Below are positions 1-64,000 of a DNA stretch of 64,000 nucleotides, one piece after another; the stretch's first letter is position 1; each line of letters starts with the position of its first letter. Position numbers and translations under genes: made by a program. The stretch is from contig CAVUWV010000017.1 of NCBI GenBank assembly GCA_963745075.1, positions 96,001 through 160,000 on the forward strand, written 5' to 3'. Origin of the DNA: Candidatus Hydrogenedentota bacterium. Lineage in GTDB: Bacteria > Hydrogenedentota > Hydrogenedentia > Hydrogenedentales > SLHB01. The notes beneath the pieces were generated by a model. It made no database searches. It was given only the letters and a program-made list of their open reading frames with translations, and was not told the DNA's origin.

Positions 1-443
1 TCCAGCGGGGTCAGGGTGATCTCCCAGAGATAGTAACTCTCGAATTCGTTCCGGGTGTCGTTCTCCGCGAGCGTCATATGGCCGTCCACGGCAAACCAAT
101 ACTTGATGCCTCCCCCGAGGATCATAAGCACCATGCCCCCGTGGATAATCAGATTCCCAAACGTATTCTTCCCTTTCCGCATCCGGATGATGCCTCCCAG
201 CACCAGGTTGATGCAGAACAACACCAAGAGCAGGTACACACCCGGCAAGGGCACTGGGATTCGGTCGAATGCCCAGTACACGGTGAAGAGTGAATCAAAG
301 TATTTTCGCTGGACTTCGAAGAGTCCCTGGCTCGTTTGTTCGATGGTGCCCAGGAAGGTGATGAGAAGCATGAATAAAAATATCACGCACGCAAACCCGT
401 AGGATGCGAGAAAATCTACCGTCAGTTTCAAAACTTTGGTCAT
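1..443 (-). CDS. ResB/CcsB-like cytochrome c biogenesis membrane protein (N-terminal part; runs off window start)
   Basis: Not in the ORF track. My translation from ATG 443: MTKVLKLTVDFLASYGFACVIFLFMLLITFLGTIEQTSQGLFEVQRKYFDS...PLPGVYLLLVLFCINL...NLIIHGGMVLMILGGG...DGHMTLAE. The TM pattern, 'GT..Q', 'PGxY' and conserved His resemble ResB-family N-termini. Confidence 0.7.
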   Translation of the reverse strand, partial: MTKVLKLTVDFLASYGFACVIFLFMLLITFLGTIEQTSQGLFEVQRKYFDSLFTVYWAFDRIPVPLPGVYLLLVLFCINLVLGGIIRMRKGKNTFGNLIIHGGMVLMILGGGIKYWFAVDGHMTLAENDTRNEFESYYLWEITLTPL

Positions 444-471
444 GTCAACGTGTGCCCGCTCTTTAATCCGC

Positions 472-1593
472 TCAGTGTTCGATTGATTGGCAGAAAGCCA
501 GGAATTGGGCCTTCTGCCGTGCCACGTCGTTCGAGGGGCCGACCAGTTTTATGAAAATCGCGTGACCCGCATGTTGCGCCACTACGCCCAACAAAGTTGC
601 ATCGTCCACGTGATTGCCACTCATGGTGTCGTTAAAGGCGCCGGTGAACTCCACCACCGGAGCTTTCGCGCCCAGAACATCGACCACTGGAAGGTCCGCC
701 ACGGCCGCCTCCGTTAGCGGCTCCGCGCCGATTTGACGTGCCCAACGATTGATGTTGGACACGAGGCCGCCGCCATCGCCCGCGAGTACGCTGACGTAAC
801 ATTCGGTCGCGTCGTTAGCACCCATGGTAAAGGTCACCGCGCGCATCGGCCGGTCCGGCCCCTGCTTCCATCCGTCCGGCGCGGTCCAGTGAAGCCCCAG
901 TCCATCCGAGGAATTGCCGCCTCCCGAACCGGACATCGCGGGCGGAGGCGCCGCCGCCGAACGACGGATGGTCAGCGACGAGCAAAAATCGGTGAAATGC
1001 GCCATTTCCCGGTCTACAACATCCTTGGGCCCGAGGAGTTTTACAAAAAGGCCTTGATCGTTCAGGGGAAGTATCAGCCCGGCGAGCTTGTATCCGGGCT
1101 CGTTCCGATCTCCTCGCATGCCTTTGTACATCCCCTCGAATTCCACGTAGATCGCCTCCTGGCCGAGCAATGGTCTTTTGGGGAGTGACGTAAGTTCCTC
1201 TGGTGAATAGGGTTCCAGGGACATCTGCTTCCGCCAGCGGTTGACGTTGGCCGCGATACCGCCACCGCCTCCGGGCAAGACCGTCAAATAACATTCCGCC
1301 CGGTTGTCGCCAGCCGGCACCAGATTGACCAAGCGCATGGAATTGGCCGGCGCCTCAATCCATCCTTGAGGAACATCCCAGGTGAAGGGAAGTTGGCTCT
1401 CACTGGGAGCGGGATTGGCGGCCATCCTCACGCCGAACCGCTGCGCGCTGGTTAGACCCGCCGGAATTGGGGCCGTGTGGTCAGCGGTTCTGGTTTCCGT
1501 GATTTCTTGAACGGTCGCGTCTTGGCCGCAGGCTACCACGAAAATGGGCAGCGCAAGCACGAGAAAGGGGCACAGAAAACGAGCAGATTTCAT
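472..1593 (-). CDS. Lipoprotein with two internally repeated domains, upstream of the ResB-like gene
   Basis: Lipobox VVAC; two repeats (WxxPxGW..P...MR / ECYxxVLxGxGGGxxxNxNRWxxQ / FxKLxGP) joined by an Ala/Pro/Gly/Ser linker. Confidence 0.75.
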   Translation of the reverse strand: MKSARFLCPFLVLALPIFVVACGQDATVQEITETRTADHTAPIPAGLTSAQRFGVRMAANPAPSESQLPFTWDVPQGWIEAPANSMRLVNLVPAGDNRAECYLTVLPGGGGGIAANVNRWRKQMSLEPYSPEELTSLPKRPLLGQEAIYVEFEGMYKGMRGDRNEPGYKLAGLILPLNDQGLFVKLLGPKDVVDREMAHFTDFCSSLTIRRSAAAPPPAMSGSGGGNSSDGLGLHWTAPDGWKQGPDRPMRAVTFTMGANDATECYVSVLAGDGGGLVSNINRWARQIGAEPLTEAAVADLPVVDVLGAKAPVVEFTGAFNDTMSGNHVDDATLLGVVAQHAGHAIFIKLVGPSNDVARQKAQFLAFCQSIEH

Positions 1594-1764
1594 GACAACC
1601 TTGCCGCGCCGGAGCCGGCGCAGTCTTTGTAACTCCAGGTAGATTCAATAGGTTATGATGCCGGGGCCCGCGAAGTCAAAACAGACACCACCCCCTAATG
1701 AACACAAAAGGCAGGTTGGGGAATTCCGCGCCGGCGGTCTGAATCGTTCGGTACGACCCAGATG

Positions 1765-2922
1765 CTAAACCACTGCGGCGTCCGGCTGCGGAATGCGCTT
1801 GAGCGCGTGCCGAGACAATGCGCCCCGCCACCGTTGCGCCCGCGCATAGTTCAGAAGCTTGCTGTACAACTCGGGGCCCAATTTGGGAAAGGGTACCGCC
1901 GTATCAGTAGCCCGCACCGTGTTGGTTCGGTCGAAAATAGGCTGGTGCTGCAGGTACACCCGGTAGTGTTGGAAGGCGGAATGGGCGATACCTTCAAGGG
2001 TGGACGGCGTACCGTCCAATTCCGGCACAACTTCGAACTCGATGTTGCTTTCCCGGATGATCTCGTTGACCCACTCTTTGAGTCGGCCAACCGTATCCGG
2101 GTAGGGGTTTGTCAAGTGGTACGTCAGGCAGCGGTCGCCTTCCGTTTCGATTATGTGCCACAGCGCCCGCGCGGTCCAATCCACCGGCACCAGGTTCGTC
2201 GTGGCGTCCGCATTGCCTTCAAGGCGGATTCGATGGTGTCCGTTCGGCTTCCGGGACGAGGCCATGTCGACCAAACGCAGGAATCCATAGAAATTCTGGA
2301 AATCGCAAATCTTTCCGTGGTCGGTCGCTCCGACGATAATCGAAGGACGGAAAATGGCGCCGTACGTTCGGCCATCCGCGAACGCGTCGCGCACCAGCCG
2401 TTCCGAGACGCACTTGGTGCGTTCGTAGGTGTTATTGAAATCCTGTCCGCTCTCAAGTTCGTATTCCATCGCCGGGCCGCGAAGGTTTCCAGCCACGTAG
2501 GCGGTGCTGACATGGTAAAACGCCAAATCGCTTTCAGCAACGAAATCGAGGACGTTCTGCACCCCCGCTACATTCGTCTGCCAGAGGCTCTCATCGTCCT
2601 TGGGGTTGAAGCTCGTGGATGCCGCGCAGTGAATGAACGCGCCGGCCGATTCCCGCAAGCGCTTGGAGTCCTCGTTGTCCAGGCCAAGATTGGGTTCACA
2701 GGCGTCTCCGTGAATAATCTCGACCATGCCTCGAAGCTGCTGTTTACCAAGCAGACGCAGTACCGCATCCAACCGGGTCTCGGCGTGGTGGCGATCCACG
2801 TCACGCATAAGAACCGCCGGACAATGGCCCCGTTCCAGGGCCTCGTTGAGGATCCAACTCCCCAGGATTCCGGTGGCGCCGGTGATAGCGATAGACGGAC
2901 GACGAATGGGACTGGCTTTCAC
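1765..2922 (-). CDS. Extended SDR / NAD_binding_4 (thioester- or fatty acyl-CoA-reductase-like) oxidoreductase
   Basis: ITGATGILG Rossmann motif, IHCAA, HVSTAYVAG, YERTK (YxxxK), RPSIIVG, NLVPVD. Confidence 0.8.
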   Translation of the reverse strand: MKASPIRRPSIAITGATGILGSWILNEALERGHCPAVLMRDVDRHHAETRLDAVLRLLGKQQLRGMVEIIHGDACEPNLGLDNEDSKRLRESAGAFIHCAASTSFNPKDDESLWQTNVAGVQNVLDFVAESDLAFYHVSTAYVAGNLRGPAMEYELESGQDFNNTYERTKCVSERLVRDAFADGRTYGAIFRPSIIVGATDHGKICDFQNFYGFLRLVDMASSRKPNGHHRIRLEGNADATTNLVPVDWTARALWHIIETEGDRCLTYHLTNPYPDTVGRLKEWVNEIIRESNIEFEVVPELDGTPSTLEGIAHSAFQHYRVYLQHQPIFDRTNTVRATDTAVPFPKLGPELYSKLLNYARAQRWRGALSRHALKRIPQPDAAVV

Positions 2923-3289
2923 GTTGATTCCTTCAGTTCCTCGGCTTCAGGTGCCCCCAAATTGGCGGGTAGTGAGACGACTGGGTGATTATACCTTTTG
3001 ATCGCTGTCAAACACTACCTCTCGAACGCCCCATCATTACACGCGGGCCCTTCGTAAGTCCCCACAATTCCCCATGGTACGCGGTGAAGGCCAAACACCG
3101 GGAATATTAGGATACTCTATCTGCTTGCACAAAGCGTATCGGGGAATCCCCTTATACACGAATCTTCGGCGCCATTTGCAGTGGATACCGGCGCCGATAC
3201 AACCCTGGCCCGCGTCTTGTCGGAATCACGTGGTCCAAAACGCCTGCCAATCCTTTGACGTGTGGCTGTTCCGTTTGGTTTCAATGCGG

Positions 3290-4297
3290 TTATTTGGTTT
3301 CGCGGCCCGCGTATTGCCGTTTGTAGTATTCGAGGAACTCACCGGTCTTGATTTTCCGCCACCACCACTCGTTGTCCTGGTACCACTTCACCGTCAACGC
3401 GATGCCCTCGTCCCAGTTCATAACCGGCTTCCAGCCAAGTGCCTTAAGTTTCGAGGAATCGATCGAATACCGACGGTCGTGGCCGGGCCGGTCTGTGATA
3501 GGTTGAATCAACGACTCGTCCTTGCCGACGCACTCCAGTATTTTCCGGGTTAATACGATGTTTTCCCGTTCGTTTTCCCCCGCGATATTATACACCTCGC
3601 CGGGGGCACCGTGCCGCAACGCGTGGTCCACGCCGCGGCAATGGTCTTCGACGAACAACCAGTCGCGCACGTTCTTGCCGTCGCCATAAAGCGGCAAAGG
3701 TTCGCTATCGATGGCGTTCGTGACAAACAAGGGCAGCACCTTTTCCGGGTATTGATACGGGCCGTAGGTATTCGAACCCCGCGTAATCGTCACGGGAACG
3801 CCAAAGGTGTGGAAATAGGAAAGGCCCAGCAGTTCACCGCCCGCCTTGCTCGCCGAGTACGGATTGCGCGGCCCCACCGGGTCGGTTTCCTTGAACGATC
3901 CTTTTTCGATGCTGCCGTAGACTTCATCCGTCGAGACGAGCAGCACGCGCTTCGTGCCTTGCGCCTTGGCGGCTTCGAGGATGTTGTGGACTCCCCGCAC
4001 GTTGGTCGCGATGAAGTCGGACGCTTCAATGATGCTGCGGTCCACGTGACTGTCCGCCGCGAAATTTACGACCGCATCGCACCCTTCCATGGCTTGGGCC
4101 ATGGTTTCGGCGTCCGCGATGTCCGCCTGCACGAACGTGTGCCGCGACGCATCGAGGTCTCTGAGATTGTCGAGATTGCCGGCGTACGTGAGCTTATCCA
4201 CGTTCACCACATGCACCTCGGGATAGGTCTTCAAGGTGTGGCGCACGAAATTAGATCCGATGAATCCCGCGCCTCCGGTGACGACAATTCGTTTCAT
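3290..4297 (-). CDS. rfbB: dTDP-glucose 4,6-dehydratase
   Basis: VTGGAGFIGSNF, DKLTYAGN, SHVDRSI, STDEVYG, PYSASKA, DRPGHDRRY. Confidence 0.95.
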   Translation of the reverse strand: MKRIVVTGGAGFIGSNFVRHTLKTYPEVHVVNVDKLTYAGNLDNLRDLDASRHTFVQADIADAETMAQAMEGCDAVVNFAADSHVDRSIIEASDFIATNVRGVHNILEAAKAQGTKRVLLVSTDEVYGSIEKGSFKETDPVGPRNPYSASKAGGELLGLSYFHTFGVPVTITRGSNTYGPYQYPEKVLPLFVTNAIDSEPLPLYGDGKNVRDWLFVEDHCRGVDHALRHGAPGEVYNIAGENERENIVLTRKILECVGKDESLIQPITDRPGHDRRYSIDSSKLKALGWKPVMNWDEGIALTVKWYQDNEWWWRKIKTGEFLEYYKRQYAGRETK

Positions 4298-5142
4298 TCA
4301 CGAGTCTCCCGTTTCTGCATGTAGCGCTGCAGCGCGTCGGTCCAATGCGGCATAGTAAAACCGCAGGCCGCCACGAGTCGCGCATTCGACAATACGGAGT
4401 AGGCCGGTCGCGGCGCTTTCGAGGGATACTCCGTAGCCGCGCACGGCTCCACCGGTGTCGAGACGCCGGCGGTTTTCAAGATTGCCTGCGCAAATTCAAA
4501 ACGTGAACAAGTCCCCTCGTTCACGGCGTGGTACGTTCCGTACGCCGCGGTACGCGCCAGCGCGCGTGTCGCTTCGGCCAGATCCCGCGTGTAGGTCGGC
4601 GAGCCCACTTCGTCACTCACCACGCGGAGCGACGGCCGCTTCGACGCGGCCGCGAGGATTTTCTCCACAAAATTGTTTCCACCGATTCCGTACAACCACG
4701 CGGTCCGCACGATGAAGTGCCGTTCCCACGATCCCCGCGTCGCCGCTTCACCCGCCGCCTTGCTCTCCGCATAAACGCCGTGCGGCGAAATGGGATCGCC
4801 GGCTTCGTACGGTGTCGTCTTTGTGCCGTCGAACACAAAGTCCGTGCTGAAGTACACCACCGGCACTTCCCGCGCGGCTGCCATCTGCGCCACGTTGCGC
4901 GCGCCGCGTTCGTTCACGGCATACGCCGCGTCACGGTCCGACTCGGCGCGTTCCACATCCGTGTACGCAGCCGCATTGATGATGATTTCCGGTCGCGCGC
5001 GCTCGACTGCCGCGCGCAGCGCCGTTGCATCGGTGATATCGAGTTCAGCGTAGGTCAGACCCGTCGTCGGTCCGGCTGTGGCGAATACGTCGATGAGCAC
5101 GTGACCTAACTGACCATCCGCGCCGACTATCAGTGTTTGCAT
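4294..5142 (-). CDS. rfbD: dTDP-4-dehydrorhamnose reductase
   Basis: GADGQLG, INAAAYTDV, STDFVFDG, YAESK, GSPTY, RPAYSVL; 4-nt overlap with rfbB. Confidence 0.93.
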   Translation of the reverse strand: MQTLIVGADGQLGHVLIDVFATAGPTTGLTYAELDITDATALRAAVERARPEIIINAAAYTDVERAESDRDAAYAVNERGARNVAQMAAAREVPVVYFSTDFVFDGTKTTPYEAGDPISPHGVYAESKAAGEAATRGSWERHFIVRTAWLYGIGGNNFVEKILAAASKRPSLRVVSDEVGSPTYTRDLAEATRALARTAAYGTYHAVNEGTCSRFEFAQAILKTAGVSTPVEPCAATEYPSKAPRPAYSVLSNARLVAACGFTMPHWTDALQRYMQKRETRE

Positions 5143-5164
5143 GAGATCCCCTTGAGCGGTCGGG

Positions 5165-5173
5165 ATTGTAGCA
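5165..5173 (-). promoter_or_regulatory. Extended -10 promoter element for rfbD-rfbB
   Basis: Minus strand TG-C-TACAAT about 22 nt upstream of the rfbD ATG; AAGGGG SD follows. Confidence 0.4.
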
Positions 5174-5246
5174 AGACGGGGAGTGCAAAAGAAATCTCCC
5201 GCATCGCAGTTTTCGCACCGGCAATCCGGCTATCTTGTGCGGAAGC

Positions 5247-5273
5247 TCAAGTTTTTGAGTGTTTCGCCGATAC
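5247..5273 (+). promoter_or_regulatory. sigma28 (FliA/SigD)-type promoter, unit 1
   Basis: TCAA(GTTT)-N15-GCCGATAC versus consensus TAAA-N15-GCCGATAA. Confidence 0.7.
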
Positions 5274-5279
5274 ATGTAG

Positions 5280-5560
5280 TACAACGCCGAGGCACGGAGG
5301 CCGAGGCAGAATCAGACACGGATGTCGCAAGAGTTGAATGTGGGGTTGGGTAGGCCAATCCTCCCAACCGTCAGCAAAACGGCGTGATGCATGTCCCTGC
5401 ATCCCGTCTTTGCATAGAATGCCCGGTGACCATCCCTACACCGGGTAATCGCAGTGTAGGTGGGTGCTCATCCCTGCACCATACCTGAAAAAGTGACCAT
5501 AGTTTTACCCTCCATGAGTGGCGCCACAATCCCATAGTTGTGGCGTCCTTCCTTTTTTCT
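5280..5560 (+). ncRNA. Candidate sigma28-dependent sRNA 1 (two ACGGA hairpins plus five C-rich-loop hairpins)
   Basis: Bounded by a sigma28 promoter and a terminator; no credible ORF. GGC-ACGGAG-GCC at 5291-5302 and GACA-CGGA-TGTC at 5315-5326, then hairpins enclosing TAGGCCAATCCT, TGTCCC, ACCATCCCTA, TCATCCCT and TCCCATAG. Confidence 0.6.
5520..5560 (+). terminator. Intrinsic terminator of candidate sRNA 1
   Basis: CGCCACAA-TCCCATAG-TTGTGGCG stem-loop followed by TCCTTCCTTTTTTCT. Confidence 0.65.
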
Positions 5561-5600
5561 CTTGCCGCGCCAGTCCGAAATCTTTCATCAAATTTGCCGC

Positions 5601-5627
5601 TAAAGTTCCCCGCCCTTCCGCCGATAA
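5601..5627 (+). promoter_or_regulatory. sigma28 (FliA/SigD)-type promoter, unit 2
   Basis: TAAA-gttccccgcccttcc (15 nt)-GCCGATAA, an exact consensus match. Confidence 0.8.
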
Positions 5628-5633
5628 AAGTAC

Positions 5634-5825
5634 TGCACGGACCGAGACACGGAGGTCGAGGTCACCTGACACGGATGTCACCCATTTTAATAGGTCTGAG
5701 GACGACGCCGGCGAAAGCCGCACGGGGCGACCAATCCCATCGCCCGCTACGTGACGCGTCCGAAAGGTCTAACCCTCTGTAGAGTGCGCTATGGCACTGC
5801 GTGGCATAGCGCATTTCTCCTTTTT
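5634..5825 (+). ncRNA. Candidate sigma28-dependent sRNA 2 (5' module paralogous to sRNA 1)
   Basis: ACGGA at 5637, GAC-ACGGAG-GTC 5646-5657, TGAC-ACGGAT-GTCA 5667-5680; multibranch domain with a CGGC-GAAA-GCCG GNRA hairpin and GGGCGA-CCAATCCCA-TCGCCC; terminator at the 3' end. Confidence 0.6.
5785..5825 (+). terminator. Intrinsic terminator of candidate sRNA 2
   Basis: TGCGCTATG...CATAGCGCA 9-bp stem followed by TTTCTCCTTTTT. Confidence 0.65.
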
Positions 5826-5852
5826 CCCCGCATCATGCCAGTCTTCCTTCGC

Positions 5853-5876
5853 TAATCGTAATCGTAATCGTAATTG
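5853..5876. repeat. Hexamer tandem repeat (TAATCG)x3 + TAATTG
   Basis: Directly visible just downstream of the truA stop. Confidence 0.8.
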
Positions 5877-5883
5877 GCCCGCC

Positions 5884-6651
5884 TCAATACTCCACCGCCA
5901 TCAAGGTCAGCCCCCGTGCAGGCGCTGTAAAGCCGTGATACGGTCCTGGCGATCCCAACAACGCGTCGATACGCGACTCCGGCAGGTGGCCGCGTGCCAC
6001 CTCCACCAAGGTCCCCGTGATGTTACGGACCATTTTGTAGAGGAACCCGTTCCCGTGGAATTCCAACCGCCACAGGTTTTCCACGTCCGGGGTTTGAATC
6101 ATGCCGCCTTTCGCCAATCGCAGCGAATACAGGGTGCGGACGGTGGAATGCTTCGGGCTGGCATTGCTTCCCTCGAAACTCGCGAAATCATGTTCACCCT
6201 CGAACTTCGTGCACAGATTACCCAACCGCTCGAGATTCAAATCGCGGGGGGCGTGCCACGCAAAGTCCGCACAAAAAGGATCCGGTTCCCGATTCAGATC
6301 GAGCGCGTACCAGTATCGCTTGGCACGGGCGGATTTACGGGCGTGAAATCCCTCCGGCGCCGGCGTAATCGATTCGAAACGAATCTCCGGACCCAGCATT
6401 TGCGACAGGGACCGCCGCAGCCGCTTCGGATCCACGTGATCCGGCAGGGTGAACGAACACACTTGCCCCAAGGCGTGGACTCCGGCATCGGTGCGGCTCG
6501 CGCCGTGGACGGGCACCGGTTCGCCCACAATCCGCTCGACGGCGGCCAGGATCTCGCCCTGCACCGTCCGTTCCGTGGGCTGAACCTGCCATCCGGCAAA
6601 ATTGGAGCCCACGTAGCGCACAACGGCTTTGTAGTTCCGAGTCTCCGGCAT
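5884..6651 (-). CDS. truA: tRNA pseudouridine(38-40) synthase
   Basis: YVGSNFAGWQVQ, TVQGE, GASRTDAGVHALGQV, GEHDFASF, GFLYKMVRNI, TAPARGLTL. Confidence 0.95.
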   Translation of the reverse strand: MPETRNYKAVVRYVGSNFAGWQVQPTERTVQGEILAAVERIVGEPVPVHGASRTDAGVHALGQVCSFTLPDHVDPKRLRRSLSQMLGPEIRFESITPAPEGFHARKSARAKRYWYALDLNREPDPFCADFAWHAPRDLNLERLGNLCTKFEGEHDFASFEGSNASPKHSTVRTLYSLRLAKGGMIQTPDVENLWRLEFHGNGFLYKMVRNITGTLVEVARGHLPESRIDALLGSPGPYHGFTAPARGLTLMAVEY

Positions 6652-6840
6652 GTCGCGCAGCGATGCCGCACCCTCCTCGTGATTGGTTTCCGGCGCTCAC
6701 GGAGTAGCAGGAACCGCGCGCCATGTCAACTTAAATGTATCGAGAGGCGTATCTTAGACGATCCCTGTGGTTTGACAGGGTCCGTTGCCGTGGGATACGC
6801 TGTGGCCATACGAATGTATCGACGCTGGGAGATAACGGGA

Positions 6841-7323
6841 ATGAGACATCCAGGTGCCGTGCTGCTGTGCGTGCTGGTGGCGGGAACGATGATGGGCTGC
6901 AATACCCTTGGGCGGCAACCGAGACTTGAAAATGCCACCATTGCGCCGGCGAGCCTGATGCCCGAACAGAGCGCCGTCATTACGGTGAAAGTTGTCGATA
7001 AACGCCACATCGTCGACCGGGTTGTGGGCGTCGTGCTGGAAGACCCGCGTATGAAGTTCCCCTTGCGTGACGACGGTGTCGCGCCCGATGAAAAGGCCGA
7101 CGATCATATCTGGTCGCTTCAGGTTGACGTTCCCTTCGGAGCGCCGCCCGGACAATTCACGCTGGAACTGACGGCCTTCAACGCCAAAGGTGATGCCATC
7201 ACCGTTCGGAAGTCCAAGAGTGAAGAAGGACCTCTGACGGCCACCTGCACGCTCGTCATCGAGTACCCGCCCGAGTCGGCCGACAACGCCGAGTCTCCCG
7301 AAACCGCCCCCTCCGGAGGGTAA
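6841..7323 (+). CDS. Lipoprotein with a choice-of-anchor-X-like (LxDDG..PD..A.D.I[WY]S) segment
   Basis: ATG 6841 gives MRHPGAVLLCVLVAGTMMG-C (lipobox); LRDDGVAPDEKADDHIWS. The upstream part of the track ORF is antisense to truA. Confidence 0.7.
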   Translation: MRHPGAVLLCVLVAGTMMGCNTLGRQPRLENATIAPASLMPEQSAVITVKVVDKRHIVDRVVGVVLEDPRMKFPLRDDGVAPDEKADDHIWSLQVDVPFGAPPGQFTLELTAFNAKGDAITVRKSKSEEGPLTATCTLVIEYPPESADNAESPETAPSGG

Positions 7324-7336
7324 GGGATTCCTCGAA

Positions 7337-8592
7337 ATGATTAGTCTTTTGGTGGCGGCGTGTTTGAGCGCCCCCAATGTCGTGATGCTTTCTGTTGATA
7401 CCCTGCGGGCCGATCATCTCGGTTGCTATGGGTACGAGTACGATACCACCCCTCATCTCGACCAGTTCGCCCGGGACGCAATGGTTTTCGACAACTGCGT
7501 TACGGAAGTCCCCCTGAACGTCGCCGTCCTTCGGCGCCATGATGACCTCGCATTATCCGCGTATGAACGGCGCCGCGCGCAACGGATTGCCCCTTCCCGA
7601 GTCCGTGCCGACCCTGGCCGAACAGTTTCAAGGCGGCCGGGTATTATACGTTTTGCGTGCAAAGCAATTGGACCCTCAAGGCGCCACTCTGCGGACTCGC
7701 GCGAGGGTTCGACACGTACGAGGACAGTTTCCACAAGAAGCGCTGGGGTTTCCTGAAGTCCGAGCGTTACGCCGATGAAGTCGCGAAGATCGCGGTGGAG
7801 TTCCTGACGAAACGCGATCCGGACAAACCATTTTTCGCCTGGATCCATTTCTCCGATCCGCACGCCCCGTACAAGTTTCACAAAAAGTTCAATCCCGGCG
7901 ACCGCGACCTGCGAAAGCTGAGCGATGATGAAGACACCCGCGCCCGGTACGATTCGGAAGTGGCATACGCGGACCACAACATCCAGAAGGTGCTCGACGC
8001 CATTCCCGAAAACACCTACGTGCTTTTCGTGGCGGACCATGGGGAAAGCCTACACGAACACGATTACCTCGGTCACGGGCGCAGAATCTATCAGACGGGG
8101 CTTCACATCCCTCTGATGGTGCGCGGTCCCGGGATCGCGCCGGGGCGTACGGTGGCGCCCGCGCGGGGTGTCGATATCGCACCGACGATTCTGGGTCTGG
8201 CCGGTCTGTCGCGGCCAGACGGCATGCTTGGTCTGGATTTGTTGAACGATCCCGTTCCGGACGATCGCGTTCGTGTGGTCGAGACCTACGGCGGAGCGGT
8301 TCCCAAGATTCCCGGCGCGAAGGCGCTGATGGCGTCGCGCCCGCCCATGCGCCAGGGCGTGATCTCGGGGAACTGGAAGCTCATCATCGGCGGCCCGGAA
8401 ACCGAGTTGTTCAATCTCGCCGATGATCCCGAGGAATTGAACAATGTCGCGGGGCAGGCGGAGGACCGTCAAAAGAACCTCGCCGCCTTTATCTCAACCT
8501 GGGATACCGCGACCTCGAAAGAGGACACGGAAGCCGCGGACTTGAGCAACGAGGATATCGAAGCCTTAAAGAGTCTGGGCTACGTGGAGTGA
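7337..8592 (+). CDS. Sulfatase-like hydrolase/transferase (alkaline phosphatase superfamily) with two +1 frameshifts
   Basis: PNVVMLSVDTLRADHLGCYGY; removing one A (~7517) and one G (~7632) gives VPLTSPSFGAMMTS...QFQAAGYYTFCVQSN. Also FSDPHAPY, ADHGESL, LFNLADDPEE, LKSLGY. Confidence 0.8.
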
Positions 8593-9747
8593 GTCGCCGG
8601 TAAGCATCGGCAAGGGATCTATGGGAACGTCGTTTTTTCGCACCTCGTAATGGAGGTGCGGTCCCGTCGAACGCCCGGTCGATCCCACGTTCGCAATTGG
8701 CGTGTCCGCCGTGACCGTTTGGCCCGCTTTCACCAGAATCTTTGAGGCGTGACCGTAGACGGTTTCCAGCCCGTTGGCATGTTTGACCACCACGACCTTA
8801 CCGTATCCGGGTTTCCACCCGCTGAACGCCACCTTCCCCGGCATGGATGGATACACGTTCGTGCCCGATTTTGCGGCAATGTCGATACCCTCGTGAAACT
8901 CCGGCCTTCCCGAAAAAGGATCATTGCGCATGCCGTACTTCGAGGTCAGCCGGGCAGGGCCACCCAGAACCTGCGCCCATGGGCTCTCGGAGACTCCCTC
9001 AAACTCGTCCATGGACCCCGGTTCGAGGATGGACTGAATCAGCCCGGTAATGTCCGTCGACACGGGGGACGCGGCCGAAGCAACGTCACCGCGTCCGCCA
9101 ACCGATCCGGTTGAACGAACCGGGTGGGGAGTCAGCGGCGGAACCCGCGTGGACGAAACGCGAGGCAATCCGATGGCGCTATGGTTCTTGCCATTGCCCG
9201 ACGGTGCCGGCATGGAGAACCGCGGCTTGCGCTCGGGCATCGCGAATTGCTGCGTCTTTTGAGGCATGGCGGGCATGGTCCGCGGCGCCGTGACCATGGC
9301 CGCGTTGATCGTGCGAGACGGTGGGCCTGCGGTCACGGCCGGGGGAACGATCGCTTCGACCTTTGCGTGGATTTTGACTGCATTCGCGAGCGCTTTGGCG
9401 CCTTCTCCGAATGCGTTTAGCGCGGACAGGTCCAGCTTTTGTCCCACCGACAGAAAGTCAGGGTCCCGCAATCCATTTGATTTCGCGACCGTCATGACGG
9501 CGCGATGAACGGCCGCTTGGGTCGGATTCTTCCCCTGGCCGGTCAGAGAACGCTTGCAGATCTGCCAGAGATTTTGGCCCCGTTCCACGATATGAATCTG
9601 CCGTGCTGCTGCGCCGCTCGATCCGGGTTGTCCAATGCCAATCCGGTCGAGAAACTTGGGAAACCCTCCGCCGTTCGGACTGAGCGGAGGAATGTGGCTC
9701 CCAAGTGCTTCCGGAAGTTGATCGGTCGATATCGGCATAATCCGCAT
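8566..9747 (-). CDS. LysM + M23 family metallopeptidase
   Basis: HIVERGQNLWQI...NGLRDPDFLSVGQKL (LysM); HEGIDIA, YGH, GRSTGPHLHYEVR (M23). 27-bp convergent overlap with the sulfatase. Confidence 0.88.
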   Translation of the reverse strand: MRIMPISTDQLPEALGSHIPPLSPNGGGFPKFLDRIGIGQPGSSGAAARQIHIVERGQNLWQICKRSLTGQGKNPTQAAVHRAVMTVAKSNGLRDPDFLSVGQKLDLSALNAFGEGAKALANAVKIHAKVEAIVPPAVTAGPPSRTINAAMVTAPRTMPAMPQKTQQFAMPERKPRFSMPAPSGNGKNHSAIGLPRVSSTRVPPLTPHPVRSTGSVGGRGDVASAASPVSTDITGLIQSILEPGSMDEFEGVSESPWAQVLGGPARLTSKYGMRNDPFSGRPEFHEGIDIAAKSGTNVYPSMPGKVAFSGWKPGYGKVVVVKHANGLETVYGHASKILVKAGQTVTADTPIANVGSTGRSTGPHLHYEVRKNDVPIDPLPMLTGDSLHVAQTL

Positions 9748-9789
9748 TCAATCACTACCCCAATGGACGGTTCCCCGTGATTCGAGTGG

Positions 9790-9806
9790 AGCAAGGGGTA
9801 TGCCGA
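9790..9806 (-). promoter_or_regulatory. sigma54 (-24/-12)-type promoter for the M23 gene
   Basis: Minus strand TCGGCATACCCCTTGCT = GG-N10-GC, about 43 nt upstream of the ATG. Confidence 0.5.
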
Positions 9807-9929
9807 TTACCTGGAATTGCGTAAGATACTTATATGTAATGTCTTGTGGCAGGTGTGTGCACGAAAAACCGGGCGCGGGCTATGGGCAGAAAGTTCCCGG
9901 GGTAGGAGATTTCTGCATAGTTTCCACCG

Positions 9930-10571
9930 TTATCGCTCCACGACCGCAAACAATCGGCACCCGCTCGAATCGATCCCCTTAATCTTCAACGGGACTGCAA
10001 AGAGGTAGAACAAATCCTTGTCCAAGTCGGCGGCACTATCCGGGAACTCGACTAACAGTGTGTCTCGACTCAGGAGGAGGTCGTGAAACGTCTTACCCGC
10101 TTCTGCCCCCTCCCCGAAGTTGATCGTGCTGTCGAACGCGAACAACTTGAGAGTCAGCTCGGCGAAATAGGGGACGCAGTCCAGGTCGAACATCAGGGGG
10201 CGCCGGGGGGTGTCGTTGCGAACGAACAGCATCTCAAACGATCCCCGCCGTGGCTCAAGTTGCTCCTTGACAAAATCGAGTGTTACGGTGGGCGAATCCT
10301 CCGCGATGTCCGTCTTGAGCAGCGTGGCCTGTCCCATGAAATGCTCGAGCGGATAGTCGGTGCAGGAGTTGCCCTTGAAGTAGAAATGGTACGGCGATTC
10401 GATGTGGGTGCCCACGTGCGTGTGCGTGTTTACAATGTCGTATTTTAGCGTGCCGTCGCCGAGACGGCCTTCCTTCACTTCGAAAGGCCGGCCTTCGACT
10501 TTCTGATTCGGCACGACCTCCAATGACAAGTCCACGAGTTTGTACTTCTTGAAATCGATGTCGAAAACCAT
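9930..10571 (-). CDS. Cyclase family (kynurenine formamidase-like) metal-dependent hydrolase
   Basis: LVDLS, THVGTHIESPYHF (HxGTHx[DE]xPxH), HDLLL...VE, PLKIKGIDSSGCR. Confidence 0.8.
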   Translation of the reverse strand: MVFDIDFKKYKLVDLSLEVVPNQKVEGRPFEVKEGRLGDGTLKYDIVNTHTHVGTHIESPYHFYFKGNSCTDYPLEHFMGQATLLKTDIAEDSPTVTLDFVKEQLEPRRGSFEMLFVRNDTPRRPLMFDLDCVPYFAELTLKLFAFDSTINFGEGAEAGKTFHDLLLSRDTLLVEFPDSAADLDKDLFYLFAVPLKIKGIDSSGCRLFAVVER

Positions 10572-10712
10572 ACCTGCTCCATTCCCAGTGTTCGTTTACC
10601 ATCGTTCAGCGAGCAAACAGCGTGAGTGTACCACAGTCCGCCCAAGAGACGCTCGATTGAAAGATTCGCGTTGTCCCGGTAAGCTCTTCTATAAACGACA
10701 GGAGGTCGCTGC

Positions 10713-11054
10713 ATGGGTGCTTTCAAGACAGGAAACGTGGCGCTGGTGTTGGCCTTTGCCGCCTTGGGCCTGGCCATTCTGCCCCGCTACGTCATTCAAG
10801 CCCAAGACGAGCAGAAGACGTTGAGTGAACATTTCGAAGACGCCGCCGACAAGATTTCCGCGGAATTGAAGGGCGAACCGCAAGCCGATCCCATTACCTA
10901 CTACGATCTGGCAGCCGTGGTCTGCGGATTCCTTGGGATCGTTTTGGGCGTGCTCGCCTGGCTCCAGCAGTCCAACGCCAAGGTCAGCATCGCCGCGGTG
11001 GCGATTTCGGCCGTGGCCATACTCTGGCGATTCTTCATAGCCAAGGGAGGATAG
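10713..11054 (+). CDS. Small hypothetical membrane protein
   Basis: AGGAGG SD; three hydrophobic segments. Confidence 0.65.
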   Translation: MGAFKTGNVALVLAFAALGLAILPRYVIQAQDEQKTLSEHFEDAADKISAELKGEPQADPITYYDLAAVVCGFLGIVLGVLAWLQQSNAKVSIAAVAISAVAILWRFFIAKGG

Positions 11055-11298
11055 CCCTACAGCGCTGAATCTCCGTTGTAGACGGACGCCATGAAGAAGA
11101 GTTTGCACGCGAACCTAATGGACGCGTTGGTCTGAAGGGACGGTATGAACGTGCGCACGTGCCGCCCAAGTTGTAAAACATGTCCATACTGCCCATGCGC
11201 CGCTCGCGGAATGGACCAGACGCCCGTGTTTATGGGAAAATAACGGGTGTTTTGTCCGGTGGCCGCAATCCAGCCATAACCTTTCGTGGAGTGTCCTC

Positions 11299-12030
11299 GT
11301 GACGACCTGCCCCGCAGCAGATGAATCGCCCGCGCCGTCCCGCCAGGACGTGTGGCGTATGTTCGACCGGATCGCCCACCGCTACGATCTCCTTAATCGG
11401 CTGCTGTCGTTCCGGCAGGATGTTGCGTGGCGCAAACGGCTGGCGCGCCTGTTGCCGGATCGCTCCAACTTGCGCGTGCTCGACCTCGCCACCGGAACGG
11501 GCGATGTCCTGCTTTCGCTTTATGGCACGAGTGGAAAGGTTCGATCGGGCGTCGGGGTGGACATGGCCGGGAAGATGATCGCAATCGGGAATCGGAAGAT
11601 CCGGGATCGGCGCCTCGACCAATCCTTGCGGATGGTTCGTGGGGACGCGATGTGTATCGCGTTCAACGACGCTTCTTTCGATGCCGTGACCATCGCCTTT
11701 GGCATTCGCAACGTGTTGGATGTTTCGGAGGCGCTTCGCGAAATGCGGCGCATCCTTGCGCCCGGCGGGCGCGCCTTGGTGCTGGAGTTTTCCCTTCCGC
11801 GAAACGCGGTGTTCCGCGTCGGATATCTCTTCTACTTTCGCCACGTCCTGCCGCGAATCGGCGGGCTCGTGTCCGGCGACAGCTACGCGTATCGCTACTT
11901 GAACAAGACGGTCGAGAGTTTTCCCTATGGTGAAGTATTTTGTGCACTCATGCGGGAGGCGGGATTCGACGCCGTAAAGGCCCACCCGCTGACCTTTGGA
12001 ATTGCTACAATCTACCAGGGGAGTGCATAG
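11299..12030 (+). CDS. menG: Demethylmenaquinone methyltransferase
   Basis: MFDRIAHRYDLLNRLLSF, VLDLATGTGD, AFGIRNV, LEFS, AYRYLNKTV; first gene of the men operon. Confidence 0.93.
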   Translation: MTTCPAADESPAPSRQDVWRMFDRIAHRYDLLNRLLSFRQDVAWRKRLARLLPDRSNLRVLDLATGTGDVLLSLYGTSGKVRSGVGVDMAGKMIAIGNRKIRDRRLDQSLRMVRGDAMCIAFNDASFDAVTIAFGIRNVLDVSEALREMRRILAPGGRALVLEFSLPRNAVFRVGYLFYFRHVLPRIGGLVSGDSYAYRYLNKTVESFPYGEVFCALMREAGFDAVKAHPLTFGIATIYQGSA

Positions 12031-12037
12031 CAGTACC

Positions 12038-13435
12038 ATGACCGCTCCGATTCTGTATCCCGAAACCGTAGAACCCGGCCAGGCCAAGGAAACCCTGGCC
12101 ATGCTCATCGAACAGGCCTTTGAATCGGCGTCCGCCAAGGCGGACCAACACCGGCGGGCCTTACGCGTGGAAGTGCCGGTCGAAGGCGTTGAACCGCTGG
12201 CATGGCTTGAGGCGCAGGGGATGCGCTCGCGCGGGTACTGGTGTTCGCGCGACCGGGATTTTGAACTGGCCGGCGTGGGGACCGCCGACATCATTTCGGC
12301 CGAAGTGGAATGCGATTACGACGAGTTGTTCGACCGACTGAAGGCGGGGATTTCGACGGTCCATCCCAATCTCCGGTACTACGGCGGCATGCGCTTCCGC
12401 CAATGCGCGCCTGCGGCCCCCAAGTGGCGGCCTTTCGGTGCATATCGATTCGTGTTGCCCCGCTTTGAAGTCTTCACGCGCGGGGCGCAGGTGTATCTCG
12501 CGTGCAACGCCATCCTTGACAAGGAGACGGGGGACTTGCCGGAACAGATCCTGGCGGCCTTGAGGGCCATGCCCTTTCCCGGTCGCGAAGACATCGGAGC
12601 GATCCCTCCCATCGAGTCACGTACGGACACACCGGACTACGCGCAGTGGACGCAGTCCGTGCAGCGCCTGCTCGAGGAGTTCGATAGCGGTGCGTTGGAC
12701 AAGGTGGTCCTGGCCCGCGAAACCGAATTTGCCTTTGACGTGACGCCCGATCCGATCGCGATTCTGCGGCGTTTGTCGAAGACCGGCCAACGGCACTATC
12801 GATTCCTTTTTCAGCCCAGGCCCGATGCCGCTTTTGTCGGCGTGTCACCGGAGCGCTTGTACAAGCGGCAGGATCAGTTCGTGCGAAGCGAGGCCGTTGC
12901 CGGAACCCGTCCGCGTGGTGAAACCCTCGGGAAGGACGAGGCGCTTGCCCGCGAATTGCTTGCCTGCGAGAAGGAAAGGCGAGAGCACCAGTTTGTGATG
13001 GATGCCATTCGTGCGGACTTCGAGCGCCAGTGCACGGCCGTTCACGCGGACACCGAGGTAACGGTCGTGAAAGTCGCCGAATGCCAGCACCTGTACGCGC
13101 GGATCGAAGGTATTCTCCGCGATACCGAAACCGACGCCGATTTGCTCCGTTCATTGCATCCAACGCCGGCGGTGGGCGGGAGCCCTCGCGAAGCCGCGCT
13201 GCCGTGGATCGACCAAGCCGAACCCTTCGACCGCGGCTGGTACGCGGGCCCTGTGGGTTGGGTCGGCGCCGACTGCGCCGAGTTCGCGGTCGGCATACGG
13301 TCGGCGTTAGTCCAAGAGAAGGCCTTGTCGGTCTACGCTGGGGCCGGTATTGTGGCCGGTTCCGACGCCGAGGCGGAATGGGCGGAACTGGAAAACAAGA
13401 TCGGCGGATTCGTGGGAGTACTCTCCGCACAATGA
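12038..13435 (+). CDS. menF: Isochorismate synthase
   Basis: KVVLAR, SPERL, EAVAGT, KERREH, LHPTPAVGG, DRGWYAGPVG, AGAGIV. Confidence 0.92.
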   Translation: MTAPILYPETVEPGQAKETLAMLIEQAFESASAKADQHRRALRVEVPVEGVEPLAWLEAQGMRSRGYWCSRDRDFELAGVGTADIISAEVECDYDELFDRLKAGISTVHPNLRYYGGMRFRQCAPAAPKWRPFGAYRFVLPRFEVFTRGAQVYLACNAILDKETGDLPEQILAALRAMPFPGREDIGAIPPIESRTDTPDYAQWTQSVQRLLEEFDSGALDKVVLARETEFAFDVTPDPIAILRRLSKTGQRHYRFLFQPRPDAAFVGVSPERLYKRQDQFVRSEAVAGTRPRGETLGKDEALARELLACEKERREHQFVMDAIRADFERQCTAVHADTEVTVVKVAECQHLYARIEGILRDTETDADLLRSLHPTPAVGGSPREAALPWIDQAEPFDRGWYAGPVGWVGADCAEFAVGIRSALVQEKALSVYAGAGIVAGSDAEAEWAELENKIGGFVGVLSAQ

Positions 13436-15198
13436 CCGTTTCGGCCAAGAATATGAACCAGCTCTGGGCGAAGCTGATCGTCGAAGAACTGATTCGATGC
13501 GGCGTGAACCGTTTCGTGTTGTCACCGGGGTCACGTTGTACGCCGCTGACCCTGGCCGTGGCGGAGCATCCCCGGGCCTACTCCACGGTCCACTATGACG
13601 AGCGCGGCGCGGCCTTCTTCGCCCTCGGCCAAGCCCGCGCGCTGCAACGCCCTGTCGCGCTTGTTTGTACGTCGGGCACCGCCGCCGCGAACTACTTCCC
13701 CGCCGTGATCGAGGCCTCGCAATCCCGCGTGCCGCTCATGGTTTTGACGGCGGACCGTCCCCCGGAGTTATTGGACACCGGCGCCAACCAGACCATCGAG
13801 CAGAACCACCTTTACGGCCGGTACGCCCGGTGGTATCACGCGTTTGCGTGTCCCAACGCTGCCATCGCCCCGGAGGTTGTGCTGACGGCCGTGGATCATG
13901 CCGTGCACCGCGCGCTCGGCGCGCATGCCGGTCCCGTCCATTTGAACTGTCCCTACCGGGAGCCGCTCGCGCCGGTTGCCACGGGTGAAGACTTTGGTGT
14001 GTATCTCGCCTCCGTCTCCAAGTGGCAATCCGAAGGCCGGCCGTACACGACCTACGCCAGAACCGAGCAGACCGTCAAAGTTGAAGACGAGCGGTTCTTA
14101 ACGGAATTGCTGCAATCGGCGAAACGCGGTCTGATCGTTGCCGGGCAAATCGAGGACCACGCCGTGGCGGAAGCGACGCTGCGCTTAGGCCAAACCCTCG
14201 GGTGGCCCATCGCGGCCGACGTGGCGTCGGGGCTGCGATTGGGGTCTCGCGGCGCCTCCGTCTTGCATTATTGCGACCAAATGCTTTGCTCGGATGTCTT
14301 TCGCGGGCACTTCGCGCCGGATGTGGTCCTGCACTTCGGCGGGCCGGTTACCTCCAAACGGCTGATGCAGCATCTGGAAACATCCGCTCCCGAGCATTAC
14401 ATCCGCGTCGCGCGCCATCCCCTTCGGCATGATCCCATTCACCGCGTGACATTGCATATCCAGACCGAGCCGGCGGCCTTTTGTATTGGCTTGGCGTCGG
14501 CCTGTCGAGGCACCGGCGATTCAGGCTGGCGCGACGCTCTCATGGAGATGAACGATACGGCTGGAATGGCACTGAAAGCGGAACTGGCGAAACGCAATGA
14601 ACTGACAGAACCCGAAATCGCTCGCTTCGTCGCAGAGCATGCCGAGGATAGCTTGTTCCTGGGCAATAGCATGCCCATTCGCGATATGGACATGTTCGCT
14701 GCCGCGCCGGCGAAGAAGCTCAGGGTTTACGCCAATCGCGGCGCCAGCGGGATCGACGGTAACATCGCTACAGCAGCGGGCATCGCGCATGGGACAGGAA
14801 ATCCGGTGACCGCCATAATCGGCGACTTGGCCGCGCTGCACGATCTGAATTCGCTCGCACTTCTTCGTAATGACAAGACGAAGGCCATCCTCATTGTCAT
14901 CAACAATAACGGCGGCGGCATCTTCCATTTTCTCCCCATCGCCGGCCAGACCGATCGCTTCGAGACCTACTTCGGCACGCCGCATGGACTCGGTTTTGCT
15001 CACGCGGCGGAACAATTTGGGCTGAAATACGCGCGGCCCAGGGATTGCGATTCGCTTGCGTTCGCGTATGAGGCCGCGCAACAGCTCGATGAATCATCGA
15101 TCATCGAAGTTTCAACCGACCGGGAATCCAACCTGCGTCTCCACCGCGAATTGCGGGAGGCGGTGGTTTCCGCGATCGCTCGAACACACGGGACGTAA
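13432..15198 (+). CDS. menD: SEPHCHC synthase (ThDP-dependent)
   Basis: SPGSRCTPL, DERGAAFFALG, CTSGTAAAN, TADRPPEL, NRGASGIDG, GDLAALHDLNSL, NNNGGGIF; ATGA overlap with menF. Confidence 0.95.
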   Translation: MTVSAKNMNQLWAKLIVEELIRCGVNRFVLSPGSRCTPLTLAVAEHPRAYSTVHYDERGAAFFALGQARALQRPVALVCTSGTAAANYFPAVIEASQSRVPLMVLTADRPPELLDTGANQTIEQNHLYGRYARWYHAFACPNAAIAPEVVLTAVDHAVHRALGAHAGPVHLNCPYREPLAPVATGEDFGVYLASVSKWQSEGRPYTTYARTEQTVKVEDERFLTELLQSAKRGLIVAGQIEDHAVAEATLRLGQTLGWPIAADVASGLRLGSRGASVLHYCDQMLCSDVFRGHFAPDVVLHFGGPVTSKRLMQHLETSAPEHYIRVARHPLRHDPIHRVTLHIQTEPAAFCIGLASACRGTGDSGWRDALMEMNDTAGMALKAELAKRNELTEPEIARFVAEHAEDSLFLGNSMPIRDMDMFAAAPAKKLRVYANRGASGIDGNIATAAGIAHGTGNPVTAIIGDLAALHDLNSLALLRNDKTKAILIVINNNGGGIFHFLPIAGQTDRFETYFGTPHGLGFAHAAEQFGLKYARPRDCDSLAFAYEAAQQLDESSIIEVSTDRESNLRLHRELREAVVSAIARTHGT

Positions 15199-16001
15199 TG
15201 GCGCTCATGCGGTTCAGTCATCAATTGACCGGCAATCCCGACGGCCCATTGGTCCTGTTTTTCCACGGTTTCCTTGGCGATCGATCCGAGTGGGATTCGA
15301 TTCTCCCCGCGTTCGAGCGGCGCTACTGTTGCGTCGCGGTCGATTTGCCGGGCCACGGCGACAGCCGGATTCCGAAATCTGAAACTTGCGAATTCGTGGA
15401 GACCGCGACGGCCATCATCGACCTTGTGGATGAACTGGACACGGCGACGTTCTCGGTCGTCGGATACTCCATGGGCGGACGCATCGCACTCTATCTCTCG
15501 ACCATTTACGCGATGCGAATCGACGCGCTGGTGCTGGAGTCCGCGTCGCCGGGGCTCCGCTCTCCGGAAGATCGCGCATCCCGACGCGAACGCGACGAGG
15601 CGCTCGCCCGGCGGCTGGAATCCGGGGATCTTCACGCGTTTCTATCGGACTGGTACGCGCAGCCCCTGTTTACGTCGCTTCGTCGCGATCCGGAAGCCTT
15701 GGAAGCGCTCATCCACCACCGCGCCCGGCAGGATGGTCCGCAACTCGCAATGGCCCTGCGCGCCCTGGGTACCGGCTCGCAGCCGTCACTGTGGACCGAG
15801 TGGGAGAATAACCACATCCCCACGCTGTTGCTTACGGGAGCACTGGACGAAAATTACGCCTGGCTCGCGCGGGACATGGCCGAACGGTGCGACGCTGCTA
15901 AAGTGGATATCATCCCCGATTGCGGACACAACGTGCACTTCGAAAACCCGAGCGTCTATACTGATCGGGTTCTGACTTTTCTCAAACAGTCGCAGGAGTG
16001 A
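15198..16001 (+). CDS. menH: SHCHC synthase (alpha/beta hydrolase)
   Basis: HGFLG, DLPGHG, GYSMGGR, LESASPG, WYAQPLF, GHNVH; TAATG overlap with menD. Confidence 0.92.
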
Positions 16002-16006
16002 ATTTC

Positions 16007-16831
16007 ATGGCATCCATTGCATGGGTCGAATCCGGCCAATACACGGACATCACGTATCACAAAGCCGAAGGCATCGCGAAGATCACGATCAACCGGCCCC
16101 AGGTGCGAAACGCTTTCCGGCCACTGACCGTCGACGAAATGCAGGACGCGCTTCGCGACGCGCGATTCGACAGCGACATCGGTGTCATCATCCTGACCGG
16201 CGAAGGGGAGAAAGCCTTCTGCTCCGGCGGCGACCAGAAAATTCGCGGCGACGCGGGATACAAGGACGACGCGAAGGAAACCATGCGGCTCAATGTCCTC
16301 GATTTCCAGCGTCAGATGCGGACCTGTCCCAAGCCCATCATCGCCATGGTGGCAGGTTACGCCATCGGCGGCGGCCACATCCTGCATCTGGTTTCCGACC
16401 TCACCATCGCTGCGGATAACGCCGTTTTCGGCCAGACCGGGCCCAAAGTGGGGTCCTTCGATGGCGGCTATGGCGCGAGCTACATGGCCCGCATCGTTGG
16501 CCAGAAGAAGGCCCGCGAAATCTGGTTCCTCTGTCGTCAGTACAGCGCACAGCAGGCCCTCGATATGGGGCTCGTAAACGCCGTTGTGCCCTACGAGAAA
16601 CTCGAGGAAGAAACGGTCCAATGGTGCCGCGAGATTCTCGCCAACTCGCCCATGGCAATCCGCTGTCTCAAGGCTGCTCTGAACGCCGATTGCGACGGGC
16701 AGGCGGGTTTGCAGGAACTCGCAGGCAATGCGACCATGCTCTTCTACATGACCGAAGAGGGCCAGGAGGGCCGCAACGCCTTCAACGAAAAGCGCAAACC
16801 CAACTTCTCCAAATTCAAACGGTTTCCGTGA
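16007..16831 (+). CDS. menB: 1,4-dihydroxy-2-naphthoyl-CoA synthase
   Basis: [53 protein letters not shown] before ATG 16007. Confidence 0.97.
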
Positions 16832-16864
16832 TTCTGCGCCACTAGCACGGAGCGTTGTCCGACA

Positions 16865-17752
16865 TTGTCAGATTCACGCATCAAGATTTGGCTGCTTGCA
16901 GCACGTCCCAAAACCCTGTGGGCCGCGGTGGGTCCCGTAATTATCGGTACCGCGATGGCCTACGGGCACGGCCACGTCGATTGGTTATCGCTGGTTTGTG
17001 CGTTGACCGGCGCGGTCCTCATCCAGATCGGGACGAATCTGTCCAACGACTATTTCGATTATCTCAAAGGCACCGATACGGTTGAGCGGATCGGTCCGGC
17101 TCGCGCCACCCAGTCCGGATTGGTCTCACCCGCCGGTATGCGGCGGGCCTTCATCATCACCTTTGCGCTGGTGCTGGTGCCCGGCGCATACATCATCTGG
17201 CGCGGCGGCTGGCCCTTCCTGATGGTCGGTCTTGTCTCCATCCTATGCGGCATTCTCTATACCGCTGGACCCTTCCCGCTGGGATATATCGGTCTCGGGG
17301 ACCTCTTCGTATTGATCTTCTTCGGTCCGGTCGCGGTGGGCGGCACGTATTATCTGCACACCTTGACCCTGGACACCGCTGCCGTCATCGCGGGGTTGGC
17401 GCCGGGCCTGATCAGCGTCGCCATTCTCGCCGTGAACAACATGCGCGACATCGACGAGGACCGGCAAGCGGGCAAACGAACGCTTGCGGTGCGATTTGGC
17501 CGGCGCTTCGCACGGATCGAGTATCTGATCTGTATCCTGCTCGCGGGGTTTGTCATTCCCCTATATTTCTACGCGGCTGCCGAGAGCCGGTTCTTCGTGC
17601 TGGTGCCGCTTATTGTGATCACCGCGGCGACCCCGGCCATCAAGACCGTTTTCGTGACAACCGATGGACCCGCGCTGAACGGCGTGCTGGCCAAGACCGG
17701 CAAGTTGCTTCTCGTGTTCAGTATCGTGTTCTCGTTGGGGTGGATCCTGTGA
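16865..17752 (+). CDS. menA: 1,4-dihydroxy-2-naphthoate polyprenyltransferase
   Basis: AARPKTL, QIGTNLSNDYFD..KGTD, YTAGPFPLGY, NNMRDIDEDRQAGKRTLAVR. Confidence 0.95.
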   Translation: MSDSRIKIWLLAARPKTLWAAVGPVIIGTAMAYGHGHVDWLSLVCALTGAVLIQIGTNLSNDYFDYLKGTDTVERIGPARATQSGLVSPAGMRRAFIITFALVLVPGAYIIWRGGWPFLMVGLVSILCGILYTAGPFPLGYIGLGDLFVLIFFGPVAVGGTYYLHTLTLDTAAVIAGLAPGLISVAILAVNNMRDIDEDRQAGKRTLAVRFGRRFARIEYLICILLAGFVIPLYFYAAAESRFFVLVPLIVITAATPAIKTVFVTTDGPALNGVLAKTGKLLLVFSIVFSLGWIL

Positions 17753-18906
17753 GCGGGGGCGGCGCGATATTCTATCGCTACTGCTTACCGCTCCGGCGGC
17801 CGCTGCAGTTGCGCGACGTGACACTCAAAGAACGGACCGGATTTCTCGTCTGTCTGCGTTCGCCTTCGGGACACGCGGGATGGGGCGAAGTCGCTCCGTT
17901 GCCCGGATTCAGTGCGGAGTCTTTCGAGGAGGCACTGCGCCAGGCGGGCGGCGTTGTGGCGACGGTCGTATATCGAAATCTGGATGACGACGAACCGCGA
18001 TTCACCGGGTTGCGGCGCCAGGATTCCTTTCATCCTTCGGTTCGATTTGGAATGGAATCGGCGTTGTTGTCGCTTCGCGCAGCCAACGCGGGTACGCATC
18101 CAGCCAAGCTTCTCAATGAGTCTCCGCCCGATCGAATCGCCGTGAACGCTTTGCTTACCGGCACGGGCAAGTCCGTCGTCGACGAGGCGATAAGGCTGGC
18201 CGAACGCGGTTATGCAGCGGTGAAGCTGAAGGTTGGCCATGGTCCCCTTCGAGACGAAGCCGCGACCGTTCGCGATTTGCGCGCGGAACTGCCCGGCGCC
18301 GTGGCGATCCGTCTTGACGCGAACCGCGCCTGGAACTTCGAGGACGCTTGTGAATTTAGCGCAGCGATCGATCCCGAGACCATAGCCTATATCGAAGAAC
18401 CGCTTGTCGATCCAGGGAACTTGCTGGAATTCCACGCGAAAACCGGCGCCCCATATGCCGTAGATGAAACCCTTCAAGACATCGGCTGGCGCGTTGCTTC
18501 CTCCGTGCGCGAACACGGAAAAGAGCAGCTCGACCTGTTACCGGCTTATCCGCAGGTACATCTGGTGGACGCGGCCCTCCATGCCACGGCGTGGATTGTA
18601 AAACCAACGCTTCTCGGCGCGCCATTGGAGTTCTACTCGTCGTCGGCGCCGTCGCATGGCTATGGCGGGCCAGTCGTGGTAAGCTCTTCCTTCGAGACGG
18701 GTATGGGGTTGGTTTCGCTCGCAAATCTCGCCGCCGCGGCGAATCATGGTAGTATTCCCGTGGGGCTTGATACGCAATCCTGGCTTGCGGACGATACGCT
18801 GGAGGAGGAGTTGATCGACGTGAACGGTACCTGCGACGTCATACGCGCCTGCCGGTTGGCGGCGTCGCCCAAGTTGAGCGTGCTGGAGGAGATCGCCCAT
18901 GTCTGA
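17749..18906 (+). CDS. menC: o-succinylbenzoate synthase
   Basis: GTG start overlapping the menA stop; GWGEVAPLPGFS, KLKVG, RLDANRAW, YIEEP, DE, KPTLLG, SSSFETGMG, GLDT. Confidence 0.88.
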   Translation: MSGGGAIFYRYCLPLRRPLQLRDVTLKERTGFLVCLRSPSGHAGWGEVAPLPGFSAESFEEALRQAGGVVATVVYRNLDDDEPRFTGLRRQDSFHPSVRFGMESALLSLRAANAGTHPAKLLNESPPDRIAVNALLTGTGKSVVDEAIRLAERGYAAVKLKVGHGPLRDEAATVRDLRAELPGAVAIRLDANRAWNFEDACEFSAAIDPETIAYIEEPLVDPGNLLEFHAKTGAPYAVDETLQDIGWRVASSVREHGKEQLDLLPAYPQVHLVDAALHATAWIVKPTLLGAPLEFYSSSAPSHGYGGPVVVSSSFETGMGLVSLANLAAAANHGSIPVGLDTQSWLADDTLEEELIDVNGTCDVIRACRLAASPKLSVLEEIAHV

Positions 18907-20365
18907 ACGCTCCTGGCCCCTGGCGGTGCCGGCGGGCGGTATCGGCGACGCTCCGGCCATCGTGGGCACGGAAAGCGTGACGACGTACAACGCCTATGCC
19001 GAAGTCGCAGAGCGGATCGCAGGTGTCTTTTACCGGGCCGGTCTGGAGCCCGGCGACCGCATCGCCATTCTTTCCCTTCCTTCCAGCGACTACCCGAAAC
19101 TGATCGTGGGGTGCTTTCATGCGGGGGTTGTGGCCTGTCCGCTGAATACGCGTGTCCCGCGGCAGAGTCTCGGCGACTGGTGTCAACGCACGAACATCAA
19201 AGCCCTGTGTGTGGACGAATGCTTTTCCGGCGTGGAGTTCGACTCCATTCCGACCATTGAAATCGCCGAAGTGTTGGCCTCCACCTTTAGCGATCCCGCA
19301 CCCCACGTCGTGGATCCGCGTCAGCCCGCGGTTATCCTCGGCACGTCGGGCAGTACCGGCGAGCCGAAAGCCGCGCTGCATACCTTGGGCAGCCTGAGCC
19401 AGAACGCGTTTGCGTCAAATCGCAACCTTCCCCTGGCGCCCGGCGATCGGTGGCTGCTATCCCTTCCACTGTTTCACGTGTCCGGCTTGGGCATCCTGTT
19501 CCGTTGTCTGTGGAGCGGGGCGACGGTCGTCGTCCGCGAGCCCGACGTTCCCCTCGATCGGGCGATCCTCGAGCATGAAGTCACACACGTCTCCCTTGTT
19601 GCGACACAACTGTTCCGGTTGCTTCAGACCCGGGACGGCATGGAAGCTTTGGCTCGTTTGAAAGTCATCCTCGTCGGCGGGAGCGCCATCCCCACCTCCG
19701 TCATCGGCGAAGCGTATGTGCGGAAACTTCCGGTGTGCACGACCTACGGCCTCACCGAGACCGCCTCGCAGATTACGGCCACCCGGCCGGGAGAACCCTT
19801 GCGCGTGCTCCAGACCTCGGGCCGTCCGCTGCTTCCCGGCACGGTGTCCATCTCACCGGACGGCGAGATTCTGGTACGCGGCGCGACCTTGTTCCAGGGG
19901 TACGTCGACAGGGACCGGATGGACTTGCCGCTTACGCCGGACGGTTGGTTCGAAACCGGCGATCTCGGCGAATTCGATGATGCCGGTAATCTCCACGTCA
20001 TCGGGCGCCGGGACAACATGTTTGTATCCGGAGGGGAGAACATCCAACCGGAAGAAGTGGAACGCTGGCTGTGCCGCCTCGAGGGCGTAATCGAGACCAT
20101 AGTCGTCCCGGTCCAGAACGCCGAGTTCGGCTCCCGGCCCGTGGCCTTCGTGCGGGTGTCGCAAAAGGAATTCATGCAGCCGGTGCGCTTTGCTGCGTTT
20201 CTCGTGGAGCATTTGCCCGGCTACAAGGTCCCGAACATCTTCCTCCCCTGGCCCGAAGAACGCGATGAACGGAGCATGAAAGTGAACCGCGAACACCTCC
20301 GGGAACTCGCTGAACTGCACCAACAGGGCGAATCCGCCCGAATCGTCGGCGCGGAAGAAGACTGA
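18899..20365 (+). CDS. menE: o-succinylbenzoate-CoA ligase
   Basis: TSGSTGEPK, LSLPLFHVSG, YGLTETASQ, TGDLG, GRRDNMFVSGGENIQPEE. Confidence 0.92.
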   Translation: MSERSWPLAVPAGGIGDAPAIVGTESVTTYNAYAEVAERIAGVFYRAGLEPGDRIAILSLPSSDYPKLIVGCFHAGVVACPLNTRVPRQSLGDWCQRTNIKALCVDECFSGVEFDSIPTIEIAEVLASTFSDPAPHVVDPRQPAVILGTSGSTGEPKAALHTLGSLSQNAFASNRNLPLAPGDRWLLSLPLFHVSGLGILFRCLWSGATVVVREPDVPLDRAILEHEVTHVSLVATQLFRLLQTRDGMEALARLKVILVGGSAIPTSVIGEAYVRKLPVCTTYGLTETASQITATRPGEPLRVLQTSGRPLLPGTVSISPDGEILVRGATLFQGYVDRDRMDLPLTPDGWFETGDLGEFDDAGNLHVIGRRDNMFVSGGENIQPEEVERWLCRLEGVIETIVVPVQNAEFGSRPVAFVRVSQKEFMQPVRFAAFLVEHLPGYKVPNIFLPWPEERDERSMKVNREHLRELAELHQQGESARIVGAEED

Positions 20366-20366
20366 T

Positions 20367-21647
20367 TCAGTTCTTCCCCAGAAACTCCCAGAAATTCCCG
20401 CCCAAAAGCTTTGCCGTATCGCGGCGGATTTCGTCTTCCGTGAGCGTCCATCCCGTCGCAAGAATATCCGCATACTTATCCGCAAGCACCTTGCCGACGA
20501 TCGCGCGGGAGTGGCCCCATTTGTAGAGCACTTGTTCGAGCACCCGCGCGTCGGAATGCTGGGGAACGACGCTCGTTCCGAGCAATTCGAAGCGCATGCG
20601 CGTCATCTCTTCGATCAGGCTCGGGTTGTTTAAGAACCACCAGCACCCGAACAGGAACAGGTTCGGAAATTTGCGGGCCGTCACGCACAGTTCGTGCTGG
20701 TTCTCCCGCGACAAAAATGTGGTCATGAATTTGTTATCCGGATGGGCCGCACAGAGCCGTTCCAATGCGCCCACGTCCGACTTTGCCACGCCGTCTCCCG
20801 CCAGCCGCAGTGCCGGATTCACCGCGCGCTTCACGCCAATCATCGTGGCGAAGGGAATGCCCTGTTCCGCCGCGACCGGGACAATGCACGAATCAATGAC
20901 CTTCACCCGCACGGAGTCCTCGGGGTAAGCGAAGTCCGGCGGCAGGGAGACGGCCATATAAAGCGCCTTCATCCGCTGAATCCATTCCGTCAAGAAACGG
21001 CGGACCTCCCGGACGGTCTTGGCATTCAGCGTAGCTTCCACGTCGTAGCCCCACGCCTTAAGCCGCTGGTGTGCGTTGCCCCAGTCGTTCAACAAGGGAT
21101 CGATGCGGAGTGCTGCGTGAAACCGCGGATCCCCGCCGTAGCCCCGCTCCCACACGGGACGCTCCAGGTCGTCGAAGGGATCGTTCGTCATCACGACGCT
21201 GCTCAGATTTGCCCGTTCGAACACGCGGTCGATATGTGCGGAAGGATCGGCGTCCTTAAAGAATTCGCGGTACGATGCGAGATTGCGCGAAGCCACATCC
21301 AGCCCAAGCTTGTCGAGCACGGTCAATACGCCGCGGCAGGCTTCGCTGTACGGTGTGCGCTTCACAAATAACTCGTGCCAAATGCAGTCTGCCTGTTCCT
21401 GTTTAGACCGCTTCCAGTAGGCGTCGTAGTCCATCCGCGTGGCCCGCATGACCTCCGCGATGAGGTAGTGATACGTTAGCAACTCGTCCAGACCGAACAA
21501 CAGCAGCTCGCCGAAGGGCGGGGCGTAAAGATGCGTGTGCAAGTCCGTCACCGGCGTTTCGGCGACAATGCCCGACACCGCCTCACGCATCGCTGCGGCG
21601 TCATTCCGGCCATAGATTTTGATGTTGACATGCGTGCTGGTTGTCAT
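20367..21647 (-). CDS. Uronate (glucuronate) isomerase, amidohydrolase superfamily
   Basis: DLHTH metal motif, LLTYHYL, SEACRG, MTNDPFD, RENQHEL, GCWWF, QHSDAR...YKW. Confidence 0.85.
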   Translation of the reverse strand: MTTSTHVNIKIYGRNDAAAMREAVSGIVAETPVTDLHTHLYAPPFGELLLFGLDELLTYHYLIAEVMRATRMDYDAYWKRSKQEQADCIWHELFVKRTPYSEACRGVLTVLDKLGLDVASRNLASYREFFKDADPSAHIDRVFERANLSSVVMTNDPFDDLERPVWERGYGGDPRFHAALRIDPLLNDWGNAHQRLKAWGYDVEATLNAKTVREVRRFLTEWIQRMKALYMAVSLPPDFAYPEDSVRVKVIDSCIVPVAAEQGIPFATMIGVKRAVNPALRLAGDGVAKSDVGALERLCAAHPDNKFMTTFLSRENQHELCVTARKFPNLFLFGCWWFLNNPSLIEEMTRMRFELLGTSVVPQHSDARVLEQVLYKWGHSRAIVGKVLADKYADILATGWTLTEDEIRRDTAKLLGGNFWEFLGKN

Positions 21648-21771
21648 GGTGCGAAACCCTCTCGATTCTCGTTCTAGACGCGCTCGCCCGTTCTTGGCGA
21701 GCACCTATGAGGCTACGCAATTTTCACGCGAGTAGTGCCGGGAACGAATAGAAACCCGTCGAGCGGTTGCG

Positions 21772-22058
21772 AAGAACATCCCGCTTGATCCCCCTTCAAA
21801 GGGGGAAGTGGGAACTTCGCAAATTGCGGGTACCCTTCACGTCGTCCTGCAATCATATGGGTTCGCCGTTCGTCCGAACGCGCCGCGAAGCGGACGCAAG
21901 CAATTCCCTCCCTTTGAAGACAGGACCGACAAAAGTCAATGCCTGGACCTTGGGTGACGCGCAAGTCGTTGCCGAGCCTGGACCGCTTTTGCACAAACCG
22001 GACCGTTGGCGACTTTTGTCGGCTCCCCCTTTGAAGGGGGATCAAGGGGGATGTTCTT
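21772..22058. repeat. REP/MITE-like element bounded by 35-bp inverted repeats
   Basis: 21772-21806 AAGAACATCCCGCTTGATCCCCCTTCAAAGGGGGA matches the reverse complement of 22024-22058 at 34/35; each arm holds a CCCCCTT-n-AAGGGGG palindrome; a degenerate third copy lies near 21905-21937. Confidence 0.8.
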
Positions 22059-22095
22059 TCGCGTATGCCTCTTGTGCTTCCGATTCTGTCTTCTG

Positions 22096-23685
22096 CTAAC
22101 TCAACGCCTTCCGCGCGTCGCCGGCGATCCGGGTCGGAATGCCCAGGTGCAGGCAGGTGCTCACCAGCTCCTGTAGGATATCGCCATACCCGATGGTGAT
22201 GTGGTTCGACATGTGCGATGCCATGCACTGGTCGCGGTCATATCCCGGGATGTGCACGTTGGCGATAGGCCACACCTTCGTGGTCTTGTTCAGCCGGTCC
22301 TGGACTTCGGCGTCCGGCATGTCCAGCACGTCGCCCGTGCCGCAGTCCATACCGAGTTGACCGAAGTGCTCGTAACACCGTGCCCAGGTAATCACGCCGG
22401 GTTTCGACACGCCCGAACAGGTCCCGCCGCCCTTCGGGAAGTACATCGGCGGCTGGCGATAGACCTTCGCGTGTTGCCATCCGCCATAGTGGGCGGGCGG
22501 CGCGCCGCCGGAAATGAGCAGCACCCACGCGAACTTGCCCTCCCATTCACGGCCCCAACGCACGTCGTGGAGCGTCGTCTCCGGCGCCATCTTCTTGCGC
22601 TGGTAGATTTCGTTCATAAGCATCTGCGGAATGCCAGACCCCAAATCGCCTTCGTTGAAGTGGGGGAGGGGCTTGCCCTTGTGCACCACTTTCCGCGTTT
22701 CCAGGCTTACGATATCGGGGCGGTCCACATTGTTCAGCATCCCTTCCACAAGATCCGACGCGGGCACCTGGCGCATCAGGCCCAATTGATAGGGGATGCC
22801 GATGGCCGACAATCCGTAGCGCTCGTACACGCGTCCGGCGGCGATGTACATCTTCATCTGGCTCAGGACCTGCGCATGCACCAGATGTTCGGAGGCGTCG
22901 TGGCCCCAATCGAACCACGTCTTCTTCTTGACGAGCCAATTCAACATCTTCTGCGCTTCGGCGTCGCTGACGAGGTCCATTTCCGCCATAAGGTCCGACT
23001 GATTGAGGTATTCAATCGGCATTCCGACTGCGCCGACTTTGCCCGGATCGAGCACGGCGTTCAGCATGCCCATGCAGCCTGGATCGAACTGCCCCATAAT
23101 GCGGCGGTTGGTCAGGATATCCTTGGCAAACGCCTCGCCAAATTTGTGCGCGCTCGCGGAAAGCTTCAGTTTGTTAGCATCCGTCACGTGGGACAGGCTG
23201 TGGGTAATCACGCCCGTCTTCACCCACGTTTGGAGTTGCTTCATGAACGACTTGTCTTTCGCGAAGCTCTCGCTCCAGATGCGCGAATGCTTGACCCCGA
23301 GTCGCGCCAGTGTGCCGGCGTGGTTGAGCAACGCCACCAGTCCCGGCCACGTGCCGTCGAAATTGGCCAGCAGCAGGATCGGTCCTTTGTGCGTTTGCAG
23401 TGCGCCCGAGACATGCGTCGAGTAGGCCCAGCAACTGAGTACAATTACGACGGGTGCATCGGGTTCGATCTTGGAGAAAACCCCTGTCCCGGCACATTGG
23501 CGATTGAGAAAACCGTGTTTCTTCTTCTTGTCGAATCTGGGCAGAACTTCCGTCTGCACACCGAGTTTGGTGAACGCGGCCTTTACGGACTTTAACGTGG
23601 CTTCCTGCATCGGCCAGCACACGACGTTGGCCGAATCCCGAAAGTCCCCGTTGGAAATGAGATATACCTTCTTACTCTTCGCCAT
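22096..23685 (-). CDS. L-fucose/L-arabinose isomerase-like protein
   Basis: LANFDGTWPGLV..LN, GCMGM, IGIPYQLG, HFNEGD, TLHDVRWG, NHITIGY. Confidence 0.7.
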   Translation of the reverse strand: MAKSKKVYLISNGDFRDSANVVCWPMQEATLKSVKAAFTKLGVQTEVLPRFDKKKKHGFLNRQCAGTGVFSKIEPDAPVVIVLSCWAYSTHVSGALQTHKGPILLLANFDGTWPGLVALLNHAGTLARLGVKHSRIWSESFAKDKSFMKQLQTWVKTGVITHSLSHVTDANKLKLSASAHKFGEAFAKDILTNRRIMGQFDPGCMGMLNAVLDPGKVGAVGMPIEYLNQSDLMAEMDLVSDAEAQKMLNWLVKKKTWFDWGHDASEHLVHAQVLSQMKMYIAAGRVYERYGLSAIGIPYQLGLMRQVPASDLVEGMLNNVDRPDIVSLETRKVVHKGKPLPHFNEGDLGSGIPQMLMNEIYQRKKMAPETTLHDVRWGREWEGKFAWVLLISGGAPPAHYGGWQHAKVYRQPPMYFPKGGGTCSGVSKPGVITWARCYEHFGQLGMDCGTGDVLDMPDAEVQDRLNKTTKVWPIANVHIPGYDRDQCMASHMSNHITIGYGDILQELVSTCLHLGIPTRIAGDARKALS

Positions 23686-23860
23686 AATTCCCCATCCCTA
23701 TTGGTTATCCCCCTGGCTCGCGTATGAGTAGATATGATTCCGACTTCCGCGGCAGACGGGTCGCCTCATTCTGGAAGGATTCTGCGCAAAGATCAAGCGT
23801 CCCGAGGTCCCGGAGCCGCGTGCCCGAAATCCGTTGCCTGCCGTCTTTCGTTGTGCGAGA

Positions 23861-24841
23861 ATGGCGCACATGCGATACGTTCGAACCATTGAAGTCATCC
23901 TGGGGGCGGTGTTTATCTTTTCCGCCGTGACCAAGGCGCTCGATATCTACCAGTTCGCGGTGCAGGTGTCGTATTACGGCTTGGTCAAGGAGCCCTCGCT
24001 GGTCCGGCTCATCGCCTACCTCATGGTCGGCTTGGAGACCGCCCTGGGCGCGTGCCTCTTGGCAGGCGTGCGTCTACGCGGATTGACGCCGATCGGTACG
24101 ATCGCCTTGCTTCTCGCGTTTTCCGGGCTTGTCTTGTACGCGTGGCAGTACCGTGGCTTGCAGGAGTGTGGCTGTTTCGGCAAATACATCCAGATGGGTC
24201 CCAAGTCAACGCTTGCCAAGAACGTGGTGCTGATTGCACTCGCCGTTGCTGCATGGGCTGGTGCTCGCCGCATACCCAAACCGGCCGAGGGCCCCGTACC
24301 TGACAAGACATCCAAATGGCGCCCGGGATACGTGCTCGGAACGCTGGGGCTTCTCGCGGTGGTTCTCGCCGCGGCCATGGGCAAGACGCCCCCGCCCAAG
24401 ACGCCAACGTCAACGACTTCAACGTCCGGCGCGCCGTTCGCGAAGTTCGTGTTCACCACGGAAACTGGGGAGGAGGTCGACCTGGGGTCTGGCGAGTATT
24501 TTGTCGCCATGTTGAGCGCCACGTGTGAACATTGTCAGGCGGCGAGTATCCTGCTCAACGACCTCATGTTCATGCCCGATGTCCCGACGACAGTCGGCCT
24601 GCTGATGGCGGAGGACTCCTCGGAAGTCGACGACTTCAATGCCATCGTCCAGCCGGTGTTCGTCATCCACGTTATCGACACCTTGGAGTGGAGTTATTTG
24701 ATCGGAAAGGAACCGCCGCGCTTCTATGTCATCCACGACGGTGTCCCCCTCCGGCATCTGGACACGTTGGACCCCACCCTCGACGAACTCTACGAATTCG
24801 CTACACAGCCGGATGAGGAACCCGCCGCCGCTGCCAATTAG
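23861..24841 (+). CDS. MauE/DoxX-family membrane protein fused to a thioredoxin-like CxxC domain
   Basis: LGAVFIFSAVTKA, ECGCFG (MauE), TM helices, Pro/Thr linker, TCEHC...PP in the C-terminal domain. Confidence 0.75.
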   Translation: MAHMRYVRTIEVILGAVFIFSAVTKALDIYQFAVQVSYYGLVKEPSLVRLIAYLMVGLETALGACLLAGVRLRGLTPIGTIALLLAFSGLVLYAWQYRGLQECGCFGKYIQMGPKSTLAKNVVLIALAVAAWAGARRIPKPAEGPVPDKTSKWRPGYVLGTLGLLAVVLAAAMGKTPPPKTPTSTTSTSGAPFAKFVFTTETGEEVDLGSGEYFVAMLSATCEHCQAASILLNDLMFMPDVPTTVGLLMAEDSSEVDDFNAIVQPVFVIHVIDTLEWSYLIGKEPPRFYVIHDGVPLRHLDTLDPTLDELYEFATQPDEEPAAAAN

Positions 24842-26022
24842 CTCCAGCGGGTCAACGGGTGCGTGCGATTCTTCAGGGGAAGTTCAACTGTCTTTCCCGC
24901 TGTATACGCCGCAAAGACACCCTGGATCATTTCCTCCGTGTTCCGGCCGTCCTGCAAGCTGACCTCAGGCATCCGGTCTTCTTCGATGGAGGCGATCAGA
25001 TCGTTGATAATCGGCGCGTACCGTTCCAGGTGCTCGTCCTTCATCACCTGCTTCGGAGCGCCCGGCAGCGGTTCCCATCGGGCCCCGTTCATGCCCGTCC
25101 ACGATTTGTCACGCAGCAGCAGCACCTCCGGGATGACGTCCATGCGCACCGAGATCATGCCTTCCGCGCCGCAAATATCCATGCCCCACCGGGAGCCGCT
25201 CGCGTCGCCGCTCTTCATGGATCCGAATGTCCCCGGGACGCCCTTCGCAAAACCGTAGGCGGCGTGCAGACGATTCCCCACGATCGGCCCCAGTGGTTCG
25301 GAGGCTTCCATCACATTCGCTGGCGTGGCCGGCCGCCCGTTCCAGGTGATGTCCGACGAGCACCAGGTCGGCATGCCGAACAGCCAAATCATGATGTCGA
25401 ATACGTGACAGCCCAGGACGATCAGGTCTTCACCGCCCGCCCGATTGTCCTCCTTGCCTCGCGCGCGAATCTCGAGCGGGCTGCCGATGAGCTTATCGTC
25501 GTAAATGGCTTTCTTGAGGTATTGGATGATCTGCGTGACGCGAAAGTTGAACCCGATGGTCCATTTCAGATTCCTGGCTTCGATGGCCGAAATCATCTCA
25601 TCGGCTTCGGCGAGGTCGACACAAAGCGGTTTCTCCATGAACCCGTGCGCGCCGATGTCTGCGCACGCGAGAAGATACTCCTTGTGATTCACCGACCAGC
25701 GCGGCGCAATGGCGACCAGATTCGGTTTTTCCTTGTCCAGCATTTCCCGCCAATCGGCGTACAGGTTCTGGGCATTCGCTTCCTTGCCGTGCTTGACCCG
25801 GCCCGCCTCGTTCGGATCGGCCAATCCCACGACAGCCACATCGTCGCGTACGCCCCAGACCCGATGCACGTCGTGACCGTAGCCGCCGTGTTCCGTGTCG
25901 CCGATGATACAGGCGCGGTACTTCTTCCCACCCTCGGCGGCGAAGGCCTTTCCTGCCGCCCCCGCGAGGATCGGCGCGGCGGCCATGGACGTGAGAAAGG
26001 AACGTCTATTCAGATTCGCCAT
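24838..26022 (-). CDS. Gfo/Idh/MocA oxidoreductase with a Tat signal
   Basis: MANLNRRSFL twin-arginine signal; MEKP; GGEDLIVLGCHVFD. Confidence 0.85.
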   Translation of the reverse strand: MANLNRRSFLTSMAAAPILAGAAGKAFAAEGGKKYRACIIGDTEHGGYGHDVHRVWGVRDDVAVVGLADPNEAGRVKHGKEANAQNLYADWREMLDKEKPNLVAIAPRWSVNHKEYLLACADIGAHGFMEKPLCVDLAEADEMISAIEARNLKWTIGFNFRVTQIIQYLKKAIYDDKLIGSPLEIRARGKEDNRAGGEDLIVLGCHVFDIMIWLFGMPTWCSSDITWNGRPATPANVMEASEPLGPIVGNRLHAAYGFAKGVPGTFGSMKSGDASGSRWGMDICGAEGMISVRMDVIPEVLLLRDKSWTGMNGARWEPLPGAPKQVMKDEHLERYAPIINDLIASIEEDRMPEVSLQDGRNTEEMIQGVFAAYTAGKTVELPLKNRTHPLTRWS

Positions 26023-26257
26023 GAGAATTCTCCTTTGCGACGTGCCGTGCATTCCGGTGTTCAGAGCTGCCAGAATACATCACGATTCGCCGCCGAGTCC
26101 ACGAAAGCACAGCGCGCTACGTTGAATTCGCCTCGAAATTGGCGTTCCCCTCAAAAACCATTTCGCGCGTGCCGACATGCAAAGGTAGACGCCGCAACGA
26201 TCCCTTGGTACAATCCCCGCCCTTGTCCATGCGCAATCCCTGACGAAGGATGTAACA

Positions 26258-28336
26258 TTGATTTCGAGTCGAAAACTACTCGCCGGACTCAATCCGGAGC
26301 AAGCGGAAGCGGTCCGTCAGACGGAAGGTCCGGTCCTCATTCTCGCCGGCGCCGGCAGTGGCAAGACGCGCGTGATCACCCGGCGCATCGCCTATCTTAT
26401 CGCCGAAGGGATTGCGGAGCCCGAATCCATTCTGGCGTTGACCTTTACCAACAAAGCCGCGGAAGAAATGCGCGTCCGCATTGCAGAACTGGTCGGCAAG
26501 AAGACTGCCGACCGTCTCGTTCTGTCCACGTTTCATTCGTTCTGCTTGCGCGTATTGCGCACCGAATGTGATCGCATCGGGTATCGCCGGAATTTCACGG
26601 TATCCGGCGAGTCGGATACGCGGACGCTGGTCCGCCGTATGCTTGACGACATTGCGGACGTGAAAGAGAGCTTCAGTCCGGCCATCGTGCTCGAACGGAT
26701 CAGCTTGGTGAAATGCGGTAAGGCGACACTGGATGCCAACGGTACGACGACAAAGAGTGAGGTCGAGTCCGCGACGGAAGCGAAGTACGGCAAGTGGCTG
26801 CCCGAGTTTTACCAACGGTATCAGTCGGCGTTGCGGGCGTCCAATACCATGGATTTCGACGATCTCCTCGGGCTCACATTGAAACTGTGGCAGGAACACC
26901 CGCGCGTGCTGGCCCGATATCAGAAGCAGTATCGGTATGTGATGGTCGACGAGTACCAGGACACCAATCACATCCAGTACGAATTGCTGTCCGCACTCGT
27001 CGCGGCGCACCGCAACCTGTGTGTCGTCGGCGACGACGACCAATCTATCTACGCCTGGCGAGGCGCGGGGATCGAAAACATCCTCGACTTCGAGCGGGAG
27101 TATCCGAAAGCCCACGTCGTCCGGCTCGAACAGAACTATCGCTCGACGACGACAATCCTCGATGCGGCAAACCACGTCATCCTGAACAACCGGGAGCGGC
27201 GTCCCAAGAAACTCTGGAGTGACCTCGGCGAAGGCCGAGTCATCGACTGGATCGTCACGGGGGACGAAGAACACGAAGCCAAGGAAGCCGTGAACTGGCT
27301 TGGCCACATCGTCCAGCGGTCCAATGCGGAATTCGGCGACTTCGCCTTGTTGTACCGGTCCAACCAGCAGTCCCGTCCCCTGGAAATCGCCTTCCGGCAA
27401 GCGGGCATCCCGTACGAAGTGTATGGGGGGCAGGACTTCTTCGAGCGCAGCGAGGTGCGCGATGTGGTGGCTTACCTGCGTACCATCGCCAATCCCCGGG
27501 ATGAGTCGGCCTTTCTCCGTGTGGTCAATGTTCCGCGGCGCGGCATTGGGGACGTCACCCTGCACGAAGTGCACGAACTGTGCCGGGCCGAATCCCTGAC
27601 CCTCGGAAAAGGGCTGGCGGCGGCGCTGGCCCGTCAGAAAGTCTCCAGCCAGGCGGAAGCCGGTATCCGTACGTTTCTCGCGGTACTGACCGAGTTTCGG
27701 CGGCGTTTTCGGGAGTGCGATGGGCGTTTGGCCGAAACCCTCGAAGCGCTCCTCATGCGGATCGCCTACCGCGCCGAACTCGTCCGAACCAGCAAGACTC
27801 CCGACCAAGCCTCGGTTCGTTGGGCGAACGTCGAAGCGGTCGTCGCGGCCATGGCCGACTACGAACGTTCCACGTCCCATCCGACCCTGAGCGGATTCCT
27901 CGATCAAAGCTCTCTCGATACGTCCGACATCAAAGGACGCGGGCGGGAACGGCGCAAGGATGCGGTGTCGCTCATGACAATTCACAGTGCAAAAGGGCTG
28001 GAGTTCCCCTTCGTCTTCGTGATGGGCGTGGAGGAAGGGCTACTGCCGCACGACAAGTGCGTGGGCGAACGGGCCGTCGAAGAAGAGCGCCGTCTGTTTT
28101 ACGTGGCACTGACACGCGGAAAGCGCCATGTGACGCTATTCGAAGCCATCTCCCGCGTGCGCAACGGGCGGGAGCGCATGGCGTCGACCAGCCGCTTCGT
28201 CAAGGAGATTCCCGAGTCCCTGGTGAATCGTCACATCCGGGCCGCGCACGACATGGTGCGTGCTCGCGTCGAGCCACCTGCGTTGAAGACGCGCCGCGGC
28301 AAGCCTAGGGCATCGACTCGCAGTCGAAAGCGATAA
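26258..28336 (+). CDS. ATP-dependent SF1 DNA helicase (UvrD/Rep/PcrA)
   Basis: AGAGSGKT, TFTNKAA, VDEYQDTN, GDDDQSIYAWRGA, LEQNYRS, MTIHSAKGLEF, EERRLFYVALTR. Confidence 0.95.
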   Translation: MISSRKLLAGLNPEQAEAVRQTEGPVLILAGAGSGKTRVITRRIAYLIAEGIAEPESILALTFTNKAAEEMRVRIAELVGKKTADRLVLSTFHSFCLRVLRTECDRIGYRRNFTVSGESDTRTLVRRMLDDIADVKESFSPAIVLERISLVKCGKATLDANGTTTKSEVESATEAKYGKWLPEFYQRYQSALRASNTMDFDDLLGLTLKLWQEHPRVLARYQKQYRYVMVDEYQDTNHIQYELLSALVAAHRNLCVVGDDDQSIYAWRGAGIENILDFEREYPKAHVVRLEQNYRSTTTILDAANHVILNNRERRPKKLWSDLGEGRVIDWIVTGDEEHEAKEAVNWLGHIVQRSNAEFGDFALLYRSNQQSRPLEIAFRQAGIPYEVYGGQDFFERSEVRDVVAYLRTIANPRDESAFLRVVNVPRRGIGDVTLHEVHELCRAESLTLGKGLAAALARQKVSSQAEAGIRTFLAVLTEFRRRFRECDGRLAETLEALLMRIAYRAELVRTSKTPDQASVRWANVEAVVAAMADYERSTSHPTLSGFLDQSSLDTSDIKGRGRERRKDAVSLMTIHSAKGLEFPFVFVMGVEEGLLPHDKCVGERAVEEERRLFYVALTRGKRHVTLFEAISRVRNGRERMASTSRFVKEIPESLVNRHIRAAHDMVRARVEPPALKTRRGKPRASTRSRKR

Positions 28337-28373
28337 AAAACAAACGGACTGCGGCTTCACACCGCAGTCCGTT
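28335..28373 (-). terminator. Intrinsic terminator downstream of the peptide cluster (possibly bidirectional with the helicase)
   Basis: 12-bp stem AACGGACTGCGG/CCGCAGTCCGTT with a 7-nt loop; the A-tract on + is a U-tract on -. Confidence 0.75.
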
Positions 28374-28427
28374 CGAATCACCATTCAAGCGCCGGTCGAA
28401 CCGGCGACTCTACTTTCGAATACCAGA

Positions 28428-28637
28428 TTACTGGCCGTCAATGACGCCGTTGCCGTTCCGGTCACCCAGCAGCCCTTCGGGCAGCAGGGTCCCGCCGAAC
28501 AGCCAGCCCCACCACTTCTCCATGGTCAGGCCGATGACGACGACGATATCCGTCAAGCTCATGATGTCAAAATAGTTTCTCGGCACCTGATAGGCGGTAG
28601 CCGGAAGCGCCTTCGAAACGCGACCGATGTGCTTCAT
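28428..28637 (-). CDS. Small MKH-leader peptide P1 (69 aa)
   Basis: TAAGGAGGT SD; MKHIGRVSKALPATA-YQVPRNYF...WWGWLFGG...GDRNGNGVIDGQ. Confidence 0.75.
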   Translation of the reverse strand: MKHIGRVSKALPATAYQVPRNYFDIMSLTDIVVVIGLTMEKWWGWLFGGTLLPEGLLGDRNGNGVIDGQ

Positions 28638-28761
28638 GTTCCTTAAACCTCCTTAAGGTTTGTATCCCGGTTGAAACGCATTTACGAACCCCGCCGCCCC
28701 GCGAATGCGGGACGAACTTCAACCCTGGGGTGCCCATGCCGGGCGCGAACCCGGTGGGCAG

Positions 28762-28920
28762 TTACACGTCTCGGGGATCCAAGGAGCCGTTGGTGAACCA
28801 AAGCTGATTGATGTAGTTGGTCTTGGCACCAGTACCCTTCAGCTCACCGCCCTTACCGAACCAGCCGAACCACCAAGCGGTCACCGGCGCATTCTTCGAT
28901 ATCTTGCGAACGTGTTTCAT
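28762..28920 (-). CDS. Small MKH-leader peptide P2 (52 aa; not in the ORF track)
   Basis: My translation: MKHVRKISKNAPVTA-WWFGWFGKGGELKGTGAKTNYINQLWFTNGSLDPRDV*; AAAGGG SD; alternative ATG at 28926. Confidence 0.72.
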   Translation of the reverse strand: MKHVRKISKNAPVTAWWFGWFGKGGELKGTGAKTNYINQLWFTNGSLDPRDV

Positions 28921-29097
28921 TGTCATTTACCCTTTCGCGAAACACTCCCATTGCACACAGGCATGGGTTGTTTTTTCCAATCCGTTGTCAATAGGAGCTT
29001 CGTTCGCGGAAGCCTTGGAATGGATAGATACCGGAGCTATCCCCTCCATCTCTCCTTCCGCTTTTACCCTCACGGGATTGTGTCATTGATTCGAATC

Positions 29098-29250
29098 CTA
29101 GCTCTGCAGCCAGTTATCGAATAACGCGACGAGCCAGTTCTGTTGCGCAGGACGCAACTTCAACGGCCCAAAAATGTTCTTCAATTCGACCCACGCGACC
29201 TGCTCGGCACGCACGGGCTTTTCGGTCGACAGCACCTTCACATGCTTCAT
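29098..29250 (-). CDS. Small MKH-leader peptide P3 (50 aa)
   Basis: AGGGAGGTGA SD before ATG 29250; MKHVKVLSTEKPVRA-EQVAWVELKNIFGPLKLRPAQQNWLVALFDNWLQS. Confidence 0.75.
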   Translation of the reverse strand: MKHVKVLSTEKPVRAEQVAWVELKNIFGPLKLRPAQQNWLVALFDNWLQS

Positions 29251-29414
29251 ATGGCGATTCACCTCCCTTCTCCTTCCGTCTTGTTGTTGGTTGGAAACCA
29301 TTTCCCAATCCGCTTGGTCCAAACAATTGACCTGTCTGTACCCCTTATTGTGAACGATTTGATCGCAATAAGCAACCCCTTGTGGGTGTCAACAACGGCG
29401 GGCACCGTATGTGC

Positions 29415-30986
29415 TTACTGCGCCCCGTTCAGCGAGATCCCCATCCCTCGCAAATAATCGAAGAGTGAGAGGTCCCCGGATTGCAGTATCCACCCGGAAA
29501 TCATGTTGAGGAAATCGGTTCCGCTCTGACTGGAGAAGAGCTGATCCAACTCTTGGAAGAACCCGCCCAACTGGTCGATGCTCGTGACCAGGTCCGCCGT
29601 TTGTGACGTTAACTGATCGATTCCCTCAGGAGATTCAATTGTTGTGTAAAGCTGTTCAAGCACATCAATTGCGGCCGCCTGCATATCCAGTCCGGCCAAT
29701 TGCTCCTGAGAAAGAGACGCCCCGGTCTCCACCTGCTGGCCCAACCGCTGTACGGCCTGCGCAATGTCTTGGGCGGTATTGTAATCCCCTACCGCCATAT
29801 AGTCTTGGCCGTATTCTAGCAGATTCTTCCCTAGATCGCAAAGGAAATTGTACTGATCCACTCCCGCTGTCAACGCGGATACGGCCTTGGCCTGATCGGC
29901 CGGAAGCCCGCTTGCCATAAGCGCTTCCGCCTTTGCCATCGCCGACTCCAGCGAATAGGCGCTGGCCGTGGGCAGCGTCTGCGCGATCCGCAACGCTTCC
30001 AGCGCCCCGGCGAGGTCGTTCTGTTCCAGCCGAAGCTTCGCTTCCAGGTAGTAGGGCAAGGCGTTATTGGGATCGAGCGTATGGAGCGTCGGCACTTGTT
30101 CGAGGGCTTGCGTCTCCGATTCCGGCGTCGCGGTCTCGTCCAACGCTTTTGCCAATTCAAGCTGAGCGGGCGCGTTGTCTGGCACCTGCCCCACCACCGT
30201 CAACAACACTTGAGCCGCTTCTTCGCCCGTAAGCGATTCCGCCGCCCCCAACTTCACCTGAGGCGACGAATCCGGACTTCGAGCCAAGTCGATTGCCTCC
30301 TCTTTCTTGAGGCTGGCCCATTGCATCAGGCGGCTTATTCCCCGGCTGTCATTCGACGCGTCGCGCCGTGCCGCCAGGATTTCGTCCATCGTCGGCGTGT
30401 CCAGCGCAGGGCTTTCCGTAGCTTCCATCTCGCCCGAAGGCTGTCCGGACCGCGTCTCGTCGGGGATTCGTTTGCGCTTCTCATCAAACTGCTTGAGCCG
30501 AGTCGCGATCGTGGTGTCCAGTTGAGGCGTTGGCTCGATGGCGCGTTCTATCGGAGTCTTCTCCGGCGTAACCAATTGATTGCCGCCGCCGGGCACGTTC
30601 GCCGGCGTTGGAACTTCTTTGAACAGCACGTACCCCAGCAAGGCGAGAATCGCGGCCGCCGCCGCCGCTACACCCAACCAGGTCCGGCCACGCTCCCGCC
30701 GGCGCGCGCGTTCGGCATCGATGGACACAATCTTCTCGGGACGATTGGCCTGAGCTACGGTGTCCATGACGGATTCGACCAAGTCGACCTGAGGTGTCTT
30801 GGAGGCAAAGGCGCGGCCCATGGCATCCAAGTCCGCGTAAGCGGACTGTAGCCACATGTGCTCCCGGCGATACGCGTCCGACGAAGCGATTTGCGCTTCC
30901 ACGCGCCGCGCCTCCTCGGGGCTCAACTCGCCCTCCAGGAGAGCCAGTAGCTCTTCCTGGATCTTTTCCAGTTCCCCAGTGTTCAC
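29415..30986 (-). CDS. Membrane-anchored anti-sigma factor with a large helical/TPR-like extracytoplasmic domain
   Basis: N-terminal LLEGELSPEEARRVE (anti-sigma domain lacking HxxxCxxC), one TM (WLGVAAAAAAILALLGYVLF), LDPNNALPYYLEA TPR-like; 4-nt overlap with the sigma gene. Confidence 0.7.
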   Translation of the reverse strand: MNTGELEKIQEELLALLEGELSPEEARRVEAQIASSDAYRREHMWLQSAYADLDAMGRAFASKTPQVDLVESVMDTVAQANRPEKIVSIDAERARRRERGRTWLGVAAAAAAILALLGYVLFKEVPTPANVPGGGNQLVTPEKTPIERAIEPTPQLDTTIATRLKQFDEKRKRIPDETRSGQPSGEMEATESPALDTPTMDEILAARRDASNDSRGISRLMQWASLKKEEAIDLARSPDSSPQVKLGAAESLTGEEAAQVLLTVVGQVPDNAPAQLELAKALDETATPESETQALEQVPTLHTLDPNNALPYYLEAKLRLEQNDLAGALEALRIAQTLPTASAYSLESAMAKAEALMASGLPADQAKAVSALTAGVDQYNFLCDLGKNLLEYGQDYMAVGDYNTAQDIAQAVQRLGQQVETGASLSQEQLAGLDMQAAAIDVLEQLYTTIESPEGIDQLTSQTADLVTSIDQLGGFFQELDQLFSSQSGTDFLNMISGWILQSGDLSLFDYLRGMGISLNGAQ

Positions 30987-31624
30987 AAATCGTCCTTTGC
31001 CGACTGATATACGTCCCGCAGCGACTTCAGGATGCGGTGCAGTCGGGTTCGCACCGCGCCCTCCGTGCTGCCGACGATTTCCGCAATATCGCGTGCCTGC
31101 ATCCGTTCAAAGAACCGCAAGGTCACGATTTCCCTGGACTCATGATCGAGCGAGGCCAGCGCTTCCGCCAACAACTCATAGCGCTCGGCCATCATGAGAA
31201 GCCCATCCGGCCCGTCTGCCGGCGACTGCAACACCTCGCCGGTCTCCTCCCGGGCGCTGCTCGCGTATTCCTCGAGGGATTCCATGGGTACCGCCTTCTT
31301 GCGCTTCAACTCGTTCAGACAAAGGTTGCGCGCGATGCACAGTACCCAGGGGCGAAACTTTCGACTCGCGTCGAACCGCGCCCGGGCCACATACACGCGG
31401 ATGAACGTTTCCTGGGCCATTTCCCGGGCCCGTTCCACGTCCCGCACGTAGTGGAGGCAGAATCTGAAAATGTCGTTCTGGTACCGGTGTACGAGCGTGC
31501 CCAGAGCGTCCGCCGTGCCCTCGCACAGGAGGACCATCAGCGCCTCATCGGTTTGAGTGCTCGCGCTCAACCGGTAATCCATTGCCGGTAACGAGTTACG
31601 AGGGCCTTGCGGTTTCGTTGCCAC
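30983..31624 (-). CDS. ECF sigma-70 factor (start may be 31582)
   Basis: TDEALM, AQETFIRVY, FRPWVLCIARNLCLN, EIVTLRFF..M...IAEIVG..EGAVRTRLHR. Confidence 0.92.
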   Translation of the reverse strand: MATKPQGPRNSLPAMDYRLSASTQTDEALMVLLCEGTADALGTLVHRYQNDIFRFCLHYVRDVERAREMAQETFIRVYVARARFDASRKFRPWVLCIARNLCLNELKRKKAVPMESLEEYASSAREETGEVLQSPADGPDGLLMMAERYELLAEALASLDHESREIVTLRFFERMQARDIAEIVGSTEGAVRTRLHRILKSLRDVYQSAKDDL

Positions 31625-31775
31625 GTTCCGGTCCCATCATTACTACAGCCCATGCCATCAAACATCACAAGTGGTTGAGATCCCTGAGAATCGGCGATGC
31701 CGACCGTCCCTGCACCTCTCCAGTGTACGGCATTCCCGAGCACTTCGCCAACCTCCTCGGACACCGTGTCTCGCA

Positions 31776-32297
31776 TCATGGTGACTTCCGCCGCGGCGGT
31801 CTCGAGGCCGTAATCCGGTCTTCGACGGCTGCCGCCGCATCGAATACGTTATCGGTCGCCAGTTGGCGCAGGTTGAGTTGGTCCGGTTCGCGCGCCATCG
31901 CTACCATTCGGTCCGCCGCGGCCAGCAAAGCCCCGAGGGCATCGCCCGAGGCCGGGGACGCCTGAATGCGACGTCGCACTTCGCTCGCGCGCGGTCCGAA
32001 GTAGTCCCGCGACCACAACTGAAAGTCGTCGCTCGGCGGGTTGCCTTCGTGCGAGGCCCGATCCAGATACTCTCGCATGAGATCGGTCAGGTTCTGAGAG
32101 AACCCCTGCAAAATCTCTTCTTCGGCCAGCGGCGTCGGCGCCGGACGCACGAGCGGCGCCTCCCGCGCCAACGTCCACAACGTGGCGTGATACGCGAGTG
32201 TCATCATCAACAAACTACCGCCCAGCACCACGATGCCATACCGCACCGTTCGCCCAATGCGATGGAAGATGGTGTTCCGCTGAGGCAGTTCCGGCAT
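31776..32297 (-). CDS. Hypothetical membrane-anchored protein
   Basis: One TM near the N-terminus; co-oriented with and tightly spaced from the upstream peptidase. Confidence 0.55.
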   Translation of the reverse strand: MPELPQRNTIFHRIGRTVRYGIVVLGGSLLMMTLAYHATLWTLAREAPLVRPAPTPLAEEEILQGFSQNLTDLMREYLDRASHEGNPPSDDFQLWSRDYFGPRASEVRRRIQASPASGDALGALLAAADRMVAMAREPDQLNLRQLATDNVFDAAAAVEDRITASRPPRRKSP

Positions 32298-32312
32298 GGT
32301 GTTTGGTCCCGG

Positions 32313-33014
32313 TCAACGCAGCAGCATGCGCAAGTTGGCCGGTTTCGCCTGCCATGCTTCCGCGCGGTGAAAGTCCGGATATGCGCGTTCGATACGATTG
32401 AACTCCGCCGTGTGAATCCGGCGGCGGCCCGTGGCGCTTTCTTCGATACCCAGATGGGCGTGCAACATCTCGTGATACACAATGTACCGGACAAAGAACT
32501 CGGGTACCCGTTCATTGTCGAGGTAGGGATGGATGCGGATCAAATGTTCCTCCACCGAATAGCTTCCAAATCGGATGGATCGCCGTCGCCCCGTGGTTGG
32601 CCGGCGGCCCCAGGTGATCGCCGCGTCGATAGCGCCGTCAAAATATTGTGCGTTCACCTCGTCATACAACGTACGAAGATTGTATACCACGCCCTTCGTG
32701 CACAGTCGGCGCTGGATTCCGATTCGCCGGCGTATAAGATGGCGATTCTCCCGGATGAACCGGTCGATCACCGCTCCGGACTTCCGGCACGACGGCTTCT
32801 TCAGCCACGCCGCCAGCGCCTGCACGACCGACGCATCCGCGCCCAGAAACATGTGGTGCATGCGCAACGCCACCACCCCCGATACCGGATGGTGTTTGAC
32901 CGACATCACCGTGTGCGAATTGTCGGTGAGCACCACTTGAAGCCGCAGGCCGGAACGGCTCTCCAGCTCCTCATGAAGCGTCGAAGGATCGCGAAACGCA
33001 AATTCAAGTTGCAT
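32313..33014 (-). CDS. SprT/DUF45-like zinc metallopeptidase
   Basis: VNAQYF, ITWGRR, FGSY, IRIHPYLD, YIVYHEMLH (HExxH), HTAEF...E. Confidence 0.8.
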   Translation of the reverse strand: MQLEFAFRDPSTLHEELESRSGLRLQVVLTDNSHTVMSVKHHPVSGVVALRMHHMFLGADASVVQALAAWLKKPSCRKSGAVIDRFIRENRHLIRRRIGIQRRLCTKGVVYNLRTLYDEVNAQYFDGAIDAAITWGRRPTTGRRRSIRFGSYSVEEHLIRIHPYLDNERVPEFFVRYIVYHEMLHAHLGIEESATGRRRIHTAEFNRIERAYPDFHRAEAWQAKPANLRMLLR

Positions 33015-33242
33015 GGTGTCGAACGTACCGTAAAGAAACCCGACCTATCCAGCGCGGCGCCCAACACACCAAAGATGTTGTGCCACGGCAAGAATCGTAG
33101 GCCACATCCTGTAGGGATTGCAATTGCGTAATCGCGCGAGTGGAACGAACTGCGTGTCAGGTGGGCAAACTCACTTCTATTTAGGAAACTCGTGCATGTG
33201 ACCTTGGCCCACTAGTCTCCACTTCGGGGCTTTGGTGAACAA

Positions 33243-33271
33243 TTGACAAGGGTTTTTCCCTATGCTAGACT
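33243..33271 (+). promoter_or_regulatory. sigma70 promoter
   Basis: TTGACA-17 nt-TAGACT with a TG extension. Confidence 0.65.
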
Positions 33272-33326
33272 GCCGATGCTCGCAAGCGGAAGCGTTGTAT
33301 CTCTTTATAATGGAGAGGAGGGTCTC

Positions 33327-33710
33327 GTGGGAATGTTCAAGAAATCCTGGGTGTCGTTTTTCGCGCTGGTGCTGGTGGCTGCGGTCGTGATTACGCCGTT
33401 GGCCGTCGTCGCGGAAAGCTATGACCCCGATCAGGAAATTCCCGCACCGACCGGTTTCGAAAAGCGGCTGACCAAGCTGGGCCGGGGCCTGTCCAACGTA
33501 TTGCTGGGCTGGGCGGAAATTCCGGTGACCTTCGATGAGAAACTCAAGGAAGGCAAGCCGCTGGGATACCTCGTCGGCGTGGTACCGGTACTCGGCACGA
33601 CCCGCGCATTCCTCCGTACGGGTACGGGCGTGTTCGAGATGGTCACGTTCCCGGTGTCCGACCTGGAAGTCAATTTCGAGCCGATCCTGGAGCCCGAGTA
33701 CATCTTCTGA
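33327..33710 (+). CDS. Exosortase system-associated protein, TIGR04073-like
   Basis: Signal peptide, then KLGRGLSNVLLGWAEIP...R...GVFEMVTFP...ILEPEY; GGAGG SD; start GTG 33327 or ATG 33333. Confidence 0.75.
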   Translation: MGMFKKSWVSFFALVLVAAVVITPLAVVAESYDPDQEIPAPTGFEKRLTKLGRGLSNVLLGWAEIPVTFDEKLKEGKPLGYLVGVVPVLGTTRAFLRTGTGVFEMVTFPVSDLEVNFEPILEPEYIF

Positions 33711-33721
33711 GGCCCGTTGCC

Positions 33722-33985
33722 ATGGATTGGAATCGCCAAGGCGCAGGACTCGTAAGTACCATCGAACTTCGTGACGGCCGCGAAGGGAAGGTCGTGCTGG
33801 TCGGATCGCGCGACAACCCAAAAGGGGCGATGCTTGTGCTCGCATCCCAAGCCTCGCAAGGCGCGCAGGCCGTGCCTCTCATAGAAGGCTCCCGATTCCT
33901 TCATCCCCGGCAAGTGGTCGAGATCCTTTGCGTGCAGGAGCGGGCTTTTGGAACGAGCGGACTGAATCCCGTCGAACTGCCGTGA
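33722..33985 (+). CDS. Hypothetical protein (87 aa)
   Basis: Fills the gap exactly and its TGA overlaps the GTG of the HDOD gene (GTGA). Confidence 0.45.
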   Translation: MDWNRQGAGLVSTIELRDGREGKVVLVGSRDNPKGAMLVLASQASQGAQAVPLIEGSRFLHPRQVVEILCVQERAFGTSGLNPVELP

Positions 33986-34833
33986 CCGCCAACTACAACA
34001 TCGATTCGCTCCTCGAAGAGATCGTCACTCTTCCCAGTCTTCCTGCGACCGTATCGCGAATCACCGAACTCGTTAACACGCCGGATTCCGCGCTGTCCGA
34101 AGTTGCGAAAGCCATTCAAACGGACCCCGCCCTTGCCATCAAAACCCTGCGTCTGGTCAACTCCGCCTACTACGGCTTGGCCCACAAAGTGACCTCCGTC
34201 GACCACGCGGTGGCGCTCCTGGGCATGAAGGTCATCAAGAACCTGGTGTTTACGGCGACTGTCTTCGACACCTTCAACAAAGGGACCGACGCGCTTTTGC
34301 GGCACAGTGTCAGTTGCGGTGTGGCCATGCGCATTCTCATCGCCGAAATCCCCGGCCACGCCGACATGGAGCCCGAGGAAGCTTTTGTGTTCGGCCTCCT
34401 GCACGATGTCGGGAAGATCATCCTCGAACAGTTCTTGGCGAAGGAAGTCGAGAGCGTGCAACTCCTCAGCCGAACCAACCAGATCCCGCTTTTCGAAGCG
34501 GAACGGCTGATCATCGGCGTGGACCATGCCGAGATCGGTAGCCGGCTCGCGCAACAGTGGGGGCTGTCCACCGAACTCGTAGGGGCCATCGCCGGGCACC
34601 ACAATCTATCCGCCTGTCAATCGGACTCAGCCCGGTCCCTCGCCGCGACCATCGCGGTGGCGAATTTTATCTGCAACGCTAGTGGTATCGTTTCGTCGCC
34701 GAAAGCAGTGCTGCGCATTGCCGATGAGATGTGGGAAGTGTCAGCGATTCCGGCGTCCGAGTATCCCCGCATCCTGGATCGTTTCTTCGAATCGCTCAGC
34801 AGCGTGGACGAACTCATCAGTATGGCATCCTGA
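33982..34833 (+). CDS. HDOD domain protein
   Basis: LPSLP, DPALAIKTLRLVNSAYYG, AVALLG, HS, GLLHDVGK, DHAEIG..LAQQW.L, HH. Confidence 0.9.
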   Translation: MTANYNIDSLLEEIVTLPSLPATVSRITELVNTPDSALSEVAKAIQTDPALAIKTLRLVNSAYYGLAHKVTSVDHAVALLGMKVIKNLVFTATVFDTFNKGTDALLRHSVSCGVAMRILIAEIPGHADMEPEEAFVFGLLHDVGKIILEQFLAKEVESVQLLSRTNQIPLFEAERLIIGVDHAEIGSRLAQQWGLSTELVGAIAGHHNLSACQSDSARSLAATIAVANFICNASGIVSSPKAVLRIADEMWEVSAIPASEYPRILDRFFESLSSVDELISMAS

Positions 34834-34919
34834 CCGGCGGGCGCGTTCGCCCGAAACGCCCCGGATTGGTAGAATACCCGCCAAGCAACGACCCACAGGA
34901 TGGATTCAAAACGGTATCC

Positions 34920-35996
34920 ATGCATCTCCTTAAACTGACCTGCGAAAACTTCCGCTGCCTGACGAACCTGTCGTTCGGCCCGCACTCGGGCGCAAACGTC
35001 ATTTGCGGAGACAACGCGCAGGGAAAAACCTCCATTCTGGAGGCCATTCTGTACTTGACGACATCCAAAAGCCACCGCACCAACGTGGAGCAGGAACTCG
35101 TGCGGCGCGGCGAAGCCGGATTTCGATTGAGCGCATCGGTGCGGCGGTGCGACCGGGAAGTTTCTTTAGAAGCCACGTGGTGGCAGGGCGCAAAGCGTAT
35201 CCGGGTTAATGGGGTGAACCAGACCCGCGTCAGCGACCTGCTCGGGAAGATCAACGTTGTCTTTTTCTCCCCCGAGGACGTCGGGCTCGTCCGGGGGTCC
35301 GCATCGCTCAGGCGCACCTTCCTCGACATGGAACTGTCGCAATTGAGCCCGCGCTATTTGCACGCCCTGCAGCAGTACCGGCTCGTCGTGCGCCAACGCA
35401 ACGAACTCCTGCGTCAACCGCGACCCGATGCCGCGGTGCTCGACGTGTGGGACGAGCAACTCGCCACCCATGGCGTTGTGCTCATGGATGAGCGCCGTCA
35501 GTTCGTCGAAGCCCTCGCGCCGAACGCTACTGCCGCGTACACGGCGATCGCCGGTCACGAGCCCCTGGTGCTCACGTACCGCCCCGACGTGCGAGATGGC
35601 ACGCCGTTCCTCGACGTGCTTGCCGCGTCCCGTGCCAACGACCTCCGCCAGGGCGTCACCACCCGGGGTCCTCATCGCGATGACATACTGTTTGCCGTCG
35701 ATGAAAAAGCCGCCCGCCCCTTTGCCTCCCAAGGCCAACAGCGGACCGCCGCACTCGCACTGAAACTCGCCGAACTGAAACTTATCCACACGCGCGTCGG
35801 GGAGTATCCCATCCTGCTGCTTGACGACGTGTTTTCTGAACTGGACGCCAACCGGTCGCGCCGGCTGGTCGAGTCACTTCCCGCGAACGTCCAATGCATC
35901 ATGACCACGACCGACCTCACCGACAAGGAAAGCCTGTTCCCGAAAGGCTGCGCGCGGTTTACCGTGAAGTCGGGAACGATCGACAGCGTCGTCTGA
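34920..35996 (+). CDS. recF: DNA replication/repair protein RecF
   Basis: NFR, GDNAQGKTSILEAI, SHR, FSPED, QRNELL, GPHRDD, ASQGQQR, LLLDDVFSELD. Confidence 0.95.
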   Translation: MHLLKLTCENFRCLTNLSFGPHSGANVICGDNAQGKTSILEAILYLTTSKSHRTNVEQELVRRGEAGFRLSASVRRCDREVSLEATWWQGAKRIRVNGVNQTRVSDLLGKINVVFFSPEDVGLVRGSASLRRTFLDMELSQLSPRYLHALQQYRLVVRQRNELLRQPRPDAAVLDVWDEQLATHGVVLMDERRQFVEALAPNATAAYTAIAGHEPLVLTYRPDVRDGTPFLDVLAASRANDLRQGVTTRGPHRDDILFAVDEKAARPFASQGQQRTAALALKLAELKLIHTRVGEYPILLLDDVFSELDANRSRRLVESLPANVQCIMTTTDLTDKESLFPKGCARFTVKSGTIDSVV

Positions 35997-36038
35997 GATA
36001 CCAGTCACGCCGCTGTTTGCAACACCACTCGAATCTTC

Positions 36039-36077
36039 GAAAGGGAAAGCCCCGGTCTCCTTGCGGAAAACCGGGGC
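36039..36077 (-). terminator. Intrinsic terminator after peptide P4
   Basis: Minus strand GCCCCGGTTTTCC-GCAA-GGAGACCGGGGC followed by TTTCCCTTT. Confidence 0.6.
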
Positions 36078-36098
36078 CGCGATAAATCTGGACCAATT

Positions 36099-36272
36099 CT
36101 AATCGGCGCAGCTTCCGCCGCCCTTGGAACACTTGATGCAGTCCGCGAGACTTGGCACGCCGAAGAGGGGGTATTCGCCGGCCAGGAACCCCCTGAAGCA
36201 ATCCCAAAGGTTGCTTCCGACAGCCAATGCCGGCAGCCGCTTCATCCTGGTAACACGCTTTACATGACTCAT
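36099..36272 (-). CDS. Small MKH-like leader peptide P4 (57 aa, four Cys)
   Basis: GGAGG SD before ATG 36272; MSHVKRVTRMKRLPALA-VGSNLWDCFRGFLAGEYPLFGVPSLADCIKCSKGGGSCAD. Confidence 0.68.
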   Translation of the reverse strand: MSHVKRVTRMKRLPALAVGSNLWDCFRGFLAGEYPLFGVPSLADCIKCSKGGGSCAD

Positions 36273-36551
36273 CGGGACTCCCTCCAAGTTCGACGAGAGC
36301 ACCATCTGCCCATACCAACATGGCGACGGCCCCCTCGTGCGGTAAACGCTTTTCTGCGCTGACCCCTCGTGGCGAGTGGGTGCCTGACTCGCCAATTGGC
36401 GTGAGCCACGCACAGTCCAACGCTCGCCGGACGAATCACGAATGCCCCAGATTGTCGGCTCCTGGATACGTCCTCGATTGGACTATACTCGGCCGAGTAT
36501 CCCCCGTATGGAATGGCCCCTGCCATTTAGCCCCAAGCCCCATAGAGCGCC

Positions 36552-36580
36552 AGTATATGTGCTCTCTCCGATTTCGTCAA
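36552..36580 (-). promoter_or_regulatory. sigma70 promoter facing P4
   Basis: Minus strand TTGACG-17 nt-TATACT. Confidence 0.65.
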
Positions 36581-36705
36581 CGCCGCTACTGACGCCCATC
36601 TTCCTTTCCGGTCCCATTTGTGGCCGATTGGCGAAGGGGCTCCCGGACGCGTTAGAATACGGTTCTACGTGAAGCATTGTGTTTCTTCCAATTCCGAGCA
36701 TATCC

Positions 36706-37062
36706 ATGGCGACGCGCAAGAAAAATGATTCCGACCGGCAAGCTCCCGCTGGTGTTGGCGAAATCCTCGAATCCCTGAAGGCCAAAACCCGCTTGGGCAA
36801 GCAGCTCAATCAGGCCCAGATCTGGGAGCAGTGGCCCGAGGTCGCCGGACAATACCTCTGCGGGCACGGTCATCCGGTTACCGTGAAAGACAAGACCTTG
36901 CACGTCGAAGCGTACAGCGCGGTCTGGATGCACAAATTCGCATACCACAAGTGGGACATCATCAAACGAATTAACCGGATTGCGGGCCAGGAATTGGTGT
37001 CCGACATCTTCATACTGCTTGGCGACGGCTCGCAGCCCGGCCCTTCACAAGATGACGTGTAG
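36706..37062 (+). CDS. DUF721 / DciA family protein
   Basis: IWEQWPEVAG...L..H..P......LHVEAYSAVWMH; typical position between recF and gyrB. Confidence 0.85.
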   Translation: MATRKKNDSDRQAPAGVGEILESLKAKTRLGKQLNQAQIWEQWPEVAGQYLCGHGHPVTVKDKTLHVEAYSAVWMHKFAYHKWDIIKRINRIAGQELVSDIFILLGDGSQPGPSQDDV

Positions 37063-37072
37063 GTGCTGCTGA

Positions 37073-39604
<2,532 letters not shown>

Positions 39605-39681
39605 CCGTACGGCCGGGGCGTCATCCGGCGTAGACCCGGCACTCTTCGTATACGGCGACCGTCGTGCGCGGAGAAGGGACA

Positions 39682-42204
39682 ATGCAAGAGGAAGAAATGG
39701 ATACACCGACCGAACGAGTTGTGCCAATCGCCATCGAGCAGGAAATGAAAACATCGTTCATGGATTATTCCATGAGCGTAATCGTGAGCCGCGCGCTTCC
39801 GGACGTGCGCGACGGGTTGAAGCCCGTGCATCGTCGAATCCTCTACGCCATGCACGAACTGGGCCTCGTACACAACCGCGGCTACCGCAAATCCGCCGCC
39901 ATCGTCGGCGAGACCATGGGGAAATACCATCCCCACGGCGACCAGGCGCTGTACGACACACTCGTGCGCATGGCGCAACCCTGGTCCATGCGGTATCCCC
40001 TTATCGACGGACAGGGAAACTTCGGATCCATCGACGGCGATAGTCCCGCCGCCATGCGGTACACGGAATCGAGAATGTCCGCGATCACCGCCGAAATGCT
40101 GGCCGATATCCAGAAGAATACGGTCGACACCCAGGACAACTACGACAGCACCCAGCAGGAACCCACCGTACTTCCTTCGGCCATTCCCAACCTGCTCGTG
40201 AACGGCTCCTACGGGATCGCCGTGGGCATGGCCACGAGTTGTCCCCCGCACAACCTGACGGAAGTGTGCGACGCCGTCGTGCACCTCATTGACAATCCCG
40301 AAGCGAAGACCAAGGATCTAATGCGCTTCGTGCGCGCGCCGGATTTCCCGACCGGTGGCATCATCTACGGCTCCGAAGGCCTGACGCAGGCCTACCGCAC
40401 GGGGCGCGGTCGCGTCATCGTTCGCGCAAAGGTTTCCATCGAACATGATGAGACCAGCGGAAAAGATCGCATCATCGTTCACGAGATTCCCTATCAGGTC
40501 AACAAAGCCCGCGTCATCGAGAATATCGCGGACCTCGTGCGATCCAAGTCCATCGAAGGCATTACGGACCTGCGCGATGAATCCGACCGGGACGGCATGC
40601 GCATCGTCATCGAGATCCGCAAAGGCGATGAACCCCAGGTCATCCTGAACCAACTGTACAAACACACGCAGATGCAGGACACGTTCAGCATTCTGATGCT
40701 GGCCCTGGTAAACAATCAGCCGCGGGTCCTATCGCTGGTCGAAGTGGTCCAGTACTACATCCTGCATCGCTCGGAGATCGTGAAGCGGCGAACCGAGTAC
40801 GATCTCGCCCAGGCCGAGGCCCGCGCCCATATCGTCGAAGGCCTGCTCAAAGCCATCGACCATATCGATGAAGTCATCGCCATTATTCGCGGATCCGACG
40901 ACGCCGATATCGCCCGCGAACGGCTGAAAGAGCGGTTCGAATTCTCGGAAGTGCAAGCCAACGCCATTCTCGCCATGCGTTTGCGCCGTTTAACGGGGCT
41001 GGAACGCGAGGAACTGGAAAAGGAATATACCGACCTGCTCAAACAGATCGAGATGTACCGGCAGATCCTTTCCAGCGAAAAGACCATTCTTGCGGAGGTT
41101 CGCAAAGAAATCCTGGCCGTCAAAGAGAAATACGGCGACGCGCGCCGAACCCAAATTCTCGCCGAGCGGTCCGAGTTCAGCGTCGAAGATTTTATTGCCG
41201 ACGAAGACATGGTCGTGACGATTTCGAACCAGGGCTACATCAAACGCGTTCCCGTGAGCGCCTACCGGAAACAGCGTCGCGGTGGCCGCGGCGTCACCGG
41301 GATGGAAACGAAAGAAGAGGATTTCGTGAAAGACCTCTTCATCGCGTCGGCCCACGAGTATTTGCTCTTCTTTACGAATCAGGGCCGCGTGTATTGGCGC
41401 AAGGTACACGAGCTGCCAAAAGCCAGCCGGACCGCCAAAGGGCGCGCCATCGTGAACGTCCTCGACCTGACCGGCGAGGAAATGGTAACGGCCAGTTTGC
41501 CCGTACGCGATCTTGACGAAGACGGAAAGTTCGTCTTTATGGTGACGGAAAAAGGCGTTGTCAAGAAGACCGCCTTGAAGGCGTTTAGCAATCCGCGTTC
41601 GACGGGGATCATCGCGCTGGATCTCGATAAAGACGACACCTTGATGGAGGTGTCCATCACGTCCGGAGAAGATAACATCCTCATCGCGACCTACCTCGGG
41701 ATGTCCATCCGGTTCCCCGAGAAAGATGTCCGCGCCATGGGCCGGACCGCGCGCGGCGTCATCGGCATCCGCATGGCGAAAGGCGACCGCGTGATCGGCG
41801 TTTCCATCGCCGATGACGACATGACCGTGCTCAGTGTAAGCGAGAACGGTTATGGCAAACGCACCAAAGTCGGCGAGTACCGGCTCCAACACCGCGGGGG
41901 CCAGGGCATCATCAACATCAAAACCACGGAGCGCAATGGCAGCGTCGTCGGCATGATGACCGTCGACGACGGCGACGAAATCGTCGTAGTTAGTACCGAC
42001 GGAATTATCATCCGGACAGCGGTGAAGGACATTCGCACCATCGGTCGCAACACGCAGGGCGTCAAGATTATGACCCCGACCGCCGGCGCCAAGGTGAGCG
42101 CGGTAGCCCGATCCATTGCCGAAGAAAAGCAGGATCAGGTGGCGGACGAGGCAGCCGAACTTGCTGGCAACGCCGACCCGGATGCCGCCTCCGAAGAAGA
42201 ATAG
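39682..42204 (+). CDS. gyrA: DNA gyrase subunit A
   Basis: [28 protein letters not shown] catalytic Tyr, GyrA-box QRRGGRG, C-terminal beta-pinwheel repeats. Confidence 0.97.
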
Positions 42205-42240
42205 CGGTAAGAACAATCTTGCAGACGTGTACGATTCAAA

Positions 42241-42275
42241 GTGCCCGGCATGGTTGTGCCGGGCGCCTTTGTTGT
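42241..42275 (+). terminator. Terminator after gyrA
   Basis: GCCCGGCA-TGGTTG-TGCCGGGC followed by GCCTTTGTTGT. Confidence 0.5.
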
Positions 42276-42279
42276 GTAA

Positions 42280-43665
42280 TCAGACGACGATCGGTTTCCA
42301 GCGGGCGCGGCCAAAGACGTAGTGCGTGAGCAGGTACCGCGTGAAATGACTGATCAAAATCGCTTGCCAGATGGCGCCAGCTGTCAGTATGCCTAAAGAG
42401 TTATAGATCTGGCACACGCCCAGCAAGACGAAGATCTGCGTGACGATGGCGATCCACATGGGCTTTTGCGTCTGGCCCGCGCCAATCAAGCCGCCCGTAA
42501 ACGCGAGACCCGCCGAAAGGAAGATCCCGGAAATGGAAAGGTATCGGAGGAGGGATGTGCCGAATGCGACCACGTGCGGATCTCTCAAATTGAAGATCCC
42601 CAGAAAGAATTCCGCGTGGTTCCACATCGCTACGCCCCACACGAACGCCCACATTACCCCCAACACCGCGGCGACGCGCACGCCCGACTTGCCTCGTTCG
42701 CTTTTCCCCGCGCCAACGTTCTGTCCAACCAACGCCGCGGCCGCACTGCGCAACCCCAACGATGCCCACGTGACGAATGAAAAGAGCTGCGCATAGCAGA
42801 CCGTGTAGGCCGCCATAGCCTCCGACGCAAAGTCGAGCCGGTCGATGAAAACCACGATCCCGATTGCGCCGATGTTCAGGACAACGCCATTGATGGCCGT
42901 GGGGATTCCAATCCGCAGCACGGACTTCATGACACCCCAGTCGGGTCTCAAGGTCCAGCGGCGGGGTAGTTGAAGAATCAATCGGCCCCGATAGAGTAAG
43001 TATGCGGCGATGATGAGCCCTGGGATGGGAGCGAGGCACGTGCCCAAAGCCGCGCCCGCAGGTCCCATGGGCGGAAACGGACCGAGACCCGCAATGAAGA
43101 CAATGGTGAATAACACGTTGAGGATTACGCTCAAGACCACGAGCACGAGCGGAGTCCGCGGATCGCCGCTGGACTGCATCGCAGTGCCCATTAAGAAGTT
43201 GAAAGACAACGGTGCGCCGCAAGCGAACATCACCCGGAGATAAGGCAGGGCGTAATGTCTGACCTGGGGCTCGTCATTCACAATGAAGAGTAAGCGCAGA
43301 ATGTGCGGCGCGAGCCAGTATCCCAACGGCGCTACCACGAAGATCACCACATAAAATGTACACAATACCGTGTGATAGAGAACGTCGGACATGGCTTCCC
43401 GATTCTGCCGTCCGGCGTACTGCGCGATCATGACTCCCATGCCGTTAAAGAGGGAGGCTAAAGACACCACCACCACGAGGAAAAGGGTCCACGCCACACC
43501 AATCGCCGCATTGGCTTCGTGATGCTGTACATAATGACCCACCAGGATCTGATCCACCATCCCCGGGACACCGTTGATGAGGTTCATCAACACAATGGGC
43601 CACGACAGCTTCCACACGGAGCGGACGATGCTGCCTGACACCAGTTCCTCGTCGAATGGTTTCAT
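42280..43665 (-). CDS. MATE family efflux transporter
   Basis: About 12 TM; LSWP, VDQILVG, AAIG, GDPRTPL, GPAGAALGT, GQNVGAG. Confidence 0.88.
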   Translation of the reverse strand: MKPFDEELVSGSIVRSVWKLSWPIVLMNLINGVPGMVDQILVGHYVQHHEANAAIGVAWTLFLVVVVSLASLFNGMGVMIAQYAGRQNREAMSDVLYHTVLCTFYVVIFVVAPLGYWLAPHILRLLFIVNDEPQVRHYALPYLRVMFACGAPLSFNFLMGTAMQSSGDPRTPLVLVVLSVILNVLFTIVFIAGLGPFPPMGPAGAALGTCLAPIPGLIIAAYLLYRGRLILQLPRRWTLRPDWGVMKSVLRIGIPTAINGVVLNIGAIGIVVFIDRLDFASEAMAAYTVCYAQLFSFVTWASLGLRSAAAALVGQNVGAGKSERGKSGVRVAAVLGVMWAFVWGVAMWNHAEFFLGIFNLRDPHVVAFGTSLLRYLSISGIFLSAGLAFTGGLIGAGQTQKPMWIAIVTQIFVLLGVCQIYNSLGILTAGAIWQAILISHFTRYLLTHYVFGRARWKPIVV

Positions 43666-43931
43666 TTCGTATTCCGATGAATTGCGTCGCCGCCAACGGG
43701 CGCGGGCGTTCGGCCGACGCCTCGGGTGGGTATCCCTGCTACAGAGTCCATCACATTTGGCCGATCGCTGGGAACGCCGGACTATACCACGTTTTGACCG
43801 GCGTTCTCATTTCCGCCGCAAGCCACGAATCTCCGTCGCCGGCCATTCGCGAAACGTGACACCAATTCTCGCGGACATCTGCTATGATGGTATCGGGCGT
43901 GGCACACGCTGGGTCGTGGGAATTCGTTGCG

Positions 43932-44231
43932 ATGGATCACCAATTGTTCGCCTACGGAACGCTTCTAAGCGCGTCGGTTCAACGCGCGGTCATCGGCCGT
44001 GCCGTCTCGGGCGAGACTGCGGAACTGACCGGGTTTCGCAAGACCACCCTCCAAGATGGTGATGAAGTATTCCCCAACCTTGTTCCCGCACCCGGCGAAA
44101 CCGTTTCCGGCCAAGTGTTTGAAATCACCGAGTCCGAATTGTCCCGCGTCGATCGCTATGAAGGCGACCTCTACGCCCGCCACCGTGTGACGCTGACGGA
44201 CGGCCGCGAAGTTTGGGTCTATTACTCCTGA
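43932..44231 (+). CDS. Gamma-glutamylcyclotransferase (AIG2-like) family protein
   Basis: LFAYGTL, VSGQV, DRYEG..Y.R, WVY. Confidence 0.85.
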   Translation: MDHQLFAYGTLLSASVQRAVIGRAVSGETAELTGFRKTTLQDGDEVFPNLVPAPGETVSGQVFEITESELSRVDRYEGDLYARHRVTLTDGREVWVYYS

Positions 44232-44235
44232 ATCC

Positions 44236-45726
44236 CTAACGCTTCAAGAGTAGCAATCCGTCCAGCCCGAAGTAATACCCCGCCGAGTCCACATTCTTGC
44301 CCACGTTGCGCACCGTCAGCGTGTGGGTCCCCGCGCCCAACTTGCGCGGGGGCATCTGGCGCTCGCGTGTGACCACCGTCGGATGGTACTGATCGATCGG
44401 CGTGCCCAGGGGAGCCCCATCCAATTCGTACTGAAAGATTCCGTAATCATGCGAAAACGTCATGATGAGCACGATGGTGTATGTGTTCTCTTCCGTCACT
44501 TCAAACGGAATACTTATGCTCTGATTCGCCTCGGTTGGCGTCCAGAACAACTGGGCGCCACCGCTCCAGGCGCCGCCCTCCTGCTTCGACAGGGGTCCCG
44601 CAGTGGCCGCCGTCTTGTCCAGGAGACCCTCCGCCTCCAGCGTATTGCTGAAATCGTAGTAAAGCCTATCGTATCCCACCGGCATCGCCGGATAGGCCTT
44701 GTGCGGTTCAAGCTGGTACCAGAACGCCACGGAAGAATCGTCGTCGGGCCGCTCGCCGTACCCGGACGTCATCTTGTCGTTCTCATCGAATACGGGACCG
44801 ACGTGCTCGATTTCCACGCGCAGGGATTTCGTAAACGTCACGGGATCGGTGATGTGCCAGCGATACACCGACGTCCGATCCCCGCGCTTGAATCCCTCGA
44901 ACAAGGGCGCGCCGTAAAACGAACCGGATTGCACCCGGAAGCCCCAACCGTCGCAGAAGTAATCCTCCGTGCCCGTGCCGCGAAGGCTGGGTTCGTTCTC
45001 CCCATCAATGTAAAAGAAGTCGTCTCCTTCCCCAAACCAACTCGGCATGTTCTGCCGGCAGTTCAGTACCGTTCCGACATAGTGGCCGCGCCCCGCGATG
45101 TCCGCAATCAGGTACCGTTGCCCCATGGTGGCGGGAAACTCCTGGCGGTACATCGCATGAAAGTACGCCGTCTTCCTGGGGAGTTTTGGTAGTTTTTGCC
45201 AATCGACGTAGTAGTAGAACGCATCTGTTCGCAGCCGTCCCTCATTCGTGACGGTGATCTTCGCCGACTTCTTGAACGGCATCGGCCAATAGCAGTTCCG
45301 GCCGCGGCCATCCGACGTCACGCGCACAGGAAGCGAGTCAAAGGGGATGTCCAAACCGTGTCCAATCCCGAAGAAATCGCCGATCGGCGCTTCAACGGAC
45401 GGATGCTCTTCGCCGTCCCAATACATGCGCAACACGAGGAGCCGCGAATAGCCGCGCTCTTTTGACGCGATGGTATTCCAGATGTGATTGATGACGCCCG
45501 GCCCTTCCAGTTCCGCCACGACCAGCGTGTCGCCCGGTTCGATGGGGCGCGCGTCCCCATTGCCGCCTTGCCAATTGGGATCGCTGGACGACGCCCGCAT
45601 CGTGTGGCCTTCCTTTAGCGTGGCGAGATCGTTCAGAGGGCCGTTGAAGAGCCCTTCTGCCCACACGGAAGTGGCGAATACTGCGGCCAAGAGTGCTGTT
45701 CCGAAATATCTCCCAATCGTACGCAT
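44236..45726 (-). CDS. Secreted DUF2961 / glycoside hydrolase family 172 protein
   Basis: Signal peptide; GPGVINHIW, MYWDGEEHPSVEAPIGDFFG, NCYWPMPF, WFGEGDD, GTGTEDYF, YRWH, SVAFWYQ; C-terminal CBM-like EAE domain. Confidence 0.85.
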   Translation of the reverse strand: MRTIGRYFGTALLAAVFATSVWAEGLFNGPLNDLATLKEGHTMRASSSDPNWQGGNGDARPIEPGDTLVVAELEGPGVINHIWNTIASKERGYSRLLVLRMYWDGEEHPSVEAPIGDFFGIGHGLDIPFDSLPVRVTSDGRGRNCYWPMPFKKSAKITVTNEGRLRTDAFYYYVDWQKLPKLPRKTAYFHAMYRQEFPATMGQRYLIADIAGRGHYVGTVLNCRQNMPSWFGEGDDFFYIDGENEPSLRGTGTEDYFCDGWGFRVQSGSFYGAPLFEGFKRGDRTSVYRWHITDPVTFTKSLRVEIEHVGPVFDENDKMTSGYGERPDDDSSVAFWYQLEPHKAYPAMPVGYDRLYYDFSNTLEAEGLLDKTAATAGPLSKQEGGAWSGGAQLFWTPTEANQSISIPFEVTEENTYTIVLIMTFSHDYGIFQYELDGAPLGTPIDQYHPTVVTRERQMPPRKLGAGTHTLTVRNVGKNVDSAGYYFGLDGLLLLKR

Positions 45727-45913
45727 ACGAACCCCCTCTCCGAATCCGGTTCATTGTGAATGCCCTGGATTCCGCCAGCATGCGAAAGCATCGCGGAGGT
45801 TGTCAAGACGCACGTAACCGCGAAAGACGGCAATCGGTGGACTCAACCCCGGAATTTCTGCTACGATCCGTCCCTTACAAAAGCAACAATCGTTTGCAGC
45901 CCAAGTGCCTTGC

Positions 45914-46005
<92 letters not shown>

Positions 46006-46079
46006 CTATGCTCTTGCGTTCCCTGTCCTGATATCCGCGTCGTGTTTACCCGCAATCGCTAATCAAATCTCGTCGGTTT

Positions 46080-46108
46080 TTGACACCCCGAAAACGCTTG
46101 TCTATACT
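46080..46108 (+). promoter_or_regulatory. Near-consensus sigma70 promoter for the sucrose operon
   Basis: TTGACA-17 nt-TATACT. Confidence 0.75.
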
Positions 46109-46269
46109 GATTTCTCATGACTTCTGAAGTATATGCGGCCGCGGTGTACGGCCAGCATTTCGACCCGCAACCGCATGACCCGTGCAGTGCGCCGTCCCTT
46201 CGAACCTCCAGATTGTCCCGCCGCTGCAACGGGCGTTCACGAATACGCTGAATCCCGGAGTACCGCGTA

Positions 46270-47262
46270 ATGAGCGACCAAATTCGTTGGGGAATACTGG
46301 GTACCGGTGATATCGCCCGTCAGATGGCCGAGGATCTCCGCTCGGTTTCCGCAGCGGAACTGCGCGCCGTGGCGTCCCGCACGGCCGAACGGGCTGGGCA
46401 ATTCGCGGATGCCCACGGCATCCCCGTCCGTTATGGCAACTACCAAGCCCTCGCCGCCGATCCCAACATCGATGTGATCTACATCGCGACGCCGCATGTC
46501 CGGCACTGTTCGGATACCCTCATGTGCATCGAGGCGGGCAAGGCCGTTTTGTGTGAGAAACCCCTGGCGATCAACGCCCTGGAAGCCCAGCGCATGGTGG
46601 ACGCTGCGAAAGCGGCGAACGTTTTTCTCATGGAAGCAATGTGGACGGCATTTTTCCCCGCCGTCCAGTGGGCGCTTGGCGCCATCGAGGACGGTGTGAT
46701 TGGCACGCCGCGTTTCGTATCCGCCGATTTCTCGTATAAGGCTACGTTGGGACCGGAGAGCCGACTGTTGAACAAGGAACTGGGCGGCGGCGCGCTGCTC
46801 GACATCGGCATCTACCCGGTGGCGCTGGCGGATATGGTGTTTGCCGTGGAGCCGGAGCGGATCCAGTCCACGTGGATGCAAGGCGAGACGGGGGTAGACG
46901 TTGCCAGCGCCGTGGTGTTTGACTATCCCGGCCGCGGCCGCGCGGTCCTGAGTTCCTCACTCGAGTATTTCGCGCCCCAGGACGCGGTCATCGCAGGAGA
47001 CGACGGATATATCGTTTTGCGTGACAAGTTCTCGCAACCCGACCGATGCCGCATCGTCGACCATGGCAATGTCACCGACCGGGTTTTCGATCGTGAAGGC
47101 TATGGGTATCATTACGAAGCCTCGGAAGTTGTGGACTGTCTCAAGAACGGGCGTACGGAGAGTATCCGTGCACCACTCGAAGCGTCGCTCCGGGTGATGA
47201 AGATCCTTGATCGTATTCGGGCGGATTGGGGCTTGCGTTACCCCAACGATACTATGGCCTAG
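46270..47262 (+). CDS. Gfo/Idh/MocA family oxidoreductase
   Basis: WGILGTGDIA, YIATPH, VLCEKP, FLMEAMW, GGGALLDIGIY. Confidence 0.9.
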   Translation: MSDQIRWGILGTGDIARQMAEDLRSVSAAELRAVASRTAERAGQFADAHGIPVRYGNYQALAADPNIDVIYIATPHVRHCSDTLMCIEAGKAVLCEKPLAINALEAQRMVDAAKAANVFLMEAMWTAFFPAVQWALGAIEDGVIGTPRFVSADFSYKATLGPESRLLNKELGGGALLDIGIYPVALADMVFAVEPERIQSTWMQGETGVDVASAVVFDYPGRGRAVLSSSLEYFAPQDAVIAGDDGYIVLRDKFSQPDRCRIVDHGNVTDRVFDREGYGYHYEASEVVDCLKNGRTESIRAPLEASLRVMKILDRIRADWGLRYPNDTMA

Positions 47263-47277
47263 CAACATGCAGAAGGA

Positions 47278-49758
47278 ATGGATGACCGCGACATGGCACA
47301 ACCAGCACCGGTAGAAACACCCATCGAAAGCACTAACGGCGACAGCATCAACGACTGGGCGACGTCGCTCGCCGCGCGTGCACGTCCGGTTGAATTGCTC
47401 GATCCCGCATTCGTTCCGGTTGCGAAGCGTTTCCTCATGGGGCTTCGCGAACGGGAAGGTGAAATTGTGCTTCGTGACCGCATCCATCGGGCGCTTATCG
47501 ACTTTCTCGAAACGGAAACTGACTCGGATCCCGAATTGACCAATGCCCTTCGGCGGGTGTTCCGGGGTTGCCAGGAGGTTTTCTACAGCTCCACCCATGT
47601 GTACGCGTTGTTACGGCCCCGTGTGGCCACCAAACGGATCGTGCGCCTGTATTTCGAGTCCGATCAGTTCGAAGAGGTAAGCCGGTATTACTTCCTGCAA
47701 GTAAAGGACGCCTACATTCAAGGGTGGGGGGAAGCTTGCCGGGCGGGGTTAGTTCTCGATTTTCGCCCGTTCTTCCATGAATACCCGAAGGTGCGGCAAG
47801 CGTCGGCCATGGGCAGCGGAATCTCCGTGCTGAACCGCCACCTCGCCGGGAAGATGCATCAGAATCCGGATCGATTTCGCAACGCGTTGGCGGACTATCT
47901 CCGGAGCTTTCAACTGGATCGCGTGAGTTTGCTCACCAACGACCGAATCACCTCCGGCGCCGTGCTGCAGGAAAAACTTGAGACCGTCGACGATTGGCTT
48001 TCCGAAGAAGATACCGAGCGCCCATACCGCGAAATCGCGGACCGCTTGCGCCGGCATGGTTTTGAACCCGGTTGGGGCGCTACGGCCGGCGCCGTCCTGG
48101 AGAGCCTGGGCGGAGTGTCGGAGGTGTTGGACTCGGCCGACCCGGAACGCCTGGAGCGGCTCCTAGGGCGGCTTCCCCTGACGCGTACCGTACTCATGGT
48201 GTCTCCGCACGGTTGGTTCGCTCAGAAAAACGTTCTTGGTAAGCCCGACACCGGCGGGCAGGTGACTTACGTGCTCGACCAGGCCCGCGCGCTCGAACGT
48301 GAAATGCGCGCGCGTTTTGTCGCGTGCGGCATCGACGCAAAACCCCATATCGCCATCCTGACGCGTCTCATCCCCGAATCCGAAGACACCTCGTGCCACG
48401 AGCCGCGCGAACATGTCGAGGGCAGCGAGAATTGTTGGATCATCCGCGTTCCCTTCAAATATTCGGACGGAAATATCCATCCCCACTGGGTGTCGCGCTT
48501 CCACATCTGGCCGTATCTCGAGGGATTTACCCTTGACGCGAAAGAAGCGCTCCTCATGGAATTCATGGCGATCCCCGATCTCATCATCGGTCACTACAGC
48601 GACGGAAACCTGGTCGCCCACCGCTTGGCCGGCGATCTCGGCACGACCCATTGCGCCGCCGTTCACGCGCTCGAAAAGACCAAGTACCTGATGAGTGACA
48701 TGCACTGGGCGGACATGGAAAGCGAATACCATTTCTCGTGCCAGTTCACCGCGGACATGATCGCCTACAACGCTGCGGACTTCATCATCTCCAGTTCCTA
48801 TCGCGAAATCGGCGGAACCGACACCGAAATGGGCATGTTCGAGTCCTACGAAACCTTTTCCATGCCGGGGCTTTACCGTGTAACCTCGGGAATGGATCCG
48901 CGGCTCGCCCGCTACAACATCGTGCCGCCCGGCGCCAGCGAAGAGTACTTCTTCCCATACACGAACAAAGAAGATCGCTGTGAAGCCGCAGCGGAAAAAC
49001 TTGGTTCGCTGCTTTTCGTCGCCGACGCGCCCGAAGGCTGCGTAGGCCGGCTGGCGAATCCCGACCTGCCGCCCGTGTTTGCCATGTCGCGTGTCGATCG
49101 GGTCAAGAATCTTCCGGGGCTAATCGAAGCCTACGGCCAGAGCGAAGCCCTGCGCGAATCGGCAAACCTCGTAATCATGTCCTCCATTACGCGCGTCGAA
49201 GAATCGAAGGACCAGGAAGAAATCGATCAGCTGCGCCGGATGTACGATTTGATCGACCACTACCAACTGGACGGCTCGATCCGCTGGTGTGCCGCCCGCC
49301 TCGACAAGGCCGAGACCGGCGAGATCTACCGCGTCGTCGCGGACCGCGGAGGCGTATTCGCTCAGCCCGCGTTCATGGAAACGTTCGGGTTGACCGTCAT
49401 TGAAGCCATGGCCTGCGGATTGCCCGTCGTCGTGACCTGCTTCGGCGGTCCGGCGGAAATCGTCGAGCATCGGCGCTCCGGCGAAGTGGTCGATCCCAAT
49501 AACATGGAGGCCACGGCCGACGCCTTGCGGCGAATCGTTACCCAAAACGACTTATGGCAGAACTACAGCCGGGAAGGAATCGAGCGCGTTCACCGGGCGT
49601 TTCATTGGAGAGCGCATGCCGAGCGCGTGCTGCGCCTGGCAAATACCTATTCGTTCTGGGATTATCTTGACGTTATGAACCGACAAGCCCTCGACCAGTA
49701 CATTCACACGCTCTACCACACGGTGTACCGCCCGCGCGCGGTCGAGGCACTAAGCTAA
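47278..49758 (+). CDS. Sucrose synthase (GT4)
   Basis: LDFRPF, LNRHL, SPHGWFAQKNVLGKPDTGGQVTYVLDQARALE, PDLIIGHYSDGNLVA, HALEKTKY, YHFSCQFTAD, ETFGLTVIEAMACGLP. Confidence 0.93.
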   Translation: MDDRDMAQPAPVETPIESTNGDSINDWATSLAARARPVELLDPAFVPVAKRFLMGLREREGEIVLRDRIHRALIDFLETETDSDPELTNALRRVFRGCQEVFYSSTHVYALLRPRVATKRIVRLYFESDQFEEVSRYYFLQVKDAYIQGWGEACRAGLVLDFRPFFHEYPKVRQASAMGSGISVLNRHLAGKMHQNPDRFRNALADYLRSFQLDRVSLLTNDRITSGAVLQEKLETVDDWLSEEDTERPYREIADRLRRHGFEPGWGATAGAVLESLGGVSEVLDSADPERLERLLGRLPLTRTVLMVSPHGWFAQKNVLGKPDTGGQVTYVLDQARALEREMRARFVACGIDAKPHIAILTRLIPESEDTSCHEPREHVEGSENCWIIRVPFKYSDGNIHPHWVSRFHIWPYLEGFTLDAKEALLMEFMAIPDLIIGHYSDGNLVAHRLAGDLGTTHCAAVHALEKTKYLMSDMHWADMESEYHFSCQFTADMIAYNAADFIISSSYREIGGTDTEMGMFESYETFSMPGLYRVTSGMDPRLARYNIVPPGASEEYFFPYTNKEDRCEAAAEKLGSLLFVADAPEGCVGRLANPDLPPVFAMSRVDRVKNLPGLIEAYGQSEALRESANLVIMSSITRVEESKDQEEIDQLRRMYDLIDHYQLDGSIRWCAARLDKAETGEIYRVVADRGGVFAQPAFMETFGLTVIEAMACGLPVVVTCFGGPAEIVEHRRSGEVVDPNNMEATADALRRIVTQNDLWQNYSREGIERVHRAFHWRAHAERVLRLANTYSFWDYLDVMNRQALDQYIHTLYHTVYRPRAVEALS

Positions 49759-49774
49759 ACCAGCAAGGAGATTC

Positions 49775-51970
49775 ATGTACATACAGCTTATCAGCATCCA
49801 CGGACTCATTCGCGGCCACGAAATCGAAATGGGCCGCGATTCCGATACCGGCGGGCAGGTTCGGTACGTAATCGACCTCGCCCGGACGCTCGGCCAGTTC
49901 GAGGAAGTCGAGCAAGTGGATCTCTTCACCCGTCGGATTCGCGACAAGCGTGTGTCGGCGGATTACGAGAAGACCATCGAGGAACTCGGACCCAAGGCGC
50001 GCCTCGTTCGGCTTCCCTGCGGGGGAGGCCGTTACCTTCGCAAAGAGCGCCTGTGGCCGTACCTCGATGATTTCGTCGATGGCATGATTTCGTTCACCCG
50101 GCGGGAAGGCCGGATTCCCAGTGTCGTCCACGGCCATTATGCCGATGCCGGCTACATCGCCAATGAAGTCGCCTCCGCCTTCGCCGTGCCCTTTGTCTTT
50201 ACCGGCCATTCCTTGGGACGCGACAAGAAGGCCTATCTCGAATCCCAGGGATGGTCGGAAGACGCGATGGAGAAGGAATTCCGCATCAACCATCGTATCG
50301 CCATGGAAGAACGCGCACTCGCGTCGGCGAACTTGGTGGTTACCAGCACGCGCCACGAACGGGATACGCAGTACGCCCGGTACGACAATGGCAAGGAACC
50401 CCGCTTCGAGATCATTCCACCGGGTACCAGCCTCGACCGGTTCTTTCCGTATTACGAATACGAACTCGCGCCCGATCACGTGCCCGAAGTGTACAAACAG
50501 GCGCGCATGAGCATGCAGGCGGAACTGGACCGCTTCCATTTCGAACGGGACCGGCCCCTGATCCTCGCCATGTGCCGCCCGGATAAGCGGAAGAACATCG
50601 GCGCAATCATCGAAGCCTACGGGCGCGACAAGGAACTCCAGGCCCTCGCCAACCTTGCGATCTTCGCGGGCATCCGCAAGAATATCGCCGAAATGCCGGA
50701 TAACGAACGGCAGGTATTGACGGACATCCTGCTGCACATGGACCAGTTCGACCTCTACGGCAAGATGGCGATTCCGAAACGCCACGATTCGGAACGCGAA
50801 GTGCCCGAGTTGTACCGTCTCGCCGCGTCGAAACGCGGCGCCTTCGTGAACACGGCTTTTGTGGAACCCTTCGGCCTGACGTATATCGAAGCGTCCGCCT
50901 GCGGACTGCCCTTCGTCGGCACGGAGAACGGCGGGCCTCAGGACATCGTCCAGAACTGCGAGAGCGGCATCCTCGTCGATGTGGAAGATTATGATGCCGT
51001 CGCCGCCGCCATCAAGAAGATCCTCACCGACCGCGATCTCTGGGAGCAGTACAGCAACAACGGGATCAATCGCGTCCGCGAACATTACTCCTGGGACCAC
51101 CATTGCGAGCTGTACATGAAGTCCGTCCGGGAAATCGTGGAGTCGTCTCCCAAGAGCTACGTCGCACAACAAAAAACGGAAGATGCGCCGGGCCGCCGCT
51201 TATCGAAGGTCAGCTCCGTGTTGATCACGGATATCGACAACACGCTGCTCGGCGACGATGACGCCTTGGCGCGACTTCTCGAGGTGGTCAAGGACGAACG
51301 CAACAGCCTGGCCTTCGGCGTCGCGTCCGGACGCCATTTGAACGCGGTGCTGGAAGTCATCGAAGCCCACCAGATTGATACCGTCGATGTCATTGTCTCC
51401 TCGGTGGGCACGGAGATTTACTATGGCCCGGAGCGCACCTTCGATAAGGGGTGGGCAAGCCATTTGCGCCATCGCTGGAATCGCGGTCGCATCGAAAAGG
51501 CGCTCGAAGCGTTGCCATTTCTATACATGCAGTCGGATGAGGAAACCCAGCGCGAGTTTAAGGTCAGTTACGACCTCGACACAGACGCCATCTCGCCGGA
51601 CGACGCGTTTCCTCAGATTCACGACGCACTGTATAGGACGAGTGTTCCGCATACCCTCATCTTCTCACACGGTATGTTCATCGATATTCTTCCCCAGCGC
51701 GCCTCCAAAGGGAAGGCGGTCCGTTACCTCTCCAACAAATGGAACGTGCCTCTCGAACGTATCGCCACAGCCGGTGACTCGGGCAACGATATCGACATGC
51801 TCCGCGGCCGTACGGCGGCCATTGTGGTCGGCAATTATTCCCAGGAGATGGAGCCGCTGAAAGACAGCGGTTCTCGCGTGTATTTCGCCAAAGGATGCTA
51901 CGCGGAAGGCATTCTCGAAGGCCTCGAGCATTACGGGCTCATCCCGAAACAGGAGACCGTGTCCCGATGA
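49775..51970 (+). CDS. Bifunctional sucrose-phosphate synthase / sucrose-phosphate phosphatase
   Basis: SIHGLIRG...GRDSDTGGQVRYV, HGHYADAG, TGHSLG, EPFGLT; C-terminal HAD domain with an intact DIDNT motif, ASKGKA, GDSGND. Confidence 0.93.
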   Translation: MYIQLISIHGLIRGHEIEMGRDSDTGGQVRYVIDLARTLGQFEEVEQVDLFTRRIRDKRVSADYEKTIEELGPKARLVRLPCGGGRYLRKERLWPYLDDFVDGMISFTRREGRIPSVVHGHYADAGYIANEVASAFAVPFVFTGHSLGRDKKAYLESQGWSEDAMEKEFRINHRIAMEERALASANLVVTSTRHERDTQYARYDNGKEPRFEIIPPGTSLDRFFPYYEYELAPDHVPEVYKQARMSMQAELDRFHFERDRPLILAMCRPDKRKNIGAIIEAYGRDKELQALANLAIFAGIRKNIAEMPDNERQVLTDILLHMDQFDLYGKMAIPKRHDSEREVPELYRLAASKRGAFVNTAFVEPFGLTYIEASACGLPFVGTENGGPQDIVQNCESGILVDVEDYDAVAAAIKKILTDRDLWEQYSNNGINRVREHYSWDHHCELYMKSVREIVESSPKSYVAQQKTEDAPGRRLSKVSSVLITDIDNTLLGDDDALARLLEVVKDERNSLAFGVASGRHLNAVLEVIEAHQIDTVDVIVSSVGTEIYYGPERTFDKGWASHLRHRWNRGRIEKALEALPFLYMQSDEETQREFKVSYDLDTDAISPDDAFPQIHDALYRTSVPHTLIFSHGMFIDILPQRASKGKAVRYLSNKWNVPLERIATAGDSGNDIDMLRGRTAAIVVGNYSQEMEPLKDSGSRVYFAKGCYAEGILEGLEHYGLIPKQETVSR

Positions 51971-52957
51971 GTACGCAACCCCGCGTGGTGACGATGGGCG
52001 AATTACTGATCGATTTCCTGGCATCACCCCGCGTCAAACAACTCGAGGACGCCGAAAACTTTACTCCCAACGCCGGCGGAGCGCCGGCCAACGTCGCCGT
52101 CGGGGTTCGCCGCCTCGGTGTGCCCAGCGGCTTCATCGGGATGGTCGGCGACGACGCCTTCGGCCGGTTCTTGCGTCAGACGTTACAGGAACACAAAGTC
52201 GACGTTCGGTCGCTCGCAACCTCTGCGGGTCAACCGACCACCCTGGCATTCGTTGCGTTAGACTAAAAAGGGTGTTCCGGATTTCTCGTTTTACCGTCAT
52301 CCGGGCGCCGATCTGTCCCTTCGGTTTTCCGACGTCGATTTGTCGGTTTTATCGGACGCCCGCGTCTTTCATTTCGGATCTCTGTCGCTTGTCGCTCCGC
52401 CTGCTGCCGATACCACGCAGGCTCTGCTGGCACTCGCCAACGAACGCGGCCTCTTCGTCACCTACGACCCCAACTACCGCGCGGCACTTTGGCCCGATGA
52501 AAACGTCGCCAATCAACGCATGGCCGAACCGCTTCCGCAGGTGCACCTGCTCAAAGTGTCGGACGACGAACTGGAACGTTTGAGCGGTACGCGCGACGTT
52601 GCGAAGGGCTGCGCGAAACTCGCGAACGGCGGACCATCGTGCATCGTTGTGACGCGTGGGGGAGAGGGCGTGTCCGGCTGGCTATCGGGTGACCACTTCG
52701 ACATCCCCGAGGAAGCGGTCGAGGTCAAAGACACCACCGGCTGCGGCGACGCACTCATGTCCGGTGTCATCGCGGGCCTCCTTCGCGCCTATCCTAATCT
52801 GGATCGGAATACGTCAATTGAAATGGAACCCTTCAAACGCGCGCTCGAATTTGCCAATTGCTGCGCAGCCCTCGCCGCAACGCAATCGGGCGCGATTCCG
52901 TCGCTGCCCACAGAGGACGATGTCCGAAAGCACTGGCCGGATCTTGAACTGCCGTGA
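51967..52957 (+). CDS. PfkB family carbohydrate kinase (fructokinase), interrupted by a +1 insertion at ~52264
   Basis: MGELLIDF, GGAPANVA, VGDDAFG; deleting T52264 gives FVALDKKGVPDFSFYRHPGAD, continuing to YDPNYR and DTTGCGD. Confidence 0.85.
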
Positions 52958-52986
52958 GCTTGGCTCCGGCGAGTGGTGGCGGAAAA

Positions 52987-53047
52987 TGTAGCGCAGGCGT
53001 CCCGCCTGCTGAATCTGCGGGAAAGCAGGCGGGACGCCTACGCAACA
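52987..53047. repeat. GTAG-type REP-like inverted pair between convergent genes
   Basis: TGTAGCGCAGGCGTCCCGCCTGCT matches the reverse complement of 53024-53047 at 22/24. Confidence 0.75.
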
Positions 53048-53092
53048 TACGACTTCACATCGTTACCTGCACGCCCGCCGCACACTGCACGA

Positions 53093-54500
53093 TCATCGTA
53101 CTCGGTTCCGAGAGCCCCGTTGTCGCACCGAACTCGAGTCTGATTCCGCCCGAGATTGAACTGCGGGCTGGCCGATCGCCCAAATGATATCGCCGGTACA
53201 GTCCCCGCCCTTGCAGCGTAGGGGCTTCGTACCGCCATCGTCGATCAGATCGGGTCCGACACTGTAGAGCACGTACCCTTCCCCGCGCCGCTCATACACG
53301 GAAGAAGCACCTGCAAATGGATCGTCGGGCATCCCATCACGCAAATACGGTGCCACCAATGCCAGCGCTTCCGGGTATTCCCCATGTTCCGCGTGAAATC
53401 GGGAAATCGCCAGCCCAATCTCCAGGAGCGAGGCTTGCGCTTCCATCCGCTGCCACGCGTCGATGGACCGCAGCAGGGCCGGTGCCGTGACCTGGGTCAG
53501 GGCATAGATCACGTACGGGCCCTTTTCCGCAGTCTGTCGTGCTTGCGCGAGCAGTTCCCGTTGCCGGTCTATGTCTTTCGCCCGGACCGCGTCTACCATT
53601 GCGATCAGCACGTCGGTCATCCTGAGTTCGTTGAGCGACCACCATAGCCGGGGTCCCGCCTCATGCTGGCGGTCCCGCATGAATAGGTAATCGCCCGTCA
53701 ACGTGCGAACGAAACTCTCCGGGTCGCGCAACGATCGGGTCTCGTCAAGAATCGCCGCGAACTCGTCCGGCGACACATCGGCGTCTGTGACAACCTGCTG
53801 CGCGGCCGGAAACGCGATACCCACCACAGCGATTTGAACGAGCTGAACGATCAGCGTCCCGTTTTCTCCGAGCGTATTGGCGAGATGCAAGGTCGCGCGG
53901 ACATAGGCCAGGGTAAGGTCGGTGTCCCCATCTCGCGCGGCGATCTCCGCGCGGGCGCACAGGTACCGGGCGAGACCGCGCGCCTCGGCCAGCGTCGGAA
54001 GTATCACCTCGGGATCGTTGGTCGGCGAGAGGACACCGTGATCGAAGGTTGCCGCCCTCAGAGCGACATCGAGACCAGGCTGTGCGGCCGCGAGTTTGCG
54101 CCGGACGTAGTCCTCGACCACATCCGGAGCGGGCGGCTCGTCCATCTTCATTGCGTCCGCAAAATTGTCTTTGTCGTGAAGGGCCGTATAGGGATCGAAC
54201 CCTCCGTAGAGTCCGTTGGCTTTTGCGATGAGCGACCAGGCGTAGCGGTAGTAGCGTCCCGCGTCATCCTGTGCGGGAGGCAGTTCGGGCATCAATCCGT
54301 CCGCAGTGATGGTGCCGAACCGCTGGGCGAACTCCGCCCGTTGGGACACGACCCGCCGCCACACGATCTGGTCCGCGAAGATGTAAACGATGACGAGTGC
54401 TATCACGAGCACGAGCAGAAACCGGAACGCCTTCGCACTCGAACACGTCTCGCCGCCAGATCCCCCGATACGATGTCTCTTTCTTTGCTTCGGCTTCCAT
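53093..54500 (-). CDS. Membrane-anchored helical protein with a GspG-like C-terminal motif; +1 frameshift near 54440
   Basis: GAGG SD and MEAEAKKE...RDVF join SAKAFRFLLVLVIALVIV (TM) after removing one base; C-terminal YPEAL..VAPYL...PDDPF...YSVGPDLIDDGG. Confidence 0.6.
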
Positions 54501-54515
54501 GATGTTTCCTCGCGC

Positions 54516-54927
54516 TTAAGATGGCGTCCAAGCCCAACACTGTGCCACCGCGTTGCGCAGTGGTGGTGCCCCATCCATGTACCCGTGGCTTTGGCCGGGC
54601 CATTGCGCGGCTCGTCAGATACTGCTGAAGTTCGGCGGCGGTGCCGCCGGGGACCGCTTTCGGCAGTTCAACTGCGATGACGCGTTCGCGTCGGCCATCG
54701 TTCGCGTTCTGTCTTATCCCGGCCAACCGTTTGTCCGTCTCGCGTTCCGACCACGCCGCACTCAGCGAAACCAAGATAAGCACTGCCAACGCCCAGCGCA
54801 GCGCCCGGCCCCACTTTGCCCGCTCGATGGCCGAATCCGAATCGGCCGCGGCGAGAATCCGTTGACGTAACCGTTCCGGCGGATGTACAGGCTGGAAACG
54901 GCGCAAGCGGAGTACAATCGTGTCCAT
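54516..54927 (-). CDS. Putative small anti-sigma factor (single TM); probable frameshift in the G4 run at ~54570
   Basis: MDTIVLRLRRFQP..PPERLRQRILAAA...WALAVLILVSLSAAW directly follows the ECF sigma; the corrected frame stops at TAA 54516, just before the next SD. Confidence 0.5.
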
Positions 54928-55492
54928 TGTCTTCATCTCCAAGAAGTTCACGTAGTTTCGCCAAAGCGTACCGGTACCGGCTGGCCGCGGTGTTTGCCGA
55001 ACACTTCATCACCCGCCCGATTTGGCGAAAGGTCATGTCTTGATAGGTTTTCAGCAGCACGACTTCGCGCTGGTCGACGGGCAGCGCGCCAAGGGCTGCG
55101 TTGATTTGTTGGCGGCTCTCCGTCTTCTCGATCGGGTCAATGGGTTCCAGAATGGACGACATCACAATCTGTCGGCTGGATCGCTCGCGCACGGCCTGAC
55201 GCCGTAGCCGGTCGTAGGCGGCATTGCGCGCGGCGCGGTACATGTAGCCGACCGGGTTGCCCAATCCGAACAATTGCCGTTGCCGCCGCAGCGCGCGCTC
55301 AAACACTTCGTGCACAACGTCTTCAGCATCCACCACATCCGCGGTGATGGCCAGGACGTAGGCATATAGTGCCGCCGCATGACGGTCGTATAGCGCCGCT
55401 ATCGTGCTTTCTTCACCGGCGTTCGCATCATTCCTCAGTTCAGTCTCTCCCCGGTGCAGCGACGATGCGCGTATGGTGGTCTCGGTAACCAT
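54668..55492 (-). CDS. ECF sigma-70 factor (probable true end ~54914)
   Basis: LYDRH, DAEDVVHEVF, YMYRAARN, LPVDQREVVLLK....MTFRQIG.....NTAASRYRYAL; the tail after LLGDEDNGHD reads through the next gene. Confidence 0.88.
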   Translation of the reverse strand: MVTETTIRASSLHRGETELRNDANAGEESTIAALYDRHAAALYAYVLAITADVVDAEDVVHEVFERALRRQRQLFGLGNPVGYMYRAARNAAYDRLRRQAVRERSSRQIVMSSILEPIDPIEKTESRQQINAALGALPVDQREVVLLKTYQDMTFRQIGRVMKCSANTAASRYRYALAKLRELLGDEDNGHDCTPLAPFPACTSAGTVTSTDSRRGRFGFGHRAGKVGPGAALGVGSAYLGFAECGVVGTRDGQTVGRDKTERERWPTRTRHRS

Positions 55493-55569
55493 CGGTACTT
55501 TTCTAACGTACGACGGGACGGGATTTGTCTAAGTTGAGAATCGGATTTTCCGGGCGCCACGTAGAATGG

Positions 55570-57519
55570 CTATTGCTTCCGTTTCCCGGGTACGCCGTAA
55601 CTGTAGAGGTGCGATCCGCTGCCAAAGTAGATGCGACCGTCGAGATAGTCGCCGCCGGGTCCGATAGGCACGGGGGAATCCGCGAACTGCGTAATTGCGT
55701 AGGCGCGTGGGTTTACTCGGGCAATGCCCTTTACGAACAGCATGTACACGTCGCCGTCCGGGCTCTGAATGAAAACGCGCGGACCCTGGTGCGAAATGGT
55801 GGGACCCAGCGTTTCGTTGAGATCCTGCTCGTGGACCACGGTACGTGTCTTCGGGTCAAAGGCGAAGAACCGGGTTCGATCCGCGACCCCGTACACCATT
55901 CCGTTCGATGAATGGCACAGATCGGTATAGCCCTGCACGCCGGGGAAGACCGGTTCGTGCCACACAATGGACTTGCTCCGGAGATCGAGAATGTACAACT
56001 CGGCCTCTTTGCCTTTCTGCTCGCCCCCGGTACCGGGCGCAGTGGTCGATCCACCGATGATCGTGTTTCCATCGAGCGCAGCCGAGGCTCAGCGTTGCTT
56101 GCTCCGGCAATAGCTCCGTGTGTTCGACGAGTACGCGCTCGCTCGGTCTCCCGGTTCCAAAACAGTAGACCACCGCCGGTGTAGCCGTAGCCGGGCGTCC
56201 CCGCGAGAACAAGTGTCTTGCCGTCGGGGTGCGCGAGAAGGTCGTGCGGACGATGGATGGTGGGCGTGCAATCCGTCAGGAATAACGGATTACAGCCCGC
56301 TTGGCCCTTTGTTCGTCGTCCACCCATTCGCTCGCTGGGTCCCATTCGAGGAGAAAGCCGCCGCCATAACCGCCGACGAAGAAGCGGTCGCCCTGGCGCG
56401 CAACGGTGTTGCACTGTCCGTAGGCTGGCGCGGTTGACCCACGCGTCCGTCTTCGGGTTGTAGCTGAAGAACCGCATGGGGAAGGCCGTACCGCCGCAAA
56501 TAGTGCCGTCGGGCGCGACGGCGACGCCCATGATGTGCGCGCCTTCGCTGGTGTAGTCGAAGGAGAGCTTCTTCGTCTCCCGGGTTTCCGGGTTTTCCAC
56601 AACGAGGACCCGGTTTACGAGGTCGCAGGATTTGAGCACCTTGCCATCGGGAAATTCCGTGTGAACGAGACTCTGACTGCCCGTGATGATGGGTTTGGGG
56701 TTCGGATCGGCCGGCTTTGTAATCGGGCGTAATCGTGCCCTTGTACAGCTCGTACCAATCGTCGTCATTGCCGCTCCCTGAATGGCCGTAGACCTTGCCG
56801 TTCATGTCGCGGTATACCGAACCACTTCCCTTAACCCGTTCCTCCTCCGGAATCACGGGGATGGCCTCTCGCGTCTTCGGATTGAACGCGATGATCTGGC
56901 TCGCTGTGCTGCCGATGCCGAAATAGATCCAACCCGCATCGTCCGCCGCCACGTAGCGCTGGTACTGTTTCCAGTTCTGATCGTATACGTGATCCATAGT
57001 CCGTGAACTCCCGGGTCGCCGGATCGAACGAAACAACCCCGCTGTTCGGATAGGTCACCGACCAGATGACCCCGTTGTCGTCCTCCGTCATGCCCATGGC
57101 CATCTGTGGCGTGGTCTTCTCGAAGAACGTAAAGGCGCGCTTCGCCGGATCGAATTCGCAGAAATAGCTGTTGAAATGGGCGTAATACTTGTTCCGGCTC
57201 GAAAGAATCGACGCGTACGGACAGTCCCCGCCCGGCGGAAAGGGAACCGGGTACTCCTGAGACTGTCGCCGGTTTCCGCGTCGATCATCAGCAATGCGTA
57301 TCCGCCGCGATAGTCGAACAGCCACACCAGCACCACGTCGCGCCCCTCGCCATCCACTGTGGCCACGATGCCGCGGTGATTGCTGATCGGGCGTCGCGAC
57401 GCCGTGGTGGAGAAAACCGTTGCCCAAGTCTTCGGTGGCGGCTCCAGCGGAAAAGGACAGGCTCGCCGATCACGAGAAAGTCCGGTGAGTACGAGATTGA
57501 AAACATTATTACGTAGCAT
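55570..57519 (-). pseudogene. Secreted beta-propeller protein (~640 aa) broken by roughly 8-10 frameshifts
   Basis: Track fragments stitch into one protein with blade-like repeats (xxDxxGxI[WY]xG, FDP.T); pseudogene or low-quality assembly. Confidence 0.6.
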
Positions 57520-57756
57520 GCCTGCCCCCTTTATGGCGTGTACAACGGCCGATCGGCGTGGGAAACGCGAATTGCCTCAAGTGCCTATCTTTTCATCCTT
57601 GCCGAGTGGAAGCGCAAACGGAAGGCGTCGACTGGCGATACGTTGGCGAGACATCGAGCGCCGATGCCACGCGTGAAACCGTAGGTCAGTTCCAAAACGC
57701 ATCGCGCGGTCGGCGACCGCGCGAGTACGAAAGATACAAGTGTGTTTTTGTACGGG

Positions 57757-58160
57757 TCAGTTCCAGCCGCGCCGACAACTCCGGCCGCAACCTTGACTAT
57801 TACCGCGTCCACGTTGCTGGCCGTGTCTCCAGCGGGGGCCGCGGCGATTGGCCCTGCCAGGCCCTGAAGCATTCCGCCCGTAGCCGCCATTCGCACATGG
57901 TTCGAAGGCCGGCAGGTGACGATCCCGCGACGCACTGCGCAAGGCCGTGAAGACCTGGATGAGTTCGAGGTTCTTCACCTTCGCCATGACCTTGTCGTAG
58001 ATCGCCACGTTATCCTGTTCCGCTTGCGCGGCGGCGGCACAGGCTTCCGCCAAAGTGCAAGTACCGGGCCAACGAAATCCGTCTGCTTGCATCGATTTGC
58101 TGTGCAAAGGCAACACGATATCGATGATTGGTATACAAATATTGCAGGGCCGGGCCGGCA
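57757..58160 (-). pseudogene. Remnant of a DUF2202/ferritin-like protein (C-terminal half plus Gly/Arg tail)
   Basis: TLAEAC.AA..AE..N.AIYD......VF..L..AS...HLPAF..C; the N-terminal half is degenerate or missing. Confidence 0.45.
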
Positions 58161-58218
58161 TCGCAACTCGGATTCGACGCCGGTCCGGCCCCACGGGCGG
58201 AGAGGGGTAATATCGATG

Positions 58219-59466
58219 CTACCGCGAGTCCCCGCTCCCGACGGGGTCCACCCGGGTCAAAGGCGGCGGTGTTGGGTGCTTCGACGGCTTGGGCTGTCTC
58301 GTAAATACCTCGTCCCAATTCACATCGGCGGTGACCTTCATCAATACGGCCAGCGTGACCACCGATCCGATGGCGACCGTCAGCCCCGTGATGCCCTCCA
58401 GGAAGAAGCTGTACGAAAACAGGACCAGGAAGAAGATTTGTCCCGCGATGGCGACCTTCCAGGGGAATTGTCCCTTCAAGGCGGCCGACAGATAGCTCGT
58501 CACCAGCCCCACCGACACGATGGCGCAGATCACAAAGGCGATGTGAATGCTGATGACCCCTACGAGGTACGCCAGCAGCAGGTGGAAGGCAAAGAACCCT
58601 GCTGCTACGAAAAGGTAATGCATGGGGTGGATGTTCACCTTGTACAGGATATTGATCGTCGCGACGAGCACGAAGAAGAAGAGCAGACAGACTGGAGCGA
58701 AGAACGTGATGCGCGACGTCAGCGGCCCCGGATTCAGCTTCTCCGGAATGATCACGCCGATACTTTCATGCGTAATCAGGTCGGAAGCCTTCCAGGTGAG
58801 CGCCATGCCGCCGCCCGATCGTTCGGTCGACATGGGGGAGAGGCATCCTTCCGGATAGTCCACCGCGGCGAAATCCGTGTTCACGGTCAGGTTGAGATTC
58901 TTCACGCGTCCCGCGTTAGGATCCAGCGCATACCGCCACTCGCGAATCCCGCGCGTTTCGTAGGTCACCCGGAACGTCGCGCTCTGGCCCGGCGCCAGTT
59001 CCACCATGTCGCCGACCCCTTCGGCGGTATTGATCGGCGTGGCGAGTTCCTCCCCATCAAGTGTCATCGAGAACGCGTCGTACGTGGCGTCCTTTGCCGG
59101 GAAGTCGAAGTGAATCCGCACTGTTTGTGCCACGGTTTCCTCGTTCGTGACGGTGTACGTGCCATCGAAGTTACAGACGTACGTCGGGTACCAGATGAGC
59201 CCCTTCTTGCGATAGTCCGCGGCAAGTTTCACCCTGATCTCGTTGTCCGTGGGAATCAGCCACCGGACCCGATCGCTTCCCGGAATCTCCACCGCGAACG
59301 TGGGGGCGGTCTGCACAATCGGTGCGCCCCATAACGCTTGCACCTGACCGCCCAAGCGCCCACCGAACTCATTTGACCGCATCGTCGTGGTCACCCCCAG
59401 GGTCCACCATCCCACACATGCCAGCGCAAAGATCGCGGCGATGGCAATCATTCTGTATACACTCAT
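58219..59466 (-). CDS. CreD-like inner membrane protein
   Basis: N-terminal TM, periplasmic domain, multi-TM C-terminus with IHPMHYLFV; AAAGGAGG SD; located in the cre locus. Confidence 0.75.
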   Translation of the reverse strand: MSVYRMIAIAAIFALACVGWWTLGVTTTMRSNEFGGRLGGQVQALWGAPIVQTAPTFAVEIPGSDRVRWLIPTDNEIRVKLAADYRKKGLIWYPTYVCNFDGTYTVTNEETVAQTVRIHFDFPAKDATYDAFSMTLDGEELATPINTAEGVGDMVELAPGQSATFRVTYETRGIREWRYALDPNAGRVKNLNLTVNTDFAAVDYPEGCLSPMSTERSGGGMALTWKASDLITHESIGVIIPEKLNPGPLTSRITFFAPVCLLFFFVLVATINILYKVNIHPMHYLFVAAGFFAFHLLLAYLVGVISIHIAFVICAIVSVGLVTSYLSAALKGQFPWKVAIAGQIFFLVLFSYSFFLEGITGLTVAIGSVVTLAVLMKVTADVNWDEVFTRQPKPSKHPTPPPLTRVDPVGSGDSR

Positions 59467-59539
59467 TCCGTACCTCCTTTCGGGACCATACTTGCCACGG
59501 TTACCCGCGAGGGTCCGCTCTCTGCATTTCGTTCAGGTA

Positions 59540-61180
59540 TTACCGTGCCCCGTCATCGACAGGTTCTTTGTACGAAATCGCCAGTGCCATGCCTTCACCC
59601 TTATAGAAGGCGCGCGAGAAGAAATACCGGTTGCCCACGAACTCTGTGGGGACGGGCCAGTCATCGCCCTTCGCCGGACTTACCGGTCCTTCCATCGACA
59701 GGAGTTCCACGCGCGCCGGCAAAGCGATACCGACGCGCACTTCCTGCGACGGCAAGCCGGTCTCCGGAATCGACGCCTCCAAGCGGCCCTGAAGTCCAAG
59801 TTTTTCCTTTTGCTCCAGGAACGCAAGCACCACATGCGACGGTTTCCCGCTGTCGAGTGGGATCATCCAGGTCCCATCGTCGCCGCCGTAGACCTTCTTC
59901 TTGACGTCGTTCACGGTTAACGACCAGATCTCTGCATCGGCAACGGCCTTCAGTTCGAGACGCGGACCCACGTCCGGCGGAACGTCCAGGATCAACACCG
60001 ACAACACGTTCCCGTTCTCTTCAAAAGAACTGAAGAAGTACTGCGACTCCAGAACGGTCACGGGGGTGCTGACCGGCTGGAACCGCGTCGGCGTGAGCGT
60101 GATTGGATTCTCCACCGGGACACTCATGTAAAACTGCGCGCCTGCCGCCGCCTGCTGGAGTGGTTCGGGGAGCCGGTCCGCCGGGATTCGCGTCACAAGA
60201 CCGTCCGCCGTCGCATCGATTTGTCCGTCCTCCGGTTCTTCCAGGACGAAACGGCCCTGCTGCCCGCCGTTCCCCTCGATAACCGGCAACGCCAGCGTAA
60301 TCGGACCCGCTTCTCCGGGCGTGTCCAGCGCCCACTCGATCGAAAAGACGCCGCGTTCTTCCGCGGGAAGCGTCAACGCGTACCGGCCATCCTTCACTTC
60401 GCGGATGGACGACGTCCGAAGAGACGACGACAAGTACTTGGCCCCCGGCGGGGCGTCGATGACGAGCCCATCCGGCATGGGACGCAACGGCAGGAAAAGC
60501 GTCGCGATAAACGTCCGGCCGCGTTGCGCCGATATCCGGGACAACGTATCGATCTGGATAACCGTAGCCGCCTCCAGGCGCTGCTTGTTTGCATATCGCA
60601 ACGCCAGCGATGGACTGGCCGAAAACCGGTAGATGCCCTCGCCATCGGCAATCCCCTGTGCATCGAGCAGCCGGAGATCCTCTGGCATCGTGACTTCCAG
60701 TGTGTTCTGTAACGCTCGGGGAATCGCGAAGGAAATACGCTGCGCTCCAGCGTCCTCCACGGCACGGACCAGCAACCGTGCCGCCACCTGGAACAACGCC
60801 GACGACCCGTCGGGCAGAATGGCCGTGGCGTCCAGGTCGGAGGGGCTCAGTACCGTGCATCCGCTGGCGTTGCTGATGGCGGTAATCACGACGTCACTGG
60901 TAAATAGCGGAATGGGTTTCGCCGGACCCGAGATGAGCTTTCCGGAAATCAGCACATCGACCTCCGCGCCGTCCGGTCGCAGACGACATTGATACTGCGC
61001 CTCGTCGAAGGAGTACACCTGGGGTGCAGGTTTTGGCTTTGCGACCGTCTTCATGATTTCCCGCTCGAGGTTGTCGCGATACAGCGTTTTAAACTCATTC
61101 CACGGGATGACTACGCCTTCCTCCCCCAAAACGGGCATCACCGCGATCAGCGCCGCAATCAGGATCGTGACAAGCCGCAT
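59540..61180 (-). CDS. Uncharacterised secreted protein (~546 aa) between creC and the creD-like gene
   Basis: GGAGG SD; signal peptide MRLVTILIAALIAVMPVLG; beta-rich body. Confidence 0.75.
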   Translation of the reverse strand: MRLVTILIAALIAVMPVLGEEGVVIPWNEFKTLYRDNLEREIMKTVAKPKPAPQVYSFDEAQYQCRLRPDGAEVDVLISGKLISGPAKPIPLFTSDVVITAISNASGCTVLSPSDLDATAILPDGSSALFQVAARLLVRAVEDAGAQRISFAIPRALQNTLEVTMPEDLRLLDAQGIADGEGIYRFSASPSLALRYANKQRLEAATVIQIDTLSRISAQRGRTFIATLFLPLRPMPDGLVIDAPPGAKYLSSSLRTSSIREVKDGRYALTLPAEERGVFSIEWALDTPGEAGPITLALPVIEGNGGQQGRFVLEEPEDGQIDATADGLVTRIPADRLPEPLQQAAAGAQFYMSVPVENPITLTPTRFQPVSTPVTVLESQYFFSSFEENGNVLSVLILDVPPDVGPRLELKAVADAEIWSLTVNDVKKKVYGGDDGTWMIPLDSGKPSHVVLAFLEQKEKLGLQGRLEASIPETGLPSQEVRVGIALPARVELLSMEGPVSPAKGDDWPVPTEFVGNRYFFSRAFYKGEGMALAISYKEPVDDGAR

Positions 61181-61260
61181 TTCGCCGCCCTCCTTCCCCG
61201 CGGACACCCTGCCGCGCGAGTCGTACAAACCGTCCCTTGAACCTGTACGTACTATGGCTC

Positions 61261-61293
61261 GGGAATGTGAAGGGCATTTGAAGGGAATGTGAA
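61261..61293 (-). promoter_or_regulatory. Triple 11-bp direct repeat, CreB 'cre-tag'-like operator
   Basis: Minus strand TTCACATTCCC-TTCAAATGCCC-TTCACATTCCC; matches the TTCAC-N6-TTCAC spacing. Confidence 0.75.
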
Positions 61294-61321
61294 ATCGGCT
61301 AGAATTCGGAAGGTTACAGCG

Positions 61322-62772
61322 TCAATACGTCCGCCGCGCAGGTTCCACCGGTAGCGTCAACACGGCTTCAACGCCCCCACTGTCGTGGTTTGTCAGAGTA
61401 ACGTTACCACCATGCAACACCGCCGCCTCCCGCACGAACGCAAGTCCCAGGCCTGAACTCTTTTTGCCCGTATCGGGACGACGAAGCGAATAGAATCGGT
61501 CGAATACCTTGTCCAGGGCATACTCGGGAATCCCCGGTCCATGATCGCGAACACGAATTGTCACGTTGCCGTCGTCTTTGACCGCGGAAATCTCAATCGC
61601 TCCACCCGCGTCCGAAAAATCGACCGCATTCTGAATCAGATTGGAGAGGGCCTGCCGCACCAGAAACCGCTCGCCGTTCACCATAGCCGGGCGCGTACCC
61701 TCAATGGTAACGTCTACGTCTTTCTGCGACAGAACCGGCTGCAAGACTCTGCGCAATATCGCCTATCAGGTCCATCAGGTCCACCGCGTCCACATCGCGC
61801 AACTCGTTCCGGCCTTCCAGCGCCGACAGTTGCAGCATTCGGTCCACGAGTCCCTGAATTCGGTGCGATTCCGACCGAATGTTCTCCAAAAACGGCTTCC
61901 GTTGTTCGAGGGGCATGTCTTCTTCGAGTAATTCGGCGGCGCCCCGAATGGCGGACAGCGGACTCTTCATCTCGTGGGTCAGCGTCTGGACATACTCCTC
62001 CACGTAGCGCTTGCCCTCCAGCGCGGTCCGCATTTCCTCAAAGGCGTAGCCCAGTGCACCGATCTCGCCCCGTCCGAACTTCGGCGGCGGCACCCGTTTG
62101 CCGTCGCGAACAGCCTTTGCGTACCGCGTGAGCCGTTCGATGGGCGACGTGATCCACGCCGAAAACACCATCCCGAGCAGGACGACACAAACGGCCGCGA
62201 TGATCCCGGCGGTGACGATTTTGCGCCGGGCCGTCTCCATAAACAGGGTGACGCTGTCCGCCGGTTTCGCCACGGTCAGCACGCCGACGATTTCCCCGTC
62301 GATCGTGATCGGAGAGGCCACGTGCAGGATGGACGTCTTCGGGATCGTCGGGATCTGTGCGCGTGGAGCGAGCGCCATATTCTCCTCGCATCGTTCGAGC
62401 CACGTCGTTCCATCGCGAATAGTCTTTCCCCTCGTCCCGGCCGTCATCGGAATCAAACACGACGATTCCCTTGCGGTCCGTGACATAGACGCGCATGTTC
62501 AGGTGGGTTTTGGTGACGTCGTAGATTCTTGCGGAGAACTCTTTGTTCCGCGCCCGGTCGAAGGTGGTCCGAAAATCAGTGGTATCGACTGCGTCGTGCT
62601 CGATCTGGGTTTCCGCCAAGGACGCGAGTATCGTCGCCGTGTCTACCATGGACTCCTCCATGGTTTCAAGATACCGGGGCCGTAGATCTTCGAGAATCCA
62701 GTCCACGAGTTCGTAGAAGCCGACGCCTACGACCAGGAGCAATGCCGCGAATAGCCGATAGCGGATCTTCAC
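61322..62772 (-). CDS. creC: Sensor histidine kinase CreC-like (two +1 frameshifts, ~62341 and ~61745)
   Basis: MKIRYRLF...RPRYLETMEESMVDTA, RVYVTD..GIVVFDS, SRWNDV..T.RGEYGARST, YVQTLTHEMKSP, NLIQNA, DHGPGIP, FYSLRRP, GLGL. Confidence 0.85.
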
Positions 62773-63455
62773 CACGACTCCTTCAGCGAGTAGCCCAGCC
62801 CACGGTGCGTTTGAATCGGATCGACTTCCGGCCGGACCGACCGCATTTTCGCTCGGATGTTCTTCACGTGCGCGTCCACCGTGCGATCCATACTCGATTC
62901 CGGCGCATCCCACGCCAGTTCCATCAGCTTCTCGCGCGAGTAGACCCACCCAGGCCGCTGCGCCAGCACTTCGAGGATGCGATATTCATAGCGCGACAAG
63001 TCGAGCGGCTTTCCGAAATACCACACCGTGGCCTTATGTTTGTCGATGGTCAGTGGCGAGCCCGGCCGGGAAGGCGACGCGTCGGACTCTGCCCCAGGCG
63101 CACGGCGCAACACGGCCTTCACGCGGGCGGCCAATTCGCGTGGACTGAAGGGCTTGGCCACATAGTCGTCACCCCCGATTTCGAGGCCCACCACGCGATC
63201 GATTTCATCCGCCCGTGCCGTCAGGAAGATAATCGGTACCGCAGAAGTCTTCCGGATTTCTTTGCACAGGTCGAACCCGTTGCAATCAGGCAATCCAACG
63301 TCGAGCACGATCAGGCTCGCCCCATGGTCGTGGTAGATGCGAAGTGCTTCTTCTCCCGTGGCGCACCAGGCTACCTCAAAGCTCTCCGTCTCCAAAGCAT
63401 ACCGGATATTATCCGCGATGGCCGGTTCGTCCTCGACCACCAGAATCCTGTGCAT
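62769..63455 (-). CDS. creB: OmpR-family response regulator CreB-like
   Basis: ILVVEDE, LDVGLPD, FLTAR, DDYVAKPFSPREL, DRTVDAHVKNIRAK, THRGLGYSL; GTGA overlap with creC. Confidence 0.88.
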   Translation of the reverse strand: MHRILVVEDEPAIADNIRYALETESFEVAWCATGEEALRIYHDHGASLIVLDVGLPDCNGFDLCKEIRKTSAVPIIFLTARADEIDRVVGLEIGGDDYVAKPFSPRELAARVKAVLRRAPGAESDASPSRPGSPLTIDKHKATVWYFGKPLDLSRYEYRILEVLAQRPGWVYSREKLMELAWDAPESSMDRTVDAHVKNIRAKMRSVRPEVDPIQTHRGLGYSLKESW

Positions 63456-63600
63456 GTCATGAACCCTCCACGACATTGGCTGCACCGCATGGTCGCACGG
63501 TTCCGCCTCAGCCTGCAACCGGTTATTGAATCGGGACCGTCGGTCTTGCACCCGGCTCTCCAGTTCTCTATAGTCTGCGGCTGCAAGCAAGGAGGTCCTT

Positions 63601-63789
63601 ATGACCCTGCAGGAAATTCTCGTTCAAAATCTCGGACAGTTTCTCGAAACCCTGAACCAGGTCTTCGCCATCGCCGCCCAGAACTCGGTGGCATGGGCGC
63701 AGCAATTCGGTACCACGTGGCTCGCTGCCTATACCCAGCGCGCCAGCATCTTGCTGGGCGCCCTCGACGCGATTCTGCCGCCATATTGA
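63601..63789 (+). CDS. Small hypothetical protein (62 aa)
   Basis: AAGGAGG SD 6 nt before the ATG; amphipathic, Gln/Ala/Leu-rich. Confidence 0.6.
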   Translation: MTLQEILVQNLGQFLETLNQVFAIAAQNSVAWAQQFGTTWLAAYTQRASILLGALDAILPPY

Positions 63790-63817
63790 TGAATGGATTA
63801 GCTCCGGAAAGGGTTGC

Positions 63818-64000
63818 ATGATGGGTTCGATCGAATTGGGAAACGGCGCACACACCTATGAACTGGTCGAGGGGTGGGGCGAACCGCCGTCGCACATTCA
63901 ATACGGCTACACCCACGGCGTCTGCGAAGACAGCCAGGGCCGCATCTATATCCACAATCAGAGCCCCCACGCCATGGTGGTTTTCGACGCCGACGGCGCC
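63818..64000 (+). CDS. NHL-repeat beta-propeller protein (PAL-like), partial
   Basis: My translation: MMGSIELGNGAHTYELVEGWGEPP...YTHGVCEDSQGRIYIHN...MVVFDADG; runs off the window end. Confidence 0.7.
   Translation, partial: MMGSIELGNGAHTYELVEGWGEPPSHIQYGYTHGVCEDSQGRIYIHNQSPHAMVVFDADGA

Follow-up and report, generated by a model that had tools for sequence, protein, structure and literature searches.

A small RNA family of Candidatus Hydrogenedentota with CsrA-type hairpins and tails complementary to flagellin ribosome-binding sites

The stretch of Candidatus Hydrogenedentota DNA analysed here (64,000 nucleotides in full, hereafter the window) holds two tandem plus-strand units in the gap between two minus-strand genes. 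Each unit has a sigma28-type promoter directly upstream, hairpins with ACGGA loops and a hairpin plus U-tract at its end, and the question raised by this locus is what such units do. A preliminary description had read them as non-coding RNAs of the flagellar regulon that mainly titrate CsrA. The promoters, the ACGGA hairpins behind each of them and the hairpin plus U-tract ends that it proposed are borne out at the positions listed below; the UCCC loops and the antisense tail were absent from it. The flanking ORFs are presumed from their sequence to be rfbD-like and truA-like genes.

4294..5142, minus strand: rfbD-like flanking gene (ORF; context), on the strand opposite to the units
5247..5273, plus strand: sigma28 (FliA) promoter of unit 1, TCAA-N15-GCCGATAC; the same extended form precedes the flagellin genes of this genome, where fliA is present
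5280..5560, plus strand: sRNA unit 1, about 280 nt, with its start predicted by promoter position; supported by fold z, homologues and a family-model match of 82.7 bits
5286..5326, plus strand: CsrA module of unit 1, two ACGGA-loop hairpins (5286-5307 and 5315-5326), from sequence, alignment and covariation
5343..5485, plus strand: hairpin array of unit 1, with unpaired UCCC in three loops (5394, 5433 and 5471)
5497..5522, plus strand: antisense tail of unit 1, 25/26 complementary to the leader, Shine-Dalgarno sequence (SD) and start codon of fla3, more weakly to fla2
5522..5560, plus strand: intrinsic terminator of unit 1, hairpin and U-tract; its loop also has UCCC (5530)
5601..5627, plus strand: sigma28 promoter of unit 2, TAAA-N15-GCCGATAA, the exact consensus
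5634..5825, plus strand: sRNA unit 2, about 190 nt from a predicted start; one of the seed sequences of model R1
5640..5679, plus strand: CsrA module of unit 2, two ACGGA hairpins (5640-5663 and 5668-5679), with a third ACGGA at 5637
5725..5745, plus strand: hairpin of unit 2 with an unpaired AUCCCA loop (helix 3; two-sided changes in 5/5 pairs)
5766..5786, plus strand: antisense tail of unit 2, matching fla3 imperfectly in this clade but strongly in orthologues
5785..5825, plus strand: intrinsic terminator of unit 2, hairpin and U-tract (helix 4; two-sided changes in 7/9 pairs)
5884..6651, minus strand: truA-like flanking gene (ORF; context), converging on unit 2

Both promoters were assigned by the FliA/sigma28 consensus. 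The ACGGA motifs lie at 5294 and 5318 in unit 1 and at 5637, 5649 and 5671 in unit 2. The fold z is -3.73 for unit 1 and only -1.54 for unit 2, and the predicted fold leaves part of the unit 1 tail paired (0.35 unpaired at the anti-SD). The absence of a credible ORF noted earlier holds, and a coding role is rejected: an 80-aa plus-strand ORF (5540-5782) is unconserved, with an in-frame stop in one same-genus homologue, none of the homologue matches shown spans its whole length in one frame, and SD-led ORFs of at least 10 codons occur in only 12/100 units. A hammerhead or other ribozyme in unit 2, considered for a CUGA...GAAA stretch that we took to resemble a hammerhead, is also rejected, as the core pairs fail to form, the stretch is unconserved and Rfam gives no match. 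A 6-base tandem repeat at 5856-5876, between terminator 2 and the truA stop, is the source of many spurious blast matches in relatives. In two same-genus genomes (L010, L011) about 800 extra bases separate the units, with the promoters about 1,150 nt apart as against 354 here.

The two units are paralogues of one sRNA family. Twenty-eight homologues fit a single plan, in which two ACA-N-GGA-N-GU hairpins are followed by a variable linker and a UCCC-loop hairpin, then by a tail rich in pyrimidines and, last, the terminator. In both GGA hairpins the A, C, A, G, G, A and G positions show no variation across 28/28 aligned homologues, and the conservation check run on the GGA loops upheld them as first described. 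Orthologues of unit 2 occur in 5/5 same-genus genomes, and the covariance model matches 54/61 relatives and 101/135 genomes of the phylum. Across 62 model-aligned members, in an alignment itself fitted to the structure, 17/23 pairs have two-sided changes, more than in any of 500 shuffles or of the slid controls. Units are in tandem in 18/50 genomes, and truA-like and rfbD-like sequence each lies beside units in at least 19/50, a lower bound as the flanks are short.

Family-model matches are found in 98/104 genomes with flagellin (scored at E 1e-28 or better; 104/135 genomes) and in 3/31 without it, such that 98 genomes have both, 6 flagellin only, 3 the RNA only and 28 neither; the 135 genomes are related, and this co-occurrence is a pattern, not an independent test. 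Two of the six flagellin-only genomes are the sole sampled genomes outside the order, and a pattern search in five of the six found no unit. Two of the three RNA-only genomes are 80% and 60% complete, and one has a borderline match (E 6e-4). Hfq was found in 0/135 genomes of the phylum and had no match in the present one (89.7% complete), with control genomes positive.

A pattern scan of GTDB returned at least 122 loci. The 80 examined comprised 32 with Hydrogenedentota or equivalent titles, 21 with Nitrospira-type submitter labels, 3 titled 'uncultured bacterium' and 24 others; 55 of the first 56 match the family model, and no full member is among the 24 otherwise-labelled loci (best score at most 30 bits; four inspected by eye have no anti-SD tail). 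Rfam gave nothing to E 10 on the stretch except two chance snoRNA matches, and nothing at gathering score in 12 loci. No description of the family was found in the full-text literature among the matches listed, subscription papers being mostly outside its scope. This is a real RNA family, apparently undescribed, as had been supposed, and a variant of the base-pairing, CsrA-associated sRNAs.

Some loci depart from the layout seen here. Units lie about 0.5-2 kb from flagellin genes at L118 (G037:C32), G109:C178 and G110:C2, unlike in this genome. Shortened members (111-123 nt) with a CsrA module, a terminator and little antisense tail (L153 477-588, L155 473-583, L170 405-527) are candidate sponge-only derivatives. 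The locus titled Firmicutes UBA3943 (L261 260-391, minus strand) has a sigma28 promoter, three ACAAGGA hairpins and a terminator, with neither an ORF nor an anti-SD tail, and a second similar unit seems to follow; it looks like the pure sigma28 CsrA sponge first proposed for the window. Short, apparently non-coding units with CAGGGAUG or ACACGGAUG hairpins occur at L246 362-490 and 971-1099 (titled Desulfuromonadales), L249 247-390 and L250 292-404; L246 and L249 have a terminator-like stem, and all three loci, which have no clear sigma28 -35 element, are possible Rsm-type RNAs outside the phylum.

When used as a DNA query, the region matched the organism's own flagellin cluster on another contig: window positions 5497-5522 are antisense, at 25/26 bases, to G000:C8:8373-8398, a segment that runs from the leader through the SD to the start codon of fla3, the third flagellin. 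Among 24,680 candidate start regions from an over-inclusive ORF set, the unit 1 tail ranks fla3 1st (-52.0 kcal/mol; next-best candidate -40.9), fla2 4th, fla1 3,218th and the orphan flagellin 11,325th, and among the 1,502 GGAGG-containing starts fla3 is 1st and fla2 2nd. The whole-RNA cofold gain of unit 1 follows the same order (fla3 -40.3, fla2 -25.2, fla1 -4.3 kcal/mol), and the UCCC loops of its array are complementary to GGGA in hairpin loops of the fla2 and fla3 leaders. For the unit 2 tail fla3 ranks only 206 of 24,680, the pairing with own flagellins is no better than with foreign ones (0.38), and the duplex is -29.9 kcal/mol here as against -38.6, -40.0 and -49.1 in G001, G002 and G034; a better target was found neither at start codons nor elsewhere in this genome.

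There are four flagellins in this genome, plus a weaker FlgL-like match, and fliA, csrA and fliW are present, the last two adjacent. The strict sigma28 promoter occurs three times in the 6.8-Mb genome, once upstream of the fla2-fla3 flagellin operon; a relaxed pattern has 18 matches, which include sites before fla1, the fla2-fla3 operon and two genes that we take to be flgK-like and fliD-like. Eight variants of the CsrA-hairpin 12-mer give 28 matches genome-wide, 4 of them inside the two units. These counts, with the rarity of the strict promoter, make the features of the units more than a chance assembly. CACGGA motifs are also present in other sigma28 leaders, namely those of a small Cys-rich ORF (G000:C23:91722, plus strand), the flgK-like gene (C23:77577, minus strand) and the fliD-like gene (C27:84498, minus strand), which suggests a wider CsrA regulon among late flagellar genes. 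At G000:C8 9414-10007 (L086, minus strand) a sigma28 promoter is followed by a fla2 leader of about 570 nt with many hairpins and 14 ANGGA motifs, 8 of them AGGGA (0.34 expected over 562 nt). The flaA mRNA of Campylobacter is said to act as the main CsrA sponge, and the fla2 leader could itself be the main one here. The fourth flagellin (L006; G000:C21:146773, minus strand) is highly divergent, on the longest branch of the tree; it lacks a CsrA-type leader and any sigma28 promoter within 330 nt, and the RNAs do not match it. Contigs C10, C11, C12, C26, C31 and C32 carry at least six copies of a dispersed, REP-like palindromic repeat of about 60-70 nt with GGCAGGGATGCC, unrelated to the sRNAs.

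The relation of tails to flagellins was compared over 50 genomes, in which 103 promoter-to-terminator units were called and three mis-cut ones dropped, leaving 100, against 133 flagellin leaders from 50 genomes; both sets are partial and cover the listed clusters only. The tail was defined by position, as the 32 nt that precede the terminator stem and 3 more, and complementarity played no part in the definition. Among the 79 units with at least two own flagellins, 63 exceed the median foreign set in their pairing with these, 35 fall in the top 10% and 11 beat every foreign set; the remaining 16 do no better than the median. When each of 30 genera is represented by a single genome, the best duplexes average -36.0 for own flagellins and -31.8 +/- 0.5 when permuted (z -8.4; 0/2000), a z value that overstates independence because the genera are related, and neither control window has an effect (upstream leader z 0.86; reverse complement z -0.83). 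Set against 400 GGAGG starts of the genome that holds the window, an own flagellin beats all in 39/79 units and is in the top 1% in 54/79, which cover 26/30 genera, so the tails are more than generic anti-SD sequences. In identity-only alignments of 54 pairs, G.U outnumbers A.C by 77 to 52 (p 0.03; 45% in shuffles), an excess that favours RNA-RNA pairing by the plus strand. These comparisons indicate that the tail of the family has changed in step with its flagellin targets, a feature co-varying across genomes that the sponge reading of the preliminary description overlooks.

The flagellins matched by the RNAs are distinguished by their leaders. Where a sigma28 promoter lies within 140 nt (promoter-proximal, n = 24), upstream GGGA is present in 3/24 leaders and a CACUC-type motif before the SD in 2/24, as against 85/109 and 92/109 for the other flagellins (n = 109); these are the two motifs complemented by the loops and tail of the RNAs. 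Mean all-against-all duplexes are -23.1 for proximal flagellins and -27.5 for the others. In a flagellin tree (quick method, 130 rows) the promoter-proximal copies are clustered and do not form one clade (12 changes), and the downstream copies group by genome or genus. The target class is therefore a property of the leader and not a protein clade, and dosage or timing is as plausible a purpose as altered filament composition. The target leaders already have ANGGA hairpins, so directing CsrA to new mRNAs looks unnecessary. The RNAs' own CsrA sites contain AGGGA in only 16/174 cases, which implies that self-pairing is avoided.

By a complementarity threshold set by the authors, the 100 units divide into 69 with both a CsrA module and strong flagellin complementarity, 20 with the antisense part only, 10 with the CsrA module only and 1 with neither. 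The CsrA module is absent from 21/100 units, 20 of which retain strong flagellin complementarity, and is thus not obligatory for the family. As judged from these sequences, the antisense half is the core and the predicted CsrA binding a frequent but detachable addition; a sponge role may apply to some members, the roughly 10/100 units with a CsrA module and weak antisense.

Signs of expression come from contigs of relatives in the 4 RNA runs compared, of 11 listed, in which shares are small, strand and ends are unreadable and absent coverage is uninformative. In three metatranscriptomes short contigs (183, 192 and 294 nt) lie almost wholly on unit 1 or 2. One 184-nt RNA-run contig extends 87 nt beyond terminator 1, and in the fourth run a 1,868-nt contig that covers rfbD may derive from DNA. 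Together these contigs give a weak hint that the units are transcribed.

The reading that we favour, and consider probable, is that the RNAs are CsrA-bound antisense repressors acting in trans on downstream flagellin copies. FliA would transcribe the two stand-alone sRNAs along with the flagellin genes, and each would bind one CsrA dimer through the pair of GGA hairpins at its 5' end. Hairpins this close could occupy both faces of the dimer, an arrangement that suits stabilising or sponging better than bridging and counts against this reading. The UCCC loops would make the initial contact, with GGGA hairpin loops in the downstream flagellin leaders, and the 3' tail, whose complementarity is seen, would then zip over CACUC, SD and start codon and block ribosome entry. 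The tail-leader duplex may also invite RNase III cleavage. Promoter-proximal flagellin, which has neither matching motif, would escape. CsrA would be the partner of the RNA where Hfq is not found, and would stabilise or escort it. By analogy with the FliW-CsrA switch and with PasE (see below), silencing would peak when FliW is occupied by unexported flagellin, leaving CsrA free. Since the targets are themselves sigma28-driven in this genome, the net effect would be an incoherent feed-forward loop that lowers the output of the extra flagellin copies. Against this reading stand the weak match of unit 2, the 16/79 units whose own pairing does not exceed the foreign median, the partly paired tail of unit 1, and the contigs that extend beyond terminator 1 or cover rfbD.

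As the main alternative, the same parts could work as a switch with two independent arms, the 5' hairpins titrating CsrA and so freeing promoter-proximal flagellin, the tail silencing downstream copies without CsrA. This is consistent with the separate assortment of the modules (69, 20, 10 and 1), with CsrA sites in proximal flagellin leaders that have no antisense-matching motifs, and with the capacity of two close hairpins to saturate a CsrA dimer. We nevertheless think it unlikely, because two sites per RNA make a poor sponge beside the 14 ANGGA of the fla2 leader or the 22 GGA given for CsrB in the available text of PMC7652899, and FliW is already present in the genome as an antagonist. 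The scarcity of sites also weighs on a pure CsrA sponge under sigma28 control, the main function first proposed. The invariant GGA hairpins, the presence of csrA and the roughly 10/100 units with weak antisense speak for it, yet each RNA of the window has only two (three) sites, 21/100 units have no CsrA module, and the 25/26 match, the co-variation and the UCCC loops are left unexplained; as an account of the family it is highly improbable.

Net activation, by pairing that strips CsrA off the leader or that processes or stabilises the operon mRNA, is slightly less improbable than the pure sponge, and still very doubtful. The paired regions are exactly the CsrA-type sites of the mRNA (the loop GGGA and an A-N-GGA inside the SD), and some sigma28 sRNAs, UhpU and MotR, raise flagellin levels according to the available part of PMC10578931; against this, the duplex covers the SD and AUG themselves, which is incompatible with initiation. 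Least probable of all is a relic left by inverted copying of a flagellin leader, or an RNA of the opposite strand. An inverted duplication could give near-perfect complementarity, and several AGGGAUG loops on the minus strand are textbook CsrA sites. The promoters and U-tracts are on the plus strand, however, where the fold z is -3.73 as against -0.73 on the minus strand, 17/23 stem pairs co-vary, and the family persists in 101 genomes and hardly occurs in those without flagellin; a minus-strand CsrB-like RNA is rejected on the fold z and the G.U excess, which favours the plus strand.

For the favoured reading, of CsrA-bound antisense repressors, the nearest mechanism is that of PasE and the nearest biology that of FlaX and of CJnc10/CJnc170, as far as the available parts of the sources go. 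PasE of enteropathogenic E. coli combines two CsrA-binding GGA sites with a single-stranded seed for base-pairing to mRNA; the RNA, stabilised by CsrA, represses translation (available part of bioRxiv 10.64898/2026.08.12.744399). A layout of this kind, two CsrA sites and a separate pairing seed, is found in 69/100 units, including both in the window; the seed-target complementarity is found in unit 1 and in the family and is weak for unit 2. By the same partial text, PasE is 56 nt long with a 5' seed and many targets, is conserved in E. coli and Shigella, and brings CsrA to otherwise unbound mRNAs. In the Hydrogenedentota RNAs, by contrast, a 20-26-nt 3' tail would mask the target's own CsrA site and SD, and UCCC loops, a sigma28 promoter and predicted flagellin targets are added. 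The 3' tail and the distribution in Hydrogenedentota set the family apart from PasE by description.

FlaX of Vibrio cholerae base-pairs with a single flagellin paralogue, at several sites of its leader, prevents initiation and alters filament composition; it is cut from the flaA 3' UTR and bound by ProQ, and the available text does not mention a CsrA module (PMC11879080), whereas the Hydrogenedentota units are intergenic with their own sigma28 promoters. The Campylobacter RNAs CjNC1 and CjNC4, which are CJnc10 and CJnc170 (FlmR), are paralogous, stand-alone, Hfq-independent sigma28 sRNAs in negative feedback on flagellar genes, but are about 44 nt long with predicted sigma54 class II targets, and again no CsrA module is mentioned in the portions available (PMC4626219, PMC11187230); the predicted targets here are flagellins that are themselves sigma28-driven in this genome. 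FliX, MotR, UhpU and FlgO of E. coli are sigma28-dependent sRNAs that alter flagellin levels, FliX lowering fliC, and differ in being UTR-derived, Hfq-bound and paired inside the coding sequence (PMC10578931, in part). The window units have the FliA promoters and the genome has the fliA expected of such sigma28 flagellar sRNAs, the dependence itself being predicted. In B. subtilis, a FliW-type organism, CsrA promotes the pairing of SR1 with ahrC mRNA; the context is arginine metabolism, with sigma28 and flagellin unmentioned in the available part (PMC6546359). CsrB, CsrC and RsmXYZ share GGA motifs in hairpin loops, but have many sites, are driven by BarA/UvrY in Gammaproteobacteria and act by sequestration and not by pairing (available text of PMC7652899). 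The window units have GGA in loops too, with two and three ACGGA as against the 22 GGA of CsrB, and no Rfam Csr/Rsm match.

FliW-type bacteria are described, in the parts of PMC7652899 and PMC6546359 available, as controlling CsrA by protein rather than by sRNAs, and RNA-guided CsrA is represented in the literature searched by one 2026 E. coli preprint, available in part (bioRxiv 10.64898/2026.08.12.744399). A broader and more tentative proposal, which we regard as possible, is that in this phylum, where Hfq was not found, CsrA has become the standing partner of modular guide RNAs, which would hold it on two hairpins and whose co-evolving tails would address chosen flagellin copies. The FliW-CsrA checkpoint would thereby become paralogue-specific, with one to seven guides per lineage, including guide-only and CsrA-only derivatives. 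The family is natural and phylum-wide, with about 100 called members, a predicted target for most of them and visible sRNA-target co-variation, and its natural tail and leader pairs are ready-made compensatory controls. It makes testable whether CsrA can stand in for Hfq, whether one RNA can hold CsrA and mask the CsrA sites of its target, and how the relative output of several near-identical flagellins is set within a cell.

What the first reader, a model, noticed from the sequence alone, without database searches (positions are those of the whole stretch)
5344..5745. Repeated C-rich (A)UCCC hairpin loops in the 3' halves of both candidate sRNAs
Seen: six hairpins with unrelated stems but near-identical loops: GGTTGGG-[TAGGCCAATCCT]-CCCAACC (5344), GATGCA-[TGTCCC]-TGCATC (5386), CCCGGTG-[ACCATCCCTA]-CACCGGG (5422), GGTGC-[TCATCCCT]-GCACC (5463), GCCACAA-[TCCCATAG]-TTGTGGC (5523) and GGGCGA-[CCAATCCCA]-TCGCCC (5725). 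Conserved loops on variable stems point to selection on the loop. AUCC is complementary to GGAU. Established: C-rich UCCC loops seed pairing to Shine-Dalgarno regions in S. aureus RNAIII/RsaE-type sRNAs. Inference, three options: (a) loops pair with SD or CsrA sites of target mRNAs; (b) loops kiss the RNA's own ACGGAU sites as a switch; (c) the minus strand, whose loops read e.g. AGGGAUG, is itself a CsrB-like RNA. Promoters and terminators favour the + strand.
Basis: partly seen in the sequence, partly recalled or inferred. Interest (0 to 1): 0.75.

Follow-up and report, generated by a model that had tools for sequence, protein, structure and literature searches.

The report
Small RNAs that target flagellin messages
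These hairpins belong to two members of an undescribed family of small RNAs in a little-studied bacterial group, which appear to stick to the start of flagellin messages to switch them off while also carrying docking sites for the translation-regulating protein CsrA.

Summary
The six hairpins are real. They lie in two plus-strand, sigma28-promoter small RNAs (about 5280-5555 and 5634-5823) with no Rfam match. A model built here finds the family in 101 of 135 genomes of the phylum, probably Ca. Hydrogenedentota. It tracks flagellin: both in 98, neither in 28.

Each RNA has two CsrA-type GGA hairpins, UCCC-loop hairpins, an anti-ribosome-site strand and a terminator.

RNA1 5497-5522 is 25/26 complementary to a flagellin ribosome site and start codon, ranking it 1 of 5318 genes. 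Loops H2-H5 match 9-10 nt in flagellin leaders. Across genera the anti-SD strand (p<1e-4) and the loops (p=0.002) co-vary with the genome's own flagellin leaders. Hfq was not found in 61 genomes; FliW and CsrA are present.

Best reading: trans-acting repressors of clustered flagellin genes that also bind CsrA. Option (a) is supported; (b) and (c) are not. Loop H1 is not conserved, RNA2 has no clear target in this genome, and expression, CsrA binding and repression are inferred, not shown.

The parts
5247..5273 (+). sigma28 (FliA)-type promoter of RNA1, TCAA-N15-GCCGATAC
   Evidence: same motif upstream of homologs and of this genome's flagellin genes; fliA present
5280..5555 (+). small RNA 1 (long form, about 276 nt; ends inferred from promoter and terminator)
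5286..5307 (+). 5' GGA hairpin 1, loop ACGGAG (CsrA-type site)
   Evidence: helix 1, 97-99% paired
5315..5326 (+). 5' GGA hairpin 2, GACACGGAUGUC (CsrA-type site; with its 5' neighbour base 10 of 12 match to the SELEX consensus)
   Evidence: consensus from PMC7652899 passages
5344..5369 (+). H1 hairpin; stem conserved, loop not conserved; probably structural
5386..5403 (+). H2, loop UGUCCC; 9-nt complement to an AGGGAC site at -376 of the fla2 leader (G000:C8, ATG at 9413)
5422..5445 (+). H3, loop ACCAUCCCUA; 9-nt complement to the AGGGAUG hairpin loop at -40 of fla3 (ATG at C8:8376)
5463..5480 (+). H4, loop UCAUCCCU; 9-nt complement to an AGGGAUG site at -55 of fla2
5497..5522 (+). anti-translation-initiation strand, 25/26 complementary to fla3 -22..+4 (SD, spacer, AUG)
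5520..5560 (+). intrinsic terminator of RNA1; its loop (H5, 5523-5544) has a 10-nt complement to the fla3 start (-4..+6)
5601..5627 (+). sigma28-type promoter of RNA2, TAAA-N15-GCCGATAA
5634..5823 (+). small RNA 2 (short, family-typical form, about 190 nt)
5641..5680 (+). two 5' GGA hairpins of RNA2 (loops ACGGAG, ACGGAU)
5725..5745 (+). H6, loop CCAAUCCCA; conserved in the family, only 6-nt complement to this genome's flagellin leaders
5767..5786 (+). anti-SD-like strand of RNA2; weak match to this genome's flagellins (fla3 rank 63 of 5318), strong in orthologs from other genera
5785..5825 (+). intrinsic terminator of RNA2
4294..5142 (-). flanking gene rfbD/rmlD (context only)
5884..6651 (-). 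flanking gene truA (context only; inside 13 of 40 fetched homolog loci)

Best explanation
Two paralogous sigma28-transcribed, non-coding, trans-acting RNAs of a family found across one order of this phylum. Steps: (1) FliA transcribes them together with late flagellar genes (inferred from promoter motifs). (2) The 5' module of two GGA hairpins about 22-24 nt apart binds one CsrA dimer (inferred from motif, structure and spacing), which may stabilise the RNA, titrate CsrA or assist pairing in a lineage without detectable Hfq. (3) The UCCC loops make first, loop-to-loop contacts with AGGGA CsrA-type sites in flagellin leaders (complementarity and co-variation shown; contact inferred). (4) The 3' strand then pairs across the SD, spacer and AUG of the clustered flagellin genes (complementarity, rank and co-variation shown) and blocks 30S loading (inferred). 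The stand-alone flagellin gene is largely spared, so the net effect would be to set which flagellin paralogs are translated.
For: RNA1 3' strand ranks fla3 1st (z -7.6) and fla2 4th of 5318 called genes by duplex energy, and 1st and 2nd by structure-aware co-folding among the top 500 (one search agrees for fla3). Own-genome flagellins pair better than those of other genera: rank 1 in 8 and top 3 in 22 of 38 RNAs (1.8 and 5.3 expected); genus-level permutation 0 of 20,000 over 16 genera. With no genome excluded: rank 1 in 11 and top 3 in 22 of 47; 18 of 21 genera favour their own, Wilcoxon p=0.005. Loops co-vary with the -70..-27 leader zone: 36 of 43 loops, permutation p=0.002, but not with the start zone, p=0.92. 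H2-H5 each have 9-10-nt matches, control P 0.007-0.025. Clustered flagellins beat the stand-alone one in 33 of 35 (best gene) or 31 of 35 (mean). Family with flagellin: both 98, RNA only 3, flagellin only 6, neither 28 of 135. A four-genome genus with csrA lacks both. csrA, fliW and fliA are in this genome; Hfq 0 of 61 with a working control. Internal ORFs are not conserved.
Against: There is no direct evidence of transcription, strand, CsrA binding or repression; RNA-library contigs are only a weak hint. RNA2 has no clear target here (fla3 rank 63 by duplex and 187 of 500 by co-folding; fla2 rank 614), and its same-genus copies rank 7-15 of 19. H1 and H6 match flagellin leaders no better than chance (P 0.69, 0.57). 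Other misfits are G021 RNA2 (20/23) and one G014 RNA (21/23). The loops lie 5' of the anti-SD strand while their sites lie 5' of the SD, so both contacts cannot form one continuous helix. Energies come from RNAduplex/cofold with my own gene calls, not IntaRNA. Related genomes are not independent, even at genus level.
Confidence: 0.75

Rival explanations
1. Same pairing, opposite outcome: loop contacts strip CsrA off the flagellin leader and the 5' hairpins capture it, so the RNAs activate or stabilise flagellin mRNA.
For: The loops are complementary to and co-vary with CsrA-type sites. E. coli MotR and UhpU raise flagellin levels by pairing with fliC (PMC10578931 section 9).
Against: The strongest duplex covers SD, spacer and AUG, which should block initiation. 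The E. coli activators pair inside the coding region.
Confidence: 0.08
2. RsaE-type broad regulators: the UCCC loops seed pairing to G-rich ribosome sites of many mRNAs, and flagellin is one target among many. Most plausible for RNA2.
For: An unpaired UCCC motif blocks initiation on several mRNAs in S. aureus (PMC2790875 abstract). RNA2, H1 and H6 have no flagellin-specific match here.
Against: The family is lost together with flagellin. Loop flanks co-vary with the genome's own flagellin leader zone. No non-flagellin gene stands out for RNA2.
Confidence: 0.08
3. Minimal CsrA sponges (RsmY/CsrB-like) acting only through the 5' GGA hairpins; the 3' complementarity is a relic of an inverted copy of a flagellin leader.
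For: The two GGA hairpins are the most invariant part of the family. Some paralogs carry 4-5 ANGGA sites.
Against: A relic would not keep tracking each genome's own leader sequence across 16 genera. Most members have only two sites, against 22 GGA in CsrB (PMC7652899).
Confidence: 0.05
4. One reading: the loops kiss the RNA's own GGA sites as a conformational switch for CsrA access.
For: AUCC can pair with GGAU (4 bp).
Against: The 5' sites are mostly ACGGA (100) or AAGGA (44) of 162, predicting UCCG or UCCU loops; the loops are UCCC in 62, UCCU in 4 and UCCG in 2 of 73.
Confidence: 0.02
5. One reading: the functional RNA is the minus strand, a CsrB-like sponge with AGGGAU loops, possibly made by read-through from truA.
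For: Both flanking genes lie on the minus strand; minus-strand loops read AGGGAUG.
Against: Conserved sigma28 promoters and U-tails are on +; G-U 117 against A-C 16; the minus-strand fold is unremarkable, z -1.4; truA lies within only 13 of 40 homolog loci.
Confidence: 0.02

Closest known systems
sigma28-dependent sRNAs of E. coli (FliX, MotR, UhpU, FlgO; PMC10578931, abstract and section 9 read)
   Same: FliA-driven sRNAs that pair with flagellin mRNA and change flagellin levels.
   Different: Those are UTR-derived, studied with Hfq, and pair inside the fliC coding region. These are free-standing, carry CsrA-type hairpins, pair over SD/AUG and leader GGGA sites, and occur where Hfq was not found. 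No sequence relation detected (no Rfam match).
Campylobacter jejuni FlmR/CJnc170 (PMC11187230, passages read)
   Same: FliA-dependent, paralogous sRNA repressing flagellar genes (suggested targets include flaB) in an organism with the CsrA-FliW switch.
   Different: 47 nt long; no CsrA-binding module or multiple UCCC hairpins described in the passages read.
CsrA-binding base-pairing sRNAs: E. coli McaS and GadY, B. subtilis SR1 (PMC7652899 section 8 part 1; PMC6546359 abstract)
   Same: Base-pairing RNAs with at least two GGA motifs that bind CsrA; for SR1, CsrA promotes pairing with the target.
   Different: Here the targets are the CsrA-type sites and ribosome site of flagellin leaders themselves, under sigma28, with a fixed modular layout conserved across an order.
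S. aureus RsaE/RNAIII-type UCCC-motif sRNAs (PMC2790875 abstract)
   Same: Unpaired UCCC motif on hairpins, Hfq-independent, repression of translation initiation (inferred here).
   Different: The loops match AGGGA leader sites rather than the GGAGG SD, a separate strand covers the SD, and there is a 5' CsrA module. No homology (no Rfam match to E 10).
CsrB/CsrC/RsmY/RsmZ
   Same: GGA hexaloop hairpins of the CsrA-binding type.
   Different: Usually only two sites, a sigma28 rather than BarA-UvrY-type promoter, an added antisense domain, and co-occurrence with FliW.

Membership tests
CsrB/Rsm sponge RNAs | Many GGA hairpin loops (CsrB has 22 GGA) | tested here: not met
   2-3 ANGGA in the two window RNAs, mostly 2 in homologs, up to 5; CsrB figure
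CsrB/Rsm sponge RNAs | GGA in hairpin loops resembling the SELEX consensus | tested here: met
   two conserved ANGGAN loops on stems; 10 of 12 match to the consensus quoted
CsrB/Rsm sponge RNAs | Rfam model match | tested here: not met
   no match at the gathering score or at E<=10
CsrB/Rsm sponge RNAs | Physical CsrA binding and titration | not testable with these tools
   csrA is present; binding needs an assay
RsaE/RNAIII-type C-rich sRNAs | Conserved unpaired UCCC motif | tested here: met
   62 of 73 predicted loops in 75 non-redundant RNAs; predicted, not probed
RsaE/RNAIII-type C-rich sRNAs | Sequence or structure homology (Rfam) | tested here: not met
RsaE/RNAIII-type C-rich sRNAs | UCCC pairs with the ribosome site and blocks the initiation complex | tested here: inconclusive
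sigma28-dependent flagellar sRNAs (functional class: FliX, MotR, FlmR) | FliA promoter | tested here: met
   motif upstream of both RNAs and of homologs; fliA present; dependence itself not tested
sigma28-dependent flagellar sRNAs (functional class: FliX, MotR, FlmR) | Base pairing with flagellar mRNAs | tested here: met
   computational only: RNA1 rank 1 of 5318, co-variation; not met for RNA2 in this genome
sigma28-dependent flagellar sRNAs (functional class: FliX, MotR, FlmR) | Hfq association (E. coli members) | tested here: not met
   Hfq family PF17209 in 0 of 61 genomes, control rings in 5 of 14
CsrA-assisted pairing sRNAs (SR1 type) | CsrA binds both RNAs and accelerates duplex formation | not testable with these tools
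   both partners carry ANGGA sites; kinetics need an experiment

The most novel reading that the evidence does not exclude
A two-handed flagellin selector. The RNA captures a CsrA dimer at its 5' end, which de-represses the flagellin gene it does not pair with. At the same time it uses loops that are antisense to CsrA sites to replace CsrA on the leaders of the clustered flagellin genes and silence them. One sigma28 RNA would then switch filament composition, with CsrA rather than Hfq as the RNA partner across a lineage that also has FliW.
Probability: 0.3. Interest if true: 0.9.

Novelty: new variant of a known kind. Interest (0 to 1): 0.8.

Why it matters
A 2020 review states that whether FliW and sRNAs act together on CsrA in any species remains to be determined (PMC7652899 section 8). 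This family puts CsrA-type sRNAs in genomes that carry fliW and csrA and lack detectable Hfq, which makes the question testable with a handful of short RNAs and two small proteins. It is also an unusually clear sRNA-target pair inferred from co-variation alone in a lineage known here only from genome assemblies. It suggests how bacteria with several flagellin genes choose among them, and gives a new RNA family to curate.

Tried and rejected
Rfam: no match at the gathering score or at E<=10. The sigma70 scan found no promoter.

Small peptides: the ORF from the ATG inside GGA hairpin 2 is 21, 31, 21, 10, 10, 10, 33 aa or lacks the ATG in 8 long-form RNAs; a minus-strand 10-codon ORF behind the mirrored SD is absent in 3 of 8. 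Both rejected.

Loops as anti-start-codon elements (all flagellins begin AUG GG): not supported by co-variation, p=0.92, except the terminator loop H5 in this genome.

A target for RNA2 among 5318 genes: none stands out. One search ignored internal structure and is crude. A full-genome co-folding run timed out; co-folded only the top 500 per RNA.

PF01423 (LSM) was the wrong probe for Hfq, as its control rang only in archaea; replaced by PF17209.

Viral contigs: 0 pattern matches. Earlier scan findings: none.

Sequencing runs: 11 runs with only 4-10% of words; 4 were laid. Contigs of relatives lie on 5315-5497 (X2, 183 nt), 5314-5562 (X4, 294 nt), 5461-5557 and 5650-5819 (X3, 184 and 192 nt). 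An 1868-nt X1 contig runs from rfbD into RNA1, so DNA cannot be excluded; this is not counted as proof of expression.

Fisher's test on co-occurrence is not relied on, because related genomes are not independent.

Full report
OBSERVATION. The interval 5143-5883 is intergenic between rfbD and truA, both on the minus strand. The six hairpins are present exactly as described, and 0 of 1000 dinucleotide shuffles reach six. H1 has AUCCU and its loop is not conserved in 5 of 5 same-genus homologs. H5 is the terminator of the first RNA. Rfam has no match at the gathering score or at E<=10.

ANATOMY. Two sigma28-type promoters on the + strand start at 5247 and 5601. A strict scan finds 12 such sites in the genome, including those in front of two flagellin genes, and fliA is present. 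The sigma28 consensus itself is recalled. Each promoter is followed by two GGA-loop hairpins, then UCCC-loop hairpins (three plus H1 in RNA1, one in RNA2), a pyrimidine-rich single strand and a terminator. The GGA motifs are 24 and 22 nt apart, within the 10-63 nt range over which one CsrA dimer bridges two sites; hairpin 2 matches the SELEX consensus at 10 of 12 positions (PMC7652899 passages). Internal ORFs vary in length or lose their start among homologs, so the RNAs are read as non-coding.

FAMILY. DNA search found matches in 40 of 60 relatives, many partial. I fetched 40 loci and extracted 49 promoter-to-terminator candidates, the window's two included. Ten more promoter hits were lost because my terminator finder failed (some are real members), and 2 were dropped as a non-member and an overlapping duplicate. 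A covariance model from 29 RNAs hit 101 of 135 genomes of the phylum; all hits are in this order, and the 2 genomes outside it have none. A pattern scan of 185,579 species genomes gave 71 loci: 50 titled Ca. Hydrogenedentota/Hydrogenedentes, 17 titled uncultured Nitrospirales/Nitrospiraceae by depositors (not resolved), 4 unnamed. All 71 match the model. The phylum label of the window is inferred from these titles. Structure support: 89% of cells paired and 12 of 25 pairs with two-sided changes in the unfitted alignment; 94% and 20 of 25 in the fitted one; 0 of 500 shuffles reach either, though these controls ignore relatedness. In 75 non-redundant members (training sequences included) 62 of 73 internal UCC loops are UCCC, and 35 of 75 terminator loops contain CCC.

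CO-OCCURRENCE. Tabulated by hand: RNA and flagellin both in 98, RNA only in 3 (60-93% complete), flagellin only in 6, neither in 28 of 135. In one family 21 of 23 genomes lack both and the 2 with flagellin have the RNA. A genus of 4 genomes (78-91% complete) keeps csrA but lacks both. FliW is in 28 of 31 genomes and Hfq in 0 of 61. In this genome fliW and csrA are adjacent.

TARGET. The DNA search itself showed 5497-5522 matching G000:C8:8373-8398 at 25 of 26; this is the reverse complement of the SD, spacer and AUG of the third flagellin gene. Among 5318 genes called by my script, RNA1's strand ranks fla3 first (z -7.6), fla2 fourth, the stand-alone fla1 878th and a fourth flagellin 1668th. 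Flagellin leaders here have a hairpin with an ANGGA loop (AGGGA in 57 of 130 sites in the -70..-28 zone of 117 leaders) and a second site in the SD. The fla2 leader is about 560 nt with 14 ANGGA. H2, H3 and H4 match AGGGA sites of fla2/fla3 over 9 nt, and H5 matches the fla3 start over 10 nt (control P 0.007-0.025 each); H1 and H6 reach only 6 nt (P 0.69, 0.57).

CO-VARIATION. Using all 47 RNAs and 30 genomes, the own genome's flagellins rank first in 11 and in the top three in 22; 18 of 21 genera favour their own. Many failures are genomes whose flagellin cluster is not assembled. Restricting to 23 genomes with at least two cluster-type flagellins (one fragmentary genome removed and one gene relabelled by hand) leaves 38 RNAs: rank 1 in 8, top 3 in 22, and 0 of 20,000 genus-label permutations reach the observed residual of -4.8 kcal/mol. 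One example: in G031 the RNA has 20 contiguous Watson-Crick pairs with its own flagellin site, against at most 14 with any other genus. Loops follow the -70..-27 zone (36 of 43; p=0.002) and the wider leader (25 of 43; p=0.005), but not the start zone (p=0.92). Against this: RNA2 of this genus ranks 7-15 of 19 and has no clear target in G000, and single RNAs of G021 and G014 rank near last.

(a) is supported, with flagellin leaders as targets. (b) predicts UCCG loops, found in 2 of 73. (c) conflicts with promoter and terminator orientation and with 117 G-U against 16 A-C pairs.

MECHANISM. Shown by computation: structure, conservation, complementarity, co-variation and co-occurrence. Inferred: sigma28 transcription, CsrA binding, loop-loop seeding, and repression by covering SD and AUG. 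Clustered flagellins pair better than the stand-alone one in 33 of 35 cases (31 of 35 on means), so the likely output is paralog-selective control. The loops lie 5' of the anti-SD strand while their sites lie 5' of the SD, so the two contacts must be separate helices. RNA-library contigs of relatives cover the RNAs in four runs but cannot show strand or exclude DNA.

COMPARISON AND NOVELTY. It works like FliX/FlmR (sigma28, flagellar targets; PMC10578931 abstract and section 9; PMC11187230 passages), like RsaE (UCCC; PMC2790875 abstract) and like McaS, GadY or SR1 (pairing plus CsrA binding; PMC7652899 section 8 part 1; PMC6546359 abstract). It is a member of none by sequence. Seven literature searches listed no paper describing such RNAs in this lineage. 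The library lacks most subscription papers, only the top listings were seen, and supplements of RNA-motif screens were not opened. Verdict: real; a new family and a new variant of known sRNA kinds; interest 0.8.

Noticed in passing
G000:C8:9413-9975 (minus strand; within L004): The second flagellin gene has a sigma28 promoter at C8:10007 and a leader of about 560 nt with 14 ANGGA sites, several in predicted hairpin loops; the leader may itself act as a CsrA sponge.
   Followed up: partly
window 5853-5879: A short tandem hexamer repeat just past the end of truA, with copies at several other places in this genome and in relatives.
   Followed up: no
G126, G127, G128, G033 (genus g29): csrA is retained although no flagellin (E<=1e-25) and no family RNA were found; genomes are 78-91% complete.
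   Followed up: partly
L024:2173-2437, L054:2232-2446: Some paralogs carry five ANGGA sites rather than two, closer to a sponge design.
   Followed up: no
G110:C2:218923-223653, G109:C178:9530-14213, L037: In some genomes the RNAs lie within about 2 kb of flagellin genes, a hint at where the family arose.
   Followed up: no
L024:2523-2657, L047:2724-2852, L054:2517-2638: Short sigma28 RNAs with a UCCC loop and anti-SD strand but no GGA module, suggesting the antisense half can work without CsrA sites.
   Followed up: partly
window 8566-9747 (minus): M23 peptidase with a weak LysM match.
   Followed up: no
window 45914-46001: The only Rfam hit in the window is a tRNA.
   Followed up: no

Follow-up and report, generated by a model that had tools for sequence, protein, structure and literature searches.

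A three-gene operon of leader-bearing small peptides in Hydrogenedentota, predicted precursors of lysine-acylated exported peptides

The window analyzed here is a 64,000-nucleotide stretch of a 6.8-Mb Hydrogenedentota genome (labeled G000, with its contigs given C-numbers), and contains a cluster of three small genes on the minus strand. P1 (29098–29250) encodes 50 residues, a 15-residue leader followed by a 35-residue core with a conserved Lys24 and an amphipathic C-terminal helix. P2 (28762–28920) encodes 52 residues, with a Trp-rich core of 37 residues that contains Lys23, Lys28 and Lys33. P3 (28428–28637) encodes 69 residues, and its 54-residue core consists of a hydrophobic stretch and then a single lysine, Lys41. 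An earlier sequence-only reading of this DNA had described three co-oriented open reading frames (ORFs), each with its own Shine-Dalgarno (SD) sequence, and all three are found on this strand, with SD matches of 7 (P1), 4 (P2) and 9 (P3) bases. The SD of P2 is weak, as its match is only 4 bases long. P2 had also been described as missed by the ORF track; the mechanical ORF list does show it, but from an ATG six bases upstream. Since this upstream ATG is absent from most relatives, we place the start of P2 at MKH.

The leaders align in exact register, as had been noted, with 6–8 of 15 residues identical in each pair. Also in agreement with the earlier description, the three leaders have no Sec-type hydrophobic region (best 7-residue hydropathy 0.10–0.76), no double glycine and no RR motif. 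The cores diverge as described: the core-family profiles of P1, P2 and P3 lack mutual similarity (hhalign probability 0.15–0.53%). Common ancestry of cores was not found in the wider set either, where none of 28 core-family pairs exceeded 2% probability in profile comparison, and a C-terminal motif proposed to be shared by P1 and P2 was dropped for that reason. The cores contain three (P1), four (P2) and three (P3) tryptophans and no cysteine; the label "Trp-rich" therefore fits this trio but not the wider family, in which the family-weighted W is 0.027. Scans of the three peptides against Pfam and NCBIfam gave nothing significant, a P1 profile had no matches among PDB sequences, and an ESM Atlas search returned unnamed hypothetical clusters only.

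The three genes appear to form a separate operon of 1 kb, flanked by an ECF sigma/anti-sigma pair on one side and a convergent helicase gene on the other. The pair consists of an ECF-type sigma factor (30983–31624, minus strand), identified by a library scan, and an anti-sigma factor-like membrane protein (29415–30986, minus), the conserved upstream neighbor of P1. A predicted sigma-70-type promoter of the trio (29347–29375, minus) has a −35 element TTGCTT (29370–29375), a 17-nt spacer and a −10 element CACAAT (29347–29352). A consensus promoter scanner did not pick up this site; its two hexamers stand out as the conserved island when 15 upstream regions are aligned. The SD of P1 (GGAGGTG, 29260–29266, minus) is invariant in 15 of 15 aligned loci. 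The P1–P2 spacer (28927–29097, minus) is conserved in sequence and contains two long hairpins (folding z −2.5), in which two-sided change is seen in just one of 37 pairs. Hairpins (z −2.7) and the strong SD of P3 occupy the P2–P3 spacer (28638–28761, minus). An intrinsic terminator with a 15-pair stem and a U-run (28341–28375, minus) closes the trio and also faces the convergent gene of a UvrD/PcrA-like helicase (26258–28336, plus), named from motif recognition in its translation. Rfam gave no match at the trio locus. A word, CGGAAGGAGA, recurs upstream of P1 (29267–29280, minus) and after P1 in most relatives; together with the conserved, stably folding P1–P2 spacer, it possibly represents a site of post-transcriptional control.

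A fourth family member in the window (36099–36272, minus) encodes 57 residues with an MSH-variant leader, four cysteines and two core lysines. The same ORF is present in three of five genus relatives, with a DNA match in all five, and it sits opposite in strand to recF and the gene before gyrB. A small exported-looking protein encoded at 33243–33710 (plus) has no Pfam match; we take its sequence to resemble exosortase-associated proteins.

As read from their substitution patterns, the trio genes are real and under purifying selection. Pooled dN/dS is 0.09 (core) and 0.29 (leader) for P1, 0.27 and 0.19 for P2, and 0.40 and 0.08 for P3 (5–9 orthologues each, in pairs that all share G000 and are not independent). 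The earlier term "hypervariable core" does not hold in this light: the cores of the trio differ from one another, yet each belongs to an orthologue family that is inherited vertically and kept by purifying selection, a pattern that speaks against a bacteriocin-type arms race. In all three genes, synonymous divergence is lower in the leader-coding DNA (compared at 29206–29250, 28876–28920 and 28593–28637) than in the cores (pS 0.22–0.41 versus 0.39–0.63), suggesting RNA-level constraint at the gene starts. A public collection contains P1, P2 and P3; their 90% clusters comprise 42, 12 and 13 members, respectively, and are named only "hypothetical protein". Seventeen sequencing runs recorded as RNA hold part of the stretch. 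RNA-library contigs from four runs in four studies (90–100% alike) cover the trio partly or wholly, carrying neither strand nor level, and one of them extends from the trio into the anti-sigma gene; this evidence excludes run shares below 0.2 and uncovered contig flanks.

Orthologues detected with a P1 profile occur in 31 of the 53 further genomes of the family, compared to one of 81 outside it. The anti-sigma gene directly precedes P1 in 27 of these 31 genomes (coordinates compared by hand), and the peptides follow it in 14 of 26 informative loci (29 fetched), in the order P1-P2-P3 where the contig reaches. Such adjacency favors a signaling role, in which the trio would feed the neighboring ECF sigma/anti-sigma pair and its products would be sensed by an outer TPR-like domain. 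The anti-sigma protein does have weak TPR matches (E 0.03–0.4), and a CAAX protease is implicated in processing a Streptococcus signal peptide in the available part of PMC9298176. However, the anti-sigma gene is found in 47 of the 53 family genomes, compared to 31 for P1, and within one genus, three genomes carry the two on different contigs. The trio is preceded by a predicted promoter of its own, other family members elsewhere are flanked by unrelated neighbors, and the cores are near-identical between species, making them poor kin-specific signals. We consider signaling to be quite unlikely.

The view of the trio as part of a leader-core precursor family is borne out, with about 18–20 members in G000 and hundreds across the phylum. 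A strict motif search of the 6.8-Mb genome hits six places, all of them short SD-bearing ORFs, while a looser motif hits 28 places compared to five in the reversed genome. With a leader matrix trained on 170 peptides, none identical to those of G000, the top 20 matches include 18 short SD-bearing ORFs, and degenerate candidates follow lower down. Three small SD-bearing ORFs with degenerate leaders (G000:C8:504945, C10:16121 and C9:115753) are probably additional members. Two members (G000:C12:70659-72139 and C10:123141-131100) adjoin genes of exported or outer-membrane-type proteins, named by motif recognition.

Across 135 genomes of the phylum, the DNA pattern MKH[ILVM]xx[ILVM][STCR-like] has 782 matches, compared to 52 (summed by hand) in the reversed control; roughly one in three of these matches does not represent a small gene, as 22 of 60 were rejected. 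A stricter pattern applied to 185,579 species genomes (GTDB) detected 96 loci, 64 of them with accepted peptides. Accepted peptides are present in 52 of 80 titled loci, whose titles are Hydrogenedent- (34, all the loci so titled), Nitrospir- (15), FCB group (2) and uncultured (1). Three accepted loci with non-Hydrogenedent titles were checked for GNATc, the conserved GNAT of the cassette described below, which is present in two and gave no match in one. The fifteen Nitrospiraceae/Nitrospirales-titled records with peptides (L110, L117, L132, L137 and others) look like misnamed Hydrogenedentota, and GNATc was also found in two that were tested. Two Bacteroidota leader matches were rejected, as they represent another frame of an RNA-binding-protein gene and are without GNATc.

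The leader had been considered undescribed, which proves half correct. Its residues 1–7 resemble the leader of SCIFF peptides (ranthipeptides), while its PxxA end is new. Two SCIFF genes were fetched; one starts with MKHVMTL, matching family residues 1–7, and its leader ends in GG, and the other starts with MTHVTTL. We therefore describe the leader as a SCIFF-like head with a new PxxA tail, the likeness being a short start pattern, too short for a profile match. The PxxA end was proposed to be a processing or recognition site, and it is the likely place of processing. In P1 relatives, the leader always ends in Ala, followed by a variable residue, and across the family several different residues (Q, E, A, D, G, V) come after the predicted cut. 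Ala or Val occupies position −3 in 83% of peptides, a figure (like the site logo) that is partly circular, since the site itself was assigned by that pattern. Most leaders are 12–16 residues long, and GG occurs between residues 9 and 25 in 10 of 198 peptides. The P-[AV]-x-A end would fit signal peptidase I, as well as the CPBP protease introduced below.

The sequence-only reading placed the maturation and export machinery outside the window, and named peptidases, RRE proteins or ABC transporters as co-occurring partners to look for. A candidate cassette with all three, in the form of a CPBP protease, a CteB-like RRE protein and an ABC-2 exporter, is located on another contig (G000:C20:133684-140571). 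It starts with two MKH peptides, followed by three GNATs, the CPBP protease, the ABC-2 ATPase and permease, and a 641-residue CteB-like protein. The order is the same in 20 of 20 further loci across the phylum, most of which have two GNATs, and MKH peptides lie directly upstream in 18 of the 20. Of 135 phylum genomes, 124 encode the 641-residue protein, in single copy, and 116 encode GNATc. The trio is very probably served by the remote cassette.

A peptide encoded next to the GNATs (L014:16258 and relatives, 20 sequences) belongs to a phylum-wide family whose members have a short leader (RA|DA) and an invariant Trp, and may be an ancestral substrate or a regulator of the cassette. The genes plsX, yceD and fabG, which face the cassette in G000, were considered as support for fatty acylation; this link was rejected because plsX and yceD occur at only one of 20 other cassette loci, and a fabG-like gene at one other.

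Peptides and cassette also appear to have been lost together. In family f7, nine genomes (72–97% complete) have no full match to the CteB-like enzyme, with a weak match in one, and no GNATc. They contain 10 pattern matches in all, compared to about six per genome elsewhere, and the seven inspected (in three of the nine) are internal Met residues, long proteins or SD-less frames rather than peptides. This co-loss represents one lineage, not nine independent events. As a counter-case, two peptides are present in a genome (60% complete) in which no cassette was found; a second genome has four peptides and GNATc with no enzyme match. These patterns bear on an alternative in which the leader stays uncleaved and serves small cytoplasmic or membrane proteins as a docking tag, its link to the cassette being incidental. 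The trio and the cassette do lie on different contigs, and cleavage and export are predictions from sequence. An uncleaved tag nevertheless seems extremely improbable, given that peptides with the same leader head the cassette at 18 of 20 loci, that the two disappear together in f7, and that an invariant leader-end Ala is followed by a variable residue in P1 relatives.

The best PDB match of the 641-residue protein, by sequence and by predicted fold, is CteB (PDB 5WGG), and its C-terminal domain is SpeG-like. It has the RRE-barrel-SPASM architecture of the CteB type plus a fused GNAT domain. The CxxxCxxC motif of radical-SAM enzymes is absent at 21 of 21 cassette loci. In a search of 1.84 billion representatives, none of the 37 long top matches has this motif, compared to 86 of 88 long, ordinary lower matches. 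Judged by these sequences, the relatives of this protein are a discrete group without the radical-SAM motif. Its score against TIGR03974 is 77.7, compared to a cut-off of 425. The Aux I cysteines are lost, while C394, C397, C403 and C426 are invariant; by analogy with CteB, we take these to be the Aux II-type SPASM cysteines. Three RRE residues, D30, E63 and E67, are kept in 27–28 of 28 sequences, compared to 53–79% of 77 active relatives. The CteB counterparts of these residues are reported by Grove et al. (2017) to contact the N-terminus of the leader; a literature passage naming the leader-contacting residues of CteB was not found. According to the accessible text of PMC6231123, the CteA leader binds the CteB RRE by extending its β-sheet.

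The RRE also carries a conserved Cys-rich segment, CFCFEC (residues 24–29 in L014:9688-11610), which is absent from active relatives. Three divergent relatives without CxxxCxxC (P0044, P0040 and P0074) keep some of the Aux I cysteines; the first two have a GNAT domain, and P0074 has another C-terminal domain. They are possible intermediates in the loss of radical chemistry, as far as their sequences indicate. No genomic loci were found for P0044.

The most consistent feature of the cores is lysine. A set of 198 distinct peptides (32–73 residues) was compiled with leader, SD and length as the only criteria. A Lys beyond residue 18 is present in all 198, compared to 98 with an Arg, counts in which related peptides are not independent. 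Seventeen loci had been set aside as outside the phylum by title or frame; five of these would have passed the filter, and one, an ORF from another phylum (L138), has no Lys. Weighted by 42 core families, the K/R ratio is 5.0; the corresponding values are 0.54 for the proteome, 0.57 for signal-bearing proteins and 0.63 for other small ORFs. Every one of the 42 families contains Lys, which holds for no other residue; the composition of the cores themselves would predict 4.6 families without it (P about 0.004), and proteome windows 15–16. A core Lys was predicted beforehand for 60 untouched places, and all 35 new accepted peptides have one, many of them being relatives of known families, as do six further accepted peptides. 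Other small ORFs of G000 contain Lys 87% of the time, although they are longer.

In the trio, Lys24 of P1 is present in 24 of 25 family members, and the column of Lys33 in P2 is Lys in 77% of 22, while Lys41 of P3 is kept in close orthologues only, the Lys being elsewhere in distant relatives. In cores with a single Lys, it follows the more hydrophobic side in 46 of 55. No fixed sequence motif was found around the core Lys, and at least two Lys are present in 138 of 198 peptides. The cores have a net charge of zero or below in 83% of cases, 36% contain a 15-residue hydrophobic stretch, and 150 of 186 are free of Cys.

The cassette GNATs fall in the Pfam family Acetyltransf_3. GNATc is conserved (46–71% identity), with invariant N135 and S138, and is the sole cassette GNAT with the N-x-x-S motif. 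Among solved structures, its closest relatives are the spermidine acetyltransferase SpeG and AAC(6'), both of which acylate primary amines. GNATa and the fused GNAT domain are without N-x-x-S and may be structural rather than catalytic. The third GNAT (L014:14803-15378) is a duplicate of GNATc without N-x-x-S, present in G000 and about 16 related genomes. The CPBP protease appears intact: E125, E126, R130, H166 and H204 are conserved, with the EExxxR, FxxxH and distal His motifs all present.

These features suggest the following pathway. The RRE of the radical-dead CteB-like protein would bind the MKH[VIL]xx[IVL][ST] strand of the leader, and the scaffold would present the core to the SpeG-like GNATs, which would N-acylate the side chain of the core Lys with an acetyl or longer group. 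GNATc is the likeliest catalyst, as the only GNAT keeping N-x-x-S. The CPBP protease would then cut after P-[AV]-x-A, and the ABC-2 transporter would export the resulting peptides, 35–54 residues long, neutral to acidic, and hydrophobic or amphipathic. We consider acylation of the core Lys reasonably probable. The reading as a whole, in which the trio is a three-gene precursor operon for one phylum-wide, leader-dependent pathway encoded by the remote cassette, has in our judgment a slightly better than even chance of being correct.

The GNATs might instead acylate the new N-terminus after cleavage, following the logic of goadvionin and lipolanthine, with the Lys serving as a charge anchor or cell-wall cross-link. 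Acetyltransf_3 includes the RimJ/RimL N-terminal acetyltransferases, according to the part of PMC13647313 at hand some RiPPs are N-terminally acylated once their leader has been removed, and a Lys otherwise used would suit its location within the last 12 residues in 142 of 198 peptides and at the C-terminus in 18. The diversity of the residue after the cut does not favor such a reaction, the RRE-GNAT fusion hints at modification with the leader still attached, and the best structural matches of GNATc act on polyamine and aminoglycoside amines. We regard N-terminal acylation as unlikely.

Under the lysine-acylation pathway, the exported peptides would act at the membrane or surface of the producing cell, as housekeeping components rather than weapons. 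Such an envelope role, to which we assign slightly less than even chances, fits better than killing, because the cores are mostly neutral or acidic and their inheritance is vertical. A bacteriocin-like antimicrobial function would be in line with the Trp-rich amphipathic cores, and with a protease and a dedicated ABC exporter, a combination also present in the streptolysin S cluster (described in the consulted part of PMC4513790). We find it very unlikely, given the charge of most cores, an operon without room for an immunity gene, a single-copy, near-universal cassette whose precursors are positional orthologues, and no Pfam or NCBIfam match of the peptides. A bolder proposal, which we rate as rather doubtful, is that the phylum rebuilt a ranthipeptide maturase into the non-catalytic leader reader of a Sec-independent, lipoprotein-like pathway, with fatty acylation of Lys by SpeG-like GNATs, cleavage by CPBP and export by ABC-2, yielding an abundant core component of the envelope.

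The core Lys, kept in every related peptide examined, suggests that these are exported, lysine-acylated peptides of a kind not yet described. If this prediction is correct, a RiPP-type pathway would be core machinery of a phylum, unlike patchy secondary-metabolite clusters, and a radical-SAM maturase would have been retained purely for substrate recognition. A 15-residue tag directing Lys acylation of unrelated cores of 20–55 residues would also offer a compact means of acylating peptides at a chosen site. With the Lys rule, an "unknown modification" comes down to one question that mass spectrometry can address. Cluster-mining tools are expected to miss these precursors because they are tiny, dispersed and annotated as hypothetical. 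A description of the system was not found in the full-text literature, with subscription journals mostly outside this scope, and supplements of mining papers could list the cluster. The main text of PMC10866078, on Hydrogenedentota genomes, does not mention RiPP, bacteriocin, peptide or radical SAM; its supplements could likewise list it.

Several known systems resemble parts of this pathway. The Sec/signal peptidase I signal peptides share a basic N-terminus and a P-[AV]-x-A end, but have a hydrophobic h-region that the short trio leaders lack. Double-glycine class II bacteriocins have a GG leader, a C39-peptidase ABC transporter and an adjacent immunity gene; the trio leaders are without GG, the C39 family (PF03412) has one weak match in G000, on another contig, and no further ORF was found in the trio operon. 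The streptolysin S module (SagE, SagGHI) is similar in combining a membrane protease, SagE being a member of the CPBP family, with a dedicated ABC exporter in one operon. However, the cassette has no azole-forming enzymes, the cores are not rich in Cys or Ser, and their sequences do not indicate cytolysis. PMC4513790, as far as its consulted text goes, proposes that a membrane protease removes the streptolysin S leader ahead of ABC export.

The SCIFF/ranthipeptide system (CteA, PF13165; CteB/ScfB, TIGR03974; PDB 5WGG), whose defining features are taken here from the available sections of PMC8172795, shares the leader start MKH[IV]xx[LIV], a maturase with RRE, partial TIM barrel and SPASM domains, and lineage-wide conservation. 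In contrast, the cassette enzyme has neither the radical-SAM motif nor the Aux I cysteines and is fused to a GNAT, and GNATs, CPBP and ABC-2 are added to the system. SCIFF cores have about six Cys, while the trio cores have none; the SCIFF leader ends in GG, while the Hydrogenedentota leader ends in PxxA and is shared by many dispersed precursors. PF13165 has no match in the trio peptides and none above cut-off in G000.

GNAT acylation of a Lys side chain is established for the selidamides, according to the portions consulted of PMC8784127 and PMC13647313. The class is defined by a fatty acyl group that a GNAT installs on a core Lys or Orn side chain; in kamptornamide, phaeornamide and the nostolysamides, the core Lys is acylated by a GNAT before leader removal, as predicted here. 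Selidamides differ in having an NHLP or Nif11 leader and a GG site, neither of which is found in the trio leaders (no Pfam match), and their clusters contain a lanthionine synthetase or arginase, which the cassette lacks. Their GNATs are of the PF00583 type in the accessible part of PMC8784127, compared to the SpeG-like Acetyltransf_3 type of the cassette. The leader head and the CteB-type reader are known, while the PxxA end and the predicted chemistry are new. As predicted from its genes, the system is reminiscent of a selidamide pathway on a ranthipeptide chassis; it fails defining tests of both and is filed under neither.
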